64,000 bases of DNA, taken from contig JBJOMY010000003.1 in assembly GCA_046052125.1 (NCBI GenBank), positions 224,001-288,000 on the forward strand, given 5' to 3'. This document shows, one piece after another, positions 1 to 64,000 of this stretch; position 1 is the stretch's first letter, and every line of letters begins with the position of its first letter. Origin of the DNA: Cyanobacteriota bacterium. Lineage in GTDB: Bacteria; Cyanobacteriota; Cyanobacteriia; PCC-6307; Cyanobiaceae. The position numbers and the translations under genes are program-made. Under the pieces are notes generated by a model. It saw nothing but the letters and a program-made list of their open reading frames with translations, had not been told where the DNA came from and searched no databases.

Positions 1-874
1 CCATTCTCTGGGCCTCTGGATGCATGGTGAAGATCCGCTCGCACAGGCTCACGAAGCTTTCGCGATCATTCACGGCGAACAGATTGGCCCAGTGAATCGT
101 TTTTCTCTGGTGGGTCAGCGTGCCGAGCCTTAATGCCCCTGGATCCGGTTGTGCCGCCTGCATGGCGGCCAGGGCACGCTGCCTTGAGAGGCCGATCTGA
201 TCGGCCACTGCGTAGCCGATCGCCACGTTGTCTTCGATGGCGAAATGGTTGAACGCTTTTAAGCTCTCCGGGGCAATGGTGCTGCCATTTACCACGATCA
301 ACTGCGTGCCGTGTTGTTCTGCTTGCTGCTGCAGGATGGCCTGCAATGTTGGGTTCTGCTCGGCCGTGATCAGGATCCCATGATTGGGGATCGCTCGCGC
401 TAAAGAGCGGGCGATCTCTTCAAGGGTTTCACCGAGGTAGTCGGTGTGGTCGAGCCGGATATTGGTGATCACGCCAATGCTCGACTGCATCACCTTCTGC
501 TCCAGCCATTCCCCATAGGCCGGATTGACGGCCATGCATTCCACGACCGCTGCTTCGGCGCCGTTGTCACTGAACTGCCGGAGGATGCCCACCTGCTCGT
601 TCACGTTGGGCATCCCTTTGCGTTGGACGCTCTGTTCGGTCCCATCAGGCAAAAGGATCCGAGCAGCACTGCCTGTTGTTTTGGCAAAGGTTCGATACCC
701 CTGCTCTCGAAAGATGGCGGCGAGATAGCGCGTTGTTGTTGACTTGCCCCGGATTCCATTGACATGAACGCGCCAGCGAATCGACGAGCGGGCCATCTCA
801 AACCGGCGATAGCGATCCAGGGTTTGATGGAGGAAAGCTGTAACAAGCAGCAGATACAGCAAATAGCCCGTCAA
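1..874 (-). CDS. capB: Poly-gamma-glutamate synthase PgsB/CapB (Mur-ligase fold); partial, 3' end runs off the window
   Basis: Not in the ORF track. Manual translation from TTG 874 (in-frame stop upstream at 935-937): N-terminal hydrophobic anchor, then VHVNGIRGKSTTTR (P-loop), AKTTGSAAR, PNVNEQ, VVECMAVNP, ITNIRLDH, PDPGAL, FAVNDRES. These are CapB/PgsB motifs; the frame is open to base 1. Confidence 0.9.
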   Translation of the reverse strand, partial: MTGYLLYLLLVTAFLHQTLDRYRRFEMARSSIRWRVHVNGIRGKSTTTRYLAAIFREQGYRTFAKTTGSAARILLPDGTEQSVQRKGMPNVNEQVGILRQFSDNGAEAAVVECMAVNPAYGEWLEQKVMQSSIGVITNIRLDHTDYLGETLEEIARSLARAIPNHGILITAEQNPTLQAILQQQAEQHGTQLIVVNGSTIAPESLKAFNHFAIEDNVAIGYAVADQIGLSRQRALAAMQAAQPDPGALRLGTLTHQRKTIHWANLFAVNDRESFVSLCERIFTMHPEAQRM

Positions 875-1052
875 CGCGACGATGGTCGGATGTGATGGGT
901 ATTGTTGATTTCCAGTGCGGCCTAAATGTTGTTGTCATGGTGATTTGCCGGCTGATCGCTGTGGATCTGCTGCGGGTTCCAGTGGATCCGTTGTTTGGCT
1001 GCCCCTGTTCTTGTCGAGCCCTTTAAGGCTGAGCTGACTTGACGGCTGATGG

Positions 1053-3110
1053 GTGTTGCGCTGCCTGGTTGCGGTTCTGGTGGTCACGCTGCCTTTAACA
1101 GCCTGTGGCGTTCGGCGTGGCGTGGTCAGTGGCCGCGTGCTTGATCTCAATGGCAAGCCGATTGCAGCCGTTGAGATTCGCCACGGCCAGACCCGCGCCT
1201 GGAGTGGCTCAGATGGGCGCTTTCGCTTTGAGTCGCTCGCCCAGCCGGGGTGGATTGAGGCCTCTCGTGCCGGCTATGCCTCCGCCCTGCGTCCTGTGCA
1301 GCCGGGGCTTCCCACGCTGGTCCGTTTGAGCCCGGCAGACAGCGACACCGTGGTGCTCCATGCCGTTGGCGATGTGATGGCCGGTCGTCGCTTTTTCACC
1401 GGTGATCCGGCCACGCAGCACGCACCTCAGCTGCTGCCGGGCGGTGGCGTTGAGGCGCACCAGCGATTGCTGCAGGCGGTGCAGCCGTTGCTGGCTCGCG
1501 CCGATCTCAGCTTGGTGAATCTTGAAAGTCCGCTGCTTCCTGATCCCGTAGCGGAGCGAGCGGGGATTCGCGCAGCGACGTTTCATTCCACCAAGGACTA
1601 TGTGTTCGCCAGCTCGATGGCGCTCCCGGAGGCGTTGCGACGTGTGGGTGTGGACCTGGTGGGTCTGGCCAATAACCACGTTTATGACGCCTTCTCTGAT
1701 GGCTTGCGCTCCACCCTTGAAACCCTCCATTTGGCAGGGTTCCGGCCTGGTGAGGGGATGTTCGGGGCGGGCTCAACGGCTGATCAGGCCTGGCATCCAG
1801 CGCGGTGGCCCGCCAAAGGGCAGACGATCTCTGTTCTGGGATGCACCACCATTCATGGCAGTCAGCATCCGATCAGCTACATCGCGTCGGATGAGCAACA
1901 GAAGGCTGGAGCCGCCCTCTGCGAGGCCCATCGGCTCACGGCAGCCGTTCGGGCCGCCCAACGGTTGGGTCCGGTGGTGGTGGTTCTCCACGGAGGCAAT
2001 GAATACCAGAGCGATCCCACTCCGCCGATTGAGCAGATGGTGGAGGTGGCGCGACGCGCAGGCGCCAGGCTGGTGCTCAATCACCACTCCCATGTGCTGG
2101 GTGGACTGCGCTGGGATGGCCGCAGCCTGGTGGCCCTGGGTCTGGGCAATCTTCTGTTTGATCAGACGCTCTGGAGCACCTTTCCCTCTCAGCTGCTCGA
2201 GGTGCAGTTGCGCCGGGGTGTCGTGCAGCGGGTGATCGTCTACCCACTGCTGCTGCATCGCTACCGCCCCTATCCCGCTGCTGGAGCTCTGGCTGACTGG
2301 ATCCTGCGGGGGATCGCTGCCAAGAGCTCTGCCCCCTGGGTGATTCAAGGGGGTGTGATGGAGCTGGATCTCTCAGGGAATGCTGATCGGCTAAAGCGTT
2401 GGCTGCCGGTGTCTGCCGGGACGGCCACATCCCGGCTTTGGCCCTTGCCCGCCAACGCCACGGTGTGTGGCTGGCGAGGGGGGGCTCCGCTGGAGCAGGG
2501 CCGTTCGTTGCTGGGGGTCGGCGACTTAGAAGATCAACTGGTGGGTGCGAGTCCTGGCACAGGTGCGCTCTGGGCTCTGTTTCACAACGACCAGCGCTTG
2601 GAGCGCGGTGCTGCACGAACCGGTGCGTATGGGGTGCGATTGAGGCGTTCGTCGTTGCATCGTCAACCGGTGCTGCTCAGGCCCCTGCATCGCATTGCCG
2701 TGCAACCGGGTGAGCGCCTCACGTTTTTGGCATGGATGCGGGGGGGGCAGGGGAGCCGCCCGCGGCTTCAGATCAGCTGGTACGGCGCCTGGCGGGGGCC
2801 ATCGGTGGCGCGGGTGACGCGTTTGATCACCCTGCCATCGTCGAACCGTTGGCAGCCGGTTCGCCTCGATCTGCAGGTTCCAGACCATGCCGTGGCGGTG
2901 AGCCCTGCCATTGCGCTTGATCCACCTGGCTTGGGACAGCAGTGGCTGGATCTCGATGATCTGGATCTCATTCGCTGGCAGCAGCCCGGTGCGATGCAGG
3001 CTCAGCCGGTGGATTGGCTGCGCAGTCGTGGTGCTGGGAGCGTGTGCTTGAGCCGGGCGCACTGGCGGGGTGAGACTCCGCAGCCGCTGGCGCTGCGGCC
3101 TTGGCCCTGA
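1053..3110 (+). CDS. capA: CapA/PgsA-family (PGA_cap metallophosphoesterase-fold) lipoprotein with N-terminal carboxypeptidase-regulatory-like domain and C-terminal CBM-like beta domain
   Basis: Lipobox LPLTAC; VSGRVLDLNGKPIAAVEI domain; CapA motifs AVGDVM, VNLESPL, GLANNHVYD, LHGGNEY, NHHSHV, LGLGNLLFDQ. Divergent from capB. Confidence 0.85.
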   Translation: MLRCLVAVLVVTLPLTACGVRRGVVSGRVLDLNGKPIAAVEIRHGQTRAWSGSDGRFRFESLAQPGWIEASRAGYASALRPVQPGLPTLVRLSPADSDTVVLHAVGDVMAGRRFFTGDPATQHAPQLLPGGGVEAHQRLLQAVQPLLARADLSLVNLESPLLPDPVAERAGIRAATFHSTKDYVFASSMALPEALRRVGVDLVGLANNHVYDAFSDGLRSTLETLHLAGFRPGEGMFGAGSTADQAWHPARWPAKGQTISVLGCTTIHGSQHPISYIASDEQQKAGAALCEAHRLTAAVRAAQRLGPVVVVLHGGNEYQSDPTPPIEQMVEVARRAGARLVLNHHSHVLGGLRWDGRSLVALGLGNLLFDQTLWSTFPSQLLEVQLRRGVVQRVIVYPLLLHRYRPYPAAGALADWILRGIAAKSSAPWVIQGGVMELDLSGNADRLKRWLPVSAGTATSRLWPLPANATVCGWRGGAPLEQGRSLLGVGDLEDQLVGASPGTGALWALFHNDQRLERGAARTGAYGVRLRRSSLHRQPVLLRPLHRIAVQPGERLTFLAWMRGGQGSRPRLQISWYGAWRGPSVARVTRLITLPSSNRWQPVRLDLQVPDHAVAVSPAIALDPPGLGQQWLDLDDLDLIRWQQPGAMQAQPVDWLRSRGAGSVCLSRAHWRGETPQPLALRPWP

Positions 3111-3399
3111 GGGCCTGCTCACGCAACCGTTGTTTTGCCGCCTCCAGCACCTGGCGCTGCAGCGGATCCAGCTTGCGGCCGGCCCGGTTGATGTAGAGGC
3201 AGAGCATCGCCATCGCACTGGCGTAGGCGCTGCGCTTGCGGCTGCTGCTGCGCTGGGCTGAGCGCAGCAGTGAGGCGGCGATCTGCTCGGGATCACTCCA
3301 GGTGAACACGCCGGCATCGAGATCGAGCGCCGGCGGGCGCAGGGCCACTTGGGCCGACCAACGCCGGGGAGTCGATCCGGGTTTGCGTGCGCCCCTCAT
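2968..3399 (-). CDS. DUF3175-family protein
   Basis: RRWSAQV...ALDLDAGVFTWSDPEQIAASLLRSAQRSSSRK...SAMAMLCLYINRAG matches the family pattern; ATG at 3399; 3' end overlaps capA. Confidence 0.75.
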   Translation of the reverse strand: MRGARKPGSTPRRWSAQVALRPPALDLDAGVFTWSDPEQIAASLLRSAQRSSSRKRSAYASAMAMLCLYINRAGRKLDPLQRQVLEAAKQRLREQALRAKAAAPAAAESHPASAPGSSTRSQHHDCAANPPAEPASHRAAASE

Positions 3400-3544
3400 G
3401 TGATCAAGCTGCTGGCGCCGCTCAGCTTTGGGGTGGCATGCAGCGGCCTTACGGCGCTGCAGCGTTGAAGTCACCTCAGATGTACGGCGGCGGACCACCA
3501 GAGGTTGTGATTGCCGATTGGGTATGGCGAGTCTTTGTGGTGCC

Positions 3545-4744
3545 ATGCCCGTTCCCGCCAGTCTGGCCGCGATCGTCCAGGCCGCTGATGTGCAATTCAA
3601 TGGCGAGCGGCCCTGGGATCTGCAGGTGCACAATCCGCGCCTCTATGGGGCGCTGCTGCGCCACGGCTCCCTGGCACTGGGCAATGGCTATGTACGCGGT
3701 GATTGGGATTGCCAACAGCTGGATGAGTTGATCTGCCGGCTGCTGCGCAGCGATGGCAATCGGCCGCTCACGCTGCGTTCGCGTCTGGTGGATCTGGGCC
3801 GAATCCTGCGGGATCAGCTCACCAACCCCCAGGGATTGCATCGCGCCTTTCTGGTGGGGCGGCGTCACTACGACATCGATCCACGCGTGTATGCCGCGAT
3901 GCTGGATCCGCAGATGGTGTACAGCTGCGGCTACTGGCGCCACGCAGGCAGCCTCAGCGAAGCGCAGGATCACAAGCTGCGGTTGATCTGCGAAAAGCTG
4001 CAGCTGCGCCCCGGCATGCGCCTGCTGGATGTGGGCTGCGGCTGGGGCTCTCTGGCCGCCTATGCATGCCGTCACTACGGCGTGGAGGTGGTGGGGATCA
4101 CCGTGTCTGCGCAGCAGGCCAGCTGGATCGGTGAGCATCTGGCGCATCTGCCCATTCGGGTGGAAGTGTGCGACTACCGCCAGTTGCCGGCGCGGGATCC
4201 CGGCTACTTCGATCGCATCGCCTCGGTGGGCATGTTTGAGCATGTGGGCCGCCGCAATGACGGCACCTTCTTCCGCACGTTGCAGCGCTTGTTGCATCCT
4301 GATGGTCTGGTGTTGCTGCACACGATCGGGACGGCCCGCAGCACGCCTCGCACCGATCCCTGGATTGATCGCTACATCTTTCCGGGAGGGCGATTGCCCT
4401 CGGCCTGTCAGCTCTCTCGCGGGCTGGAAGCGCAGTTTCTGATTGAAGACTGGGAAAACTTCGGCCCTGACTACGACCGCACCTTGCTGGCCTGGTGGCA
4501 GAACTTTGAAGAGGCTTGGCCGGCCCTGGAGCACGACAGCCGGCCTGAGTTTTTCCGCTTCTGGCGCTATTACCTGCTCAGCTGTGCGGGCTTTTTTCGC
4601 TCCCGCCAGGGGCAGCTCTGGCAGGTGGTGTTGAGCCGGCCGGAGCGCTCTGCCTCCTATCAATCCTGGCGGCCGGCGCGTGTGGATCAGCCCACATTGG
4701 CGCTGCATGACGAAGCGATCCAAGGGCAACCTTGCTCAATGTGA
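3545..4744 (+). CDS. cfa: Cyclopropane-fatty-acyl-phospholipid synthase
   Basis: NGERPWDLQVHN, HYD, MVYSCGYW, LLDVGCGWG, SVGMFEHVG, DPWIDRYIFPGG, YYLLSCAGFFRSR. Start is ATG 3545 or 3524. Confidence 0.92.
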   Translation: MPVPASLAAIVQAADVQFNGERPWDLQVHNPRLYGALLRHGSLALGNGYVRGDWDCQQLDELICRLLRSDGNRPLTLRSRLVDLGRILRDQLTNPQGLHRAFLVGRRHYDIDPRVYAAMLDPQMVYSCGYWRHAGSLSEAQDHKLRLICEKLQLRPGMRLLDVGCGWGSLAAYACRHYGVEVVGITVSAQQASWIGEHLAHLPIRVEVCDYRQLPARDPGYFDRIASVGMFEHVGRRNDGTFFRTLQRLLHPDGLVLLHTIGTARSTPRTDPWIDRYIFPGGRLPSACQLSRGLEAQFLIEDWENFGPDYDRTLLAWWQNFEEAWPALEHDSRPEFFRFWRYYLLSCAGFFRSRQGQLWQVVLSRPERSASYQSWRPARVDQPTLALHDEAIQGQPCSM

Positions 4745-4796
4745 GTGCGGATTCTGGGAATCACCGGAGGATTGAGCGCCATCACGTTCCGCGTCC

Positions 4797-5636
4797 ATGA
4801 GTGATGCCTTTGGCGACTATCTGCGCAACATTGGCCGGATTCCGTTGTTAACAGCTCAGGAGGAAGTGCATCTCGGCACGATCGTGAAAGATTGGATGGA
4901 AAGCGATGCGCCATCCCCTGCCCTGCAACGCCGAGGTCGCCGTGCCCTGCAACGCATCGTGACGGCCAATTTGCGCCTGGTGGTGACTGTGGCCCTGCGC
5001 TACATCCGCCGGCTCAAGCATCTCGCCCATGACCCGATGGATCTCGTGCAGGCCGGCAACCTGGGCCTGCTGCGCGCCGCAGAGAAGTACGACCCCACTC
5101 GCGGCTACAAGTTTTCCACCTACGGCTACTGGTGGATTCGCCAATCGATCAATCGCTACCTGCAGGAGCACAGCGGCAGCATTCGCATCCCTGTCAACCT
5201 GGTGAGCCTTGCTAATCGGGCGGATTCGCTTCAGAGCCTGCGCAGTCAGCCCTTGAGTGTGGATCAGCTGGCTGATGCCCTGGGCGAGTCGCCGGAGCGA
5301 TTGTTGTATGCCATGGCGATTCAGCATCGCAGCAGCACCGTGTCGCTCGATCAGCAACTCTCCGGCAGTGATGGCGACATGACCCTGCTCGATACCGTGA
5401 CCGACGATCATCAGCCGATCATTCACGATGATTACCGCTGGATGCACAGCCAGCTCCAGCACCTCTCAACGCCGGAGCTGATGGTGATCCAATTGCGCTA
5501 CGGCGAAGATAAGCACCGCTCTTTCGCAGAGGTGGCTCGCTTGGTGGGCCGCAGCAAGGATCAGGTGCAGCGTTTAGAGCGTCACGCTCTCACCAAGTTG
5601 CGCAGGCATCTTGCACCTGCGCTCTATCCGCAGTGA
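4797..5636 (+). CDS. Sigma-70 family RNA polymerase sigma factor (group 2, RpoD-like)
   Basis: Region 1.2 DYLRNIGRIPLLTAQEE; ANLRLVV; DLVQAGNLGL; GYKFSTYGYWWIRQ; region 4 HTH. Confidence 0.92.
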   Translation: MSDAFGDYLRNIGRIPLLTAQEEVHLGTIVKDWMESDAPSPALQRRGRRALQRIVTANLRLVVTVALRYIRRLKHLAHDPMDLVQAGNLGLLRAAEKYDPTRGYKFSTYGYWWIRQSINRYLQEHSGSIRIPVNLVSLANRADSLQSLRSQPLSVDQLADALGESPERLLYAMAIQHRSSTVSLDQQLSGSDGDMTLLDTVTDDHQPIIHDDYRWMHSQLQHLSTPELMVIQLRYGEDKHRSFAEVARLVGRSKDQVQRLERHALTKLRRHLAPALYPQ

Positions 5637-5657
5637 GGGCATAGCGCTGGAGATCGT

Positions 5658-5686
5658 GCCCCGGAGATTAAAGCGGTCTCCGGGGT
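5658..5686. terminator. Stem-loop between convergent sigma and RHH genes (possible bidirectional terminator)
   Basis: CCCCGGAGA-N9-TCTCCGGGG 9-bp inverted repeat; no clear U-tract. Confidence 0.4.
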
Positions 5687-5695
5687 GATCCAGCA

Positions 5696-5977
5696 TCAGA
5701 AATTTCTCGTTTTCATCCGTGCTGCGGCATGGGCCGGCGGCTGTAGCCCGTTTCCGTGACCGTTGCCATGGCCGTTCCCGTGGCCGTTGCTGCCGGGCTG
5801 TTGAATCAGGCTGCGTTGCTGATCGCGCAGGGCGTCCTCTAGGAGAAAGGCACACAGATTGGAGACGGAACGTCCCTCCTCTTCCGAGCGTGTGAGCAGC
5901 GCCTCGTGCACGTGGTAGCTGAGGGTGATGGAGATGCGTTTGGGCTGGCGCTGAAGCACGCGAAAACGCTCGTTCAT
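5696..5977 (-). CDS. Ribbon-helix-helix (CopG/Arc-like) DNA-binding protein with (NGHG)n tail
   Basis: KRISITLS...EALLTRSEEEGRSVSNLCAFLLE is a cyanobacterial RHH pattern. Confidence 0.8.
   Translation of the reverse strand: MNERFRVLQRQPKRISITLSYHVHEALLTRSEEEGRSVSNLCAFLLEDALRDQQRSLIQQPGSNGHGNGHGNGHGNGLQPPAHAAARMKTRNF
5747..5788 (-). repeat. 12-bp imperfect coding tandem repeat encoding NGHG x3 + NG
   Basis: aac ggc cac ggg / aac ggc cat ggc / aac ggt cac gga / aac ggg. Confidence 0.85.
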
Positions 5978-6105
5978 CTCAAAACTCCGCAGTTGAATGT
6001 GGAACAGATGCCGAGAGACTTCAGCTTTGCTGTATCTCTCAGCAACTTGAGAATACGAGCCTTAAAAGGCAGCGAAGTGCGCCGTTGTGATGATGAGGCA
6101 CTGTG

Positions 6106-6127
6106 GTTCTGCTGCAGCTTGCAGAAC
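6106..6127. promoter_or_regulatory. Inverted repeat GTTCTGC-N8-GCAGAAC, candidate operator upstream of the RHH gene
   Basis: Perfect 7-bp inverted repeat in intergenic DNA; the related half-site recurs upstream of the other RHH genes. Confidence 0.4.
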
Positions 6128-6131
6128 TCCT

Positions 6132-6833
6132 CTACAAATCGTCTGTACCCATGAATCTTCTCTGCCTGAACTGCTCGGTGAACCAGCTGTAGCTCTGCTC
6201 GGCCACGGCATCGAGGCTGCCGGGTTCGGTGAATAGATGGCTGGCCTGGGGTACCACCACCAGTTCGTTGCGCACCTGCAGTTGGCCAGCCGCCCAGGCA
6301 TTGAGTTCCAGCACGTCGAGGTCGTGGCCGCCCACGATCAGCAGCACGGGGCAGCGCACCTCTGCCAGCCGTTGAAACACCAGATCGGGACGGCCTCCGC
6401 GGGACACCACCGTCTGCACCCGCTGCGGTCGCTCCGCTGCTGCCACCAAGGCCAAGGCGGCTCCCGTGCTGGCGCCGAACAGTCCGAGGTTGAGGTGTTG
6501 AAGCGCCGGCTGGCGACCCGTCCAGTCGATCACGCTCAGCAACCGTTGTTGCAGAGGCGGCAGGGAGGCCAGGGTGCGCTGGTTGGTGCTGTTGTGATTG
6601 GTCTCCAGATCAAAGAGGAGCGTGGCGAGGCCACCGCGTTGCAGATGATCGGCCACATGCAGATTGCGGGGGCTGAAGCGATTGCTGCCCGATCCGTGGC
6701 AGAACACCACCAGGCCTGAGGCACCGGCCGGCAGGGTGAGCTCGGCGTTGAGGTTGCCACCTGGGGCGGGAATGCCGAGATGCGTTGGGCTGGTGGCGGG
6801 GGCCATGCGGGCAAGACCACGGACTCTCTCCAT
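6132..6833 (-). CDS. Dienelactone-hydrolase-like alpha/beta hydrolase (type usually fused or linked to phosphoribosyltransferases)
   Basis: VVFCHGSGSNRFSPRN, nucleophile elbow GLFGASTG, VVSRGGRPDL, LLIVGGHD, ASHLFTEPG. Confidence 0.85.
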   Translation of the reverse strand: MERVRGLARMAPATSPTHLGIPAPGGNLNAELTLPAGASGLVVFCHGSGSNRFSPRNLHVADHLQRGGLATLLFDLETNHNSTNQRTLASLPPLQQRLLSVIDWTGRQPALQHLNLGLFGASTGAALALVAAAERPQRVQTVVSRGGRPDLVFQRLAEVRCPVLLIVGGHDLDVLELNAWAAGQLQVRNELVVVPQASHLFTEPGSLDAVAEQSYSWFTEQFRQRRFMGTDDL

Positions 6834-6950
6834 CAGAGAAAGCTCTGGCAGCTGCCCTTGGCGGGCGCGGCAGGTTTGCCGCGGATCAGCGCAGCGGATC
6901 TCCCAGCGGCTTCATTGTCTTCAGCATCCGCTTCCTTTGATCCTCGCGGA

Positions 6951-7193
6951 ATGGATCGCTGGCGGATTCAATTGCTACCTCCACCGGGCATGCAGCGGGC
7001 ACGGCCGCGCTGGCTTTGCCCTGATGGTGGCTTCAGCCTTGATCAGCGCAGGGCCTGGGTGGTGATGGAGCCGCGCTGGGCAGGAGCACGCATTCAGTGC
7101 TGGCTGGAGCTCAAGGGGCGCGGCCCTGGCTATCTGCAACGCATGCGATTGGTGCACAGCTGCAGCATTGCAGCTGCAGAACCAGCGTTGTAG
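6951..7193 (+). CDS. Hypothetical protein (80 aa, Trp/Arg-rich)
   Basis: ATG-started ORF filling the gap before cyAbrB; no recognised motif. Confidence 0.45.
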   Translation: MDRWRIQLLPPPGMQRARPRWLCPDGGFSLDQRRAWVVMEPRWAGARIQCWLELKGRGPGYLQRMRLVHSCSIAAAEPAL

Positions 7194-7245
7194 GAACGCC
7201 AGGCAATTGGCTGCCCTTAGATCATGGCCGCTGCTCGCTCACGCC

Positions 7246-7635
7246 ATGCTTCAAGGTGATCCATTGCTTTCCAAACTCCAGCAGTTGCGAGGGTTGAATC
7301 GCTCTGAGCTCGTGCGGGCCTGCGGTTATGTGAGCCATGCCGAGGATGGCCGTGAGCGTTTGCATTTCACCGATTTTTATGAAGCGATCCTGGAGGCCAA
7401 GGGTGTGCATCTTCCTGGCCAGGGTGGCCGGGCTCTGGCACGCCGCAGTGCCCAGGGGCGGCAGCTGAGCTTTAACACCCATGTGCATTTCAACGGCAAC
7501 TTGATGGTGGGTCGCGCCTACACCGAGAAGTTGCATCTTCAGCCTGGCGATCAGTTTCGGATTCATCTCAATGGCGGCGAAATCCGCTTGATTCCCCTCA
7601 ATGGCAAAGGGGAGGCCATGAGAGAGGAGGAGTGA
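7246..7635 (+). CDS. Cyanobacterial AbrB-like transcriptional regulator (cyAbrB)
   Basis: LVRACGYVS...RLHFTDFYEAILEAKG...VHFNGNLMVGRAYT...PGDQFRI. Confidence 0.88.
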   Translation: MLQGDPLLSKLQQLRGLNRSELVRACGYVSHAEDGRERLHFTDFYEAILEAKGVHLPGQGGRALARRSAQGRQLSFNTHVHFNGNLMVGRAYTEKLHLQPGDQFRIHLNGGEIRLIPLNGKGEAMREEE

Positions 7636-7682
7636 TCACCCTCCTGATCGTTGATCTCGTTCCCTTCTGACGCTGTGCTGCG

Positions 7683-8678
7683 ATGACCCCCTATCCCGAC
7701 TATCCAACCCCCGCTGATGAGGAGCAGCGGCTGCGGGCGCTGCGGCGCTTCGCTGTTCTGGATACCCCTTCCGATCCCCACTTCGATCGGATCGTGGCCT
7801 TGGCGTCTGAGGTGCTGGGGGTGCCGATCGCCTTGGTGTCGCTAGTGGATCAGGATCGCCAGTGGTTTTTGGCGCGGCATGGTTTGGAGGTGCAGGAGAC
7901 ACCGCGCACCATGGCCTTCTGTGCCCATGCCATTGCCCAGCACGATCTGTTTGAAGTGCCCGATGCGCTCGACGACGAGCGCTTCAACACCAACCCTTTG
8001 GTGCTCAACCCCCCCAAGGTGCGCTTCTACGCCGGCGTGCCGCTGCAATCCGAGCAGGGTCACAACTTGGGCACGCTCTGCGTGATCGATTGCAAACCGC
8101 GGGTGCTCGATCCCCATCAGCGGGTGATGTTGCAGCTGATGGCCGATCTGGTGATGCGGGAGCTGGAGCTGCGGCAGCGCAGCATGCAATGCCCGGTGAC
8201 TGGTCTTTACAACCGCAGTGTGTTTTTTCGCTTTGGCGAATTGGAGTTTGAGCACGCCCGCGACGAGAGCCTGCCGTTGGCGCTGTTCAATTTCGACATC
8301 GATGACTTTCGCCAGATCAACATGCGCTGGGGGCATCAGGCGGGGGATCAGGTGTTGCTCGATCTTTGCGCTGTTGCCCAGCAGCAACTCAGCCCGGATG
8401 ATCTATTCGGCCGCATCGGGGATGAGGAGTTTTCAATCCTGCTGGTGAATGCCTCCATCTCAAGGGCGAACCAGCTGGCTGAAGAGATCCGGCTGGCCAT
8501 TGCCGGTATGCGGGGCATTTTTGATCACTCCGATTACCACCCCAACATCAGCGGCGGGATCACGGCCCTGGCGGATAGTGATCAGAGTTTTGCGGATCTC
8601 TTTTACCGCGCCGATCAAGCGCTGTACCTGGCCAAAGGCAATGGCCGCAATCAGATTGCTTCACTGCAGGTGGAATGA
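7683..8678 (+). CDS. GAF + GGDEF-domain protein (degenerate GDEEF site)
   Basis: EEQRLRAL...LDT...FDRI...SLVDQDRQWF...FCAHAI...DERF..NPLV...RFYAGVPL (GAF); DIDDFRQIN..WGHQAGD, GRIGDEEF, ADQALYLAKGNGRN. Confidence 0.9.
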   Translation: MTPYPDYPTPADEEQRLRALRRFAVLDTPSDPHFDRIVALASEVLGVPIALVSLVDQDRQWFLARHGLEVQETPRTMAFCAHAIAQHDLFEVPDALDDERFNTNPLVLNPPKVRFYAGVPLQSEQGHNLGTLCVIDCKPRVLDPHQRVMLQLMADLVMRELELRQRSMQCPVTGLYNRSVFFRFGELEFEHARDESLPLALFNFDIDDFRQINMRWGHQAGDQVLLDLCAVAQQQLSPDDLFGRIGDEEFSILLVNASISRANQLAEEIRLAIAGMRGIFDHSDYHPNISGGITALADSDQSFADLFYRADQALYLAKGNGRNQIASLQVE

Positions 8679-8727
8679 GCCGCCTGCCGATCAGCAGGCG
8701 GCTGATGCGCTCAAGCCGCCGGCTCCC

Positions 8728-9162
8728 TCAATCCACGGGCACCGTCAGGGCTTTGGCCTCTTCGGCGCCGGCCTTCTTGGCGATACTCACCGTGAGCTCA
8801 CCGTTTTCACAGTGGGCATGCACGGTGTTGAGGTCGGCATCGCTCGGCAGTGAGAAGCTGCGGCTGAAGCTGCCATAGGAGCGTTCCACGCGGTGGAAGT
8901 GCGGATGCGTTTCCTCGCTTTCGCGCTTGCGCTCACCCTGAATGGTGAGCATGTCTTCGGCGATCGAAACGGACACATCCTCTTTGTTCATGCCGGGGAT
9001 ATCGGCTTTGAACAGATAGGTGCCGTCGCTTTCGCAGATATCCACACGGGGTCCCCATTCGCCTACGGGCATGGTGCTGCCAAAGCGCAATGTGGGCCAA
9101 TTGAAGGCGCGATCCACCATCGCTTCGATGTCAGTGAGGGGTTCCCACTTGATCAGACTCAT
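8728..9162 (-). CDS. Small heat-shock protein (Hsp20/alpha-crystallin)
   Basis: PRVDICE...ADIPGM.KEDVSV...LTIQGERK...RVERSYGSFSRSFSLP...ENGELTVSI. Confidence 0.93.
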   Translation of the reverse strand: MSLIKWEPLTDIEAMVDRAFNWPTLRFGSTMPVGEWGPRVDICESDGTYLFKADIPGMNKEDVSVSIAEDMLTIQGERKRESEETHPHFHRVERSYGSFSRSFSLPSDADLNTVHAHCENGELTVSIAKKAGAEEAKALTVPVD

Positions 9163-9243
9163 CGGATTGCCTCTTGGGAGATTGCTGGCTTTTTCAGGCT
9201 ATGGAGTGCTCTTGTTGCCTTGTTTCGATGCACACCATCTGGC

Positions 9244-9552
9244 TCAGATCAGCGGCGCTGCCCGCAGCCGACTTCTGCGGGCGTTCTCTTCGAGATTGCA
9301 GGGTTGGTAGTCGCCGCAGATCTGGTTGCGGCCGGTGTACGGCCACAGAGCCATCGGCACCTGCATGTCGCTCAGGCCATCACCACCGGGGTAGGGCGAG
9401 AAGTGCTGCGCCGCCTCGCTGATCTCGACGCGCTCGAGCGTGAACAGATTCGGAGCGTGGCGGGTGCACGGAGCGATCGCGCCCAGGGAGGTCATTTCCA
9501 TCCCATGGGATTGGTCCCAGTAGGAGCAGGTTTGGCAGTGCTGCGTATTCAT
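9244..9552 (-). CDS. Hypothetical Cys-rich, probably metal-binding protein
   Basis: CQTCSYW...CTRHAP...WPYT...ICGDYQPC; co-oriented between the SpoIIAA-like gene and hsp20. Confidence 0.6.
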   Translation of the reverse strand: MNTQHCQTCSYWDQSHGMEMTSLGAIAPCTRHAPNLFTLERVEISEAAQHFSPYPGGDGLSDMQVPMALWPYTGRNQICGDYQPCNLEENARRSRLRAAPLI

Positions 9553-9633
9553 GGCGTGTGCGGGCAGACACCACCAGCCAAGGGGCCCCAGATGTGCGTT
9601 GCGTTGCCGCCTGCAGAACTGCAGCAGCTCAGC

Positions 9634-10359
9634 TCAATCGAGACAAATCCATTCCTGCGCGGCCAACAGATCGTTGCTGCTGAAGGTTTGGCTATCGGCC
9701 TGGCTGAAGCTCTTGATCAACCGCTGGGCGATCTGCTGCAGGGGCCCGTGGCTCACCACCGCCAGTTTCTGGGGGCGATGGCGATAGTCGCGGATCAGGG
9801 CCAGGTGCTGGCGCAGGGCACCCAGGGCCAGCCAGCCATCGAACTGCCGCAGATCCAGCAGCACCCTGGGCCGCTCCACCTGGCTGAACACGTTGGCGAG
9901 GTCGTCGTCGATGCGGGCGTACACCTCCTGATCGAGCATGCCGATCAGGGAGATGGTGATCACCTCGCCCTGACGCTCCAGGTGCACCGTGCCCAGCGCT
10001 TCACTTAGCCAACGGCGTGCAGCGTCTTGCTCACTGAGTGAGAAGATCTGCACTGGATAGGGCAACAGCAGCGCCAGAGCCCGGCAGGCGCGTTTCACCC
10101 AGGCGATGTCGGTCACCACGGCCAGCCGCTCGAATCCATCCCAATGGCGCAGCCCGAGATTGGCGTCATCCCAGGCCGCCTCGAGGCTCAGGCCCTGAAA
10201 ATCCGGCTCGATCACCACCAGCGCTTTGATCCGTTCGAATTCCTGCAGGGCGGCTTCCACCTTGGGAATCACCAGCCGCTGCATCTCCTCGCCGCTGATC
10301 TGACCGCTGCAGCTGAAACCGAAGCTGCCGTCCGGGAGATGTTCGATCAGCTGGATCAT
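9634..10359 (-). CDS. Tandem SpoIIAA-like (STAS/SEC14) domain protein
   Basis: Two repeats: SGQISGEE...FQGLSLEAAWDD...FERLAVVTD..W...AARRWL and IGMLDQE...FDGW...KLAVV...AAQEWI. Confidence 0.85.
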   Translation of the reverse strand: MIQLIEHLPDGSFGFSCSGQISGEEMQRLVIPKVEAALQEFERIKALVVIEPDFQGLSLEAAWDDANLGLRHWDGFERLAVVTDIAWVKRACRALALLLPYPVQIFSLSEQDAARRWLSEALGTVHLERQGEVITISLIGMLDQEVYARIDDDLANVFSQVERPRVLLDLRQFDGWLALGALRQHLALIRDYRHRPQKLAVVSHGPLQQIAQRLIKSFSQADSQTFSSNDLLAAQEWICLD

Positions 10360-10444
10360 CGCTGTGCGCAGAAAGGTCGGCCGAAACCTATGGATGGCGC
10401 CCTGCAGCGTTTTGGGCTTGCGGCCCGATTGCCGCAGGCGTGCC

Positions 10445-11554
10445 TCACCCCGGCATCAGGCACCAACCGCCGTCCTGGCGCTGGCAGCGCCAGCCGCTGG
10501 GGCAGAGATCGAGGCCCATCTGCCGCTCGAGCAGTTGGCGATCCGCCGCCGATGGCTCCCTCAGCTGGAAGCCCCGCAGCTGAAACGGTTGCAGCCTCAG
10601 GCTCAGCAGCTGGCCGCTCTGCCGCTGCAGCTCCAGGCCGTAGAGGCAGATCAGATCGCATCGCCAGGGGGGATGCGGCGGCAGGCCTTCGTAGTCGTTG
10701 ATTAGATCACCGCAGCCGTAGAGGATCAGCCGGCCCTGATGGATCTCCAGGGGCAAGGCGTGGTGGGAGGAATGGCCATACACCACATCAACGCCCGCCA
10801 GCTCGATCAGTTGGCGCGCCAGCCAGCGGTGCTGCTCTGGCACCACCGGCACCCAGTTGGCACCCCAGTGCAGCGACACCACCACGCGATCACCCACCTG
10901 GCGTTGGCGGTTGATGCAGCGGCAGAGCCATTTCACGGTGCCGCTGTTGATGGTGCTCAGCAGCGCCACACCGGGATGGTTCGGTTGGGCGGCCCAGGCT
11001 GGGGGCACGCCACTGCTGGTGAAGGCCCAGGCGAAGAGCAGGAGCTGCCGGCCATCGGCAAGGGCTAAGCGGGCGGGTTGCTTGGCCTGGTGGGGGTTGA
11101 GCCCGGCGCCGCAGCTGGCGATGCCGGCCTGGTGTAGGGCCCGGAGCGTGTCGGCCAGGCCGTTGAAGCCCCAGTCGAGGCAGTGATTGTTGGCGAGGCT
11201 GCAGGCATCGATGCCGGCCGCCCGCAGGCTGGCGATGTTGGCGGGGTGCATGCGGAAGTGCACGCCTTTGCCGGGCCACGGCTGGCCGCCGCTGGTGATC
11301 GCGGTTTCCAAGTTCACGACCCGCAGCTCGGGGTCAAAGCGCTGGATCCAGCTCAGGCTGTCGCCCCAGACGCGCTCCGGGCTGAAGGGTGTGGCGATCG
11401 GCCCGATTCGCTGTTCCGCCAGAGCCACGTAGTGACGTGCATCGCGGGCGACGGTTTCGTGCAGGGCTGGATCGCAGTGCTGGGGCATCAGTTGGTCGAT
11501 GCCGCGCCCGAGCATCAGATCGCCCCCCAGCAGGAGCTTCAGGGCTGCGGGCAT
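10445..11554 (-). CDS. Second CapA-family protein, cytoplasmic type (no signal peptide)
   Basis: GGDLMLGRGIDQ, VNLETAIT, FRMHPAN, SLANNHCLDWG, VSLHWGANW, GHSSHH, LYGCGDLINDYEG. Confidence 0.9.
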   Translation of the reverse strand: MPAALKLLLGGDLMLGRGIDQLMPQHCDPALHETVARDARHYVALAEQRIGPIATPFSPERVWGDSLSWIQRFDPELRVVNLETAITSGGQPWPGKGVHFRMHPANIASLRAAGIDACSLANNHCLDWGFNGLADTLRALHQAGIASCGAGLNPHQAKQPARLALADGRQLLLFAWAFTSSGVPPAWAAQPNHPGVALLSTINSGTVKWLCRCINRQRQVGDRVVVSLHWGANWVPVVPEQHRWLARQLIELAGVDVVYGHSSHHALPLEIHQGRLILYGCGDLINDYEGLPPHPPWRCDLICLYGLELQRQSGQLLSLRLQPFQLRGFQLREPSAADRQLLERQMGLDLCPSGWRCQRQDGGWCLMPG

Positions 11555-11715
11555 TGCCGCTCAGCTCGAATCGCTTCTCTCGGCTTAGGTGTGGCGGTGC
11601 ATCGCGATCGGCGGGCTCCGCGTTTGTGCGGCATTGGTGTGGGGGAAGCGCCGCCCTGGCCCGTGGCGGCGCTGAAACCGCGCACCCTGGCCGCAGTGCT
11701 TGCAGCGGTTTGCGG

Positions 11716-12210
11716 ATGGGGTGCAACAACGGAACCTTTCATCTCGAATCGCCGGCCTTCCGTGATGGCGAGCTGATTCCGGTGATCCATACCGGTGAAG
11801 GCCTCAACCTCTCGCCGCCGCTGCGCTGGAGCGGTGCCCCGGCGGCCACGCGCAGCTACGCGCTGCTGCTGGAAGACCCGGATTCACCGGCCGGCAGCTG
11901 GGTGCATTGGCTGCTGTTCAACATTCCTGCTGCGCTGCGGGCCTTGCCGGCCGGGCTTGAGCGCGCGCCCGAATTGCCCAACGGCGCCCGCCACGGCAGT
12001 TGCTGGGGGGTGGGGCGATTCGAGCGGATCGGCTATCAGGGGCCGTTGCCCCCTGCTGGCAGCGCCCATCGCTACGTGTTTGAGCTGGTGGCTTTGGATG
12101 CGGCCCTGGATCTGCCGCCTGGCTGCACGGTGTTTGATCTGCGAGCGGCGATCCGCGCCCATGCCCTAGCACGGGCTGAGCTCACCGGGCTGTACGCCAG
12201 TGGCGACTAG
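11716..12210 (+). CDS. YbhB/YbcL (PEBP/Raf-kinase-inhibitor-like) protein
   Basis: LESPAFRDGELIP...NLSPPLRW...LLLEDPDSP..WVHWLLFNIP...GYQGPLPP...HRYVF. Confidence 0.9.
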   Translation: MGCNNGTFHLESPAFRDGELIPVIHTGEGLNLSPPLRWSGAPAATRSYALLLEDPDSPAGSWVHWLLFNIPAALRALPAGLERAPELPNGARHGSCWGVGRFERIGYQGPLPPAGSAHRYVFELVALDAALDLPPGCTVFDLRAAIRAHALARAELTGLYASGD

Positions 12211-12344
12211 GCAACCCGCCCCGTGAGTGTTAAAAAATCGACGCGGCAAACTGCTGCAAACTGCTGCACTCCTCTTCTTGCTTCTGTCATCCCCGGCGGG
12301 CGCTGTTCTGCTTGCAGCCCCCGTTCCTCCCGATTTGATCCCGC

Positions 12345-12563
12345 GTGACTGCTCGCAAACAGCTTTCGATGGTGTTGCCGGCTGAGCTGATTGAGGCGAT
12401 CAAGCAGCGCGCCACGGCTCAGGGGCTGAGCATCACCGCTTACATGTCGGCGCTGGTGCGCGCGGATTTGGGTCAGCCTGCATCGCCTGATCTGCATCAG
12501 CTGGCACAGCAGCTCGATGAGCTCCAGGCCCGTGTGGACGAGCTGGAGCGGTTGTGTCGCTGA
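12345..12563 (+). CDS. Ribbon-helix-helix protein with C-terminal coiled coil
   Basis: RKQLSMVLPAELIEAIKQRATAQGLSITAYMSALV, then heptads LAQQLDELQARVDELE. Confidence 0.75.
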   Translation: MTARKQLSMVLPAELIEAIKQRATAQGLSITAYMSALVRADLGQPASPDLHQLAQQLDELQARVDELERLCR

Positions 12564-12647
12564 GACCTTGAGGAAGCTCTTGATCGCTGTAGATCTGTTG
12601 TAGAACTGCGGCGCGCCGTTTTTGGGTTGGTGGCTGACTTCTCGACG

Positions 12648-12803
12648 ATGCGGGTAAGCCGTAGCAGCCGGATCAGCGTGAACCTCACCCCAGAAGAGCT
12701 GGCTCAGTTCCAAGCCGTTGCTGATGCTGAGGGGCGCAGTGTGAGCAACCTTTGCCATCAGCTGATCCAGGCCTTTCTGGCGCAGCGCAACAGCTCCGAT
12801 TGA
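12648..12803 (+). CDS. Ribbon-helix-helix protein (51 aa, below the ORF-track cutoff)
   Basis: Manual translation: MRVSRSSRISVNLTPEELAQFQAVADAEGRSVSNLCHQLIQAFLAQRNSSD; shares EGRSVSNL with the 5696-5977 protein. Confidence 0.8.
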   Translation: MRVSRSSRISVNLTPEELAQFQAVADAEGRSVSNLCHQLIQAFLAQRNSSD

Positions 12804-12874
12804 GCTGCGGTTGTGCGTGGCAGGCCCTGGCAGGCCCGCAGCCTGCTTTGGCTTAGGTGTCCGTGGAGCCAACC

Positions 12875-13027
12875 ATGCAGCTGTTACATCACTGGGGCTT
12901 TACAGAGCAGGCCGAACGCTGGAATGGCCGGCTGGCCATGCTGGGTTTTGTGATTGGTTTGATCACTGAATTGCTTACGGGCCAGAGCGTGATCGCCCAG
13001 TTGCGGATGCTTTCGCCCTGGCATTGA
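12875..13027 (+). CDS. hli: High-light-inducible protein (Hli/CAB-like, 50 aa)
   Basis: Manual translation: [50 protein letters not shown]; ExxNGRxAMxG motif. Confidence 0.92.
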   Translation: MQLLHHWGFTEQAERWNGRLAMLGFVIGLITELLTGQSVIAQLRMLSPWH

Positions 13028-13113
13028 GCAGAACTGCAGCAGCACAGCTTCAGGTTGTGTTGTTGCTTCCTTGAACGTTTCAGGCTGGTGTTGCCGTATG
13101 AGCGCGGAAGCGT

Positions 13114-13335
13114 GTGATGGACAACGCCAACTGGGAAATCGGTGTATCGGCAGACAGCTTGGATGAGCTGCTCAGTGGTGAGCAGGCAGGGATGAATCTC
13201 TGGTTTCTGGCTGGCTATGTGAAAGGGATCACCGATGGCCAGGCCCTGCAGGTGGGTGATCGACACCTCGTGCTGGAACCCGATGGCGACAACGGTTGGC
13301 GCCTGCGCTGTGGCGCGGTGGAGCCTGATCGCTGA
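13114..13335 (+). CDS. Hypothetical protein
   Basis: 73-aa ORF with globular-like composition; translationally coupled (TGATG) to the next ORF. Confidence 0.55.
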   Translation: MMDNANWEIGVSADSLDELLSGEQAGMNLWFLAGYVKGITDGQALQVGDRHLVLEPDGDNGWRLRCGAVEPDR

Positions 13336-13523
13336 TGAGCACGCTTCCGATCACCACCGCTTGCTACCGCAGCCGCATCGCTGCGTTGCAGAAGGAACTG
13401 CAGCTAATCCTTGATCAACTGCCGCAGGACCCGTGCAGCGCCTCCGATCTGCAAGTGCTGGAGGCGCGGGTACAGCCGATTTACGCCGCCATCTGGGCGA
13501 TGCACGCGGAGATCAGGGTTTGA
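13335..13523 (+). CDS. Hypothetical helical protein
   Basis: 62 aa; start overlaps the upstream stop. Confidence 0.55.
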   Translation: MSTLPITTACYRSRIAALQKELQLILDQLPQDPCSASDLQVLEARVQPIYAAIWAMHAEIRV

Positions 13524-13542
13524 AGGGCCTAGGCCTTTGCCC

Positions 13543-13737
13543 TCACTGGATCTGGGGCCGTTGTAGTGGGGTGTGTGTGCTGCTTGTGCGGCGTTCCAGC
13601 GAGCTTTCGAGCAGGTAGGCCGCCAGGTTGCTGATCGAGCGACCTTCGCGGCCGCTGCGTTCCACCAGGGCCTCGAGGGTGGAATGGGCCACGGTGATCG
13701 TGAGGCGCTGGCTGGAGCGGAAGCTGCTGGAGATCAT
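13543..13737 (-). CDS. Ribbon-helix-helix protein
   Basis: QRLTITVAHSTLEALVERSGREGRSISNLAAYLLE; paralogue of 5696-5977. Confidence 0.82.
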   Translation of the reverse strand: MISSSFRSSQRLTITVAHSTLEALVERSGREGRSISNLAAYLLESSLERRTSSTHTPLQRPQIQ

Positions 13738-13895
13738 CGGTGGATCCGTAAGGATTGCTTAAGGATTGGGGCTTGGCTTCGCTGTTGCCCAGTCCCTTCT
13801 TTTGGGACCCTTGAATTGGGGGGGGGTGAACTGAGTGGCTCTATTTTTGGTTCGCTTCGTTTTATTCAATATCTGCATGTACGCGGCTGAATGTT

Positions 13896-13916
13896 GATCT
13901 ACTAGCTTTGTAGATC
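13896..13916. promoter_or_regulatory. Inverted repeat GATCTAC-N7-GTAGATC, candidate operator in the divergent RHH/LuxR promoter
   Basis: Perfect 7-bp inverted repeat ending 18 bp before the LuxR start. Confidence 0.45.
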
Positions 13917-13933
13917 GTTTCTGTTTTGTTGAT

Positions 13934-14551
13934 TTGAGTGTTGTTGTGCTCGATGACCACCGGATGGTGGGGCAGTCCATCGCTGGTGTGTTGTCAGAGC
14001 TGGCTGGCCTGGTGGTTCTTGGCGTCTGCGCTTCGGTGGCAGAGGCCTGTGCCTTGATCCGCCAGTCACCGCCGCAGTTGCTGGTGTTGGATGTGGAGTT
14101 AGGGGCTGAGAACTATCGCGATGCAGCAGATCTGCATCTGCAGCTCAGTCCCCGCGGCGTATTGCTGTTTGTCACCGCCCTCGCGAGCCAGTTCACCCCA
14201 CCAGGAGATCTGGCTGAACGCACCATTGCCGTGGTGGACAAGGCCGAGCCCTTCGATGAGCTGCTGGTGGTGTTGAAGCGCTGGTGGCTGAACAGCCAGC
14301 AGCAGAGCGCCTTGCCGGGATGTTTGCAGCAGCTGCAGGCCATCCAGCTCCTCGCACCCCGCGAGCAGCGGTTGCTGCAGGAGCTCGGCTGCGGATTGCT
14401 CAACAAGGAGATCGCCGCGCGCCTGCAGCTCAGCGTTGCCACGGTGGAGACCTACCGCAAGGGTGTGGCCGCCAAGCTCGGCGTGAGCGGTCACGAGCTG
14501 GTGCGCCTGGCGGTGCTGGCCCGCGCCTTCAGCTGGATCGAGGTGTGCTGA
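13934..14551 (+). CDS. NarL/LuxR-family response regulator (orphan)
   Basis: Receiver VVVLDDH...LLVLDVEL...FVT...DK; HTH LAPREQRLL..LGCGLLNKEIAARLQLSVATVETYR. Confidence 0.9.
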   Translation: MSVVVLDDHRMVGQSIAGVLSELAGLVVLGVCASVAEACALIRQSPPQLLVLDVELGAENYRDAADLHLQLSPRGVLLFVTALASQFTPPGDLAERTIAVVDKAEPFDELLVVLKRWWLNSQQQSALPGCLQQLQAIQLLAPREQRLLQELGCGLLNKEIAARLQLSVATVETYRKGVAAKLGVSGHELVRLAVLARAFSWIEVC

Positions 14552-14593
14552 TCGGCCGCCTCAAGCGCCAAACCATGACCGTCAGCAAGGTCT

Positions 14594-14848
14594 TCACCAC
14601 ATCGGGCAACTCCAGCTGCCGCTGTGCATGGGTCCGCTCCCTGGAGCGCCTCGCCCACAGCGCTCCAGATCAGTCATGGTGCTGGCTTGGTTGATGCAAC
14701 GCAGCCGCTGCTCGATCAGTGCGCGCTGCTGTTGGCTCATCTGCAACATCTGCTGGCGCCGTTGCTGCAGGTCTGAAGGTTGCGCCTGGCCTGGGGCTGC
14801 TGCGCTGAGAGGCGCCATAGCGAGCAAGGTGGCAAGGAGAGCGCGCAT
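14594..14848 (-). CDS. Small secreted hypothetical protein
   Basis: Signal peptide MRALLATLLAMAPLSAAA; Gln-rich helix; Cys residues in C-x12-C and a terminal CPMW. Confidence 0.65.
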   Translation of the reverse strand: MRALLATLLAMAPLSAAAPGQAQPSDLQQRRQQMLQMSQQQRALIEQRLRCINQASTMTDLERCGRGAPGSGPMHSGSWSCPMW

Positions 14849-15348
14849 GGATCGAGGTGTGTGGGGCTATCCATGGCCTACGGCTGTCGGGCGGCTTCAG
14901 CGCACCGCGAGCAGTTGTCGCGTCAGATCGACTGCATCTCGGCGGCTATGGCCGATGGCTACAGCACCGAAGAACCGGCTTTGCTGCCTGGCTCTGCCAG
15001 AGCTGCCGGGCTGCCTACAAGCTGAAGGCTGAGCCGTTCAGCCAGGGTCATCTCTGCTTCGGAGACTGCGTAGCAGGCCAGGACCGCTCCAGGTCTCAGC
15101 GTTTGGTGGTGAGGCCACGGGCTGAATGGTCGTTGAGGCTGATGCAGTGCAATCGGTCTTGATACCAGCTTGCTGGCGCAGCTGGCAGCAAATGAAGAAC
15201 AGCATCCAGGCACACATCGCTGATGGGCACGGCCGTGGCCATGAACACGCGACGCTCTGGATGCTGTAGGTGGCGCAGTGCGATCAGATGGCGTTCAGGC
15301 CAACATTCCACGCCAGGGATACTGGTCAGCGGACACGGCTGAGCGAAC

Positions 15349-16059
15349 TCAGATCAAAATGAACTGGTCGGCTGTGATCAGCGGCGCACCCTCAAAGATG
15401 GCGAAGAGTCCACCCTTGTCACCAAAGCCTTTGTCCTCAGCGTTGGCGTTGAAATACAGCCGGTGGGCTGACTCATCATAGATGATGTCTGCATCGGTTT
15501 TCGATGCGCGCCTAAGTTGCTTGCCAGACGAAACACTTTTGAACTCGAGATCGTCAATTCCCTTGAACACGCGGCGAGACAGCTCCAGTTTGTCGCCATT
15601 GGATCCATTGAATCCCATGATTCGATCCACACGCCGGATACCCTTCTTCCGGAAGTAATCCGGAGAATCGAAGCGCAGGTGCAATCCATTACGTTGCAAG
15701 CTTGTGTTTCCTGGGCTTCCGGACAGCGTGCCACCTGGATTTGCCGCAGTTGCTGGGATGCTGCCGCTGTTGCTTGTACTCATATTGTAGTTATGAGTAA
15801 TTGAATTATACTCCTGTGTGGTTGAGCTTAATTGGTAGTTGTAGATGATGGTGTTGGTTGAATAGTCGATTGTTGAGAGAACAGCAACCTGGTTGCCATT
15901 TGATGTATTTGTGTAGCCATTTCCTGTGATCGGGTCCACGGGAGCGGCCGCACTGGTGTCTGCTGGCAGGAGCGGGCCAGCAACTGCAGTTGAAGTTGGT
16001 TCGGCTGGGGTTACTGGTTGTTCTGTGTTGTCAGTGGCTTCTGGAAAGGACTCGCTCAT
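15349..16059 (-). CDS. Putative type I secreted protein with RTX-protein-like C-terminal domain
   Basis: C-terminus DRIMGFNGSNGDKLEL...IIYDESAHRLYFNAN...GFGDKGGLFAIF..APLITADQFILI resembles the tails of cyanobacterial RTX proteins; directly downstream of hlyD. Confidence 0.65.
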   Translation of the reverse strand: MSESFPEATDNTEQPVTPAEPTSTAVAGPLLPADTSAAAPVDPITGNGYTNTSNGNQVAVLSTIDYSTNTIIYNYQLSSTTQEYNSITHNYNMSTSNSGSIPATAANPGGTLSGSPGNTSLQRNGLHLRFDSPDYFRKKGIRRVDRIMGFNGSNGDKLELSRRVFKGIDDLEFKSVSSGKQLRRASKTDADIIYDESAHRLYFNANAEDKGFGDKGGLFAIFEGAPLITADQFILI

Positions 16060-16167
16060 GCCGTGAGTGGTTGCGTGAATGACCTTCAAAAGCTATTGAT
16101 CCTCCTGTTGTCTGATGGCTAGAAACTGCATCAGGTGATGGGCGAAGTTGCCGCACTCTTGTTCAAG

Positions 16168-17439
16168 TCAAGCGCCGCTGAGTAGGCGTAGCTTGGTGAA
16201 GAGAAAGCCGAGAACAGTTGTCTGGCGAGTGATGATCTCTGCCTGCACATCCATGCCATGCCTTAAAGAGCAAGTGCGGTTTGCAGATCGCAGCTCTGTT
16301 GTTGAAGGTTTGAGTGAGATCTGGAAAAGTCCTGCTCCGGTAGGCTGGCTCGATTGACCCTGAGCTGCATCGTTTTGTAGGGTGTCGGCAGAGATATTGA
16401 CCACTTTCGCTTTGAGAACACCGTAGTCTGGATAGGGGCATCCAGTGATGCGTAGGTAAGCGTCCTGGCTTGATCTGATGTTGCCGATGTCTCGGCTGGG
16501 GATGCGCACTTGAATCATTTGGGCGGCATCCTTTGGTGCAATCTTGGCAAGAATCTCACCTGCTCTGATCACCTGCTGAGCGTGGCGCATGCCGCTCACC
16601 AACACAGTACCGGCTGTGGGCGCTTTGATCGTGCTATTGATTAGTGCTCTGTTCACCTCCGCGAGTCGCGCGCGCGTGGATTCTAGTAATTTATTTAACT
16701 CTCGATTCTGGTTGGATGTCTTTCCGCGGTCTTGCCTCATTCCTGCGAGCTGAGCGGTTCCCCGCGCACGCTGTTCTTGCATGGCCTGGCGTGCTTTCGC
16801 CAACTCATTCGATGCCAGTTGATACTGTGCCTTCTTCTCATCCACAACACTGGCTGAAACAGCACCAGTGGTGAGCAGGCTTTGATAACGCTGCAGCTCT
16901 GTCTGCCTGAAGTGCAGGGTGGCACTGGCGTTATCAACGTCTCGAGAAGCGGATACGAGTTGGGCGCGGAGGAGTTCTGATGTCGCTGCACTCTGCTGTA
17001 TCAAATCGTTGGCCTGACCGATGCTGCTCTGTTGCTGTGCGATCGATTCATGCAATTCACTTTCTAATTTCTTCTTTTCATTTTCGAGTTGTCGCCGATC
17101 CAGTGCTGCCAGGGCTTGCCCCTTCCTTACCTCTTGATTCTCTTTAATCCATACGGCTGCCAAGCTCCCATCCAGTTGACTTTGGACAACCGTGTTCTCA
17201 CCGTAGGGCCGAACAACCCCAGCAGCACGAACGGTTTCGCGCCATGGCCAGATCGCTAGGCCAATCAGTCCGGCAGTTGCTGTGATGAGCGCATTGCGTC
17301 CTAACGAGTGACTCCAGCGTCCCAGTGATGGTAAAAAGTCGTCTGTGGCGACCAGCATGATCGCCATATCCTGATCAGCGCGTGCTTCAGGTGCGCTGGG
17401 TTTGTTTGATTGTTGTTGAAGATCGAGATTGCTCATCAT
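16168..17439 (-). CDS. HlyD-family secretion membrane-fusion protein
   Basis: TVRAAGVVRP, VRKGQAL, long coiled coil, IKAPTAGTV, CPYPDYGVLKAKVVNISAD, LRHGMDVQAEI; ATG overlaps the transporter stop (TGATG). Confidence 0.92.
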   Translation of the reverse strand: MMSNLDLQQQSNKPSAPEARADQDMAIMLVATDDFLPSLGRWSHSLGRNALITATAGLIGLAIWPWRETVRAAGVVRPYGENTVVQSQLDGSLAAVWIKENQEVRKGQALAALDRRQLENEKKKLESELHESIAQQQSSIGQANDLIQQSAATSELLRAQLVSASRDVDNASATLHFRQTELQRYQSLLTTGAVSASVVDEKKAQYQLASNELAKARQAMQEQRARGTAQLAGMRQDRGKTSNQNRELNKLLESTRARLAEVNRALINSTIKAPTAGTVLVSGMRHAQQVIRAGEILAKIAPKDAAQMIQVRIPSRDIGNIRSSQDAYLRITGCPYPDYGVLKAKVVNISADTLQNDAAQGQSSQPTGAGLFQISLKPSTTELRSANRTCSLRHGMDVQAEIITRQTTVLGFLFTKLRLLSGA

Positions 17440-19667
17440 CAGCTTGCCGATAAGTAAGGGGAAACAAGTAGGCTTTCTTGTAGAGCACTTGGTTGGTCTT
17501 GCTGTTTCACCTTCCCTTGATCGATATAGATGATCCAATCAGCACGAAGGATGACGGAGGGTCTGTGGCTCACCATGATGGTTGTTTTCCCTTTTCGATG
17601 TGTGAGCAGCTGATTCATCAGGCGCTGTTCAAGCACTGGATCCAGTGCGGAGGTTGATTCGTCTAGGATCACCACAGGTGGGTCGTTGATCAAAGCCCGA
17701 GCCAGGGCTAATCGTTGCCGTTGCCCTCCTGAAAGATTGGCTCCAAACTCGCCAAGAACTGTTCCATAGCCATCGGGTAGCTCTCGGATAAAATCATCAG
17801 CCAATGCAAGCCTGCACGCTTCTACAATCTCTGGAAAGCTAATGGCAGGATGGCTAAATACGAAATTCTCGTAGATGCTCCGATTGAAAAAGTGTGAGTC
17901 TTGAGGCACCAAGACAACTTGCCTTCGCAGGCATTCGAGGCTGAGGTCTCTTGAGCTGAAGGAACCGTAGTGAATGGTTCCTTGTTCCGGTGGATAGAAG
18001 CCAGCGATCAGCTTGCTGATGCTGCTTTTGCCACAACCCGACTGACCGATCAGAGCTGTTGTTAAACCACCTGGGATCTCGACACTGAATCCTTCGAGTA
18101 GTGCGCGACGGCCAGGGTAATGCCAGGTGATGTTCTCACATCTGATCGCAGCCTGAGGGCTAATCTGTGCGTAATGACGATTCTTGCTTAGTGCATCTTC
18201 CGGTTCTCTCTCCATCACCTCTGATAACCGCCGTAGGACAACGCCAGCTGTAATGGCTTCCTGGGAGATGGCGCTCAGTCCCGTCAGGAAGGCTAAAACG
18301 TTAGCCCCCATCCCGTTGAAGGCAAGAAGTTGCCCGATGCTCAGGTCATTGTTGATGACAAAGCTACTGCCATACCAAAGCAAGGCAATTGAGCCAAGAC
18401 CTCCTAGTAATCCAGTGGCTGTACTTTCGTTGAGGCGGAGTTGTGTGCCTGCCCAGCTGAGCCGTGCCAACCTGCCAAAGTTTCGCTGGTACTCCTGCCA
18501 GGCTTGTGGTGTTGCCTCTGTTGTTTTGAGTACCGTCGCTGCTCGAAACACTTCCACCAGATAACCCTGGTTGTCTGCTGCCCCGACCAGTAGTTGCTTT
18601 GTCTTCGTCTGAATAAGTGGTAAAAAGCAGAGATTGCATACCACTACAGCTGTGTAGCACGCGACCGCGGCGATAGCCAAAGGTGCTGAGTAGGCGATCA
18701 TCCAGACCAAAGAAATTGCTGCGATGCATAGCTGGCTCGGTAGGCCGGTAACGACGGCGGTCAACAGCTCGTTGATCTTCTGAATGTCACTGATACGACT
18801 AACAACTTCACCGCTTCGATGGCTTTCAAAGTAGTTGATTGGTAGGCGAAATAAGCGTTGGCCATAATGCAGAATCATCTGCAGCTGCAGTTTCTGGCCA
18901 AAGTGCCCCACCATCTGTCCCTGCACCCAGCCCAGTCCATGGCGGAGTGCAGTGAGCAGCATGATTCCAATGCTCAGCGCCGCGAGCATATGAGTATCTC
19001 CTCTGACCAGCACATCGTCGGTCAGGATCTGCATGAGTACAGGCATGCCTAGGGCGAGGCTGCCGATCACAACATTGAGCAGTAAGGCCTGAGTTAATAG
19101 GCCTTTAAAGGGCTTCACGAACTGGGTGAAGATCCAGATCCCTGGCGTGCCTTTGTCTTCCTCATTCTGAGTAAATCTGGCGGGATCTGGTTCCAGTAAT
19201 AGAAGCACCCCATTCTGCCAATGGTGGAGGAACTCGCGATCACTGAGTTCACGAAGTCCAACTGCAGGGTCAGCTACAACAAGCAGCTGATTCTGATTGC
19301 GGCCATGTAAGACGACCCAGTGGTTGCCGTTCCAATGGCAAATGACAGGGAGTGGTACTTCGTTAATCGATTCAAGTATCGATTCGTCAGCCTTTGCTGC
19401 ACGAGCTATGAGCCCCAGCTGCTCAGCTCCCCGTTTCAGTCCAAGGAGCGTGGTGCCGTTGGCCATAGTGCCGACGGCTTCTCGCACGTTGCCAATGCTC
19501 ACGGCACGACCGTGTTGCGCGCAGATCGTTGCAATGCAGGCTGCTCCGCAGTCCTCTTCGCTGAATTGTCGAACGCAGGCAAATTGCCGTTGCTGATGCG
19601 TCAGGAATTGGCGAAGGCCGTTATGCAAGGTCTTGATTCTGTCCTTGCTGAACATCTGAAGGGGCAT
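17439..19667 (-). CDS. Peptidase-C39-containing ABC transporter (PCAT; SunT/PteB-like)
   Basis: Q..EEDCGAAC catalytic Cys, HWNGNHWVVL, VADPA; TM domain; GQSGCGKS, LSGGQRQR, ILDESTSALD. Start ATG 19667 or 19655. Confidence 0.95.
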   Translation of the reverse strand: MPLQMFSKDRIKTLHNGLRQFLTHQQRQFACVRQFSEEDCGAACIATICAQHGRAVSIGNVREAVGTMANGTTLLGLKRGAEQLGLIARAAKADESILESINEVPLPVICHWNGNHWVVLHGRNQNQLLVVADPAVGLRELSDREFLHHWQNGVLLLLEPDPARFTQNEEDKGTPGIWIFTQFVKPFKGLLTQALLLNVVIGSLALGMPVLMQILTDDVLVRGDTHMLAALSIGIMLLTALRHGLGWVQGQMVGHFGQKLQLQMILHYGQRLFRLPINYFESHRSGEVVSRISDIQKINELLTAVVTGLPSQLCIAAISLVWMIAYSAPLAIAAVACYTAVVVCNLCFLPLIQTKTKQLLVGAADNQGYLVEVFRAATVLKTTEATPQAWQEYQRNFGRLARLSWAGTQLRLNESTATGLLGGLGSIALLWYGSSFVINNDLSIGQLLAFNGMGANVLAFLTGLSAISQEAITAGVVLRRLSEVMEREPEDALSKNRHYAQISPQAAIRCENITWHYPGRRALLEGFSVEIPGGLTTALIGQSGCGKSSISKLIAGFYPPEQGTIHYGSFSSRDLSLECLRRQVVLVPQDSHFFNRSIYENFVFSHPAISFPEIVEACRLALADDFIRELPDGYGTVLGEFGANLSGGQRQRLALARALINDPPVVILDESTSALDPVLEQRLMNQLLTHRKGKTTIMVSHRPSVILRADWIIYIDQGKVKQQDQPSALQESLLVSPYLSAS

Positions 19668-19715
19668 GGGCTCTGCCGAAGTGCTCTTGCGCAAAGGCCA
19701 ACAGTGGCCATTGAG

Positions 19716-19742
19716 AAAGGAGGTCTCATAGGTGAGACCTCC
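19716..19742 (-). terminator. Intrinsic terminator/attenuator between peptide 2 and the transporter
   Basis: 10-bp stem GGAGGTCTCA-N4-TGAGACCTCC followed by TTTCTC on the minus strand. Confidence 0.7.
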
Positions 19743-19768
19743 ACTTAGTAGCTCAGGATTTCAGTGCT

Positions 19769-19981
19769 TCATCCCAGCCAGTTCTTGCCAGCAAGCAGAT
19801 CCATGAGTGTTGTGTTAATGGAGCCTGTGTTGCCTTGACCCACCATGGCGGTGCCTTCTAGCAGGCCTACAGCCGTTCCGACGTTGACCGGTGTGATGAC
19901 TCCCAGGTTGATGCTGGGGAGCACAAGAGCGTATCCACCACCGCTGATGGCTTCGCACTGATGATCGTTCAGGAATTGCAT
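19769..19981 (-). CDS. Double-glycine leader precursor peptide 2 (70 aa)
   Basis: MQFLNDHQCEAISGG / GYALVLPSINLGVITPVNVGTAVGLLEGTAMVGQGNTGSINTTLMDLLAGKNWLG; L-x-D-x-Q-x-E-x-I-x-GG leader; upstream of the PCAT. Confidence 0.85.
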   Translation of the reverse strand: MQFLNDHQCEAISGGGYALVLPSINLGVITPVNVGTAVGLLEGTAMVGQGNTGSINTTLMDLLAGKNWLG

Positions 19982-20001
19982 TGTTTTGTTGGAAAATGCT
20001 G

Positions 20002-20026
20002 AAAAAAGGGACCGACAAGCGGTCCC
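20002..20026 (-). terminator. Intrinsic terminator between peptide 1 and peptide 2
   Basis: Minus strand GGGACCG-cttgt-CGGTCCC-TTTTTT. Confidence 0.8.
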
Positions 20027-20033
20027 GATCTGA

Positions 20034-20258
20034 TCAGAACAGGCTGACGATGACGTTGTAGATGTCAGCGTTGTTGCCCTGGATGGTGCTGGCGAGGGCA
20101 CCGCTGTTGCTCAGGCCGAGCAGGGTGTTGGAGGTGCCGCCAACGGCCCAAGCAGAACCGATATTGCTTTGGCCGATGGCGTTGTAGTTGGCGCCAAAGT
20201 ACACGCCGCCAGTCACCACTTCGCTTTGTGCGTCGGTGAGGAGTTCCAGTTTGGTCAT
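20034..20258 (-). CDS. Double-glycine leader precursor peptide 1 (74 aa)
   Basis: MTKLELLTDAQSEVVTGG / VYFGANYNAIGQSNIGSAWAVGGTSNTLLGLSNSGALASTIQGNNADIYNVIVSLF. Confidence 0.87.
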   Translation of the reverse strand: MTKLELLTDAQSEVVTGGVYFGANYNAIGQSNIGSAWAVGGTSNTLLGLSNSGALASTIQGNNADIYNVIVSLF

Positions 20259-20458
20259 TGTGTGTTTGTTCGATGAACATGGGCTAGGCCCAACTTGGTT
20301 TTATCCGACTGGATCGGCATGGATGATCTTTCTGCGCTTCTGCATCGCCGTGCTGGAGCGATCCGCCTCTTGGCTCGCTTTTGCACCTAATTCGGTTCGC
20401 TTCGTTCACGGCGAATCATCACTGCCTTTCAAGACTGATGCGTGTGAATTGATCGCCA

Positions 20459-20881
20459 ATGGATCCTGGTGCCCTGCGCTTGGGAGCTCTTTGGGCTGCC
20501 TGGCTTTTTGTGATGCTGTTCCATGTGGAGCTTGGCTTAATGCCGCTCTTTCATGGCTTTTCTGTGGAAATCAAGAGCCAGGTCAGTGTCACTCGCTTGC
20601 CGCGTATCTTCTTCGCAATGCTGGTGTATTTCCTAATCCCTGTTCTTGCAATGCTTCTGGCTTTTCATGCGGTTTCAGGCCCTATCGCCTGGAGTGGTGC
20701 ATCTGGCTGGAGAGCGGCTCAGTTCTGGCTAAGCGCCATGTATAGCGGCACAAACGTTGCTCATCTGATCGCTGATATCAAAATTCCCGATGCACGGATG
20801 GATCAGGTTGTGTTGATGCTGGTCCTGACCCTGATTGGTTTGCTCCTGAATTGGCAAGCCTGGCTCTGGTGGCAAGGGTGA
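20459..20881 (+). CDS. Hypothetical membrane protein (about 4 TM)
   Basis: Four hydrophobic segments with intramembrane His (FHVELG, FHG, AHL); stop overlaps the ZIP start (GTGA). Confidence 0.7.
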   Translation: MDPGALRLGALWAAWLFVMLFHVELGLMPLFHGFSVEIKSQVSVTRLPRIFFAMLVYFLIPVLAMLLAFHAVSGPIAWSGASGWRAAQFWLSAMYSGTNVAHLIADIKIPDARMDQVVLMLVLTLIGLLLNWQAWLWWQG

Positions 20882-21633
20882 CGACTTTCTCTGTCATCGT
20901 GTTGGGTTCGCTACTGATGAGTGTGATTGCGCTTGTTGGTGCCATCACCATCGTTCTGCCACCCCGACGCCTTCAGCAACTCCTGATTCCGCTGGTATCG
21001 CTTGCCGCTGGTTCACTGATGGGTGGTGCTCTATTTCACATGATCCCCGAGAGTTATGGGGCCATGGATGCGCGTGTCGCAGGATTTTGGGTGGGTGCTG
21101 GATTTACGTCCTTTTTGGGGTTGGAGATCGTTTTGCATTGGCATCATTCTCATCGCAATCGTCAACACGGCCTTGGCACCCTGCTCAGGCTCGATCGCGA
21201 GCCTTTGGCCTTGTTGATCTTGATCGGTGATGCTCTCCACAATTTTATCTGTGGTATTGGCATTGCTGGCACCTATCTGATTGATCCTGCTTCGGGAGTT
21301 GCAGCTTGGCTGGCTGCGGCAGCCCACGAGATCCCTCAGGAGCTCGGTGACTTCGGGGTGTTGTTACACAGCGGCTGGTCGCGTCGCCGTGCATTGGCTT
21401 GGAATTTCATTTCGGCCCTTAGCTTCCCGCTGGGAGCTTTGCTGGCTTGGCGTTTTCAGGCCGTTTTGCCCTTGGCCCCCTTGGTGCTCTTGGCAGCAGG
21501 AAACTTTCTCTACATCGCGGCTTCCGATCTGGTTCCCGAAATCAAGGCTCAGGATTCCTTGTTGCAGGCCTTGACCAGCTTTTCCTGGTTTGCCGGCGGC
21601 CTGCTGGTGCTTTGGTTGCTTGCTTCAGTCTGA
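20878..21633 (+). CDS. ZIP-family divalent metal transporter
   Basis: AAGSLMGGALFHMIPE, HWHHSH loop, GDALHNF, AHEIPQELGDFGVL, AAGNFLYIAASDLVPE. Confidence 0.92.
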   Translation: MTTFSVIVLGSLLMSVIALVGAITIVLPPRRLQQLLIPLVSLAAGSLMGGALFHMIPESYGAMDARVAGFWVGAGFTSFLGLEIVLHWHHSHRNRQHGLGTLLRLDREPLALLILIGDALHNFICGIGIAGTYLIDPASGVAAWLAAAAHEIPQELGDFGVLLHSGWSRRRALAWNFISALSFPLGALLAWRFQAVLPLAPLVLLAAGNFLYIAASDLVPEIKAQDSLLQALTSFSWFAGGLLVLWLLASV

Positions 21634-22383
21634 ATGCTGTCCGGCTTCTGTGATTTCCTTCCCCGCACTCTGAATCCTGTGCCGGTGCGGTTGATTGCCG
21701 AAATGCTTGCGGGCAATGGCTAATAGCTCAGCATCCGTGCAGGCAGTGTCATCCACGTGTCCTAGTTCCACACGCTGCACTATTGAAGGGTGGTGTTGTT
21801 CCAAGTGCTTCCGCAGCAGCTGGCGCAGATCGCTTTCTCCATGTCCATGCCCCAGCAGCAGCACCCGATCTGCCTCTAACACCGCTTGACTGAGTTGGTT
21901 CAGATAGGTGGAGTCCAGCGGTGCTCGCTGTCCGGCGACATCTCGGTCATGGCGATGACTCAGGCGCTGATGGCTACTCCAAAGGCCGTGGGGTACGAGC
22001 GAGGTGCTTTCCAGCTCATCGCCAGTCAGCCACCACAGCTTTGCGCCTCGGTGATCCAGGTGGATGACGAGCCGTTTGGATTGATCACCTCGTTCAGATC
22101 GTGGTTCTTCCGTTGGGTGCTGGGGGGTGATGCCGGCTTGTTGTAGAAATCTCCGCAACCGCAGCACTCCTTCTTCGTCGACATAGGCATGCTGCATACC
22201 CGATGCGGCGTGCAACACCACCGAATTGCCGGTGTTGAGTTCCAGCTTCAAGCGATGATCGGATAGGTGCTCCACGGATGCACCCAGTTGCAGCAGCAGT
22301 GCTTCCACATCTGCCATACGCAGCCCGTGCTGCAGGGGATGGCTGAAGAGCGCCTGCAGCGTGTGGGCATGCTGGTGTTTCAT
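21625..22383 (-). CDS. Fusion of an N-terminal HicA-like domain and a C-terminal bacterial eRF1-like (baeRF) domain
   Basis: HAHTLQALFSHP...DVEALLLQLGA.VEH...VVLH...LRRFLQQAGITP (HicA pattern); LVIHLDHRGAKLW...YLNQLSQAVLEADRVLLLGHG...HLEQHHP...TDAELLAIARKHF (eRF1 domain-2-like pattern). Confidence 0.7.
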   Translation of the reverse strand: MKHQHAHTLQALFSHPLQHGLRMADVEALLLQLGASVEHLSDHRLKLELNTGNSVVLHAASGMQHAYVDEEGVLRLRRFLQQAGITPQHPTEEPRSERGDQSKRLVIHLDHRGAKLWWLTGDELESTSLVPHGLWSSHQRLSHRHDRDVAGQRAPLDSTYLNQLSQAVLEADRVLLLGHGHGESDLRQLLRKHLEQHHPSIVQRVELGHVDDTACTDAELLAIARKHFGNQPHRHRIQSAGKEITEAGQHSD

Positions 22384-22454
22384 CACGTTGGTGGTGATCA
22401 CTTAAGGCAACGCTATGGAACCCAGACCGACCTGGCGTTGTTCTGCAGCTGGCT

Positions 22455-23489
22455 TCAACAGATGCGCGGCAGCTGTTCACCTCGCTGTAGCTCCAGCGGC
22501 CTGAGGACACCCAATCCGTTGCGCAGACTCACTGGATGCCGCCGATTAACCCCTGTCATCCGAGCTGATGCCGCTTGCACAACTCCGATCCTGTCGGCAT
22601 CGCGTTGGTGACGTCGCAGCACCGATAGAGCGCGTTCCGCATCAGCCTGGGGGCACATCACCAGCATGCGACCTTCATTCGCCATCGCCAGCGGATCCAG
22701 GCCCAGCAGATCGCAGGCGCTCCGTACAGGTTTGCTGAACGGAATCGAGGTTTCGTCGAGTTCCACCGTGCACTGTGCTCCCCTTGCGATTTCGTCAATG
22801 GCGCTGGCCAACCCGCCGCGCGTGAGATCCCTGAGGCAGTGCAGCGCTATCCCTTCAGCGAGTAAGTCCTGCACCGTGCTGTGCAGTGGTGCCAGGTCGC
22901 TCTCAAGCGCGCAGCGAAATCCCAGCTCCTGCCGTGCCATCAGGATCGCTACGCCGTGTCGTCCGAGATCGCCACTCACCAGCACCGCATCGCCTGGCTG
23001 TAGAGCCGATGGATGGATGGTTTGCCCGTGCTCCACCACCCCAATGGCGCTGGTGTTGATGAAGAGCCCATCGCCCTTGCCCCGCTCCACCACCTTGGTA
23101 TCGCCCGTGATCACCTTCACACCGCACTGATCAGCCGCCGCTCGGATCGAATCCACCACCCGCTGCAACGTGGCGATTGGCAAGCCTTCCTCCACGATTA
23201 GTCCCAGGCTCATTGCAGCGGCTTTGGCACCCGCCATGGCTAGATCGTTCACGCTTCCAAAGACAGCCAGGCGGCCGATGTCGCCTCCCGGGAAGAACAA
23301 CGGTCTCACCACGTAGGAGTCGGTGGTGAAGGCCAACTGCTGCCCAGGGCTTGCGAACACCGCGGCATCGTGCAGTACGCCATCCGCTGGTCCGAAGGCC
23401 GGCAGCAAGAGCTCCTGAATCAGCTGCTGGCTCAACCGCCCACCTCCACCGTGAGCCAGTTGGATCGTGGCATTGTTAGCTCCCATCAT
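22455..23489 (-). CDS. hypE: Hydrogenase maturation protein HypE
   Basis: LAHGGGG, FTTDSYVVRPLFFPGGDIG, VNDLAMAGA, TGDTKVV, RDLTRGG, ANEG, C-terminal PRIC. Confidence 0.97.
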   Translation of the reverse strand: MMGANNATIQLAHGGGGRLSQQLIQELLLPAFGPADGVLHDAAVFASPGQQLAFTTDSYVVRPLFFPGGDIGRLAVFGSVNDLAMAGAKAAAMSLGLIVEEGLPIATLQRVVDSIRAAADQCGVKVITGDTKVVERGKGDGLFINTSAIGVVEHGQTIHPSALQPGDAVLVSGDLGRHGVAILMARQELGFRCALESDLAPLHSTVQDLLAEGIALHCLRDLTRGGLASAIDEIARGAQCTVELDETSIPFSKPVRSACDLLGLDPLAMANEGRMLVMCPQADAERALSVLRRHQRDADRIGVVQAASARMTGVNRRHPVSLRNGLGVLRPLELQRGEQLPRIC

Positions 23490-24563
23490 TCAGCGTTGGT
23501 AGCGGTAGTAGGCCGCGCAGGCTCCTTCGCTCGACACCATCGGCGCCCCCATGGGTGCATCGGGTGTGCAGCGGGTACCAAAGCTTGGGCAATCACTGGG
23601 CCGGAGCAGGCCCTGCAACACCAGACCACTCGGGCATGTTTCTGGCGTTGCGGCAGTGCTGCTGGCGCTCGTTCCTTGTGCTCGGTGTACCGCCAACCGA
23701 TCGAATGGCGCCCTCAGCTGATAACCGCCGGCTCGAATCAGGCCTAGCCCCCTCCAGCGCGTGTCCACAGGTTCAAACACCTCCCCCAACAGCCGCTGGG
23801 CGCCTGGATTGCCGCCGCTTCTCACCGCGTTGACGTAGGCGTTCTCCAGTTGATGTCGGCCACTCTCGAGTTGCCGAACACAGCGCAGGATTCCCTGCAG
23901 CAACTCCTCCGCTGTGAAGCCGGTGATCACCACCGGCCGCTGATGCTTCTGCACCAGGGTCTTGAGTTCAGCGTCTCCCAGCACCGTGCACACGTGGCCG
24001 GCCGCTAACACCCCTTCCACGGCGCAGGCGGGATCGCTCAACAGCTGATCCAACACTGGGGCGACTCGCACATGGGCCACCAGCAGCTGCAGGTTGGACA
24101 ACCCTGCTGTTAAGGCCTGCTGTGCCAGAAGGGCTGTGGCTGGTGCGGTGGTTTCAAAGCCAACGGCGAAGAACACCACATGGCGGCCGGGATGTTGCCG
24201 GGCCAGGGTCAGCACATCCAACGGCGCGTAGACGATCCGCACATCTGCACCGACGGCGCGCAGGCTCAGCAGATCGCTGCCGGTGCTGCCAGGTACCCGC
24301 AGCATGTCGCCATAGGTGCACAGGATCACCCGTGGATCTTGCGCCAGAGCCAGGGCCTGGTCGATGCGCTCAAGAGCTGTGACGCACACCGGGCAGCCGG
24401 GGCCGTGGATCAGGGTGATCGCTTCAGGAAGGAGCTGATCGATGCCATGGCGCAACAGGGCGTGGGTTTGGCCGCCGCACACCTCCATCAGCGTCCAGGG
24501 CCGGCTGCACTCGGCATGGATCTGCTGGAGCAGCTCGCTGGCGGTGGTGTTCGCGCTGCTCAT
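23490..24563 (-). CDS. hypD: Hydrogenase maturation protein HypD
   Basis: MEVCGGQTH, HGPGCPVC, GFETT, CPSFGTRCTP, MVSSEGACAAYY. Confidence 0.97.
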   Translation of the reverse strand: MSSANTTASELLQQIHAECSRPWTLMEVCGGQTHALLRHGIDQLLPEAITLIHGPGCPVCVTALERIDQALALAQDPRVILCTYGDMLRVPGSTGSDLLSLRAVGADVRIVYAPLDVLTLARQHPGRHVVFFAVGFETTAPATALLAQQALTAGLSNLQLLVAHVRVAPVLDQLLSDPACAVEGVLAAGHVCTVLGDAELKTLVQKHQRPVVITGFTAEELLQGILRCVRQLESGRHQLENAYVNAVRSGGNPGAQRLLGEVFEPVDTRWRGLGLIRAGGYQLRAPFDRLAVHRAQGTSASSTAATPETCPSGLVLQGLLRPSDCPSFGTRCTPDAPMGAPMVSSEGACAAYYRYQR

Positions 24564-25579
24564 GTCTCGGACAGCCAGGGCGTGCTGTAGCTGCTTAACG
24601 CCCTCAGGTACTGCGCGCGCTCAAAGGCTTCGGGGTTCGGGCAGCGCTGCTGGCTGAGGCTGCCCCGCAGGGTTTCCAACTCGTGAACGTCGTGCTCGAG
24701 CAGCCACTGCATCAGCTCAGCGTGCATGCGCTCCAGCTGTCCGGGCCCATGGCGCAGCAGGGCACTCACCACTTGCGTCACCTGGGCACCCACCATCAGC
24801 ATGCGCACCACATCGGCGCCTGTGCTGATGCCGGTGCTGGCGGCGAGCTCCAGATCCACCCGGCCGTGCAGCAATCCGATCCAGCGCAGTGGTAGCCGTT
24901 GTTCTCCGGCATGGCTGAGCTCCAGATGGCTGTCGGTCTCAAGGGTGTCGATGTTCACCTCCGGTTGCAGGAATCGGTTGAACAGCACCAGGGCTCCGGC
25001 ACCAGCCAGCTGCAGCTGGCGAGCCATGGATGCCAGGGCCGTGTACCAGGGGCTGAGTTTCACGGCCACAGGCAGGCGGGTTGCGCTGCACACCTGGCGA
25101 ACGATCGCGATCTGTTCGGCTTCCAGCTCGGCACTGCTGCGGTTGGTGTCGCTGGGCACGCTGTAGAGATTGAGTTCGATCGCTGCTGCTCCCGCCTGCT
25201 CGATGGCGACGGCCGCGGATTGCCAGTGAGCGGGATGGTTGCCATTGAGGCTGGCGATCACCGGAATCGATAGAGCCTTGCTGGCCCTTTGGACCTCTTC
25301 GAGGTAGCCATCGAGGCCCAGATGGTGTGGTGTATTGGCCGGGACGTAGCTGATGGCTTCCGCGTAGCTCTCGCTGCCGTGCTGTTGGTGGTGAAGCCAC
25401 TCCTGCCAGTCGCGCTCGATCTGCTCCAGAAACAGCGAGTGCAACACGACCGCTCCGGCTCCTTCTCGCTCCAGTTGCACCAGGCGCTCCAGATCGGTGC
25501 TGAGTGGAGCAGCCGCACCCACCACCAGCGGTGAAGGCAACTCCAGACCCAGATAGCGCGTGGCCAGGGAGATGGTCAT
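24560..25579 (-). CDS. Dihydroorotate-dehydrogenase-like FMN protein (nifJ-associated type)
   Basis: MTISLATRYLGLELPSPL, PVIASLNG, IELN, PVAVKLSP, LFNRF, GISTGADV, AFERAQY; start overlaps the nifJ stop. Confidence 0.88.
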   Translation of the reverse strand: MTISLATRYLGLELPSPLVVGAAAPLSTDLERLVQLEREGAGAVVLHSLFLEQIERDWQEWLHHQQHGSESYAEAISYVPANTPHHLGLDGYLEEVQRASKALSIPVIASLNGNHPAHWQSAAVAIEQAGAAAIELNLYSVPSDTNRSSAELEAEQIAIVRQVCSATRLPVAVKLSPWYTALASMARQLQLAGAGALVLFNRFLQPEVNIDTLETDSHLELSHAGEQRLPLRWIGLLHGRVDLELAASTGISTGADVVRMLMVGAQVTQVVSALLRHGPGQLERMHAELMQWLLEHDVHELETLRGSLSQQRCPNPEAFERAQYLRALSSYSTPWLSET

Positions 25580-28500
25580 GGGGCAGGCTCGCCGGCTTGA
25601 GCCAGGCGTTGGTAGAGATCCCAGCGCTGCTTGAGCTCCTGCTCCGCTTGGCGCGTGAGCATGCGCGCTTGCTCTGGATCGCTGTAGCGCAGCATCCGAA
25701 AACGGTTTTCGCTGGCCATCGCTTCGGCCAGGGGCACGCTGGGGCTGCGGGAGTCGATGCTCAGGGGCGGCAATCCAGCTGCGGCGCGGCGTGGGTCGTG
25801 GCGATAGAGCAACCAGCGGCCGGCATCCACTGCCTGCTTCTGCTGCGCCATGCCCTTGGCCATGTCGATGCCGTGGGCGATGCAATGGGAGTAGGCCAGG
25901 ATCAGCGAGGGGCCGGGGTACGACTCCGCTTCCAAGAAGGCTCGCAGCGTGTGCTCGTCGCGGGCGCCCATGGCCACGCTGGCCACATACACGTGGCCGT
26001 AGGTCATCGCCATCAAGCCGAGGTCCTTCTTGCCGGTGGTTTTGCCGCCGCTGGCGAACTTGGCAACTGCGCCCTTCGGCGTGGCCTTCGACATCTGTCC
26101 GCCGGTGTTGGAGTACACCTCCGTGTCGAGCACCAGCACATTCATGTCGTGGGTGCTGGCGAAGAGGTGATCGAGACCACCGAAGCCGATGTCGTAAGCC
26201 CAGCCATCGCCGCCCACGATCCACACACTGCGCTTCACCAGATCGTCGGCCAGATCCAGGAGTTCGCGTGCCAAGGGCGCATTGGGGTCAGGAGCGTCGC
26301 TTTGTTCCGTCAGAGCCTGCAGCGCCAGCTTCAGGGCGGTGACCCGTTCGCGTTGCTCATGGATGCCTGCTTCATCGATCTGCTCCGCCTCCAGTAGGCC
26401 TGTGATCAAAGTGCTCGGTAGCTGGCCTGCCAGGGCGCGCAGCAGCCGTTCGGCGCGGCGGCGGCGCTGATCGAAGGCCACTCGGAACCCCAACCCGAAT
26501 TCGGCGTTGTCTTCAAACAGCGAATTGCTCCAGGCGGGGCCGCGCCCCTCGCCATTGCTGCTCCAGGGAGTGGTGGGAAGGTTGCCGCCGTAGATCGACG
26601 AGCAGCCGGTGGCGTTGGCGATCACCATGCGATCGCCGAACAGCTGGCTGGCGAGCTTGAGGTAAGGCGTTTCGCCGCAGCCGGCGCAGGCGCCTGGGAA
26701 TTCGAACAGGGGCTGCTGCAGCTGTTGTTGGTTGATGTGCTGCAGGTTGAGGCTGCGGCGATCCAGCTCCGGCAAACCCAGGAAATAGGCCCAGTGCTCG
26801 CGGCTCTGCTCACGCAGGGGCCGCTGCGGTGCCATGTTCAGCGCCTTGCGCCGGGGCTCGCTGCGATCGCGGGCTGGGCAGACCTCCACACAGAGGTTGC
26901 AGCCGGTGCAGTCTTCCGCTGACACCTGGATCGTGAAGCTTTGGCCTCTCCAGTGGTGGTCGCGGGCCGGCGCCGTGCGGAAGCCAGGGGGTGCGGTTGC
27001 CAGCTGCTCTGGCTCAGCAACCTTGGCCCGGATCACGGCATGGGGACACACCATCACGCACTTGCCGCACTGCACGCAGAGATCGGGCTCCCACACCGGT
27101 ACCTGCTCGGCGATGTTGCGCTTCTCCCAGCGACTGGTTCCTGTGCTGAAGCTGCCATCACAGGGGATGGCGCTCACGGGGAGCTGATCGCCGCGGCGCT
27201 GCAGTTGGGGGAGCAGTAAGTCCTGCAACTCAGCGGGGGCGGCCGCCAGGCCAGCGGGGATGGGCAGCTCGCTCAGAGGTGCTTCCGCCATGAGCGGAGC
27301 GGCGTCGGCGGGGACTGTCAGTTCCTGCAGGCCACTGCGGGCTGCCTCCATGGCTGCGAGGTTCGCCGCCACCACCTGATCCCCCTTGCGCCCATAGCTC
27401 GTTTGGATCGCCGAGCGCATCGCCAGTAGCGCCTGCTCCAGCGGCATCAGGTCTGCCACGGCGAAAAAGGCCACCTGCATCACCGTGTTGATGCGTCCTC
27501 CCAGGCCGTGCTCGCGGGCGATCGAGGCGGCATCCACCACAAACACCCGCAGCCGCTTGCGCTGGATCAGCTGCTGCACTCGCTCTGGCAGCTGCGACCA
27601 ACACTGGTCCGCTGGCCAGGGTGCGTTGAGCAGCAGCGTTCCGCCTGGGGCAGCCAGCTCCAGGAGGTCGAATTGCTGGAGAAAGTCCCAGTGGTGACAG
27701 GCCAGGAGCTGGGCCTGCTGGATCAGGTGGCTGGCTTCAATCGGCCGCGGGCTAAACCGCAGGTGCGACACCGTGACCGAGCCGGCCTTCTTGGAGTCGT
27801 ACACGAAGTAGCCCTGGCCGTGGAGACCCGTGGCGTCGCCAACGATCTTGAGGGTGTGCTTGTTGGCACCCACCGTGCCGTCGGAACCCAGACCCACAAA
27901 CACCGCCCGCAGTGTGTCGGCCGTTTCGATCGCAAAGCCAGCGTCCACCGGCAGCGACAGTTGGGTGACGTCGTCGTGGATCCCCACCGTGAAGTGCCGG
28001 CGTGGCTGATCGGCGGCGAGGTTGTCGAACACCGCCTTCACCATCGCCGGTGTGAACTCCTTCGAGGCGATCCCGTAGCGGCCGCCCACCACCAGGGGCA
28101 TATCGGCCGTGGGCCAGTGTTCGCAGACGGCCGCCAGGACGTCGAGGTAGAGCGGTTCACCCTGGCTGCCCGGTTCCTTGCAGCGATCCAGCACGGCGAT
28201 CCGCCGGGTGCTCCGCGGCAGGGCCGCCACCAGGGCGTCCCCGGCCAAGGGGCGGAACAGCCGCACCTTCAGCACTCCCACCCGCTCGCCGGCTGCGAGT
28301 AGCGCCTCAGCTGTGGAGCAGGCGGTGCTGCAACCGCTCCCCATCAGCACGATCACCCGCTCAGCTTCAGGGTGCCCCTGGTAGTCGAACAGGTGATAAC
28401 GGCGACCGGTGAGTGCCGCGAACTGATCCATCGCCGCCTGCACATGGGCAGGCAGTGCGTTGTGGAAGGGGTTCACAGCTTCCCGGGCTTGGAAGGCCAC

Positions 28501-29172
28501 ATCCGGGTTCTGGCTGGTGCCCCGCAGCGCTGGATGATCGGGTGAAAGGCCCCGGGCCCGGTGGGCTGCCACCAGGGTCTCCGGCACCAGAGCCATCAGC
28601 ACCGCATCGCTGATCAGCTCCACCCGCTGGATTTCGTGGGAGGTGCGGAAGCCATCAAAGCTGTGCAGCAGCGGAAGCCGCCCCGCCAGGCTGGCGGCTG
28701 TGGCGATGGCGGCGAAGTCGCCGCACTCCTGCACCGACGCTGCGAACAGCATCCCCCAGCCGGTGCTGCGGGCCGCCATCACATCGCTGTGGTCGCCGAA
28801 GATCGAGAGGGCTGAGGTGGCCAGCGCCCGTGAGGCCACATGGATCACCGCGGCGGTGAGCTCTCCAGCAATCTTGTAGAGGTTGGGCAGCATCAACAGC
28901 AAGCCCTGCGATGCGGTGAAGGTGGTGGTGATGGCTCCGGCCTGAAGGGCGCCGTGCACCATGCCGGCGGCACCGCCCTCGCTCTGCATTTCCACCACCT
29001 GGGGCACCTGGCCCCAGAGATTGGGGCGCCCTTCACTGGCCCAGGCATCCGCCCATTCTCCCATCGGCGAGGCGGGGGTGATCGGGTAGATCGCCATCAC
29101 TTCGTTGAGCCGGTAGGCGACCCGCGCGGCCGCTTCGTTGCCATCGAGCCAGGCCAGCTCGCTGGTGCTCAT
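25576..29172 (-). CDS. nifJ: Pyruvate:ferredoxin/flavodoxin oxidoreductase (PFOR)
   Basis: DGNEAA, YPITP, EMQSEGGAAG, GLGSDGTVGANK, CVQCGKC and CTGCNLC ferredoxin motifs, GACAGCGET, GGDGWAYDIG. Confidence 0.98.
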   Translation of the reverse strand: MSTSELAWLDGNEAAARVAYRLNEVMAIYPITPASPMGEWADAWASEGRPNLWGQVPQVVEMQSEGGAAGMVHGALQAGAITTTFTASQGLLLMLPNLYKIAGELTAAVIHVASRALATSALSIFGDHSDVMAARSTGWGMLFAASVQECGDFAAIATAASLAGRLPLLHSFDGFRTSHEIQRVELISDAVLMALVPETLVAAHRARGLSPDHPALRGTSQNPDVAFQAREAVNPFHNALPAHVQAAMDQFAALTGRRYHLFDYQGHPEAERVIVLMGSGCSTACSTAEALLAAGERVGVLKVRLFRPLAGDALVAALPRSTRRIAVLDRCKEPGSQGEPLYLDVLAAVCEHWPTADMPLVVGGRYGIASKEFTPAMVKAVFDNLAADQPRRHFTVGIHDDVTQLSLPVDAGFAIETADTLRAVFVGLGSDGTVGANKHTLKIVGDATGLHGQGYFVYDSKKAGSVTVSHLRFSPRPIEASHLIQQAQLLACHHWDFLQQFDLLELAAPGGTLLLNAPWPADQCWSQLPERVQQLIQRKRLRVFVVDAASIAREHGLGGRINTVMQVAFFAVADLMPLEQALLAMRSAIQTSYGRKGDQVVAANLAAMEAARSGLQELTVPADAAPLMAEAPLSELPIPAGLAAAPAELQDLLLPQLQRRGDQLPVSAIPCDGSFSTGTSRWEKRNIAEQVPVWEPDLCVQCGKCVMVCPHAVIRAKVAEPEQLATAPPGFRTAPARDHHWRGQSFTIQVSAEDCTGCNLCVEVCPARDRSEPRRKALNMAPQRPLREQSREHWAYFLGLPELDRRSLNLQHINQQQLQQPLFEFPGACAGCGETPYLKLASQLFGDRMVIANATGCSSIYGGNLPTTPWSSNGEGRGPAWSNSLFEDNAEFGLGFRVAFDQRRRRAERLLRALAGQLPSTLITGLLEAEQIDEAGIHEQRERVTALKLALQALTEQSDAPDPNAPLARELLDLADDLVKRSVWIVGGDGWAYDIGFGGLDHLFASTHDMNVLVLDTEVYSNTGGQMSKATPKGAVAKFASGGKTTGKKDLGLMAMTYGHVYVASVAMGARDEHTLRAFLEAESYPGPSLILAYSHCIAHGIDMAKGMAQQKQAVDAGRWLLYRHDPRRAAAGLPPLSIDSRSPSVPLAEAMASENRFRMLRYSDPEQARMLTRQAEQELKQRWDLYQRLAQAGEPAP

Positions 29173-29360
29173 GGCTCCGGCTCCAGCACCGTGAGCGCCA
29201 CGCCCACATGCACCAGCAGCTGATCTCCCACCTGTGCCTCCGGCACGCAGGCCAGGCTCACCTGGCGCAGCACGCCGCCGAAGCACACCTCGCCCATGCG
29301 CCAGAGCGGATCGGCATGGTCGCTGATGCTCACCAGCTCACCGGCGACGGCCAGGCACAT
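29169..29360 (-). CDS. hypC: Hydrogenase chaperone HypC
   Basis: MCLAVAG N-terminus; VGDQLLVHVGVAL. Confidence 0.93.
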   Translation of the reverse strand: MCLAVAGELVSISDHADPLWRMGEVCFGGVLRQVSLACVPEAQVGDQLLVHVGVALTVLEPEP

Positions 29361-29379
29361 GGCGTGCAGCCTGCGGGGA

Positions 29380-31704
29380 TCACTGATTTATAGGCATGGT
29401 TTCAGCGGCGAGCAGCTGACCGATCGGCAGGGCGGCGTCGTTGCAGGGAAGTTGCTGCGGCCAGAGGGCCTGGCAGCCCTGCTGGCGCAGAGCCTGGATG
29501 CTGAGCTCCAGCAGCAGGGCGTTTTGAAAGCAACCACCCGCCAGCAAGAGGCGTTCAGCGCTTTGTGCGCTCGCCAGCGCCGCGATGGCATTGGCCAGGG
29601 CCTGGTGGAATCCAAGGGCGATCGACTCGGCAGGAATCTCAGCGGCCAGGGACTGAAGCAGTTGCTCCAGTAGCGGTTGCCAGTTCCATTGCCAGAGATG
29701 GCTTGGCCTGTGTTCCAGGGGGAGCTGCAGCTGGCAGGCGGGTGTCTGGTGCTCCAGGGCCTGCAGGGCTAGCGCTTCCAGGGCCATGGCGGCCTGGGCT
29801 TCGTAGCTGCAGCGCTGCACCACGTTGAGCAGGGCCGCGACGGCATCAAACAACCGGCCAACACTGGAGCAGAGCGGGCTGTTGAGCCCCTGCGCAACGC
29901 TCTGCTCCAGCACGGTGAGCTCCTCACTGCTGAAGGCCTGGCGCCAAGCCAAGCCGGGTAGCCCGCCGATGCGCTCGCGCCACTGAGCGCCAAAGGCTTC
30001 CAGCAACAGTCCAAGAGCGGCACGGCGCGGTTCCCGTTGGGCTCGTTCCCCGCCCGGTAGCGCCCATGGCCGCAACCGAGCGATGCGCTGGTAGCCGTTG
30101 GGATTGATCAGCAACGCTTCTCCGCCCCAGAGGCTGCCGTCGTCTCCCTGGCCGGAGCCATCCCAGGCCACACCGAGTGCCGTTGCGCTGAGCTGATGCT
30201 CGGCCATCACCGCCAGCAAGTGCGCATGGTGGTGCTGCACGGTCTGCAGCGGCAGATCGCTGCTGCCTGCCCACTCAGCGCCCCACTGGCTTGAGCTGTA
30301 GCCGCTGTGCTGGTCGCAGAGCAGACGGTTCACGTTCAACCCCTGGCGCCTCAGCCATTGCTGGCAGGTGTGCTGGTGGTGCAGGGCTCCGGCATGACTG
30401 CTCAGGTCGCCCAGGTCTGGGCTCAGCAGCCGGTGACTGGAGGTTTGCAGCGCCAGGCTTCCCTTGATCTGGGCTCCGAGAGCCAGGGCGCCGCAGGTGT
30501 CATGGCTGGCGCTGGGCAGGGCCAGTGGCGCCAGACCGCGACCCAGGCGTAGCACCAGCGGGCCGCCTCCAGCCCAGCGCAGCACGCTGTCGTCGATGCG
30601 GTTGGTGATCGCCAGGCTGTGGCCGAGCACGTGATCGGCCAGCGCTTCCAGCTGCTCCGCATCGGCCGTTGCATCACGGCAGATCGGCTCACCCGAGCGG
30701 TTGGCGCTGGTGGCCACCAGCACGCCGCCGCAGCGTTCTAGCAATAGTTGCTGCAGGCCGCTGCTGGGGCGCATCACGCCTAGCCATGGCGATGAGCCCG
30801 CCACGGCACTGGAGATCGCAGGATCGTCTGGGCTGCGGCGGCGCACCAACACGATCGGCGCCGCTCTTGAGTGCCATAGAGCCCGCTCTTCGTTGCTGAT
30901 CAGGCAGTGATGCTCGAGCCAATGGGCATCGGCCAACAACGCCAGTGGTTTGTGCGGCCGGCCCTTGCGTTGCCGCAACCGCAGGTTGGCTGCATCGTTG
31001 GCCGGATCCACCAGGAGTTGGAAGCCGCCCACACCCTTCAGGGCAACGATCGCTCCGGCCCGCAGAGCCGCGGCTGCTGCATCGAGGCCTTCCGCAACTG
31101 ACGTGGGTGATCCGTTCCAGAGCAGCTGCGGTCCGCAGGAAGGGCAGCTGATCGTTTGGGCGTGAAAACGCCGATCGCTGGGGTTGCTGTATTCCGCTTG
31201 GCAGGTTGGGCAGAGCGGCAGCGCCTTGAAGCTGGTGTGCTCCCGCTCGAATGGCACCTGCTCCACCACGCTGTAGCGGGGGCCGCAATCGGTGCAGCTG
31301 ATGAAGGGGTAGCCGTTCCGCCGGCTTTGAGGATCGGTGAGTTCGCTCAGGCAGGCGTCGCAGATCGCCAGATCAGGGCTCACCAGCGCAGTGCTGTTGG
31401 TATCCCGTTGCGGGGGCAGGATCTGCAGGCCGCCGCCGCTACCGCGGGCCTGGCTCCAGCTCAAGGCGTGTTCATCAATCCGCGCCTGCGTCGGTGGTTG
31501 GCTGAGAAGCTGCGCGGTGAAGGCTTCCAGCGCCGAGCGGCTGCCCTCCAACTCGAGGTGAACGCCGCTGCTGCTATTGGCCACGGTGCCGCTCACGCCA
31601 TGCACCGCGGCCAGGCGCACCACGTGGGGGCGCAGGCCCACCCCCTGCACCAGCCCCTGCAGGTGCAGGCTGAGGTGCTGCGGATGCTCAGCCGGTTTGG
31701 CCAT
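29380..31704 (-). CDS. hypF: Carbamoyltransferase HypF
   Basis: GLVQGVGLRP acylphosphatase-like domain; CxxC pairs; KGVGGFQL; TSANRSGEP; QHHHAH; PCNDAAL. Confidence 0.96.
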   Translation of the reverse strand: MAKPAEHPQHLSLHLQGLVQGVGLRPHVVRLAAVHGVSGTVANSSSGVHLELEGSRSALEAFTAQLLSQPPTQARIDEHALSWSQARGSGGGLQILPPQRDTNSTALVSPDLAICDACLSELTDPQSRRNGYPFISCTDCGPRYSVVEQVPFEREHTSFKALPLCPTCQAEYSNPSDRRFHAQTISCPSCGPQLLWNGSPTSVAEGLDAAAAALRAGAIVALKGVGGFQLLVDPANDAANLRLRQRKGRPHKPLALLADAHWLEHHCLISNEERALWHSRAAPIVLVRRRSPDDPAISSAVAGSSPWLGVMRPSSGLQQLLLERCGGVLVATSANRSGEPICRDATADAEQLEALADHVLGHSLAITNRIDDSVLRWAGGGPLVLRLGRGLAPLALPSASHDTCGALALGAQIKGSLALQTSSHRLLSPDLGDLSSHAGALHHQHTCQQWLRRQGLNVNRLLCDQHSGYSSSQWGAEWAGSSDLPLQTVQHHHAHLLAVMAEHQLSATALGVAWDGSGQGDDGSLWGGEALLINPNGYQRIARLRPWALPGGERAQREPRRAALGLLLEAFGAQWRERIGGLPGLAWRQAFSSEELTVLEQSVAQGLNSPLCSSVGRLFDAVAALLNVVQRCSYEAQAAMALEALALQALEHQTPACQLQLPLEHRPSHLWQWNWQPLLEQLLQSLAAEIPAESIALGFHQALANAIAALASAQSAERLLLAGGCFQNALLLELSIQALRQQGCQALWPQQLPCNDAALPIGQLLAAETMPINQ

Positions 31705-32389
31705 CGAGCCAGTCGATCAGTGCATCCATCCCGCTGCCGGTGCGGGCCGATAGCTCAAACAGCTCCGCCTGCGGAGCGATGGCACGCAGATTGGCGATCG
31801 CCCCCCGGCGATCGAAGACCACCGCCTCGGCGATGTCGGTTTTGTTGATCACCACGGCATCGGCGCTTTTGAACAGGGCCGGGTATTTGAGCGGTTTGTC
31901 TTCCCCTTCCGTGACCGACAGCACGGCGATGCGCCGCGCTTCTCCCAGATCGAAGGCGGCCGGGCACACCAGATTGCCCACGTTTTCAATCACCAGCAGG
32001 CTCATACCCGAGCAATCGAGCCGCTCGAAGGCTTGATGCACCAGGCCCGCATCGAGGTGGCAGAGATCGCCGGTGCGGATCTGAACGGCGCGGGCGCCAG
32101 CAGCTTGCAGCCGGAGGGCGTCGTTGTCGGTGGCGAGATCACCCACGATCACGCCAAGGGGTGGGCGCGACCAGCGACGGGCCAGCTGCTCCAGCAGAGC
32201 CGTTTTGCCGGATCCCGGTGCCGAGAGCAGGTTTACGGCCGTGAGGCCATGGGCTTGGAAATGGGCGCGGTTATGGGCGGCTTGGCTGTCGTTGCGGCTG
32301 AGCAGGCCTTGATGCAACTCGAGCCGCTGGTGCTCAGGCGCGGCATTGGGCGCTGTGGAGGGTTTGTCGCAGCCGCACACTCCGCACAC
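31688..32389 (-). CDS. hypB: Nickel-insertion GTPase HypB
   Basis: N-terminal CGVCGC; SAPGSGKT; CHLDA; ENVGNLVCPA; EGEDKPLKYP; NKTD. Confidence 0.97.
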   Translation of the reverse strand: MCGVCGCDKPSTAPNAAPEHQRLELHQGLLSRNDSQAAHNRAHFQAHGLTAVNLLSAPGSGKTALLEQLARRWSRPPLGVIVGDLATDNDALRLQAAGARAVQIRTGDLCHLDAGLVHQAFERLDCSGMSLLVIENVGNLVCPAAFDLGEARRIAVLSVTEGEDKPLKYPALFKSADAVVINKTDIAEAVVFDRRGAIANLRAIAPQAELFELSARTGSGMDALIDWLDGQTG

Positions 32390-32731
32390 CTACGACACCT
32401 CCAGGGCCACTAGCTCCAGTTCGCGGCCCTCCAACACCTGGTTGCTGAGCTGACCGCACTCGGGGCAGGCGTAGATCACATCCGCCGGGCTGAAGGGTTG
32501 TTCACAGTGTGGGCAGAAACAACGGGTTGGCACCACCTGCAGATCCAGCTCGGCGTGCTGCCAGGGAGCGGTTGAGGCCATAACGGCGAAGGCCTGGCGC
32601 AGCGCATCCGCATCCACACCGCCGAGCTCGCCGATGCGCAGCTCCAGTCGATGAATGTGCCGCGCACCCTGCTGCGCCGCTGCAGCGCTGGCGAGTGCGC
32701 AGAGCTCTTGGATCAGCGCCAGCTCATGCAT
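32390..32731 (-). CDS. hypA: Nickel metallochaperone HypA
   Basis: MHELAL N-terminus; CPHC...CPECG; GREL. Confidence 0.96.
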   Translation of the reverse strand: MHELALIQELCALASAAAAQQGARHIHRLELRIGELGGVDADALRQAFAVMASTAPWQHAELDLQVVPTRCFCPHCEQPFSPADVIYACPECGQLSNQVLEGRELELVALEVS

Positions 32732-33194
32732 GGCTCGCCCCCCAGGCCAGCACCAGCGGCAGGGCGGCAGAGCTGGTGCGATCTGCCGCAGGAGAGAGCC
32801 CCTCACCGATCTCCCACACCTGGCCGGGGATCAGCAATTCCCAGGCCGGCGGGCAGTGGCCATAAAGGGCGGAGGTGAGGGCCAGCAGTCGGGTGGGGCT
32901 GAGCCCATGGCTGAGGGGTTCCGCTCCGGCCTGGGCCACCTGTTCCGCCGCGATGGGTCGCAGGGATGGCGCTTCGCCGCCATCCTCACTGTCAGCGGTG
33001 CTGGCATCGATAAACAGCACAGCCCTAGCGGCGCCAACAGCGGCCGCCAGCTCCGGGGTGAGTTGCTGGCAGGCCAGCACGTGCATGGATGTGCGTTGGG
33101 CCTGCAGTTGCTCCGCAACCCAGAGGCCGGCGCCGTCGTCGCCGCGTAGACGGTTGCCAAAGCCGATCACCAGGGGAGAGGGCTTGGTCATCAC
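32724..33194 (-). CDS. hoxW: Hydrogenase maturation protease
   Basis: [31 protein letters not shown]; directly follows hoxH. Confidence 0.9.
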
Positions 33195-34663
33195 TCGCCG
33201 CGCCGCCGCTCCTCGAGCAGTTCACCTTCGGCGCTGAACAGCTGAACCTGCAGCGGCATCGCTCCGGCCGCATGGGTGCTGCAGGAGAGGCAGGGATCAA
33301 AGCAGCGGATTCCAGCTTCCACTCGGTTCAGCAGCGCTTCGCTGAGGTTGGTGCCGCTGAGGTAGTGCCGCGCGATCTGGGTGATCGTGCGGTTCATGGC
33401 GCTGTTGTTCTGGCCGGTGGCGATGATCAGATTCACGCGCTCGATCAGGCCGTTTGCATCCACGCGGTAGTGGTGCAGCAAGGTGCCGCGCGGTGCCTCA
33501 CTCACCCCGACGGCCTCGTGGCAGTTCACCCCCGCGCGGGCCCGCACATGGGTTGCCGTGATCTCGGGATCGTCGAGCAGGTGCTCCATCTGCTCCAGGC
33601 AGGCCACGATCTCAATCAAGCGGGCCAGGTGATTCAGAAACGAGGCGGTCACCACCCGACCACCGCGCTGCCTCAGTTCCAGCAGCTCTCGATCGGCTCG
33701 CTCGGTGCCGATGCGCTCGCAGAGGTTGAGCCGGGCCAGTGGTCCCACCCGGTAGCTGCCGGCTTCTGGGCCCAGGTGCTTGATGTACGGGAATTTCAGA
33801 TAGCTCCATGGCTCGACCGCCTCGGCCAAAAAGGAGGCGTAGTCGTCTTCCTGGAGGCCATCGGCCACCAGGGAGCCGTCGCTGGCCATCACGCGGATCC
33901 CGCCGCAGTTGCGCCCGCCTGAATGCTCCCAAAGGCCATCGCGATTCACCAGACCCATGAACAGCGACGGGAACTGGCCGAACACCTCCAGCTCCTCTTG
34001 TAGCTGGCTGTCGAGCAACTGTTTGAACAGGGTCAGCCCCTGTGCTGCGATGGCGAAGGCCTCCGGCAGCCCTGCGCGGATCTGGTCGCGGGTCTCGGCG
34101 TTCAGGGGGCTACGCACCCCACCGGGCACGGCCCAGGCGGCGTGGATTTTGCGGCCCCCAAGGGCTTCGATCACTCCCTGGCCGAACTGGCGCAGGCGGA
34201 TGCCACCGCGGGCCAGCTCGGGGTTGGCGGCAATCAGCCCGAAAATGTTGCGCCGTTCGGGGTCGCTGTCCCAGCCCAGCAGGAAATCAGGGCTGCTCAG
34301 ATGGAAGAACGAGAGCGCGTGCGACTGGGTGATCTGCGCCAGGTTCATCAGCCGCCGCAACTTCTCTGCGGCCGGCGGAATCGTGACTGCCAAGAGCTTG
34401 TCGCCGGTGGCGGCCGCCGCCAGCAGGTGGCTCACTGGACAGATGCCGCAGATCCGGGCGGTGATCGCTGCCATTTCCGTGAATGGCCTGCCCTCGCAGA
34501 ACTTCTCGAACCCCCGGTATTCCGTGACGTGGAAGCGGGCGGTGTCCACCGCGCCCTGGTCGTCCAGGTGGATCGAGATCTTGGCGTGACCCTCGATTCG
34601 AGTCACCGGATCGATCGTGATCCGCCGGGTGGGGGTTGGTTCGGGGCCTGGTGGAGCGGTCAT
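33191..34663 (-). CDS. hoxH: Bidirectional [NiFe]-hydrogenase large subunit
   Basis: [21 protein letters not shown] (L1), DPCLSCSTH (L2) plus a cleavable C-terminal tail. Confidence 0.98.
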
Positions 34664-34673
34664 GTTGATGGCC

Positions 34674-35237
34674 TCAACCGAAGCGGATCTGATCGCTGCC
34701 GCTGAGTTGCGGTTGCTCACCGCGCAGCAACGGCTCCAGCGCTGCTCGGATCCGTTCCGCTGAAGGCGGGCAGCCGGGGAGATACACCTCCACCGGCACC
34801 AACTCATGCACCGGGAGCACCCGCTCCAGGAGCTCCGGCACGATCCCGGGCGCATGGGGCAGCTGGCCGCTGCCATCGGCCAATTCCAGGTAGCCCCGCC
34901 GCAGCACCGGATCACTGCCCCGCAGCATGTTGCGCATGCCTGGGATGTTGGCGGTGATGGCGCAGTCGCCGAAGCTCACCAGGGTTCGGGTGTTAGCCCG
35001 CACCTGATGCAGCAGCGCAAGGTTGTCGGTGTTGGCCACGCCCCCCTCCACCAGGGCGATGTCCACATCGCGGGGGTAGATCTTTTGGTCGGATGCCACC
35101 GGGCTGTAGACGATCTCAGCCAGCTGGGCGAGCTCGAGTAGCCACTCGTCGAGATCGAGAAACGACATGTGGCAGCCGGAGCAGCCCGCCAGCCACACCG
35201 TGGCCAGCCTCACTTTGTGCGGAGCCGTGTTGCTCAT
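34674..35237 (-). CDS. hoxY: Bidirectional hydrogenase small subunit
   Basis: [26 protein letters not shown]. Confidence 0.97.
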
Positions 35238-35965
35238 GGCGTCCACTGCTGCTGGGTGCGTGCTTGCACCAGCGCCTGCAGCCGCTCGGGGTGGCCCTGT
35301 TTCTCTTCGCTGGTGTCGGCCTTGTGGAACAGCGCACCCGTGGGGCAGACATCCACGCACTTACCGCAGTGGGTGCAGGCCTGCACCTCGCCCCAGGGTT
35401 CGCCCAGGCCGCTGATGATCTGGCAATGCTCGCCCCGCCAGCCCACATCCCACACGTGAGCTCCCTCCACCTCATCACACACCCGCACGCAGCGGGTGCA
35501 GAGGATGCAGCGGTTGTGGTCGAGCCCGAACTGGGCATGGGAGAGATCAACGCTCCGCTCAGGGAAGCGGTAGGGCAGGCGGCTGTGGTCCATGCCCACC
35601 TCCACCGCCAGGTTCTGGAGTTCGCAGTGGCCGTTGGCCACGCAGATGGCACACACGTGGTTGCCTTCGGTGAACAACAGCTCGACCACCGTGCGGCGGA
35701 TCTCCTGCAGCTGAGGGGTTTCAGTGGTCACGTGCATGCCTTCGGCAGCGGCCGTGACACAGGCGGCCTGCAGGTGGGGGTCACCCTGCCCTTCCGATCC
35801 GCTCACCTCCACCAGGCAAAGCCGGCAGGCCGCCACCGCCGAAAGCCCATCGAGCTGGCAGAGGGTGGGGATGTGAATGCTGTGCTGGCGTGCGGCTTGC
35901 AGCAGCGTTGTGCCCGCAGGCACAGCCACATCACAGTTGTTGATCCGCAGGGTGACCACGCTCAC
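35234..35965 (-). CDS. hoxU: Diaphorase subunit HoxU
   Basis: IPTLC, ACRLCLVE, EGNHVCAICVANGHCELQ, CILCTRCVRVC, CTHCGKCVDVCP. Confidence 0.96.
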   Translation of the reverse strand: MSVVTLRINNCDVAVPAGTTLLQAARQHSIHIPTLCQLDGLSAVAACRLCLVEVSGSEGQGDPHLQAACVTAAAEGMHVTTETPQLQEIRRTVVELLFTEGNHVCAICVANGHCELQNLAVEVGMDHSRLPYRFPERSVDLSHAQFGLDHNRCILCTRCVRVCDEVEGAHVWDVGWRGEHCQIISGLGEPWGEVQACTHCGKCVDVCPTGALFHKADTSEEKQGHPERLQALVQARTQQQWTP

Positions 35966-37530
35966 GGCCCGACCTCCGCTGGCTCGAGCAGGGCCAGATA
36001 GTCGCCACGGAAATGGCGCAGGGTGCTGAGCACCGGCTTTGGAGCGCTCTGGCCCAGGCCGCAGAGGCTGGAGGCGGCCACGGTGTGGCACAGCGATTCC
36101 AGCTGGCTCAGATCCGCCAGGCAGCCCCGCCGCTCCAGCAGCTTCCGCAGCAGCAGTTCCAGTTGAACGGTGCCAGCGCGGCAGGGGATGCACTTGCCGC
36201 AGGATTCCTCGCGGCTGAAGGCGATGAAAAAGGCGGCGATGTCCACCATGTTGGTGGACTCATCCATCACCACCATTCCGCCTGAGCCCATGATCGTGCC
36301 AAGGCTCTTGAGGCTCTCGTAGTCCACGGGTGTGTCGAGGGCGCTGGCCGGAACGCAGCCGCCAGACGGGCCTCCGGTTTGCACCGCTTTGATCCGCCGG
36401 CCCGGGGGTGCCCCGCCGCCCATCGTCTCCACGATCGTGCGGAGTGTGGTGCCGATCGGCACCTCCAGCACGCCGCTGCGGCGCACATGGCCGGTGAGGG
36501 AGAACACCTTCGTACCGCTGCCGTAGGCCTCCACCCCCAGGCGCAGCAGGGCCGGAATCGTGCCGAAGGTTTCCACGTTGTTGATCAGGGTGGGCCTTCC
36601 GAACACGCCGCGCTCAGCCGGGTAGGGGGGCCGCGGCCGCGGAACCCCCCGCTGGCCCTCGATCGAGTGGATTAACGCTGTTTCCTCACCGCACACATAG
36701 GCGCCTGCCCCAACGCGCAGGTCGATGTCAAAGCTGAAACGGCTCCCTGCAATCGCCGCTCCGAGAAAGCCGCGGGCCTTGGCTGCTGCGATCGCTGCCT
36801 GCAGCCGCTCGATCGCCAGCGGATATTCCGCCCGCACGTAGATGAAGCCCTGTTCGGCTCCAACCGCAAACGCCGCGATCGCCATCCCCTCCAGCAGTGT
36901 GTGGGGATCCCCTTCCATCAAGGTGCGATCCATGAAGGCACCCGGGTCGCCCTCGTCGGCATTGCACACCACCACTTTCGTGTCGCCGGGCATGGCGGCC
37001 ACCGTGGCCCACTTCAGCCCCGTGGGGTAGCCGGCTCCCCCGCGGCCTCGCAGGCCGCTGCGGCGCACCGTATCGATCACCGACGCGGGGTTGTTCTGCT
37101 CCAGCACGCGCTCCAGCTGCTGATAGGCGCCGGCGGCCAGGGCATCGTCGATGCGGCCGGGATCGATGCGGCCGCACTGGGCCAGCACCAGCCGCCGTTG
37201 CAATCGCAGAAACGGCTCGTCGGGGTGAATGGCTCTGCTGCCTGGGGGATTCCAGTGGCTCAGCTCTCGATCCGTGGCGAGGGCCGCGTTGAGCGATTGG
37301 GCAACCTGCTGGCTAACGCCCTGTTCCAACGACAGCAAGCGGCTGTTGTGCTGTCCGTCGCCGTCAACGTCGATGCTGATCAGGGGGCCATCGCTGCAGG
37401 GGCCAAGGCAACCCACCTCCTTCACGCGCAACCCTCTGGGGCTGGCCGCGGCGGCGAGCTTTTGCTCGAGCTGCTTGCCGCCGCGGCTGCGGCAACTGGC
37501 CGCTGTGCACACCCGCAGGCAGCTGCCCAT
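35962..37530 (-). CDS. hoxF: Diaphorase flavoprotein subunit HoxF
   Basis: N-terminal thioredoxin-like 2Fe-2S (CTAASC, GCLGPC); GLRGRGGAG; CNADEGDPG; CGEETAL; ESCGKCIPCR. Confidence 0.96.
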   Translation of the reverse strand: MGSCLRVCTAASCRSRGGKQLEQKLAAAASPRGLRVKEVGCLGPCSDGPLISIDVDGDGQHNSRLLSLEQGVSQQVAQSLNAALATDRELSHWNPPGSRAIHPDEPFLRLQRRLVLAQCGRIDPGRIDDALAAGAYQQLERVLEQNNPASVIDTVRRSGLRGRGGAGYPTGLKWATVAAMPGDTKVVVCNADEGDPGAFMDRTLMEGDPHTLLEGMAIAAFAVGAEQGFIYVRAEYPLAIERLQAAIAAAKARGFLGAAIAGSRFSFDIDLRVGAGAYVCGEETALIHSIEGQRGVPRPRPPYPAERGVFGRPTLINNVETFGTIPALLRLGVEAYGSGTKVFSLTGHVRRSGVLEVPIGTTLRTIVETMGGGAPPGRRIKAVQTGGPSGGCVPASALDTPVDYESLKSLGTIMGSGGMVVMDESTNMVDIAAFFIAFSREESCGKCIPCRAGTVQLELLLRKLLERRGCLADLSQLESLCHTVAASSLCGLGQSAPKPVLSTLRHFRGDYLALLEPAEVGP

Positions 37531-37994
37531 CACCTCAGCTCCCGCAAGCGCTGCAGCACTGAGCTGCCGCTCTGGTGATTCCACACCTCTCCATCCACCA
37601 CCACCAAAGGGGCACCGCTGCAGGTGCCGATGCAGCGCACGGTGCCCAGCTCCACGCCGAGCTCCTGCAGTGGCGCGCGCTGCAGCTCCTGCAGCAGGGG
37701 CGCCGCCCCCTGCACATGACAGGCGGTCCCTGTGCACACCAGGCAGCTGTGGCGTGCTGCTGGCTGGAAGCGAAACAGGTGATAGAAGCTGGCGGTGCCC
37801 TGCACCCGGCTGAAGGGCAGGTGCAGCCGCCGGGCGATATGGCGCAGCAACGGTTCGCTCAGATGGCCGTAATGCTGCTGGGCACTGTTGAGCACTTCGA
37901 TCAGGGCGTGCGCCTGATGGCCATGGCGTTGCAGCACAGGCTCGAGAGCAGCAAAGGCGGCTTCAGTGCTGAAGCCCGGCTTCAACGTCGGCAT
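37530..37994 (-). CDS. hoxE: HoxE (NuoE-like 2Fe-2S subunit)
   Basis: ASFYHLF, VCTGTACHVQG, RCIGTC. Confidence 0.94.
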   Translation of the reverse strand: MPTLKPGFSTEAAFAALEPVLQRHGHQAHALIEVLNSAQQHYGHLSEPLLRHIARRLHLPFSRVQGTASFYHLFRFQPAARHSCLVCTGTACHVQGAAPLLQELQRAPLQELGVELGTVRCIGTCSGAPLVVVDGEVWNHQSGSSVLQRLRELR

Positions 37995-38070
37995 GGCACG
38001 CCCCGGCCTGCTGTTTGCAAGCTAGGGAGGGCGGCCCGATCTGGCAGCTGCTGGAGCGCAGCGGTGTTGT

Positions 38071-40473
38071 TCAGCCCTGGTTGAGCTGCGCTTCGATGGC
38101 CGCCACCTTCAGGCGGGTGTTGATCACGGCGTCGGGGTTGAGGCTGATTGAGTCGATGCCTTCACGCACCAGCAGTTCGGCGAATTCCGGATGGTCGCTG
38201 GGGGCCTGGCCGCAGATGCCGATCTTGCGGCCGCAGCGTTTGGCGGTGCGGATCGCCATCCGAATCAGCTCCACCACAGCTTGGTTGCGCTCGTCGAATA
38301 GATCCGCCACCAGGGCCGAGTCACGGTCGAGCCCCAGGGTCAGCTGGGTGAGGTCGTTGGAGCCGATCGAGAAGCCATCAAAGCGTTCGGCAAACGCCTC
38401 GGCCGCGATCACATTGCTGGGGAGCTCACACATCACGTACAACTCCAGGCCGTTGTCTCCACGCACCAGTCCCTGGCGTGCCATCTCCGCCAGCACCCGA
38501 TCGCCCTCCTCGGGCGTGCGGCAGAAGGGCACCATTGGGATCACGTTGGTGAGCCCCATCTGCTCGCGTACGCGCCGCAGGGCGCGGCATTCCAGGGCAA
38601 ATGCCTCACGGAAGCCGGGTGCGTAATAGCGAGAGGCACCGCGCCAGCCGATCATCGGGTTCTCTTCGTTGGGCTCAAAGCTGCTGCCCCCGAGCAACTT
38701 GGCGTATTCATTGCTCTTGAAATCCGAGAAGCGCAGGATCACCGGACGGGGATGAAAGGCCGCGGCTAGCCGAGCCATGCCCTGGGCCAGCAGATCCACG
38801 TAGTAGTCGGCGGGATGGGCGTAGCCGGCTGTGAGGGCTGCGATCGCTTCGCGTTCGGCTGGATCCCGCAGCCGCTCGGGCTGCAGCAGGGCCATCGGGT
38901 GCACGCGGATGTGGTTGGCGATCACGAATTCCAGGCGCGCCAGACCAACGCCATCACAGGGGATGGCTGCCTGGCTGAAGGCCTCTTCGGGATTGCCCAC
39001 ATTCATCAGGATGCGGGTGCGTGTACTGGGCAGTTCGCCGATGTCGCGTTCGTCGACGCGGAACGCCAGGGCACCGCGATACACCCGCCCCTCATCTCCC
39101 TCACAGCAGCTGGCGGTGATCGTGTCGCCATCGCTGATGCGCTCGGTGGCATCGCCGGCGCCCACGATCGCGGTGATACCCATCTCGCGGGCAATGATCG
39201 CTGCGTGGCAGGTGCGGCCGCCCTGGTTGGTGATCACGCCGCTGGCCCGTTTGAGGATCGGTTCCCAATCCGGGTCGGTGCGCTCGGTGACGAGCAGATC
39301 CCCGGTTTGGAAGCGCTGGATTTCGCTGGGGTGCCGCAGGATTCGGGCTCGGCCGCTGCTCACGGAAGCGCCAATCGCTCGGCCGGTGCAGAGCAGTTCT
39401 GCCTGGTGTGGTTCCAGATGCCAGCTGCGCAGCAGGTTGGTGCTGCGGCGCGATTCCACCGTTTCCGGCCTGGCCTGCAGGATGAACAGCTCACCGCTGA
39501 TGCCGTCCTTGGCCCATTCGATGTCCATCGGTGTGGGCTGCCCGCGGCGCTCGCTGTAGTGCCGCTCGATCCGGCAGGCCCAGCGCGCCAGTTGCAGAGC
39601 TTCCTCTTGGCTGAGGGCGTAGCGCGTGCGATCTTCCGCAGGAACCTCCACGTTGCGAGTGGAGCCCTGATCGCCGTAGATCATCCGGATCGCCTTGCTG
39701 CCGAGCCGTTGGCTCAGGATTGGCGCGAAGCCCTGCTCCAGGGTGGGTTTGAAGATCAGATATTCATCGGGGTTTACCGCCCCTTGCACCACGTTTTCGC
39801 CCAAGCCGTAAGCGGCCGTGAGCAGCACGGCATTGCGGAAGCCTGTTTCCGTATCGATGCTGAACATCACGCCTGAGCAGGCCCGATCGGCGCGCACCAT
39901 CCGCTGCACGCCGATCGAGAGCGCCACCTCGAAGTGATCGAAGCCGTTGATCTGGCGGTAGGAGATGGCGCGATCGGTGAACAGAGACGCGAAGCAGCGC
40001 CGGCAGGCCGCCAGCAACGCCGCCTCGCCCTGCACGTTGAGGTAGGTCTCCTGTTGGCCAGCGAAGGAGGCGTCGGGCAGGTCTTCGGCGGTGGCGCTGG
40101 AGCGCACCGCCACGGACGCTGCCTCAGAGGCTCCTGCAACATCCAGTTGCCGGTAGGCCTGCAGGATCGCCTGCTCGAGATCAGGTGGCAGAGCAGCGTT
40201 CAGCAGTAAGGAGCGGGCCGCTGTGCCGGCAGCCTGAAGCTGAGCGATGTCATGGCCATCCAGTCCATCAAGGATGGTGTGCAGCTCCTGCTGCAGCTGT
40301 CCGCTGCTGATGAAGTGCCGGTAGGCCGCTGCGGTGGTGGCGAAGCCGCCGGGAACCCTCACCCCCTCCGCCGATAGCTCGCGGATCATCTCCCCCAGGG
40401 AGGCGTTCTTGCCCCCTACATCGCCGATGGCCTCAAGGCCAACGGCCTCAAGGGGGACAACCAGCTCAGCCAC
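38071..40473 (-). CDS. ppsA: Phosphoenolpyruvate synthase
   Basis: VGGKNASLGEM, AVRSSATAEDLPDASFAGQQET, GGRTCHAAI (phospho-His), FSDFKSNEY, GFSIGSNDLTQ, GICGQAPSD. Confidence 0.98.
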   Translation of the reverse strand: MAELVVPLEAVGLEAIGDVGGKNASLGEMIRELSAEGVRVPGGFATTAAAYRHFISSGQLQQELHTILDGLDGHDIAQLQAAGTAARSLLLNAALPPDLEQAILQAYRQLDVAGASEAASVAVRSSATAEDLPDASFAGQQETYLNVQGEAALLAACRRCFASLFTDRAISYRQINGFDHFEVALSIGVQRMVRADRACSGVMFSIDTETGFRNAVLLTAAYGLGENVVQGAVNPDEYLIFKPTLEQGFAPILSQRLGSKAIRMIYGDQGSTRNVEVPAEDRTRYALSQEEALQLARWACRIERHYSERRGQPTPMDIEWAKDGISGELFILQARPETVESRRSTNLLRSWHLEPHQAELLCTGRAIGASVSSGRARILRHPSEIQRFQTGDLLVTERTDPDWEPILKRASGVITNQGGRTCHAAIIAREMGITAIVGAGDATERISDGDTITASCCEGDEGRVYRGALAFRVDERDIGELPSTRTRILMNVGNPEEAFSQAAIPCDGVGLARLEFVIANHIRVHPMALLQPERLRDPAEREAIAALTAGYAHPADYYVDLLAQGMARLAAAFHPRPVILRFSDFKSNEYAKLLGGSSFEPNEENPMIGWRGASRYYAPGFREAFALECRALRRVREQMGLTNVIPMVPFCRTPEEGDRVLAEMARQGLVRGDNGLELYVMCELPSNVIAAEAFAERFDGFSIGSNDLTQLTLGLDRDSALVADLFDERNQAVVELIRMAIRTAKRCGRKIGICGQAPSDHPEFAELLVREGIDSISLNPDAVINTRLKVAAIEAQLNQG

Positions 40474-41647
40474 GGCTCAGTTGCAGCCGGGCCGACGGCG
40501 GCACCGCAGGCCCCAGGTCGAACTGACTGCTGGCCGCTTCCGGCCGCACCTTGGTCCCCTGGGCCCGCAGCTTCAGGGCCGTGCAGAGCGGTTGGGGTTT
40601 GGCATTGGCGCTGAACCACTGCAGATCCCACCCCGCACGGCCTCCTGCGTTCACAGCTGCCAGAGCCGCCATCAGGCCGCTGTCGTAGCCAGCGCTTTCC
40701 ACCACGCCAGGCTTGTAGCCCCAGCGCTGCTCAAAGCGTTGGGCAAAGGGCTTCCAACCGGGGCCGCGGCTCAGGGGCAGCACGCCGATCTGCTCGATCG
40801 CGAGGGGCTTCTCCACTGGCGCAGTCCAGGCCAGCAGCATCGTTTGGGGCCAGCGGGTGGCGCGCACGGCTTGCCCCAGCTCACTCCCGGGCTGCGTGAT
40901 CACCACCAAAGCCGGCGGCCGGTACCAATCCACATCACTGGCCAGTTGCTCCAGGGCGGCCTTGTCATCGCCGGCCAGCGCGATCGGTTCGGCCGTCGGG
41001 CCGATCACTTGGCCGTTGCCGTTGGCAAAGCTGGTCACAAACCGATCGGAGAGGGTCCGGCTTTCGCTGCTGCGATCGCGCACCACCATCACCCGCTTGA
41101 TCTGCTGCCCCTGCAGCGCCTGGGCAAGGCGGTCAGCCTCCAGGCTGCGGCCGGGCATTAAGGGCCAAAGACGATCGGAGCCCCGCAGCTGCGGCAAGCC
41201 ATCCAGCGACTGGCCGCGCTGCAGGGGCAGCAGCACATTCAGGCGTTGCTGATCAGCCAGCTGGCCATAGGCCGCAAGAGGTGCTGCCGGGGGGGCGAGC
41301 AGCAACGAGCTTCTAGGGGCCGCCTGCACCCGTGCGAGCGGATCAGCGCCGGGTGGGAGCCAACCCACCTGCAGCGATGGGGGTTCGCTGCCGCAACGGC
41401 GTGTTTCATCCATCGCCAGGCCATAACCACGCCGCAGCCCATCGCCCAAGCCTGCGAGCAGCCCTTCACTCGGCAGCAGCATGCGCACATCACTGCGCAG
41501 CGGTGTGCTGGCTGCCAGGGTTTGGCTGCCCAGCAGCGCGGCCAACAAACCAACGGCGCCAAGCCAGCGCGCAGGTGTCTCGCGGTTGCGCAGAACCCCC
41601 AGCGCAGCAGGCCGGGTGGCGGTGATCGGCTGTTCTGCAGTGGTCAT
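40466..41647 (-). CDS. Periplasmic-binding-protein type 1 fold (branched-chain amino acid binding-like) protein
   Basis: Signal-like N-terminus; LLP..G.LAGLG..LRRGY.LA and FAQRFEQRWGYKPG...AGYD patterns. Confidence 0.6.
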   Translation of the reverse strand: MTTAEQPITATRPAALGVLRNRETPARWLGAVGLLAALLGSQTLAASTPLRSDVRMLLPSEGLLAGLGDGLRRGYGLAMDETRRCGSEPPSLQVGWLPPGADPLARVQAAPRSSLLLAPPAAPLAAYGQLADQQRLNVLLPLQRGQSLDGLPQLRGSDRLWPLMPGRSLEADRLAQALQGQQIKRVMVVRDRSSESRTLSDRFVTSFANGNGQVIGPTAEPIALAGDDKAALEQLASDVDWYRPPALVVITQPGSELGQAVRATRWPQTMLLAWTAPVEKPLAIEQIGVLPLSRGPGWKPFAQRFEQRWGYKPGVVESAGYDSGLMAALAAVNAGGRAGWDLQWFSANAKPQPLCTALKLRAQGTKVRPEAASSQFDLGPAVPPSARLQLSRG

Positions 41648-41764
41648 GGAGTGGTCATGGCCGGCACCGTCCAGCCGTTGAAAGGTAGGTGGATTTCCCT
41701 GACTAGGCTCAGCCTTTCAACAGTTGATCGCATGCAGTCCCGCCTGAACGCCTGGGGCCACCAG

Positions 41765-42496
41765 ATGGGCTGCAGATTCGGCTCCGCTGTCAGCTCCCTG
41801 GTGCTGAGTGCTGGTCTGGCGGTGGCTGCTGCGGGCGTGGCGGCAGATCCGGCTCTGGCGATTCCTGAAGCCGAGGCGATCAAGAAGCTGCAGGTGGTGC
41901 CGGTGTTTGTGATCACCGACGCCAACGGTGTGCCCCTGCCGATTCCCCAGGAGAAACAGCTGGTGCTGCCGCTCTATTTAGAGAGCGCCAAGGCCAATCA
42001 AGAACTCGCCGCCCTCAACAAGAGCAACCCCAGCCTCAAGGCTGGGGTGGTGGCTCTGCCCCTCAACGTGATGAACGAGAAGGTGGTGGAGCTCAACAAG
42101 CAGCTCAAGGACAAGAGCAAGCCCCTGGTGGCTCCGATCCTGGGCAACGACGGTGATCGCACCCAGGCGATCAAGCTCCTCAAGGAGCAGGGCCTCACGG
42201 AGAAGCAGATCCGTGAGGGCCTGAATGTGCCGGTGTTCTTCACCAAACCCTTCCTCACGATCAAAACGCCCGAGGGTCCTCGCGGTGTGTTCTTCCTCAG
42301 CTACGAGAATCTCGAGAACGCCCTGGCCCAGATGCCTGTGGCTGAGCGTCAGAAGCTGAAGCCACAGGTGGCTGATCTCACCGCCGTGCTGCGCGAGATC
42401 ATCAACGCCCCCAATGACAACTACACGATCTTCCCGACCCCCGAGTACTTCCGTCTGGTGAAAGAGAACCAGGGCAAGACCAAGCCGGCCCAGTAA
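41765..42496 (+). CDS. Tic22-family protein
   Basis: ALAIPEAEAIKKLQVVPVFVITDANGVPL; NVPVFF; VFFLSYENL. Start ATG 41765 or 41732. Confidence 0.85.
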   Translation: MGCRFGSAVSSLVLSAGLAVAAAGVAADPALAIPEAEAIKKLQVVPVFVITDANGVPLPIPQEKQLVLPLYLESAKANQELAALNKSNPSLKAGVVALPLNVMNEKVVELNKQLKDKSKPLVAPILGNDGDRTQAIKLLKEQGLTEKQIREGLNVPVFFTKPFLTIKTPEGPRGVFFLSYENLENALAQMPVAERQKLKPQVADLTAVLREIINAPNDNYTIFPTPEYFRLVKENQGKTKPAQ

Positions 42497-42503
42497 GTCA
42501 AGG

Positions 42504-42722
42504 TCAGTCGTTGGGGGGCGGGTTCTGCTCCCCTTCCGGCTGTTGTTCAGGCAGAAGCTGAGCGAGCAGTCCGCCGGCCATCAGCGCTACACCGATCACC
42601 AGGGCCAGGCGTTGATTCTCCGCTGCAGCGGCATCACCCCAAACAGCTGCCGCCAGGAAGGCTGCCCCAAGCAGCAGGCAGGGCACCAACACGATGCCTT
42701 TGGCCGTGCGATTGATGCTCAT
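42504..42722 (-). CDS. Small 2-TM membrane protein (GIVxVP motif)
   Basis: KGIVLVPCLLLG; two hydrophobic helices. Confidence 0.75.
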   Translation of the reverse strand: MSINRTAKGIVLVPCLLLGAAFLAAAVWGDAAAAENQRLALVIGVALMAGGLLAQLLPEQQPEGEQNPPPND

Positions 42723-42728
42723 CGCCGC

Positions 42729-43094
42729 TCAGCAGCCGGGCTGCGCATTGGCGAGCCCGGCTGCCACCAGGCCGGCGCCGAGGTCGATGTCTGCTGAGTG
42801 ATCTGCTGCACCGAGGCGCTGCACCCGTGCCACCAGGGTGCCGTTGTCGTTACCCACCGGGCGCAGGTTCACCTTGGTGCGGCGGGGCAACTCGCTGCGC
42901 AGCCAGGCCACCGCCGCGGAATCCCCATCCGGCGGGATGGTTAAGCAGGCCAGCTCCACGGTGTAGGTGCGGTTGTGGTCGCCCACCTGCAGCACGGTGC
43001 CGCTGCGCACCTGCAGCACTTCAGCGGCCTGCACGCCGGCAGCACCCAGCAGCAGCACGCAGGCCATCAGGCCCGACAACAACCAGCGCCGCAT
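42729..43094 (-). CDS. Staphylococcal-nuclease-fold (thermonuclease-like) secreted protein
   Basis: Signal peptide; AEVLQVRSGTVLQVGD, VELAC, LVARV, LVAAGLA; start overlaps the ilvB stop. Confidence 0.75.
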   Translation of the reverse strand: MRRWLLSGLMACVLLLGAAGVQAAEVLQVRSGTVLQVGDHNRTYTVELACLTIPPDGDSAAVAWLRSELPRRTKVNLRPVGNDNGTLVARVQRLGAADHSADIDLGAGLVAAGLANAQPGC

Positions 43095-44959
43095 CAGAGC
43101 TTGGCGCCGCAGTTGGGGCAGTAGAGGCTCGAGCTCGAGGTGGTGTGGTGGCAGCTGTGGCACTCACGGCTGGTGTCGATCGCCAGCTCGGGATGGGAGG
43201 GCAGGCCCACCATCTGAGCGTTGCTGGCACCGGGGGGCACCATCGGGTAGCAGTTCTCGTTGCGGCGCACCTGCACCTCAATGAAGGCCGGACCCGGGTG
43301 AGCCAGGGCCTCGGCGAGCTGTTGGCGCAGCTCGGAGCGCTCGCTGATGCGCACGCCTTTCACTCCGAAGCCCTCAGCCACCATCGGGAAGTTGGGCATG
43401 CCGCCGGTCATTTCCGAAGCGGAGTAGCGCTCGCCGTAGAAGCTTTCCTGCCACTGACGCACCATCCCCTGCCAGCCGTTGTTGAGCACCACCACCTTCA
43501 CCGGCAGGTTGTATTGGCTGAGGGTGCCGAGCTCCTGGATGTTCATCAGGATGCTGGCGTCGCCCGCCACGCAGACCACCTGCTGATCGGGGAAGGCCGT
43601 CTGAACGCCCATGGCTGCAGGCATGCCAAAGCCCATGGTGCCAAGACCGGCGGAGCTGATCCAGCGGCGCGGGCCTGTGTGCAGGAACTGCGCCGCCCAC
43701 ATCTGGTGTTGCCCCACATCGGTGGTGACGTAAGCCTCGGGGGCGAGCTCCTGCAGCATCGCCACCACTTCCTGGGGTGCGATCTCGCCTTCCGGAGCCG
43801 GCACCACCAAGGGGTAGTGCTGCTTCCAGGTGTTGATCCGCTCGAGCCAGGCCTCGGTGCGGCCGCTGGAGTCTTCCCCGGCAGACGCCGCCAGCAGGGC
43901 CTCCAGTGCGTCTTTCACATCAGCCACCACCGCCACATCCGGTCGGCGGGTTTTGCCCAGTTCGGCGGCATCGATGTCGATGTGGATCACCTGGGCCCGC
44001 GGCGCGAAGCCATCCAGGCGGCCGGTCACGCGGTCGTCAAAGCGGGCGCCGGCGGCGATCAGCAGATCGCACTCGGTGACGGCGAAGTTGGCGTAGGCCG
44101 TGCCGTGCATCCCGAGCATGCCCACCGCCAGCGGGTGCTGCTCGTCAAAGGCGCCTTTGCCCATCAGGGTGGTGGTCACCGGCAGGCGGAAGCGCTCCGC
44201 CAGTTGATGCACCAGGGGATGGGCGCCGCAGCTGATCGCACCGCCGCCCACGTAGAGCAGGGGCCGCCTGGCCTGGCGGATCAGCGCCAGTGCCGCATCG
44301 ATGGCCTGGGTTTCAGGAGCTGGTGTGGCTTTGAAGCCGGCGGGCACGGCGCTGCCGGGCTCCACCGGGATATAATCGAATTCTTCAACGCCCACATCCT
44401 TGGGCACATCGATCAGCACCGGCCCGGGGCGGCCGCTGGCGGCGATCAGGAAGGCTTCGGCCACGATCCGGCCGATGTCGCGCGGGTCGCGCACCACCCA
44501 GGAGTGTTTCACGATCGGCAGGGTGATGCCGAAGATGTCGGTCTCCTGGAAGGCGTCTGTGCCGATGGCAGCCCGGGGCACCTGACCGGTGATCACCACC
44601 ATCGGCACCGAGTCCATGTGGGCGGTGGCGATGCCGGTCACCAAGTTGGTGGCGCCGGGGCCGGAGGTGCCGAAGCACACGCCCACCTTGCCGGTGGCGC
44701 GGGCATAGGCATCGGCGGCGTGGGTGCCGCCCTGCTCGTGGCGCACCAGGATGTGCTTCAGCCAGCCGCGGCTTTCAGCCTTGTGCAGCTCGTCGTAGAT
44801 CGGCAGGATCGCCCCGCCGGGATAGCCAAAGATGTGCTCCACGCCGTGGCGGCGCAGGGCATCCATCAGGGCGTAGCCGCCATTCACTCGTTGCGGGGTC
44901 GATTGCTCAGGAGAAGCGTTGGCCGCAGCGGCCGTTGGGGATACGGACGTAACGGTCAC
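43094..44959 (-). CDS. ilvB: Acetolactate synthase large subunit
   Basis: [54 protein letters not shown]. Confidence 0.97.
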
Positions 44960-45027
44960 GACGGCAGCAGTCGGCTCTCAAGTTGTTCCAACCCTAAGGT
45001 CTGGCCAGGGGATTGGGTGTGCGGCGT

Positions 45028-45573
45028 TCAGCGCCGCTGACGCTGAGCCGCTGCCATGGCCCGCAGGATTGCGGCGGGATTGAGCCAGCGGCCGCTGTAG
45101 CGCACACCCCAGTGCAGATGAGGGCCGGTGCTGCGGCCGCTCACGCCCACATGGCCGATCACCGCACCGCTCGGCACGCGGTTGCCGGCACGCAGGGCAA
45201 CAGCGCCGCTGCGGTACACACCGCCCTGCACGGCGCCACTGAGGTGGCAATAAATGTGCTCGTAGGGGCCCGATTGGATCAACAGCCCCAGGCCGCAGCT
45301 GCCGTCCTGGATCACCTCCTGCACCACCCCGCCCCACCAATTGCGGATCGGCGAGCCCATCGGAGCAGCGATGTCGATGCCGTGATGGGGTTCCCAACTG
45401 CCGGCTGGCCCGAGGCGCTGTCCGAAATGGCTGGTGTAGCCGGAAAACACGGCCACGGGAAACACACCCTGGCTCCAGCGGCCATCGGCGTGGGCGATGC
45501 CGCCGAGCACCAGCGCAGCGGCGAGGCCGCCAGCTGCGGCCCTACAGCAATCCCAGGGAATGAAGCGGGCCAC
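45028..45573 (-). CDS. M23-family metallopeptidase
   Basis: [21 protein letters not shown]. Confidence 0.9.
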
Positions 45574-46717
45574 GGCCGCTGAGCAGCTCCAGCAGGAAAG
45601 CGGAGAAGCCGAGCATTGCCAAGCGACCGTTCCACACCTCGGAGCTGTTGTTCCAGCCCCAGGCCCACTTGTCCTGGGGGTAGAGCTTCACCTTGGTGGG
45701 CAATGCCGCCGCCTGATCCAGGTTCACCTCAGGCCCCTCAAGGGCGTGCTGCACCAGGTTGGCCAGGCCTTCGATGAAGGACGGCGTGGTGTCGAGGGCG
45801 GGCACGCGGCGGAAGTTGGTGATGCCGGATTCGGTGGCGATCTCCCGGTATTCGATGTCGATTTCTTCGAGCGTTTCGATGTGCTCGCTCACGAAGCTGA
45901 TCGGCACCACCACCAAATCCTTCACCCCTTGTTCGCCGAGCTCATGGAGCGCGTCGTCGGTGTAGGGCTTGAGCCATTCCACGGGACCCACCCGGCTCTG
46001 GTAGGCCAGGGTGAACGGGTTGCGGTAGCCCAGCTGCTGCTCCAGCCGATCGATGATCAGGCCGGCACAGGCCTGGATCTCCTCTTGATAGGGATCGCCC
46101 GCCTCTTCCACGTAGCTCTTGGGCACCCCGTGGGCGCTGAAGAACACATGGGCGCTGGCCGGATCGGGGCAGGCCTGGATCTCCTTGGCGATCAGCTCGG
46201 CCATGGCGCCGATGTAGCCGGGATCGTTGTAGTAGCTGCGGATGCAGCGAATCGGCAGGCGGGCAAAGTTCGTGTCGGCCTGGCGCAGCCGCTGCAGCTC
46301 CCGGAAGCTCGAGCCGCTGGTGCTGATCGAGAAGTGGGGGTAGAGAGGCAGCACCACCACCTCATCGATGCCGTCGGCCTTGATATCGGCCACGGCCGAT
46401 TCGGTGAACGGGTGCCAGTAGCGCATCGCCACGTAGCTGGTGGCTTCGATGCCGCGCTGGCGCAGGGTGCTCTGCAGCTCGCGGGCCTGCTGCTCGGTGA
46501 TCCGGCGCAGCGGTGAACCGCCACCGATCGAGCGGTAGGCCGCCTGGGATTTACCGGCCCTCAGGGTGCTGATCAACCAGGCCAACGGCTTCTGCAGGGC
46601 CGGGTTGGGCAACCGGATGATCTCCGGATCCGCAAACAGGTTGTAGAGGAACGGCCCCACGTCCTGAATGCGCTCAGGCCCGCCGAGGTTCAGCAACAGC
46701 ACGCCGACCTTGGCCAT
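45542..46717 (-). CDS. hemH: Ferrochelatase with C-terminal CAB domain
   Basis: [54 protein letters not shown]. Confidence 0.98.
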
Positions 46718-46809
46718 GCCCAGCGGTGATCAGGTGAATAGTGCGCTCGAGCGTAACGCTGCTGGCTCAGGGCTGGCCGTCGCGCTGCAAGCTCGATAGG
46801 GTCCGCGCC

Positions 46810-48009
46810 ATGACGGGCGCCGCCTCTCCTCCTCACGTTCTGGACGAGCAGCTACGCCTGCACAACGCCCAGCTGGCGGCCAGTGGGGTGAGTTTGCGCC
46901 TGGAGCGTCGCGGCCAGCGCTTGGCCCTGCGGGGGCCTTTGCCCTGTCGCCGTGGCAGTGGGGCGGTGCTGGTTCAGCGCATCAGCCTTGGGCTGGCCGC
47001 CGATCACAACGGGTTGGAGCAAGCCCGCGCGGCCCTGCGGCGGGTGCTCCAGCAGCTGCAGCAGCAGACCTTTTCATGGAGCCATTGGGGGGATCCCGGC
47101 GCGGGATCCCAAAAGGCCGCGTCTACGGCGCAGGCAGCGGATGCGGCTGTCGCGCTTGATCGCTTCGAGCGCGACTTCTTCGCTGATCCGCGCCGCCGCC
47201 GCAATGCCGCCGGCACCCGCACCACCTGGACCAGCGCCTATCTGCCCTATCTGCGGCGGTTGCGTCAGCTGGCGGAGCAGCACCCGCAGCCGTTGAGCAC
47301 GGCGCTGCTGGAAGCGGTGCTCGAGAGCTACCCCCTGGCCAGCCGCGGCCGCCAGCAGTGCGGCACAGCCTTGGCGGCTCTGGCGCGGGCGCAAGCGATC
47401 GACCTACCGGCCGATTGGGCTGATCGCGCCGGCGGTTACGGCCTGCATGCCGCCCAGTTCCGCCAGTTGCCGAGCGATATCCAGATCCTCGACTGGATCG
47501 AGCGCATTCCCAACCCGGGCTGGCGCCTGGCCTACGGCTTGATGGCCACCTATGGATTGCGCAACCACGAGGTGTTTTTCAGCGATCTCTCCGCCCTCGC
47601 TCCCGGCGGTGATCGGGTGATCCGTGTGCTGCCCACCAGCAAAACGGGGGAGCATCAGGTGTGGCCGTTTCAGCCGGAATGGGTGGAGCGCTTCGAGCTG
47701 CCGCGGCTCGGTGAGGCTCGGGATCTGCTGCCGCCGGTGCGCACGGATCTGCGCCGCACCACGCTGCAGCAGGTGGGCCGTCGGGTGGCTGAGCAGTTTC
47801 GCCGCTATGAGCTCCCCATCACCCCCTACGACCTGCGTCACGCCTGGGCCGTGCGCACCATTCACATCGGTCTGCCCGACACCGTGGCCGCCCGGATGAT
47901 GGGCCACTCGGTGGCGATCCACACCCGCACCTACCACCACTGGATCACCCGCCGCGATCAGCAGCAGGCAGTCGATACGGCCCTGGCCCGCGCCCGATCT
48001 GCAGCCTGA
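46810..48009 (+). CDS. Tyrosine recombinase (phage integrase family), cyanobacterial type
   Basis: GLRNHE (R), SKTG (K), YDLRH, MGHS (H), TY (Y). Confidence 0.9.
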   Translation: MTGAASPPHVLDEQLRLHNAQLAASGVSLRLERRGQRLALRGPLPCRRGSGAVLVQRISLGLAADHNGLEQARAALRRVLQQLQQQTFSWSHWGDPGAGSQKAASTAQAADAAVALDRFERDFFADPRRRRNAAGTRTTWTSAYLPYLRRLRQLAEQHPQPLSTALLEAVLESYPLASRGRQQCGTALAALARAQAIDLPADWADRAGGYGLHAAQFRQLPSDIQILDWIERIPNPGWRLAYGLMATYGLRNHEVFFSDLSALAPGGDRVIRVLPTSKTGEHQVWPFQPEWVERFELPRLGEARDLLPPVRTDLRRTTLQQVGRRVAEQFRRYELPITPYDLRHAWAVRTIHIGLPDTVAARMMGHSVAIHTRTYHHWITRRDQQQAVDTALARARSAA

Positions 48010-48048
48010 TCGCAGCGTTGCCAGAGTGCTGCCATCTGAGCCTCTGCT

Positions 48049-48726
48049 GTGCACCCTGATCCGCTCGAAACCCCCCTCGATCAGGCCGCTTCTGAACTCG
48101 GTATGGGCGGTGCCCTGGCCCCTGAGGCCAGCGCCGAGGCCTACCGCCGCCGCATGGAGCGCCGCAAAGAGGTGCAGCAGCAGCGGGTGGGCGAGCGCAA
48201 TCTCGAGAAGGGGTTGGTGCTGGTGTTCACCGGCGACGGCAAGGGCAAAACCACTGCGGCCCTAGGGCTGGTGCTGCGCACCCTCGGCCATGGGGAGCAG
48301 GTGGCCGTGGTGCAGTTCATCAAAGGCGGCTGGCATCCCGGCGAGGCCAAGGCGCTGGCGCTGTTCGGTGAAGCGCTGCACTGGCACGCCCTGGGTGAGG
48401 GGTTCACCTGGGAAACCCAGGACCGGGACCGCGATCGCCAGCTGGTGCAGCAGGCCTGGGAGCAGTCCCTCCTTTATCTGGCATCGGCTGAGCGCAAGTT
48501 GGTGGTGCTCGATGAGGTGAACGTGGCCCTCAAGCTCGGCTACCTCGAGCTGGAGCAGGTGCTGGAGGGCCTGGCGCTGCGCCCGCCGCTCACCCATGTG
48601 GCCCTCACCGGCCGCGGCGCGCCGGCAGGGTTGCTCGAGCGCGCTGATCTGGTCACCGAAATGAAGCTGCTGCGCCACCCGTTCCGGGAGCAGGGGGTGA
48701 AAGCTCAGGCCGGTATCGAGTTTTGA
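48049..48726 (+). CDS. cobO: Cob(I)alamin adenosyltransferase
   Basis: VFTGDGKGKTTAA, QFIKG, GEGFTW, VLDE, LTGR, HPF...AQAGIEF. Confidence 0.96.
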   Translation: MHPDPLETPLDQAASELGMGGALAPEASAEAYRRRMERRKEVQQQRVGERNLEKGLVLVFTGDGKGKTTAALGLVLRTLGHGEQVAVVQFIKGGWHPGEAKALALFGEALHWHALGEGFTWETQDRDRDRQLVQQAWEQSLLYLASAERKLVVLDEVNVALKLGYLELEQVLEGLALRPPLTHVALTGRGAPAGLLERADLVTEMKLLRHPFREQGVKAQAGIEF

Positions 48727-48736
48727 GCGCTCGCGT

Positions 48737-48937
48737 TTAGGTGCCCTGCTGCCCTTGCAGCAGCGCCAGGCTGCTGAGCAAAACCGATAACCCACTCACC
48801 AGCAGGGCCCGATGCACCATCGGTTCGCCCCAGCCGCCGGGTTCGGCCACCAGCTGCTCCACCGCCGAAAGGGTGAGCCGGGCCATCACGCTGGAGCTTC
48901 TCGGCGGCAGTGGATCGCCGGCCTGAGCGCTTGTCAT
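48737..48937 (-). CDS. Hypothetical small membrane-associated protein
   Basis: 66-aa ORF with a C-terminal hydrophobic helix, filling the cobO-pyrH gap. Confidence 0.5.
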
Positions 48938-49037
48938 CAGCGTTGTGCGGTTGTCCCATCGAAGCGGCTGGAGCCAGCGTCGGCAAGGGATCTCACGCTT
49001 GCTACTGTTCGGCCAACTGACGTGCAAGCGCGAACGG

Positions 49038-49751
49038 ATGGCTTACCAGCGCGTGTTGCTCAAGCTCAGTGGTGAAGCCCTGATGGGCGAGCAGGGCTAC
49101 GGCATTGATCCGGCCATCGTGAATGCGATTGCCAAGGACGTGGCCGAAGTGGTGGCGGATGGCACCCAGCTGGCGATCGTGGTGGGCGGCGGCAACATCT
49201 TCCGCGGCCTGAAGGGCTCGGCGGCCGGCATGGATCGCGCCACCGCCGACTACGTGGGCATGCTCGCCACGGTGATGAATGCCATCACCCTGCAGGACGG
49301 CCTCGAGCGGGCCGGCATCCCCACCCGCGTGCAGAGCGCCATCTCGATGCAGGAAGTGGCGGAGCCTTACATCCGCCGTAAGGCGATCCGTCATATGGAG
49401 AAGGGCCGCGTGGTGATCTTCGCCGCCGGCACCGGTAACCCGTTCTTCACCACCGACACCACCGCCGCCCTTCGCGCGGCAGAGATCGGTGCCAACGTGG
49501 TCTTCAAGGCCACCAAGGTGGATGGGGTCTACGACAAAGACCCCAACAAGTTCGCCGATGCGGTGCGCTACGAGAGCCTGTCGTTCCTCGATGTGCTCAG
49601 CGGCGAGCTCGAGGTGATGGACAGCACCGCCATCGCCCTCTGCAAGGACAACGCCATCCCCATCGTGGTGTTTGATCTGTTCGGCGCCGGCAACATCGGC
49701 CGGGCTGTCCGCGGTGAGCCCATCGGCACCAGCATCCTGCCCTCGGCCTGA
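49038..49751 (+). CDS. pyrH: UMP kinase
   Basis: [29 protein letters not shown]. Confidence 0.98.
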
Positions 49752-49775
49752 GCCTTTCTTTTCCTGTCAGCACCC

Positions 49776-50315
49776 ATGGATCTCGAAGCCAGCATGCGCA
49801 AGTCGGTGGATTCCACCCAGCGCACCTTCAACACCATCCGCACCGGTCGGGCCAACGCCTCGCTGCTCGACAAGATCCAGGTTGAGTACTACGGCGCGGA
49901 TACGCCGCTGAAGTCGCTGGCCACCATCAGCACGCCGGATTCCTCCACGATCCAGCTGCAGCCGTTTGATGGCGGATCGCTCGGCTTGATCGAGAAGGCG
50001 ATCTCGATGAGCGATCTGGGCCTCACCTGCAACAACGACGGCAAGGTGATCCGGATCAACATTCCGCCCCTCACCGAAGATCGCCGCAAAGACCTCTGCA
50101 AGCTGGCGGCCAAATACGCCGAAGAAGGCAAGGTGGCGCTGCGCAACATCCGCCGCGATGCCATCGACAAGGTGAAGAAGCAGGAGAAAGAAGGCGACTT
50201 CTCCGAGGATCAGAGCCGTGATGAGCAGGACAAGATCCAGAAGCTCACCGATAAGTTCATCACCGAGATCGAAAAGCTGCTGGCTGAGAAGGAAGCCGAC
50301 ATCCTCAAGGTGTGA
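49776..50315 (+). CDS. frr: Ribosome recycling factor
   Basis: [29 protein letters not shown]. Confidence 0.98.
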
Positions 50316-51472
50316 GCTCCGCTCACATGCATGACGTCATCGTCGTCGGTGCCGGCGCGGCCGGTGCCGCTGCGGCGTTTCACTTAAGTGCGCGCGGGCA
50401 CAGCGTCCTGATCCTGGAGGCCGAGGCCATGCCACGCCGCAAACCCTGCGGTGGTGGCATGGCGGCGTCAGTGCAGCGTTGGTTTCCCTTTGATCTCTCG
50501 CCCGCCGTAGATCAGGTGATCGAGCAGGTGCGCTTCACCTGGTGCCTGGAAGATCCCGTCACCGCGGTGTTGCCGGGTGATTCACCCTTCTGGATCGTGC
50601 AACGCTCGCGCCTCGATCAGTTCATCGCGCAGCAGGCCATCGATGCCGGTGCTGAGCTGGTGGATGCCGCACCGGTGTCGACGATTGAGCGCAATGGCGA
50701 CCATTGGTGCGTGGAGGCAGCAGGCCATCGCTACCTCAGCCACGCCGTGGTGGTGGCCGATGGCTCCAGCTCCCGCTTTGCCGCCGCCCTGGGCCTGGGC
50801 AATCCCCTGCCGCGCTTCGCCAGTGCCGTTGCGGTGGAGGTGGAGGCCGAGGTGCTGGAGCCCAACACGGCCCGCTTCGAATTCGGCCTGGTGCGCCATG
50901 GCTTCTGTTGGGCCTTCCCGCGCCAGGGCGGCTACAGCATTGGCGTGGGCACCTTCATCGGCAAGGACGCCGTGGATGCAGCCGGCGTGATGGCCCAGCT
51001 GCTGCCAAGCCTCGGCTTGCCCGCGGATGCGGGGCTGCGGCTGCAATCACCGCTGCGGGTCTGGGACGGCCACTATCCGCTGCACACCCCGGCCGGTGCT
51101 GTGGCCGTGGGTGATGCCGCCTCACTTTGTGATCCCTTCCTGGCCGAGGGTCTGCGGCCGGCGTTGCTCAGCGGTGTGCGTAGTGCAGAAGCGCTTGATC
51201 GTTACCTGGTGCAGCGCAAGGCCGGTGATCAGGCGGCGGCGGAGCAGTCGCTGGCGGGCTACAGCCAGGCGATGCGGCAGGAGTGGGGTGAATCCATGGC
51301 CTGGGGACGGCGCATCGCCCAGGTGTTTTACCGGGTTCCCAAGGTGGGCTATCAGCTCGGGATCAAACGCCCCACCGCGCCGCAGCGGATCGCCCAGATC
51401 CTCTCCGGTGAGATGGGCTACGGCGATATCGCCCAGCGGGTGATCAAGCGCCTGCTGTTTCAGCGTGGCTAG
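50312..51472 (+). CDS. Geranylgeranyl-reductase-family FAD-dependent oxidoreductase
   Basis: [38 protein letters not shown]. Confidence 0.88.
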
Positions 51473-51849
51473 CTGAATTTGGTGCAGTCCTTGAGCTGCC
51501 GCAGCCGCTTATCGATCGAGCCCAGCAGCTCGATCGCAAACATGGGTGATTCCTGAACCGCAAACAGAAACTTCTCGCGGTTCATCACCAGCACCTTGCA
51601 ATCGCTCATCGCCTTGGCGTTGCCGTAACGGCGATGCTCCGGCGTCACTAGGGCGCCGGCGCCGAACACATCGCCGGCCTGGATGATCTCCTGGCAGCCT
51701 TCCTCGTTCCAGCTGAGCTCCACGCTTCCTTCCAGCACGCCGAACATGCAGTCGCCGGTTTCCCCGGAACTGAAGATCAGCTGACCGGCTGGAACATCCA
51801 GCACCTCACCCTGGCTGGCCAGGGCGCGCATGGTGTCGAGAGCGTTCAA
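51469..51849 (-). CDS. Stand-alone cyclic-nucleotide-binding domain protein
   Basis: IFSSGETGDCMF.VLEGSVEL, GDVFG..AL, RYGNAKA. Confidence 0.85.
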   Translation of the reverse strand: MNALDTMRALASQGEVLDVPAGQLIFSSGETGDCMFGVLEGSVELSWNEEGCQEIIQAGDVFGAGALVTPEHRRYGNAKAMSDCKVLVMNREKFLFAVQESPMFAIELLGSIDKRLRQLKDCTKFS

Positions 51850-51890
51850 CGGAGATGGCGGTGCAATCCACCCAGTGTGGATCAGCTTGG

Positions 51891-53063
51891 TTAAGAAGCG
51901 CTGATGGCCAGGGCTGCCCCCAGGCCACCACGCACATCGGCGGGCATCAGGCGGCCGTCGTGGTCGGTGTCGAGGGCATCAAACACGGCATCGCTGCCCA
52001 GCCATTCCTCGCGGGTGATGCAGCCATCGCCATCGAGGTCGTTGAGCAGGAAGATCTCCTGAGCGGCGTGCTGGAAGGCGCCGGCACCTTCGAGCTCGCC
52101 CAGGCGGTGGGCCAGCTGCGCCTCGAGGGTTTCGATCGCGCGGGTGAAGCCGGTGATGCCCTCCTGCAGCTTCTCGGTGGCCATCGGGTCTTTGTGCATC
52201 ATCGCTTCAAAGCCCGGGCGATCCAGGTGGATCTGCTCCTCGGTGGGAGCGGGGTTGAAGGCGTTGAGCTTGCGGGTCAGTTCGCCCTGGGTGTTGCGCA
52301 GCTGATCCAGCAGCTTCGGCGAGATGGTGAGCAGATCGCAGCCCGCCAGTTCGATGATTTCATCGATGTTGCGGAAGCTGGCACCCATCACCTCGGTTTT
52401 GTAGCCGTAGGTCTTGAAGTAGTTGAAGATCTGGGTCACCGACACCACGCCCGGATCCTCAGGACCGGGATAGCTCTCGCGCCCGGTGCTCTTTTTGTAC
52501 CAATCGAGGATGCGCCCCACAAACGGGGAAATCAGCGTGACGCCTGCCTCAGCCGCGGCGATCGCCTGGGCGAAGCTGAACAGCAGGGTGAGGTTGCAGT
52601 GGATGCCCTCCTTCTCCAGCACCTCGGCGGCTTTGATCCCCTCCCAGGTGGAGGCGATCTTGATCAGCACGCGCTCGCGGCCGATCCCGGCCTGGCGGTA
52701 GAGGCCGATCAACTTGCGGGCCTTGGTGATGGTGGCTTCGGTGTCGAAGCTGAGGCGGGCATCCACTTCGGTGGACACACGACCGGGCACGATTTTGAGG
52801 ATCTCGGTGCCGAAGGTGACGCAGATTTCATCGAGGGCCTCGCGCACCACCTCTTCCGCCGGTGCAGCTGCGCCGCACACCTCGCGCGACTGCTGCAGGG
52901 AGCGGTCGATCAGGCTCTGATAGGTGGGGATCTGCGCCGCCGCCAGGATCAGCGAGGGATTGGTGGTGGCATCCCGGGGCGTGAACTGACGGATGGCGTC
53001 GATGTCACCGGTGTCGGCGACCACCACGGTCATGGCGGCCAGTTGATCGAGCAGGTTGGCCAT
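51891..53063 (-). CDS. tal: Transaldolase with C-terminal EF-hands
   Basis: [47 protein letters not shown] and DTDHDG EF-hands. Confidence 0.97.
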
Positions 53064-53132
53064 GCAGGGCCCCGTGAGATGGGCTCAAACTAGCCAGCAC
53101 AACCCGAATGCACCGCCTCTGTCACCAAGCGG

Positions 53133-54947
53133 TTACCCGGCAGTGGTGGTCACCGGTTTGCTGGGGGGAATCTTCTCGATCACCAGCAGCGCTTCGATGA
53201 TCTGCTTCGCCACCGGCACGGCCACCGTGGAGCCGTAGGCATTGCCTCCCTTGGGTTCGTCAACCACCACCAGCACCACGTAGCGGGGATCGTTGATCGG
53301 TAGGTGAGCCACGAAGCTGGTGATCCGTGCGCCCGGGATGTACACGCCGTTTTCAGCCTTCTGGGCGGTGCCGGTTTTGCCGCCGATCCGGTGGCCGGGA
53401 ATGTGAACTCCTTTGCCGCTGCCCTTCTCCACCACGGTCTCCATCCAATTGAGAACCGTCTGGGCGATTTCCGGTTTGATCAGCTGCACCCCCGAGGCCG
53501 CTGGTGCCGGTGCCAGGTCGTCACCGGAGCGCAGGCCGCGGGTGATGTGGGGGCTCACCAGCCGGCCGCCGTTGGAGAGCATCGCGTGCAGCTGGATCAG
53601 CTTCAGCGGCGTGAGGTTGAAGCCCTGGCCGAAGGCGGCCGTGGCTGGTTCGATCGGCTGGGTGCGGAAGATCTCCAGGCTCTTGAGCTGACCGGCCACG
53701 GCGCCGGGTAGGTCGGTATCGGGCTGGGTATCGATGCCGAGGGCGTGTAGCCAGTTCCAGAATTTCGCGGGTTTCACCCGCTGCATCGCCTGCACCATCG
53801 CCACGTTGCTCGACACCTGCAGCACCGTGGGGAAATCGATCAGGCCGTTGCCCTTGCGGTCGTGGTTGAAGATCGGCCAACCGCCGATGGTGAGTTGGCC
53901 GGAGTCATTCACCTTGCCGGCCGGGTCGATCGCGTTCTCCTGCAGGGCGATCGCTAGGTTGATCGGTTTGAAGGTGGAGCCCGGTTCGTAGAGGTCCTGC
54001 ACCGACCACTCGCGGAACAGCCCGGGTTTGTACTTCCAGAACTGATTGGGGTCGTAGGTGGGGGTGGAAGCGAGGGCGAGTAGTTCGCCGTTGCGTACAT
54101 CCATCACCAGCGCCACGCCCCGCTTGGCGTTCCATTGCTTCACCTGCTTGCTGAGCGCCATCAGTGCCACCTGCTGCAGGCGGGCGTCGAGGGTGAGCTG
54201 CAGGCGCAGGTCGTCGCCGTAGAGAACCCCCGCCTTCAAGCCATCGGGCAGGGGCGTGCCATCGGCGCCGCGCCGCATCTGGCGGGTGGCTTCATGGCGG
54301 CGTAGATCCTGGTGGCGGCTCTGCTCCAGGCCGGCCTGGGGAACCCGCTCCAGGTTCAGGAAGCCCACCACGTTCGCGAACAGGCTCCCTTGGGGATATA
54401 CGCGTTGGGGGTAGGCCTCGAGGTCGACGCCGCTGATGCCCAGATTGCGCACCCGCTGGGCGGTTTCCGGATCCAGATCGGTGGCCAGCTTTACGCCCGA
54501 TTTGCGGCCGTCCATGGCCCGCACCAGATCCGCCATCGGAACGGCGAGCACGCTCGAGAGCTTGCGGGCCACGTCGAGCGAGCTACGCAGCTTGCCGATG
54601 TCGTCGCCGGGGAAGGCGAAGTAGCGCGGGTGAGCCCAGAGGGTGAAGCGCTCCTCATCGAGGGCCACCAGGCTGCCCTGGCGATCGACGATCGTGCGGC
54701 GGCGCCCTAGCGGGTTGATGGTCTGGGTCTGAACCGCGCGGGCGCGGTTCAGCAGCTCAGGACCCTGCACCACCTGCACCCAGGCCAAACGCAATGCCAG
54801 GCCACTCAGACCAGTGGCCATGAGCAGGTACAACGCCCAGAGGCGCCGGCTGGGCACTGGAGAGAGTTGCAGCACGCGCCTCTGGCGCGGGCTTGCGGCG
54901 TTGTTTCGCGGGGCCGGCCGCCGGCTCTCGAGGCGGTGCACCGCCAT
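53133..54947 (-). CDS. ftsI: Class B penicillin-binding protein (FtsI/PBP3)
   Basis: RRTIVDRQG, R.YPQG, EPGSTFK (SxxK), SSN, GKTGTAQK. Confidence 0.9.
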   Translation of the reverse strand: MAVHRLESRRPAPRNNAASPRQRRVLQLSPVPSRRLWALYLLMATGLSGLALRLAWVQVVQGPELLNRARAVQTQTINPLGRRRTIVDRQGSLVALDEERFTLWAHPRYFAFPGDDIGKLRSSLDVARKLSSVLAVPMADLVRAMDGRKSGVKLATDLDPETAQRVRNLGISGVDLEAYPQRVYPQGSLFANVVGFLNLERVPQAGLEQSRHQDLRRHEATRQMRRGADGTPLPDGLKAGVLYGDDLRLQLTLDARLQQVALMALSKQVKQWNAKRGVALVMDVRNGELLALASTPTYDPNQFWKYKPGLFREWSVQDLYEPGSTFKPINLAIALQENAIDPAGKVNDSGQLTIGGWPIFNHDRKGNGLIDFPTVLQVSSNVAMVQAMQRVKPAKFWNWLHALGIDTQPDTDLPGAVAGQLKSLEIFRTQPIEPATAAFGQGFNLTPLKLIQLHAMLSNGGRLVSPHITRGLRSGDDLAPAPAASGVQLIKPEIAQTVLNWMETVVEKGSGKGVHIPGHRIGGKTGTAQKAENGVYIPGARITSFVAHLPINDPRYVVLVVVDEPKGGNAYGSTVAVPVAKQIIEALLVIEKIPPSKPVTTTAG

Positions 54948-55393
54948 CAGTAGCCCGGCAGGATCTGACGGGGATTCACCTGGGCCAGCAGCGTGTTCAA
55001 GCCTGAAGTGGTGCTGGAGGCGGGGGGCTCCAGATACACCAGCTTTTCGCTGGAGGTGGGCTCCAGCAGCGCCGGCTTGCTGGTCATCGAGAGGTGGTGC
55101 TGCTCAAGCACAGCAGCCGATTCCTGCAGACGGTGCTCCAGCCGTTGGGCCGCCTCCAGTTTCTGAAAGTTCTGGGTCCATTGGCCCTGCCAGTGCAGGG
55201 TGAGACCACTCAGGGCCAGCACAGCCACACCCAAGCCGAGCAGGCCACCATCAGCCATGCGGTGCAGGTTGCCCAGCCAAGGCGACTGCTTATCGGCACG
55301 GCGGGAGGACAGCGATCCCTGAATCAGCTCCAGGGGCCGGGCGCTGGATCGCCGTTGACCCTCCTGGGTCTGTTGCAGCGGTGCGGCGACCAC
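54947..55393 (-). CDS. FtsL-like single-TM plus coiled-coil protein upstream of ftsI
   Basis: One TM segment followed by a coiled coil; coupled to the ftsI start. Confidence 0.55.
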   Translation of the reverse strand: MVAAPLQQTQEGQRRSSARPLELIQGSLSSRRADKQSPWLGNLHRMADGGLLGLGVAVLALSGLTLHWQGQWTQNFQKLEAAQRLEHRLQESAAVLEQHHLSMTSKPALLEPTSSEKLVYLEPPASSTTSGLNTLLAQVNPRQILPGY

Positions 55394-55482
55394 GGGTGCG
55401 TCGATGAACTGCGCAAGTGAACCACGCGCTCCGCCCCTCAGCAAGGGGAAGCGTCATGGCTTGAGACTCAAGCGCTGGTCGA

Positions 55483-56892
55483 CTACCAGCCCAGCACCAC
55501 CAGATTGGCGAAGGTGAGGGCGTTCCAGAGGGCGTGCATCAGCACACAGCTGCCCAACCGCCCGCTTTGCAGCCGCAGCCAACCGAGGCCGATCCCCAGT
55601 ATCAGCAGCGGAAGGAGTTCCCCGAGGCTGAGGTGGGCGACGGCAAATACCGCTGCGCTGAGCAGGATGCCGCCAGTGCTCCCGAGCTTGCGGGCTGCCA
55701 CCGGCAGCAGTGCCCCTCGGAAGATCGTTTCCTCAAACAAGGGAGCCAGCACGATCGCCGTGATGCCGAAGCAGGTGAGGGCTGGCACGTTGTGACTGTT
55801 GAGTACCAGTTCCAGCAGGGGGTTGCTGCCGCCGGGATCACCCCAGAGCTGTCCTTGGAGCCAGCCCACCAGGCTCACCAGCGGCAGCACCATCAACAAT
55901 CCCTTCAGGGCCTGGCGCAGGCTGCGGCTCAGGGGCGGCCAGCGGAACTGAAGCGGCATACCTGCAGCGTCCCCCTGGCCCCGCAGCATCAGCGCAAGGA
56001 TCAGAAGCGGGCCGGCCATCAGGGCTAGATAGAGGCACACCACGGTGATGCCCTCCCGCAGCGGGCTGGCGATTGCCAGTTGCTGCAGCACGCCCCCCAC
56101 CAGTGGGGCCACCACAAGGGGTGTCAGCAATTCGCCGATCACTACGAAGCCGCCGGCAATCAGCAGCACCGCATCGAGTCCGCTCAGCAGCGGGCCCTGC
56201 AGCGCTGGCGCTTCGGCGGCCTTGCCCCGCCAGGTCAGCCATAGCTCCCGCAGCAGGGCCGCGATGCCCACCAGCAGCAACACCACCGGAAGCACGGTCA
56301 CCGCCAGCAGCTGCCGGGCGGCCTGCCGGCTGGCGGCTGCGGCGCCGCAGGCCTGATCGCCCAACAGGGCCTCACAGCTCCACTGCCGCAGCAGCCCCCC
56401 CTGCGGGATGGCGGTGATCAGCTGTTGGCGCTCTGCCTGTGGTGTGGTGCTGGCGGGGGCTTGGAGCGCTTGGGCCAGGGCAGCCCAGGTGTCATCTCCC
56501 CTGGCGAGTTGCTGCAGCAGGTCATTCGCTTGCTGCGTTTGCCCCAGATGGCGCAGCAGCAGGGCCTGCTCCAGCTGTAGATCGAGATCAGGGTCGCCGC
56601 CGCTCTCCTGGGCCTGATTCAATTCCGTGCGGATCGCTTCTTGAAGCGTTTTCACCGGGTTGCGTCCTCCCAGCAGCGGCTGAAGTGGGCCGCTCAGCTC
56701 TGGTTCTGCCAACACCGCCAGCTCCAGCTGCCGCCGGTTGAGGTCGTTGCCCACGGAGGGACGGCTGAGGCTGTCGATCAGGCCGTTGAGCCAGAGCAGC
56801 AGGCTGAGGGCGAGGCTCACCAGCGCCAAAGCCGCTTTCCAACCCGGTGCGCCGCCCTCGGGCCTTCCGCCTGGCCTGTTGGCTGCTGTCAC
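55483..56892 (-). CDS. CPBP (CAAX/Abi) intramembrane metalloprotease
   Basis: APLFEETIFRG, FAVAH, HALWN. Confidence 0.9.
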   Translation of the reverse strand: MTAANRPGGRPEGGAPGWKAALALVSLALSLLLWLNGLIDSLSRPSVGNDLNRRQLELAVLAEPELSGPLQPLLGGRNPVKTLQEAIRTELNQAQESGGDPDLDLQLEQALLLRHLGQTQQANDLLQQLARGDDTWAALAQALQAPASTTPQAERQQLITAIPQGGLLRQWSCEALLGDQACGAAAASRQAARQLLAVTVLPVVLLLVGIAALLRELWLTWRGKAAEAPALQGPLLSGLDAVLLIAGGFVVIGELLTPLVVAPLVGGVLQQLAIASPLREGITVVCLYLALMAGPLLILALMLRGQGDAAGMPLQFRWPPLSRSLRQALKGLLMVLPLVSLVGWLQGQLWGDPGGSNPLLELVLNSHNVPALTCFGITAIVLAPLFEETIFRGALLPVAARKLGSTGGILLSAAVFAVAHLSLGELLPLLILGIGLGWLRLQSGRLGSCVLMHALWNALTFANLVVLGW

Positions 56893-56990
56893 CCTGCGCC
56901 TGCTCCGTGGTGCTGATCAGCGCAGCATCTCACTGCTGCTGTTGTGCTGAAAGCCAACCAATACGATGCCTTTTGCTCCAACGTGCGCCT

Positions 56991-58343
56991 GTGTCTCTCC
57001 GGATCCTGCTGGTTCGCCATGGCCTGAGCAGCTTCAATCTGGAGCACCGCATTCAGGGGCGCGACGACCTCTCCAGCCTCACCGAGGACGGGGTGAAGCA
57101 GGCCCTGGCCACCGGTGAGGCTCTGCGGGATCTGCCCCTCACCGCCGCCTACAGCTCGCCCCTGCGCCGAGCGCACGACACAGCAACGGCGTTGCTGGCC
57201 GCCCATGGCGGCGGCCTTGAGCCCAGCCTGGATGACGACCTGCTGGAGGTGGATCTCGCTCCCTGGAGCGGCTTGCTGAGCAGCGAAGTGCGCGAGCGCT
57301 TCCCCGAAGACCACCGCACCTGGACCTTCCATCCCGAACAGCTGGAGCTGCAACGGGCCGATGGCAGCCGCTACGCCCCGATCCCTGAGCTGATGGCCCA
57401 GGCGCAGCGTTTCGCCGAGCGCCTGTTGCAGCGCCTCGATCCCGCTGCTCCCGGCAGCCAGACCGTGCTGGTGGTGGGCCACAACGCCATCCTGCGTTGC
57501 CTCTTACTCACCCTGCTGGGCCTGCCTGCCTCTGGCTTCAGACGGCTCCGCCTCGATAACGCCTCCCTGTCGGTGCTCAACCTCAGCGCCGATGCCGATG
57601 CGGGCCTATCGGTGCAGATCGAATCGCTCAACGGCACCACGCATCTCCATCCCGAGGTGTGCGGCAGCACCCTCCCCGCCAAGGGCACCGGTCCGCGCCT
57701 GTTGCTGGTGCGGCATGGGGAAACCGACTGGAACCGCCAGGGGCGCTTCCAGGGACAGATCGATATTCCCCTCAACGACAACGGCCGCGCTCAAGCGGCC
57801 GCCGCTGGTGATTACCTGCGCCGGGTGTCGTTCCAGCGGGCCTACACCAGTTCGATGGCCCGGCCCCGCCAGACCGCTGAAGGCATCCTGCAGCACCATC
57901 CCGGTGTGCCGCTCACCAGCTTGAAAGACCTGGTGGAGATCGGCCATGGCCAGTGGGAAGGCTGCCTGGAGTCGGAAATCTCCGCCCAGTGGGGGGCGCT
58001 GCTGGCTGATTGGAAGCGGGCGCCTGAAACGGTGCAGATGCCCGATGGCGAAACCATTCACGATGTGTGGGATCGATCGCTGCGGGGTTGGAACACCATC
58101 GCCTCCAGCCTTCACAGCGATGAAACCGCCCTGGTGGTGGCTCACGACGCCGTGAACAAAACCATCCTGTGCGCCTTGCTCGGACTCAACCCCTCCGATA
58201 TCTGGGCGGTGAAGCAGGGCAACGGTGGAGTCACAGTGATCGATTACCCCCACGGCGCGGATCAGCCACCGGTGGTGGTGTGTCTCAACCAAACGGCCCA
58301 TCTTGGGGGTGTTCTGGATCGCACCGCTGCCGGGGCCCTATGA
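56991..58343 (+). CDS. Two-domain histidine phosphatase (phosphoglycerate-mutase family)
   Basis: Two LVRHG motifs, each followed by a QG motif and a C-terminal GH/AH. Confidence 0.92.
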   Translation: MSLRILLVRHGLSSFNLEHRIQGRDDLSSLTEDGVKQALATGEALRDLPLTAAYSSPLRRAHDTATALLAAHGGGLEPSLDDDLLEVDLAPWSGLLSSEVRERFPEDHRTWTFHPEQLELQRADGSRYAPIPELMAQAQRFAERLLQRLDPAAPGSQTVLVVGHNAILRCLLLTLLGLPASGFRRLRLDNASLSVLNLSADADAGLSVQIESLNGTTHLHPEVCGSTLPAKGTGPRLLLVRHGETDWNRQGRFQGQIDIPLNDNGRAQAAAAGDYLRRVSFQRAYTSSMARPRQTAEGILQHHPGVPLTSLKDLVEIGHGQWEGCLESEISAQWGALLADWKRAPETVQMPDGETIHDVWDRSLRGWNTIASSLHSDETALVVAHDAVNKTILCALLGLNPSDIWAVKQGNGGVTVIDYPHGADQPPVVVCLNQTAHLGGVLDRTAAGAL

Positions 58344-59638
58344 CACCAAGCCCGGACCCGCCGCTGTTGCTGCAGCAGGTTCAGCTGCTTGAAGCGGAGG
58401 GTTCAGAGCCGCTGGCCTGCGATGTGCTGATCAGCGAGGGCCGGCTGGCGGCGCTCGGTGCCGCCGCCGCCGAGCGAGCCACGGTCCTTGGCGCCCAGGT
58501 GCTGGATGCCCGGAGCTGGCTGTTGGCGCCATCGCTGGTGGATCCCCATTCCCATCTGGAGGATCCGGCTACCGGCACAGCTGAAACGCTCCACTCCCTG
58601 GAGCGCTCAGCGCTTGCGGCTGGCTATGGAACGGTGGCGCTGCTGCCGCGCGCCCTGAGCTGGCGCGATCGGCCTGAGCGCCTGCAACCCCTGGCACCCA
58701 CCAGCCCTCTGCAGCTGTTGCTCTGGGGCAGCTTCAGCCATGGCGCTGCCGGCCAGGACCTGGCCGCCCATGGCGATCAATTGGCTGCCGGAGCGGTTGG
58801 TTTGGCGGAGGGGGATCAATGCCCTTCCCTGGCGCTGCTGGAGCGGGGCCTCACCCTGGCGGAATGCGGGGCAATGCCAGTGCTGCTGGCCCCCCGCGAC
58901 GCCAGCCTCAGCCAGGGCGGCGTGGTGCGCGATGGCGTGGATGCCCTGCGCGCGGGCTGGCCCACCGATCCCTCGATCAGTGAAACCCTGCCGCTGCAAA
59001 GCCTGCTCGCCATGGCACAACGCCATCCGCAGCGGCGTCTGCAGCTGATGAATCTCTCCACGGCCGAAGGGGTGGCCCTGCTGCGCCAGCTGCCTGCCCA
59101 CCAGCGTCCGGAAAGCACTGTGTGCTGGTGGCACCTGCTGGCGGATAGCGGCAGTCTTGATCCCATCGCCGAGGGTTGGCGGGTGGTTCCGCCCCTGGGC
59201 ACCCCAGCCGATCGCCTGGCCCTGCAGCAGGCTCTGGCCGATGGCATCCTCACGGCCGTGGCCGTGCACCACGAAGCGCTCGATCCGGAGGAGCAGCTCC
59301 TGCCGCTGGATCAGCGCAAGCCCGGCGTGGCGGGCCATCGCTTTGTGCTGCCGTGCCTCTGGCAGGAGCTGGTGGTGCGGCGTGGCTGGAGTGCGGCTGC
59401 CCTCTGGCGTGCCCTCTGTTTTGGGCCAGCCCGGCTGCTGGGCCAGGAGCCTCCTCGGCTCGCGGAGGGTTCGAGCCGCTGGCTGCTGTTTGATCCCGAG
59501 CGCCCGTGGCGGGCGGCTGAGGATCCCTGGGGTCCCAGGGCCGCGAATCAACCTCTCAGTGGCGCCACGCTCACGGGCCAGGTGCTGGCCACGGGCCTCA
59601 GCCCTGGGTTGGGGCGGCTGCCGGTTTCACCGGGCTGA
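58340..59638 (+). CDS. Dihydroorotase-like amidohydrolase (PyrC-like)
   Basis: LVDPHSHL, AAGYGTV, PPLG; several metal ligands look degenerate. Confidence 0.8.
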   Translation: MTPSPDPPLLLQQVQLLEAEGSEPLACDVLISEGRLAALGAAAAERATVLGAQVLDARSWLLAPSLVDPHSHLEDPATGTAETLHSLERSALAAGYGTVALLPRALSWRDRPERLQPLAPTSPLQLLLWGSFSHGAAGQDLAAHGDQLAAGAVGLAEGDQCPSLALLERGLTLAECGAMPVLLAPRDASLSQGGVVRDGVDALRAGWPTDPSISETLPLQSLLAMAQRHPQRRLQLMNLSTAEGVALLRQLPAHQRPESTVCWWHLLADSGSLDPIAEGWRVVPPLGTPADRLALQQALADGILTAVAVHHEALDPEEQLLPLDQRKPGVAGHRFVLPCLWQELVVRRGWSAAALWRALCFGPARLLGQEPPRLAEGSSRWLLFDPERPWRAAEDPWGPRAANQPLSGATLTGQVLATGLSPGLGRLPVSPG

Positions 59639-60350
59639 GCGGATCGGTGCTGGTGAGCTCACCGGCGGTGCTGAGGGGCCAGAAGCGCCAGAAGGCGCGG
59701 CCGATGATTTCGCTCTCCGGCAGGAAGGCACCACCGGGCCAGAAGCGGCCGTCCCAGCTGTTGCCACGGTTATCACCGAGCACCAGCACGTGCCCCTTCG
59801 GCACGGTGGCATTGAGGGTGCGGCAGGGACCCATGCCTAGGGCATCCACCGGGCAGTAGTTGCTCACATAGGGCTCCTTGAGGCGCTGGCCATTCACGCT
59901 CACCTCGCCGCGGGGATTGATCACCACCCGATCACCGGCCACGGCCACCACCCGCTTGATGTAAGCGTCGCAGGCGGGTTCCTGCAGGCCCGGCACCAGG
60001 TTCACCAAGGGCAGGTTCACCACCAGGCAGCGCAGCGGTCCGGCCTGATGCGCGGGTTTGAGCACCGGATCGAAATGATGCGGCGCGTGGAATACAACGA
60101 TCTCTCCGCGCTTCGGGGGACGCTGGCGGTAGCTCAGTTTCTCCACCAGCAGCCGATCCTGAATCTGAAGGCCCGGCAGCATGGAGCCCGAGGGGATGTA
60201 GCGGGCCTCGATCACGTATTGCCGTACCCCAAGGGCGACCCCCAGGGTGATCAGGACGCCCCGCCAGAACACCCAGGGGCTCTCTTGTTCGGGCTTGCCC
60301 TGCGGTTGGTTTGATTGCGGCTCGGCGGCGGACGGTTCTGGGCTGGACAA
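59598..60350 (-). CDS. lepB: Signal peptidase I
   Basis: IPSGSMLP (Ser), YIKRVVAVAGD (Lys), GDNRGNSWDGRFW. Confidence 0.96.
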   Translation of the reverse strand: MSSPEPSAAEPQSNQPQGKPEQESPWVFWRGVLITLGVALGVRQYVIEARYIPSGSMLPGLQIQDRLLVEKLSYRQRPPKRGEIVVFHAPHHFDPVLKPAHQAGPLRCLVVNLPLVNLVPGLQEPACDAYIKRVVAVAGDRVVINPRGEVSVNGQRLKEPYVSNYCPVDALGMGPCRTLNATVPKGHVLVLGDNRGNSWDGRFWPGGAFLPESEIIGRAFWRFWPLSTAGELTSTDPLSPVKPAAAPTQG

Positions 60351-60412
60351 AAGCTGCTGCTGCCGGCGGCGGTTGGAAGTGAGGCAGATTAGGGCCGTTG
60401 CCTCACCGTGAG

Positions 60413-61909
60413 ATGGTTCGTCCGCGTTGGTTGTCGACCCAGAGGGTCACGGCCTCGCGGCTCTGGCAGCACTGGGATCGGGGCGTGGCGCTCTGGGCGA
60501 GCCTGAACCTGGCCCTGGTGCTGTTTGACATCACCTACATCCCCCTGCGCACGTTCTGGTTACAGCGCAATCTCACGCCGCTGCCGCAGGTGCCGCTGGT
60601 GGTGCCGCTCACGCTGCTGCCCGACATCACACCGCTCTATGACCCGGTGAAGGGCATCGAGCCCCATCGCGAGACCCAGTCCTATCTCGAGGCGTTCCGC
60701 CGCCTGGATCAGGCCCTGCTCGCGGCTCCACCATCCGCCTCCACTGCCAGCACCGCCACCGCAGCCCTGCGGCGCCGCCAGGTGGAGATCACTGAGGCGA
60801 TGATCAACGAGAACCCGTTTGCCGCCTCGGGCAACAGCGGCACTCTCGAGAAGATCAAAAACCGCCTGCGGCAGCGCGCCGGTGATGACTCCGCCAAGCA
60901 AGCGGCGCAGCGCCTGCTCAGCGATGCCTGGCTGCAGCAGCACAGCTGGCAGCAGGAGCGGCGCTTCTGGCAGCAACAGGTGCTGCCGCTGGTGGCCACC
61001 AGCTACTGGCGCTCGATTGATGAGAACGGCAGGCCCAGCGATCACTTCTGGCGCCTCGATCTGCTGCTGTTTCAGAGCGTTTTCGCCTTCGACATCCTGC
61101 TGCGGATGCTGCGGCTGCGGCGACGCTTCCCAGGGCTCAGCTGGCGTGATGCGCTGCTGCGGCGATGGATTGATCTGCCGTTGCTCTTGCCTTTCTGGCG
61201 TTGGATGCGCGTGGTGCCCGTGGTGGAGCGCCTCAGCCAGTGCGGCCTGATCAATGTGGAGCCGCTGCGGGCGGCGGTGAGCCGGGCGGTGGTGTCGTTG
61301 CTGGCGCTGGAGCTGTTTGAGGTGCTGGCCCTGCAGCTGGTGGATGGCACCCAGTCGCTGATCCGCTCGCCCCAATGGCCCAGCCGGATCCGCAGTTTGC
61401 GCAGCCATCAGAGCGTGAGCGGGGTGGATGACCAGCAGCTGTTGGATCTGATCCGGCTCTGGGGACCGCTCCTGCTGGGCAAGGTCACCCCGCGTCTGGC
61501 GCCTGAGTTGCAGTCGCTGCTGGGCCATGCCCTGCAGCAGCAACTTCGGGAGGTGCCCGGTGGCGCGATTGTGCCGGTGGGTGTCAGCCGTCAGTTGGCC
61601 GGTGGTGTGGTGGAGAGCCTGTTGGATCTCTCCCGCAGCACCGCCGAGCGGCTGGCCCGTAATGACGATCGCCAGAGCGAACTGATCCAGCAGGCGATCG
61701 ATCGCTTTTGGGAGGAGCTGGCCGCAGCACTGGAGCAGCCCGGCACCCTGGAGCGCAGTCAGGATCTGCTCTGTGCGCTGCTGCAGCAGCTCAAGCTCAA
61801 CTATCTGGCCCAGATGAACAGAGCTGGCATCGACGCGCTGATGGATGAGCTCGATGAGCTCACGGTGCCCATCAGCCCGCCAGAGCCGCCTGCCACTCCT
61901 CCGGTTTGA
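60413..61909 (+). CDS. Conserved hypothetical membrane protein
   Basis: NLALVLFDITYIPLR..., YDPVKGIEPH, ENPF...GTLEKIKNR; long ORF with host-like codon usage. Confidence 0.75.
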   Translation: MVRPRWLSTQRVTASRLWQHWDRGVALWASLNLALVLFDITYIPLRTFWLQRNLTPLPQVPLVVPLTLLPDITPLYDPVKGIEPHRETQSYLEAFRRLDQALLAAPPSASTASTATAALRRRQVEITEAMINENPFAASGNSGTLEKIKNRLRQRAGDDSAKQAAQRLLSDAWLQQHSWQQERRFWQQQVLPLVATSYWRSIDENGRPSDHFWRLDLLLFQSVFAFDILLRMLRLRRRFPGLSWRDALLRRWIDLPLLLPFWRWMRVVPVVERLSQCGLINVEPLRAAVSRAVVSLLALELFEVLALQLVDGTQSLIRSPQWPSRIRSLRSHQSVSGVDDQQLLDLIRLWGPLLLGKVTPRLAPELQSLLGHALQQQLREVPGGAIVPVGVSRQLAGGVVESLLDLSRSTAERLARNDDRQSELIQQAIDRFWEELAAALEQPGTLERSQDLLCALLQQLKLNYLAQMNRAGIDALMDELDELTVPISPPEPPATPPV

Positions 61910-62246
61910 AGCCCACCAGCGGCGTTCCGGAAGCGGTGATGGCAAAAGGCCGTTTGATCAACTTGCCGTCGGCGGCCAGAGCGGCCAACGCGTCCTGATC
62001 GCTCATCGCGGCCACCACGGCGCTGCCCAGGGCTCGATAGCTCTGGCCGCTGGTGTTGAACAGCCGCTTGCGTCCCAGGGCAGTGAAGGCTTGATTCAGT
62101 TCCTCTGGAGTGGGTGGTTGCTCGGTGATGTTCACCAGCTCCAGGTTGCCCCCGTCCACAGAAAAGCCCTGCTGGGCGAGCCATTGCAGGGCTTTACGGC
62201 AGGTGCCGCATTGGGGGTAGCTGTAAATCCGGAGCGCCTGGCTCAC
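61872..62246 (-). CDS. ArsC/Spx-family thioredoxin-fold protein
   Basis: CGTCRKA, LFNTSGQSYR, KLIKRP. Confidence 0.9.
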   Translation of the reverse strand: MSQALRIYSYPQCGTCRKALQWLAQQGFSVDGGNLELVNITEQPPTPEELNQAFTALGRKRLFNTSGQSYRALGSAVVAAMSDQDALAALAADGKLIKRPFAITASGTPLVGFKPEEWQAALAG

Positions 62247-62602
62247 TTGCCGATCAGGCTCTTCAGAGCGCCCACCAGGCTGTTGGAGCCCTTGCCCACA
62301 CCACCTTGGGGACGGGTGCGCACGGTCACATCGCCGTTCACGCTGGTGCGGCAGCTGAGGCGGTAGTTGGCAGGGCGGTCAGCCAGGTACACCTGCTCCA
62401 CATCGCTGCGGGGGGAGAGGTTCTGCATGCCTTCCACCACTTCCACCACGCAGGTGCCGCACTGGCCCACGCCACCGCAGTTGTTGAGGTTGTTGAGGCC
62501 CTTGTAGGGATTGATGCCGGCGTCGATGGCGGCCTTGCGCAGGTTGGCCCCCTCGATGCAACCGACCTGCTGGCCTTCCTGTTCGAAACGGATGGTGGGC
62601 AC
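62243..62602 (-). CDS. 2Fe-2S ferredoxin-like protein
   Basis: NCGGVGQCGTC...RLSC; GTG start at 62602. Confidence 0.9.
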   Translation of the reverse strand: MPTIRFEQEGQQVGCIEGANLRKAAIDAGINPYKGLNNLNNCGGVGQCGTCVVEVVEGMQNLSPRSDVEQVYLADRPANYRLSCRTSVNGDVTVRTRPQGGVGKGSNSLVGALKSLIGK

Positions 62603-62755
62603 GGTCGGACGGGGATCTTCGGCGCCGACAAACTTACCTGGCCGGAGACGCTTCTTGATGCCCCTGTTGAGGGCTGACACCAAATCCGTAGGCCTCAATG
62701 GGCGCGATCCGCTCCCGCCACCGCTCTTTAGCATCGGTTCAAAGGCTCGAATCCG

Positions 62756-63412
62756 GTGCAATCAGCAGGCTACGAACGGCTCCAAAGCCAGGTGATTCCC
62801 GGTTACGGCAGCCTGGCGCGCCTTTCGGTGGCCCTGTTGGCGGCCTCCGCCGCTGCTTCAGCCGATGGTGCCGAGGTGTTGGTTGCGGGTTGCGGCACCG
62901 GCGCCGAGCTCCTCGAGGCCACGGCCCAGCGCCCCGATTGGAGCCTCACGGCCCTTGATCCCAGCGCTGAGATGTTGCAAGAGGCCCAGCGCCGCCTAGG
63001 CGGTCAGGGCCGCCTTCAGTGGCAACAGTCCACCGTTGAAGCGCTGGTGGATGCCCCTGGCATGGCGGGTCGCTACGCCGGCGCACTCTCGGTGCTAGTG
63101 CTGCAATCCCTCCCTGATGACGGCAGCAAACTCGCCTTCCTCTCCGCCTTGGCCCGCTGCCTCAAGCCCGGTGCGCAGCTGGTACTGGTCGACCTGATGC
63201 AGACCAGCCTGCCCTCCCTGGAGGGGCAGCTGGATGCGGCCTGGCAGGGTTTTCAGCGTGCCAGTGGACTGGATGCCTCCAGCCAGGAGGGGCTACATCC
63301 GATCGGCCTCGCCCGCCTCACCAGCCTGGTGAATGCCGCCGGCTTTGGTGATCCAGCCCGCGTCTTCCAGGCCCTGGGCTTCGAGGGGTTCCTGCTCCAG
63401 CGCCTCAGCTAG
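62756..63412 (+). CDS. Class I SAM-dependent methyltransferase
   Basis: [25 protein letters not shown]. Confidence 0.85.
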
Positions 63413-63930
63413 GCCCCGTTCCGGCCGGCTGCTGCGATGCAGCGCTCCAGCAGGGCGGGCACGGCATCGGCATCGAGCCAGCCGCTGATCTCCACCACCC
63501 GGCCTTCCAGGTTCTTGTAGGTGCGGAAAAATTCCGCCACCTCCTCCAGCTGGTTGGGCGCGATTTGACGGATGCTGCGGATGTTGCGCTGGCGGGGATC
63601 GGCGGCCGGCACGCAGAGCAATTTGCCGTCGTGGGCGCCGCAATCCACCATGTCGAGGATGCCGATCGGGCGCGCTGTGATCAGGCAGCCGGCGAAGGTG
63701 GGTTCATCCATGATCACCATTGCATCGAGGGGGGCTCCGTCCTCGGCGAGGGTGTTGGGAATGAAGCCGTAGTCGAACGGGTAGCGCACGGAGGAATGCA
63801 ACACCCGATCCAGCACCATCAGGCCGGCATCGGCGTTGAATTCGTATTTATTCCTGCTGCCTGCTGGGATTTCCACCATCAGGTTCACCAGCCCTGGCGC
63901 CGGTGAGGCCTGCAGACTGCGCAAATCCAT
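63409..63930 (-). CDS. ppa: Inorganic pyrophosphatase (family I)
   Basis: [41 protein letters not shown]. Confidence 0.96.
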
Positions 63931-64000
63931 GGGCAGTGGCGGGAGAGCTGGCAGTGGGTGATGGATGGCGGTCGCCGATCACGCTGCCCAGGGGCACCAC

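Follow-up and report, generated by a model that had tools for sequence, protein, structure and literature searches.

To our knowledge, gene clusters that pair double-glycine (GG) leader peptides with a PCAT transporter are common in cyanobacteria, and function has been tested for the ebfG system alone. EbfG is needed for biofilm formation, and EbfG1-3 form amyloid. The genes ebfG1-4, pteB and Synpcc7942_1132 (HlyD) constitute an operon of Synechococcus elongatus PCC 7942 (PMC4997328, PMC9981879), and the peptides-PCAT-HlyD order of this operon (PMC12267927, in excerpt) recurs in the group III clusters that Wang et al. described in 2011 (PMC3140520). Among toxin systems, verified microcin immunity genes directly adjoin the microcin gene, according to the accessible part of PMC12219008, in which part cyanobacteria, to which the present host belongs, go unmentioned. 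The Cdz pair of Caulobacter crescentus (86 and 84 aa) forms aggregates on the producer surface, and in the view of its authors this planktonic freshwater host would gain little from diffusible toxins (PMC5380434, in excerpt).

As a reference for comparison we used an ebfG locus (L044), found in a class-wide draw of genomes with a 14-mer from primer parts (supplement of PMC9981879), which carries the published LAFNIG hexapeptide plus the A-Phi-N-I-Pi and AQNIG motifs. Our preferred reading of the locus described below, held tentatively, is that of an EbfG/PteB-type type I exporter of self-associating surface or matrix peptides.

The gene cluster and its transporter

Within the window (the whole stretch of DNA analysed, 64,000 nucleotides), reading of the open reading frames (ORFs) places a five-gene cluster, pepA, pepB, PCAT, HlyD and p246, at 15349..20258 on the minus strand, with intergenic gaps of 52, 74 and 78 bp. 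Its features are:

20034..20258, minus strand: pepA, a 74-aa precursor with an 18-aa GG leader (MTKLELLTDAQSEVVTGG) and a 56-aa core (ORF, alignment A1)
20008..20026, minus strand: GC-rich hairpin and T6 run just 3' of pepA, terminator/attenuator-like (terminator scan)
19769..19981, minus strand: pepB, a 70-aa precursor with a 15-aa GG leader (MQFLNDHQCEAISGG) and a 55-aa core (ORF, alignment A3)
19719..19742, minus strand: hairpin of 10 bp in the gap from pepB to the PCAT gene; its T tail is weak (folding)
17439..19694, minus strand: PCAT, with C39 cysteine peptidase, ABC membrane domain and ATPase (Pfam, NCBIfam)
16168..17538, minus strand: HlyD-family membrane fusion protein (MFP; HlyD_3, Biotin_lipoyl_2, TIGR01843)
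15349..16089, minus strand: p246, 246 aa, member of no named family (ORF, alignment A5)

Two GG-leader peptides, a PCAT and an HlyD had been claimed in an earlier note on this DNA, and ORFs and domain searches located every one of these parts. Judged by these families, the cluster would serve the trimming and export of two related small peptides. All three domains of PCAT exceed their Pfam cut-offs (Peptidase_C39, 8.5e-34; ABC_membrane, 2.8e-30; ABC_tran, 4.1e-28), while its start is ambiguous between TTG 19694 and ATG 19667. Its cysteine motif, EEDCGAACIAT, aligns residue for residue with that of the PteB homologue of L044, and the conserved Cys of PteB is required (PMC4997328); PCAT retains the catalytic cysteine and is predicted to be an active peptidase. 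The HlyD protein was recognized by HlyD_3 (8.8e-14, Pfam) and TIGR01843 (6.3e-42, NCBIfam) and likely starts at the ATG at residue 34, on whose first base the PCAT stop codon ends. The C39 domain of PCAT is the only one in the whole genome, and pepA and pepB are the sole double-glycine candidates retrieved by family HMMs and a leader regular expression from the six-frame translation. They form a one-to-one system, with a sole C39 transporter and pepA and pepB as its only detectable double-glycine substrates. Four TolC-like ORFs are encoded elsewhere in the genome.

LanM, YcaO and radical-SAM genes were not found in the 12-24 kb read, nor YcaO genome-wide, in agreement with the earlier statement that a modifying enzyme is absent. 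Directly 3' of p246 lies a degraded PGM1-like ATP-grasp gene, in two fragments (14962-15353). We rejected it as the modifying enzyme and as a part of the module altogether: it is degraded here and in genome G008, absent beside the cluster in G027, and adjoins a four-TM gene, mem140 (20459-20881), in G011 and G017, two genomes from which p246 was not retrieved.

Both hairpins are stable, that at 20008..20026 folding with -13.1 kcal/mol (z -2.5) and that at 19719..19742 with -20.9 kcal/mol (z -3.0, none of 200 shuffles being equally stable), the terminator scan making no call for the latter. The hairpin after pepA may act as a terminator or attenuator. The peptide genes are covered by contigs in 4/4 RNA libraries, from four studies, which is consistent with, though short of proof of, their expression; the word depth of the peptide contigs differs from that of the transporter contigs, and contig depth cannot rank genes. 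The stretch 5' of pepA is uncovered by the RNA-library contigs.

The peptides and their companion protein p246

The GG pair is invariant in all rows of both alignments (12/12 in A1, pepA type; 54/54 in A3, pepB type) and the peptide genes lie 74-101 bp 5' of PCAT, features by which pepA and pepB both qualify as double-glycine-leader precursors. Composition counts agree with the earlier description of the cores as 56 and 55 aa long, Cys-free and nearly uncharged (net charge -1 each). They are polar and weakly hydrophobic, rich in S/T/A/N/G/V/I, with 14% (pepA) and 9% (pepB) Asn vs 2.5% in the long ORFs of the genome, and 14% and 18% Gly, respectively. The pepB core contains a single GxxxGxxxG stretch (GTAVGLLEG), a glycine zipper, which is a motif of membrane-active peptides.

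Profile comparison of pepA with pepB (hhalign probability 96%, E 2.3e-9, 62 columns) supports distant colinear paralogues. No Pfam or NCBIfam family, those of bacteriocins and microcins included, matched either peptide at E up to 10, a range in which HMMER filters lose most matches above 0.1, and the two peptides belong to an unannotated family. Between genomes G000 and G021, dN/dS is 0.07 for pepA and 0.22 for pepB, pointing to purifying selection on both and to real genes.

The strings quoted earlier as repeated units do exist; their status as repeats within one peptide is unsupported, the first half of the family profile aligning with the second at an hhalign probability of 0.5% in both peptide families. 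Nor did the proposed kinship with the Q/N ladders of curli and Fap find support, as internal repeats are unsupported and neither Curlin_rpt nor another family matched at E up to 10 (most matches above 0.1 being lost to the HMMER filters). The profile search of the cores that had been suggested reached EbfG at the leaders only, and none of the curlin, microcin or bacteriocin models.

Hydrophobic periodicity of both family profiles reaches significance in neither band, alpha or beta (p 0.21-0.40; beta 0.21 and 0.40), and the AF2 monomer of pepB, from the 54-row alignment, yielded no fold and is unstructured (pLDDT 50.3, pTM 0.19). A complex prediction of two pepA and two pepB cores, run with alignments and without controls, scored 0.01 (mark 0.32), which speaks neither for nor against binding or stacking.

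The fifth gene, p246, lies directly 3' of HlyD in 7/7 clusters of the genus and likely starts at ATG 16059. Its product lacks a membrane segment and combines a Pro/Thr-rich, disordered N-terminus with the conserved motif DPITG...NTSNGNQVAV and a predicted C-terminal beta domain of ~110 aa. The earlier note had spoken of an RTX tail. p246 has no Pfam or NCBIfam match, so no RTX nonapeptide repeats (HemolysinCabind) were detected, and a sequence search of the PDB gave nothing at E up to 10. What stands of the claim is a resemblance at the level of the fold: AF2 gives the C-terminus a pLDDT of 61-87; Foldseek ranks PrtC best at E 0.19, with nothing at or below 0.001; the top eight VIA-align rows (Z 3.7-5.3, below the bar of 8 of that tool) show RTX or C-terminal portions of AlgE-type epimerases, RsaA, CylK, LipA, AprA and MpAFP; and Atlas structure rows 6, 7 and 9 reach the bar for HemolysinCabind or Peptidase_M10_C (TM 0.53-0.54). 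These models weakly to moderately suggest a C-terminus of the RTX/Peptidase_M10_C type.

One could hypothesize that a single PCAT-type type I secretion system (T1SS) handles two cargo classes, the GG-leader peptides and, via a C-terminal RTX-type signal, p246, the latter anchoring or nucleating an Asn-ladder surface fibre of pepA and pepB that sets single-cell vs microcolony life of freshwater picocyanobacteria. Such a system, which would place a curli-like logic of nucleator and subunit on a type I secretion chassis, is a long shot. Comparison of p246 with the peptide families gave an hhalign probability of 0.1%, and hence no sign of a peptide-like template segment in p246.

Immunity, distribution and possible toxic or signalling roles

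A hydrophobicity scan, which in a control finds three segments in a four-TM gene, detected, in 5/6 loci, no membrane segment in any small ORF lying outside the large genes. In the sixth, that of G007 (L012), small hydrophobic ORFs at 5268-5676 stand beside an additional peptide on the opposite strand; conserved counterparts of these ORFs are missing from the other loci. The earlier observation of no obvious immunity gene holds, no small membrane ORF being common to the six scanned loci and the operon gaps of 52-78 bp leaving no room for one, which counts against a classical microcin. We also considered mem140 and rejected it as immunity gene: it is present in 32/45 genomes vs 7/45 for the cluster, occurs with or without the latter, overlaps a ZIP transporter gene, is missing from the copies in the clpB context and is on another contig in G001 and G032.

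Within the genus the five genes recur together in those 7/45 genomes and occupy two genomic contexts, and local G+C at the cluster is low (0.51-0.55 vs 0.64-0.67). The cluster lies in a strain-variable island of a freshwater picocyanobacterium. The peptide family occurs in 38/401 sampled genomes of the taxonomic family, with 2-5 paralogues per locus (tandem peptides numbering two here, three in G007, four in G027 and three to four in other genera), and the peptide cassettes vary next to a PCAT conserved at 75%. Antagonism, too, would fit the island distribution and the diversity of cassettes.

This patchy occurrence, in few genomes, two contexts and deviant G+C, and the diverse cassettes beside a conserved PCAT are among the arguments for a two-peptide bacteriocin, diffusible and class II microcin-like or contact-dependent and CdzC/CdzD-like, directed against picocyanobacteria or heterotrophs. 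To these may be added the canonical microcin set of GG-leader peptide, PCAT, MFP and TolC in trans (PMC12219008, accessible part), the presence of two different small peptides beside a T1SS, as in Cdz (PMC5380434, in excerpt), the GxxxGxxxG stretch of pepB, its neighbours in the language-model Atlas, automatically named 'Bacteriocin' (0.89, a lead only), and a sub-threshold similarity of the A-type peptide of G027 to LcnG-beta (E 0.0072, 16.9 bits, cut-off 29.4). Nevertheless, we consider a bacteriocin unlikely. No small membrane ORF is shared by the six loci, whereas microcin immunity genes adjoin and CdzI lies in its operon (both as given in the excerpts of the papers cited), and p246, one conceivable provider of immunity, has no membrane segment; immunity could otherwise come from an unlinked gene, or be needless if the producer has no receptor. 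Hydrophobicity of the cores is only weak, and no amphipathic helical periodicity reached significance. Moreover, in the comparison of G000 with G021 conservation is higher for pepA (89%) than for PCAT (85%), HlyD (70%) and p246 (65%), contrary to the prediction of diversifying antagonism.

Matrix and toxic roles are combined in MccAB1 of Acinetobacter baumannii, a PCAT/MFP-exported class II microcin that forms biofilm amyloid fibres and kills (PMC13188072, in part). A similar dual function, as a matrix scaffold that also harms unprotected cells, would be compatible with all the evidence for the matrix and for the bacteriocin readings, but it appears very improbable, since MccAB1 has, in the same partial source, an adjacent immunity ORF of 56 aa and two TM segments, none of which kind was found here, and since pepA and pepB have no sequence kinship with named microcin families.

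A LuxR-type response regulator (13934-14551) lies 800 bp past the cluster. One is also found near the cluster-side flank in G027, and the regulator is part of the conserved backbone, so it is not specific to the module. Its proximity, together with the failure to find an immunity gene and the view that cyanobacterial GG-motif proteins may have varied functions, with HetC/PatS pointed to (PMC4997328), would fit secreted signals or other effectors, such as cues to density or differentiation, or decoys for grazers or phages, neither structural nor toxic. We regard this as distinctly unlikely: the regulator belongs to the backbone, the cores, at 55-56 aa with a strong Asn/Gly bias and as 2-5 paralogues at each locus, do not resemble the short signalling peptides that are known, and the co-conserved, putatively RTX-type protein would be left without a role.

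Proposed function and comparison with described systems

A structural rather than a bacteriocin role had been proposed earlier, and we also rank the structural reading first, leaving aside the kinship with amyloid and curli that had accompanied it. It takes this place because no immunity ORF is common to the six loci and the closest characterised transporter is PteB, and because paralogous peptides stand in tandem, as in ebfG1-4, and p246, a presumably secreted surface-type protein, is co-conserved. In the mechanism that we propose, the C39 domain would cut each precursor after Gly-Gly, as expected from the families, and the ABC part would, with HlyD and a TolC-like channel encoded elsewhere, export the 56- and 55-aa cores in one step and unmodified. 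The hairpins after pepA and pepB would probably result in more peptide than transporter message. Unstructured alone, the cores might self-associate outside the cell as surface or matrix peptides, like EbfG1-4, the weak step of the scheme, and the associated cores could favour cell-cell adhesion or microcolonies. p246 would be co-secreted and act with the peptides at the cell surface, its C-terminus resembling those of T1SS-secreted surface proteins.

Several observations count against this reading, namely the lack of EbfG core homology and of a curlin match, the HlyD identity of 29.5%, the AF2 pLDDT of 50, the periodicity p values of 0.21 and 0.40 and models that show no self-assembly, as well as the glycine zipper and the 'Bacteriocin'-named neighbours (0.89, a lead only) of pepB. 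The same export architecture serves class II microcins (PMC12219008) and Cdz toxins (PMC5380434), as described in the accessible parts of both papers.

The module is present or absent among strains of abundant freshwater picocyanobacteria. Should its peptides prove to be adhesive or to form fibres, it would offer a concrete genetic handle on microcolony and aggregate formation, and through it on grazing losses and carbon export; a paper on aggregation of Baltic picocyanobacteria (PMC13630569) holds nothing on EbfG, secretion, amyloid, pili or bacteriocin. It would be unusual in itself if the peptides were toxins with no immunity gene linked to them. Either outcome, adhesive or toxic, would help to judge the reliability of 'bacteriocin' annotations given to GG peptides of cyanobacteria.

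With class II microcins of the MccV CvaAB type the locus shares a PCAT and an MFP, TolC encoded elsewhere and an unmodified core below 10 kDa (PMC12219008, accessible part); it differs in the adjacent membrane immunity gene, present there and not found here, and in the added, putatively RTX-type gene. With Cdz it shares two different small proteins, a dedicated T1SS, the absence of modification genes and a planktonic freshwater host, whereas CdzI, the immunity gene of the cdz operon, has no counterpart here, and CdzC and CdzD are set apart, by their description, through extended, very hydrophobic glycine-zipper repeats, as opposed to one GxxxGxxxG (pepB) and polar cores (PMC5380434, in excerpt). 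Curli (CsgA/CsgB) and Fap resemble the peptides in recurring Q-x-N and Q-G-N tripeptides, in small Asn/Gly-rich secreted subunits and in two related subunits side by side. Their export is by Sec plus CsgG or FapF, unlike the T1SS with GG leader found here.

The closest likeness is to the ebfG operon, with tandem GG-leader peptides followed by PCAT and HlyD, without a modifying enzyme or an annotated immunity gene. Over 703 aa, PCAT and the L044 homologue of PteB are 54% identical, and 54-58% is the level of PteB's three best homologues in Anabaena (PMC12267927, in excerpt). The leaders can be aligned with EbfG leaders over 22-23 columns (hhalign 68% and 24%), and the cores are likewise Cys-free, of low charge and rich in small and polar residues. 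The mature parts, in contrast, have no homology detectable by hhalign, which aligns leaders only, so that the peptides are not the plain EbfG orthologues that the earlier note had allowed for; an EbfG HMM found nothing in the genome of the present locus (best E 0.27). EbfG comprises four Ser/Pro-rich peptides of 60-77 aa, as against two Asn/Gly-rich cores (9-14% N) of 55-56 aa; its A-Phi-N-I-Pi hotspot is missing here, pepA having only QSNIGS; and the S. elongatus HlyD downstream of pteB is only 29.5% identical to that of the cluster. The conserved p246 gene is an addition, and profile A5 did not retrieve it from the G076 genome, a positive control having been run. The arrangement, put forward earlier as distinct and as an undescribed system, is already that of the ebfG operon and of the Wang group III clusters, and the new elements are limited to p246 and the peptide family. 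The module represents a second peptide family on a PteB-like exporter, unrelated in sequence to EbfG and accompanied by a strictly co-conserved p246.

Gene layout and genomic setting

Five minus-strand genes follow one another head to tail (15349-20258), and three of them (pepA, pepB and p246) have no match in Pfam or NCBIfam. The features are:

20258..20034, minus: pepA, 74 aa, MTKLELLTDAQSEVVTGG followed by a 56-aa core
19981..19769, minus: pepB, 70 aa, MQFLNDHQCEAISGG followed by a 55-aa core
19694..17439, minus: PCAT, C39-peptidase ABC exporter (Peptidase_C39 8.5e-34, ABC_membrane 2.8e-30, ABC_tran 4.1e-28; all pass cut-offs)
17538..16168, minus: HlyD adaptor (HlyD_3; TIGR01843 6.3e-42)
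16089..15349, minus: p246
21625-22401, minus: conserved 258-aa ORF without Pfam or NCBIfam match, adjoining hypE/hypD in all five loci compared
22455-23489: hypE, next to the 258-aa ORF
23490-24563: hypD, next to hypE

The operon gaps measure 52, 74 and 78 bp, and, by coordinate arithmetic, residue 34 of HlyD is an in-frame ATG sharing one base with the PCAT stop codon. A GC hairpin of 7 bp, followed by a T6 run, lies 3' of pepA (-13.1 kcal/mol) and a 10-bp hairpin 3' of pepB (-20.9 kcal/mol; 0 of 200 shuffles were as stable). In four RNA libraries (four studies), pepA and pepB are covered by contigs. One of these runs from inside pepA across pepB and reaches ~500 nt into the PCAT gene. Three libraries have contigs on p246 and two on PCAT/HlyD; such contigs reflect presence in libraries and convey neither levels nor transcript ends.

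The genome (2.64 Mb, 10 contigs) has a G+C content of 0.64-0.67 per contig, which drops to 0.51-0.55 over the cluster and is 0.54-0.58 onward to ~22000. Near-identical DNA is present in metagenome runs from fresh water, rivers and estuaries (part of the stretch in 20 of 24 listed rows; 15 studies), and we infer that the host is a freshwater picocyanobacterium of the Cyanobium/Synechococcus group; genomes of 1.6-1.7 Mb also occur in the family. Elsewhere in the window, three small ribbon-helix-helix/CopG-type ORFs are found within 1.4 kb (12345-12563, plus; 12627-12803, plus; 13543-13737, minus; RHH_5 1.9e-6 and 6.8e-7, CopG_antitoxin 3.6e-5, the last under the cut-off), beside a 56-aa Hlip-like chlorophyll-binding ORF (12857-13027).

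With p246 as query, matches at E <= 0.001 came from 12 of 45 genomes of the genus. Full-length orthologues are present in seven (the window's genome, G000, and G021, G027, G007, G001, G008 and G032, the G032 copy being truncated by a contig end), while the other five carry the C-terminal ~100 aa only, within larger proteins. The order peptides, PCAT, HlyD, p246 was recovered by tblastn in 7/7 genomes with full-length p246, the G032 cluster being spread over two contigs, and identity to the window across clusters is 74-85% for PCAT, 54-70% for HlyD and 42-59% for p246. Five clusters (G000, G021, G007, G027, G008) lie beside hypE, the conserved 258-aa ORF and a pair formed by a four-TM gene (mem140) and a ZIP transporter gene, inserted on either side of this pair; those of G001 and G032 lie beside clpB. 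Since the five-gene order is constant in two contexts, the module moves as five genes, with p246 as part of it.

Two neighbours were rejected as members. The divergent mem140 (20459-20881) is present in 32/45 genomes, and on other contigs than the cluster in G001 and G032. A PGM1-like ATP-grasp gene directly downstream of p246 is reduced to two fragments (14962-15353, minus), and in G008 is broken by stops beside the cluster; most genomes of the genus hold, at another place, a ~40%-identical core paralogue (41/45 matched); the same-place gene of G021 is intact (466 aa; ATP-grasp_IQCH, PreAtp-grasp, PGM1_C). In eight drafts, mem140 falls within ~2 kb of a contig end (G011:C58, G017:C28, G018:C48, G064:C111, G026:C21, G019:C3, G065:C268, G015:C115); assemblies may break at this variable island, and some 'cluster-free' drafts may merely miss the assembled region.

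The peptides and their partner p246

Family HMMs and a leader regular expression found only pepA and pepB genome-wide. The earlier note described their cores correctly: both are Cys-free with a net charge of -1, and Asn makes up 14% (pepA) and 9% (pepB) of residues, against 2.5% in the genome's long ORFs. By profile alignment the two peptides are related to each other (hhalign 96% probability, E 2.3e-9, 62 columns spanning leader and core). Within one peptide, the first half fails to align with the second (hhalign 0.5%), and thus the 'repeated units' proposed previously are better called two motifs common to the paralogues, N-x-I-x-Q-[SI]-N-x-G-[ST]-A and A-x-V-x-Q-G-N ... N-x-[LI], each with Q-x-N. 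In long A-type (pepA-type) variants the extra residues sit in the Gly-rich stretch between these motifs. The long A-type peptides of G007, G027 and G008 (L012:5790-6086, L034:6359-6649, L035:10197-10490) end in N-F-G-F-S-x-x-[FIV], a strand of alternating aromatics closed by a hydrophobic residue, and this ending may be likened to the C-terminal beta-signal of outer-membrane proteins.

A single-sequence pepA search retrieved 6 proteins among 6 candidates from a database of 5.8 billion, and a 12-row pepA profile, run against 1.84 billion, gave 15 representatives with E <= 0.001, including 8 with E <= 1e-10. A 7-row pepB profile retrieved 48 proteins among 289 candidates, all unnamed or 'hypothetical' and one labelled Cyanobacteriota; across 401 genomes of the family it matched 38, in 8/64 genera, the six strong matches (E < 1e-25) being all within this genus. 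In weaker relatives (other genera, G033), 3-4 peptides, shorter and often cationic, stand in tandem upstream of a PCAT 59-61% identical. Four tandem GG peptides are present in G027 and three in G007, one on the opposite strand. Peptide number per locus ranges from 2 to at least 4 (L034:5484-6932 in G027; L012:5021-6379 in G007; L051-L053), the extra members including short forms, Arg-tailed and strongly cationic, in which the motif pair PQxNxG ... QxN ... NxI is retained.

Between G000 and G021, pepA has a dN/dS of 0.07 and pepB one of 0.22, and identity decreases from pepA (89%) through PCAT (85%) and HlyD (70%) to p246 (65%). The G001 pepA orthologue (L010:2927-3146) is frameshifted after ~residue 46; metagenome proteins include intact versions of this subtype (P0056), and the broken reading also occurs as a predicted protein (P0062). 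Outside the window, at ~577.8-579.4 kb of contig C1, weak pepA tblastn matches spaced by 489 nt suggest a large ORF with ~163-aa tandem repeats.

In the alignment of six p246 orthologues, the Pro/Thr-rich N-terminus is poorly conserved, the motif DPITG ... [NT]TSN-x-N (consensus NTSNGNQVAV) is invariant and the last ~110 residues are well conserved. This C-terminal domain also terminates other proteins of the genus, including metzincin-like ones with HExxH and Gly/Asp-rich repeats, and is modelled by AF2 with pLDDT 61-87 (below 50 for residues 1-124). Foldseek gave no match at E <= 0.001 (best, serralysin PrtC, E 0.19). The top eight VIA-align matches are RTX/C-terminal parts of AlgE-type epimerases, the S-layer protein RsaA, CylK, lipase LipA, alkaline protease and the MpAFP adhesin, at Z 3.7-5.3, a range that can reflect common arrangement. 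The ESM Atlas model aligns with cyanobacterial proteins (TM 0.53-0.54) whose aligned part passes the bar for HemolysinCabind or Peptidase_M10_C. The RTX tail noted earlier is weakly to moderately supported at fold level, and sequence models give no match for it. The p246 profile retrieved 111 proteins among 8000 scored candidates, all unnamed bar a fragment called 'Ca2+-binding RTX toxin-like protein' by its source. We read p246 as a putative T1SS-type secreted protein.

Export, immunity and proposed role

PCAT carries the sole C39 domain of the genome, and four TolC-like ORFs are encoded elsewhere. It is close to certain, judging from the protein families, that an active C39 domain would cleave the precursors after GG and that the mature peptides would be exported in one step via PCAT, HlyD and TolC.

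As to their role, several features would agree with a bacteriocin: the architecture is canonical, pepB holds a glycine zipper, the distribution is patchy and mobile, and language-model neighbours carry the name 'Bacteriocin' (0.89; no more than a lead). One form of this reading, a Cdz-like cell-bound two-peptide toxin, would suit a planktonic freshwater host. In published toxin systems (PMC12219008, PMC13188072, PMC5380434) a small membrane immunity gene adjoins the toxin gene, and one such gene was a formerly unannotated 56-aa ORF; we therefore scanned six loci for ORFs of 30-160 aa with hydrophobic 19-mers, a scan that detected three segments in mem140 as a control. In the window the only matches were antisense within HlyD or PCAT, and no small hydrophobic ORF was common to the six loci, which speaks against a classical microcin. 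We regard the bacteriocin reading as unlikely; with gaps of 52, 74 and 78 bp, the earlier observation of no obvious immunity gene holds. In G007, a few hydrophobic ORFs (5338-5676, minus) lie beside the extra opposite-strand peptide and may be immunity candidates restricted to that peptide. YcaO was not found in the genome.

We rank first, tentatively, a role of the mature peptides as EbfG-like self-associating surface or matrix peptides, because the six loci share no immunity candidate, the transporter is PteB-like, the peptides are tandem paralogues, their cores are polar, Asn/Gly-rich and unstructured as AF2 monomers, and a predicted surface-type secreted protein, p246, is co-conserved. Signalling or another role seems rather improbable, and a dual role, by analogy with MccAB1, very improbable.

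Comparison with the ebfG/PteB system

EbfG1-4 of Synechococcus elongatus are GG-motif proteins required for biofilm, whose secretion requires the C39 cysteine of PteB and whose mature parts, according to a passage of the same source, lack homologues in other cyanobacteria (PMC4997328). EbfG1-3 form amyloid-like material, with a hotspot A-Phi-N-I-Pi (LAFNIG in EbfG2, AQNIG in EbfG4; PMC9981879). The operon order is ebfG1-4, pteB, HlyD gene, and best PteB homologues in Anabaena were taken at 54-58% identity (PMC12267927).

Through a 14-nt primer part printed in a paper's supplement we located, in a class-wide genome draw, genome G076, in which locus L044 comprises four tandem GG peptides (with LAFNIG, AFNIG, AINIS and AQNIG), a PCAT and an HlyD gene; we regard it as either the ebfG locus or a very close relative. 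The window PCAT is 54% identical to its PteB over 703 aa, including EEDCGAACIAT, and HlyD 29.5% identical to its HlyD. Against the EbfG profile, pepA and pepB align in the leader only (22 columns, 68%, and 23 columns, 24%, respectively; hhalign), and an EbfG HMM found nothing in the window's genome, so that they are not the plain EbfG orthologues that the earlier note had considered. Both sets are Cys-free, with few charges and small and polar residues, but EbfG is Ser/Pro-rich whereas pepA/pepB are Asn/Gly-rich. The p246 profile matched neither G076 nor four genomes carrying related cassettes, and recovered the orthologues of G021 and G027 as a positive control.

GG-peptide clusters with PCAT and HlyD have long been known as common in cyanobacteria (145 tabulated, with the ebfG genes in group III; PMC3140520), and this cluster is therefore not a new kind of system. 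In a word-based literature search neither this peptide family nor p246 was found described, and sources call the pepB- and p246-family proteins hypothetical or unnamed. Given the PCAT identity and the leader-only alignment, the chassis is, as far as sequence comparison tells, that of the ebfG system, and the cargo is unrelated in sequence; the 'distinct arrangement' of the earlier note thus comes down to the additional p246. What is new here is the cargo peptide family and its co-conserved partner p246, carried by a system type already known.
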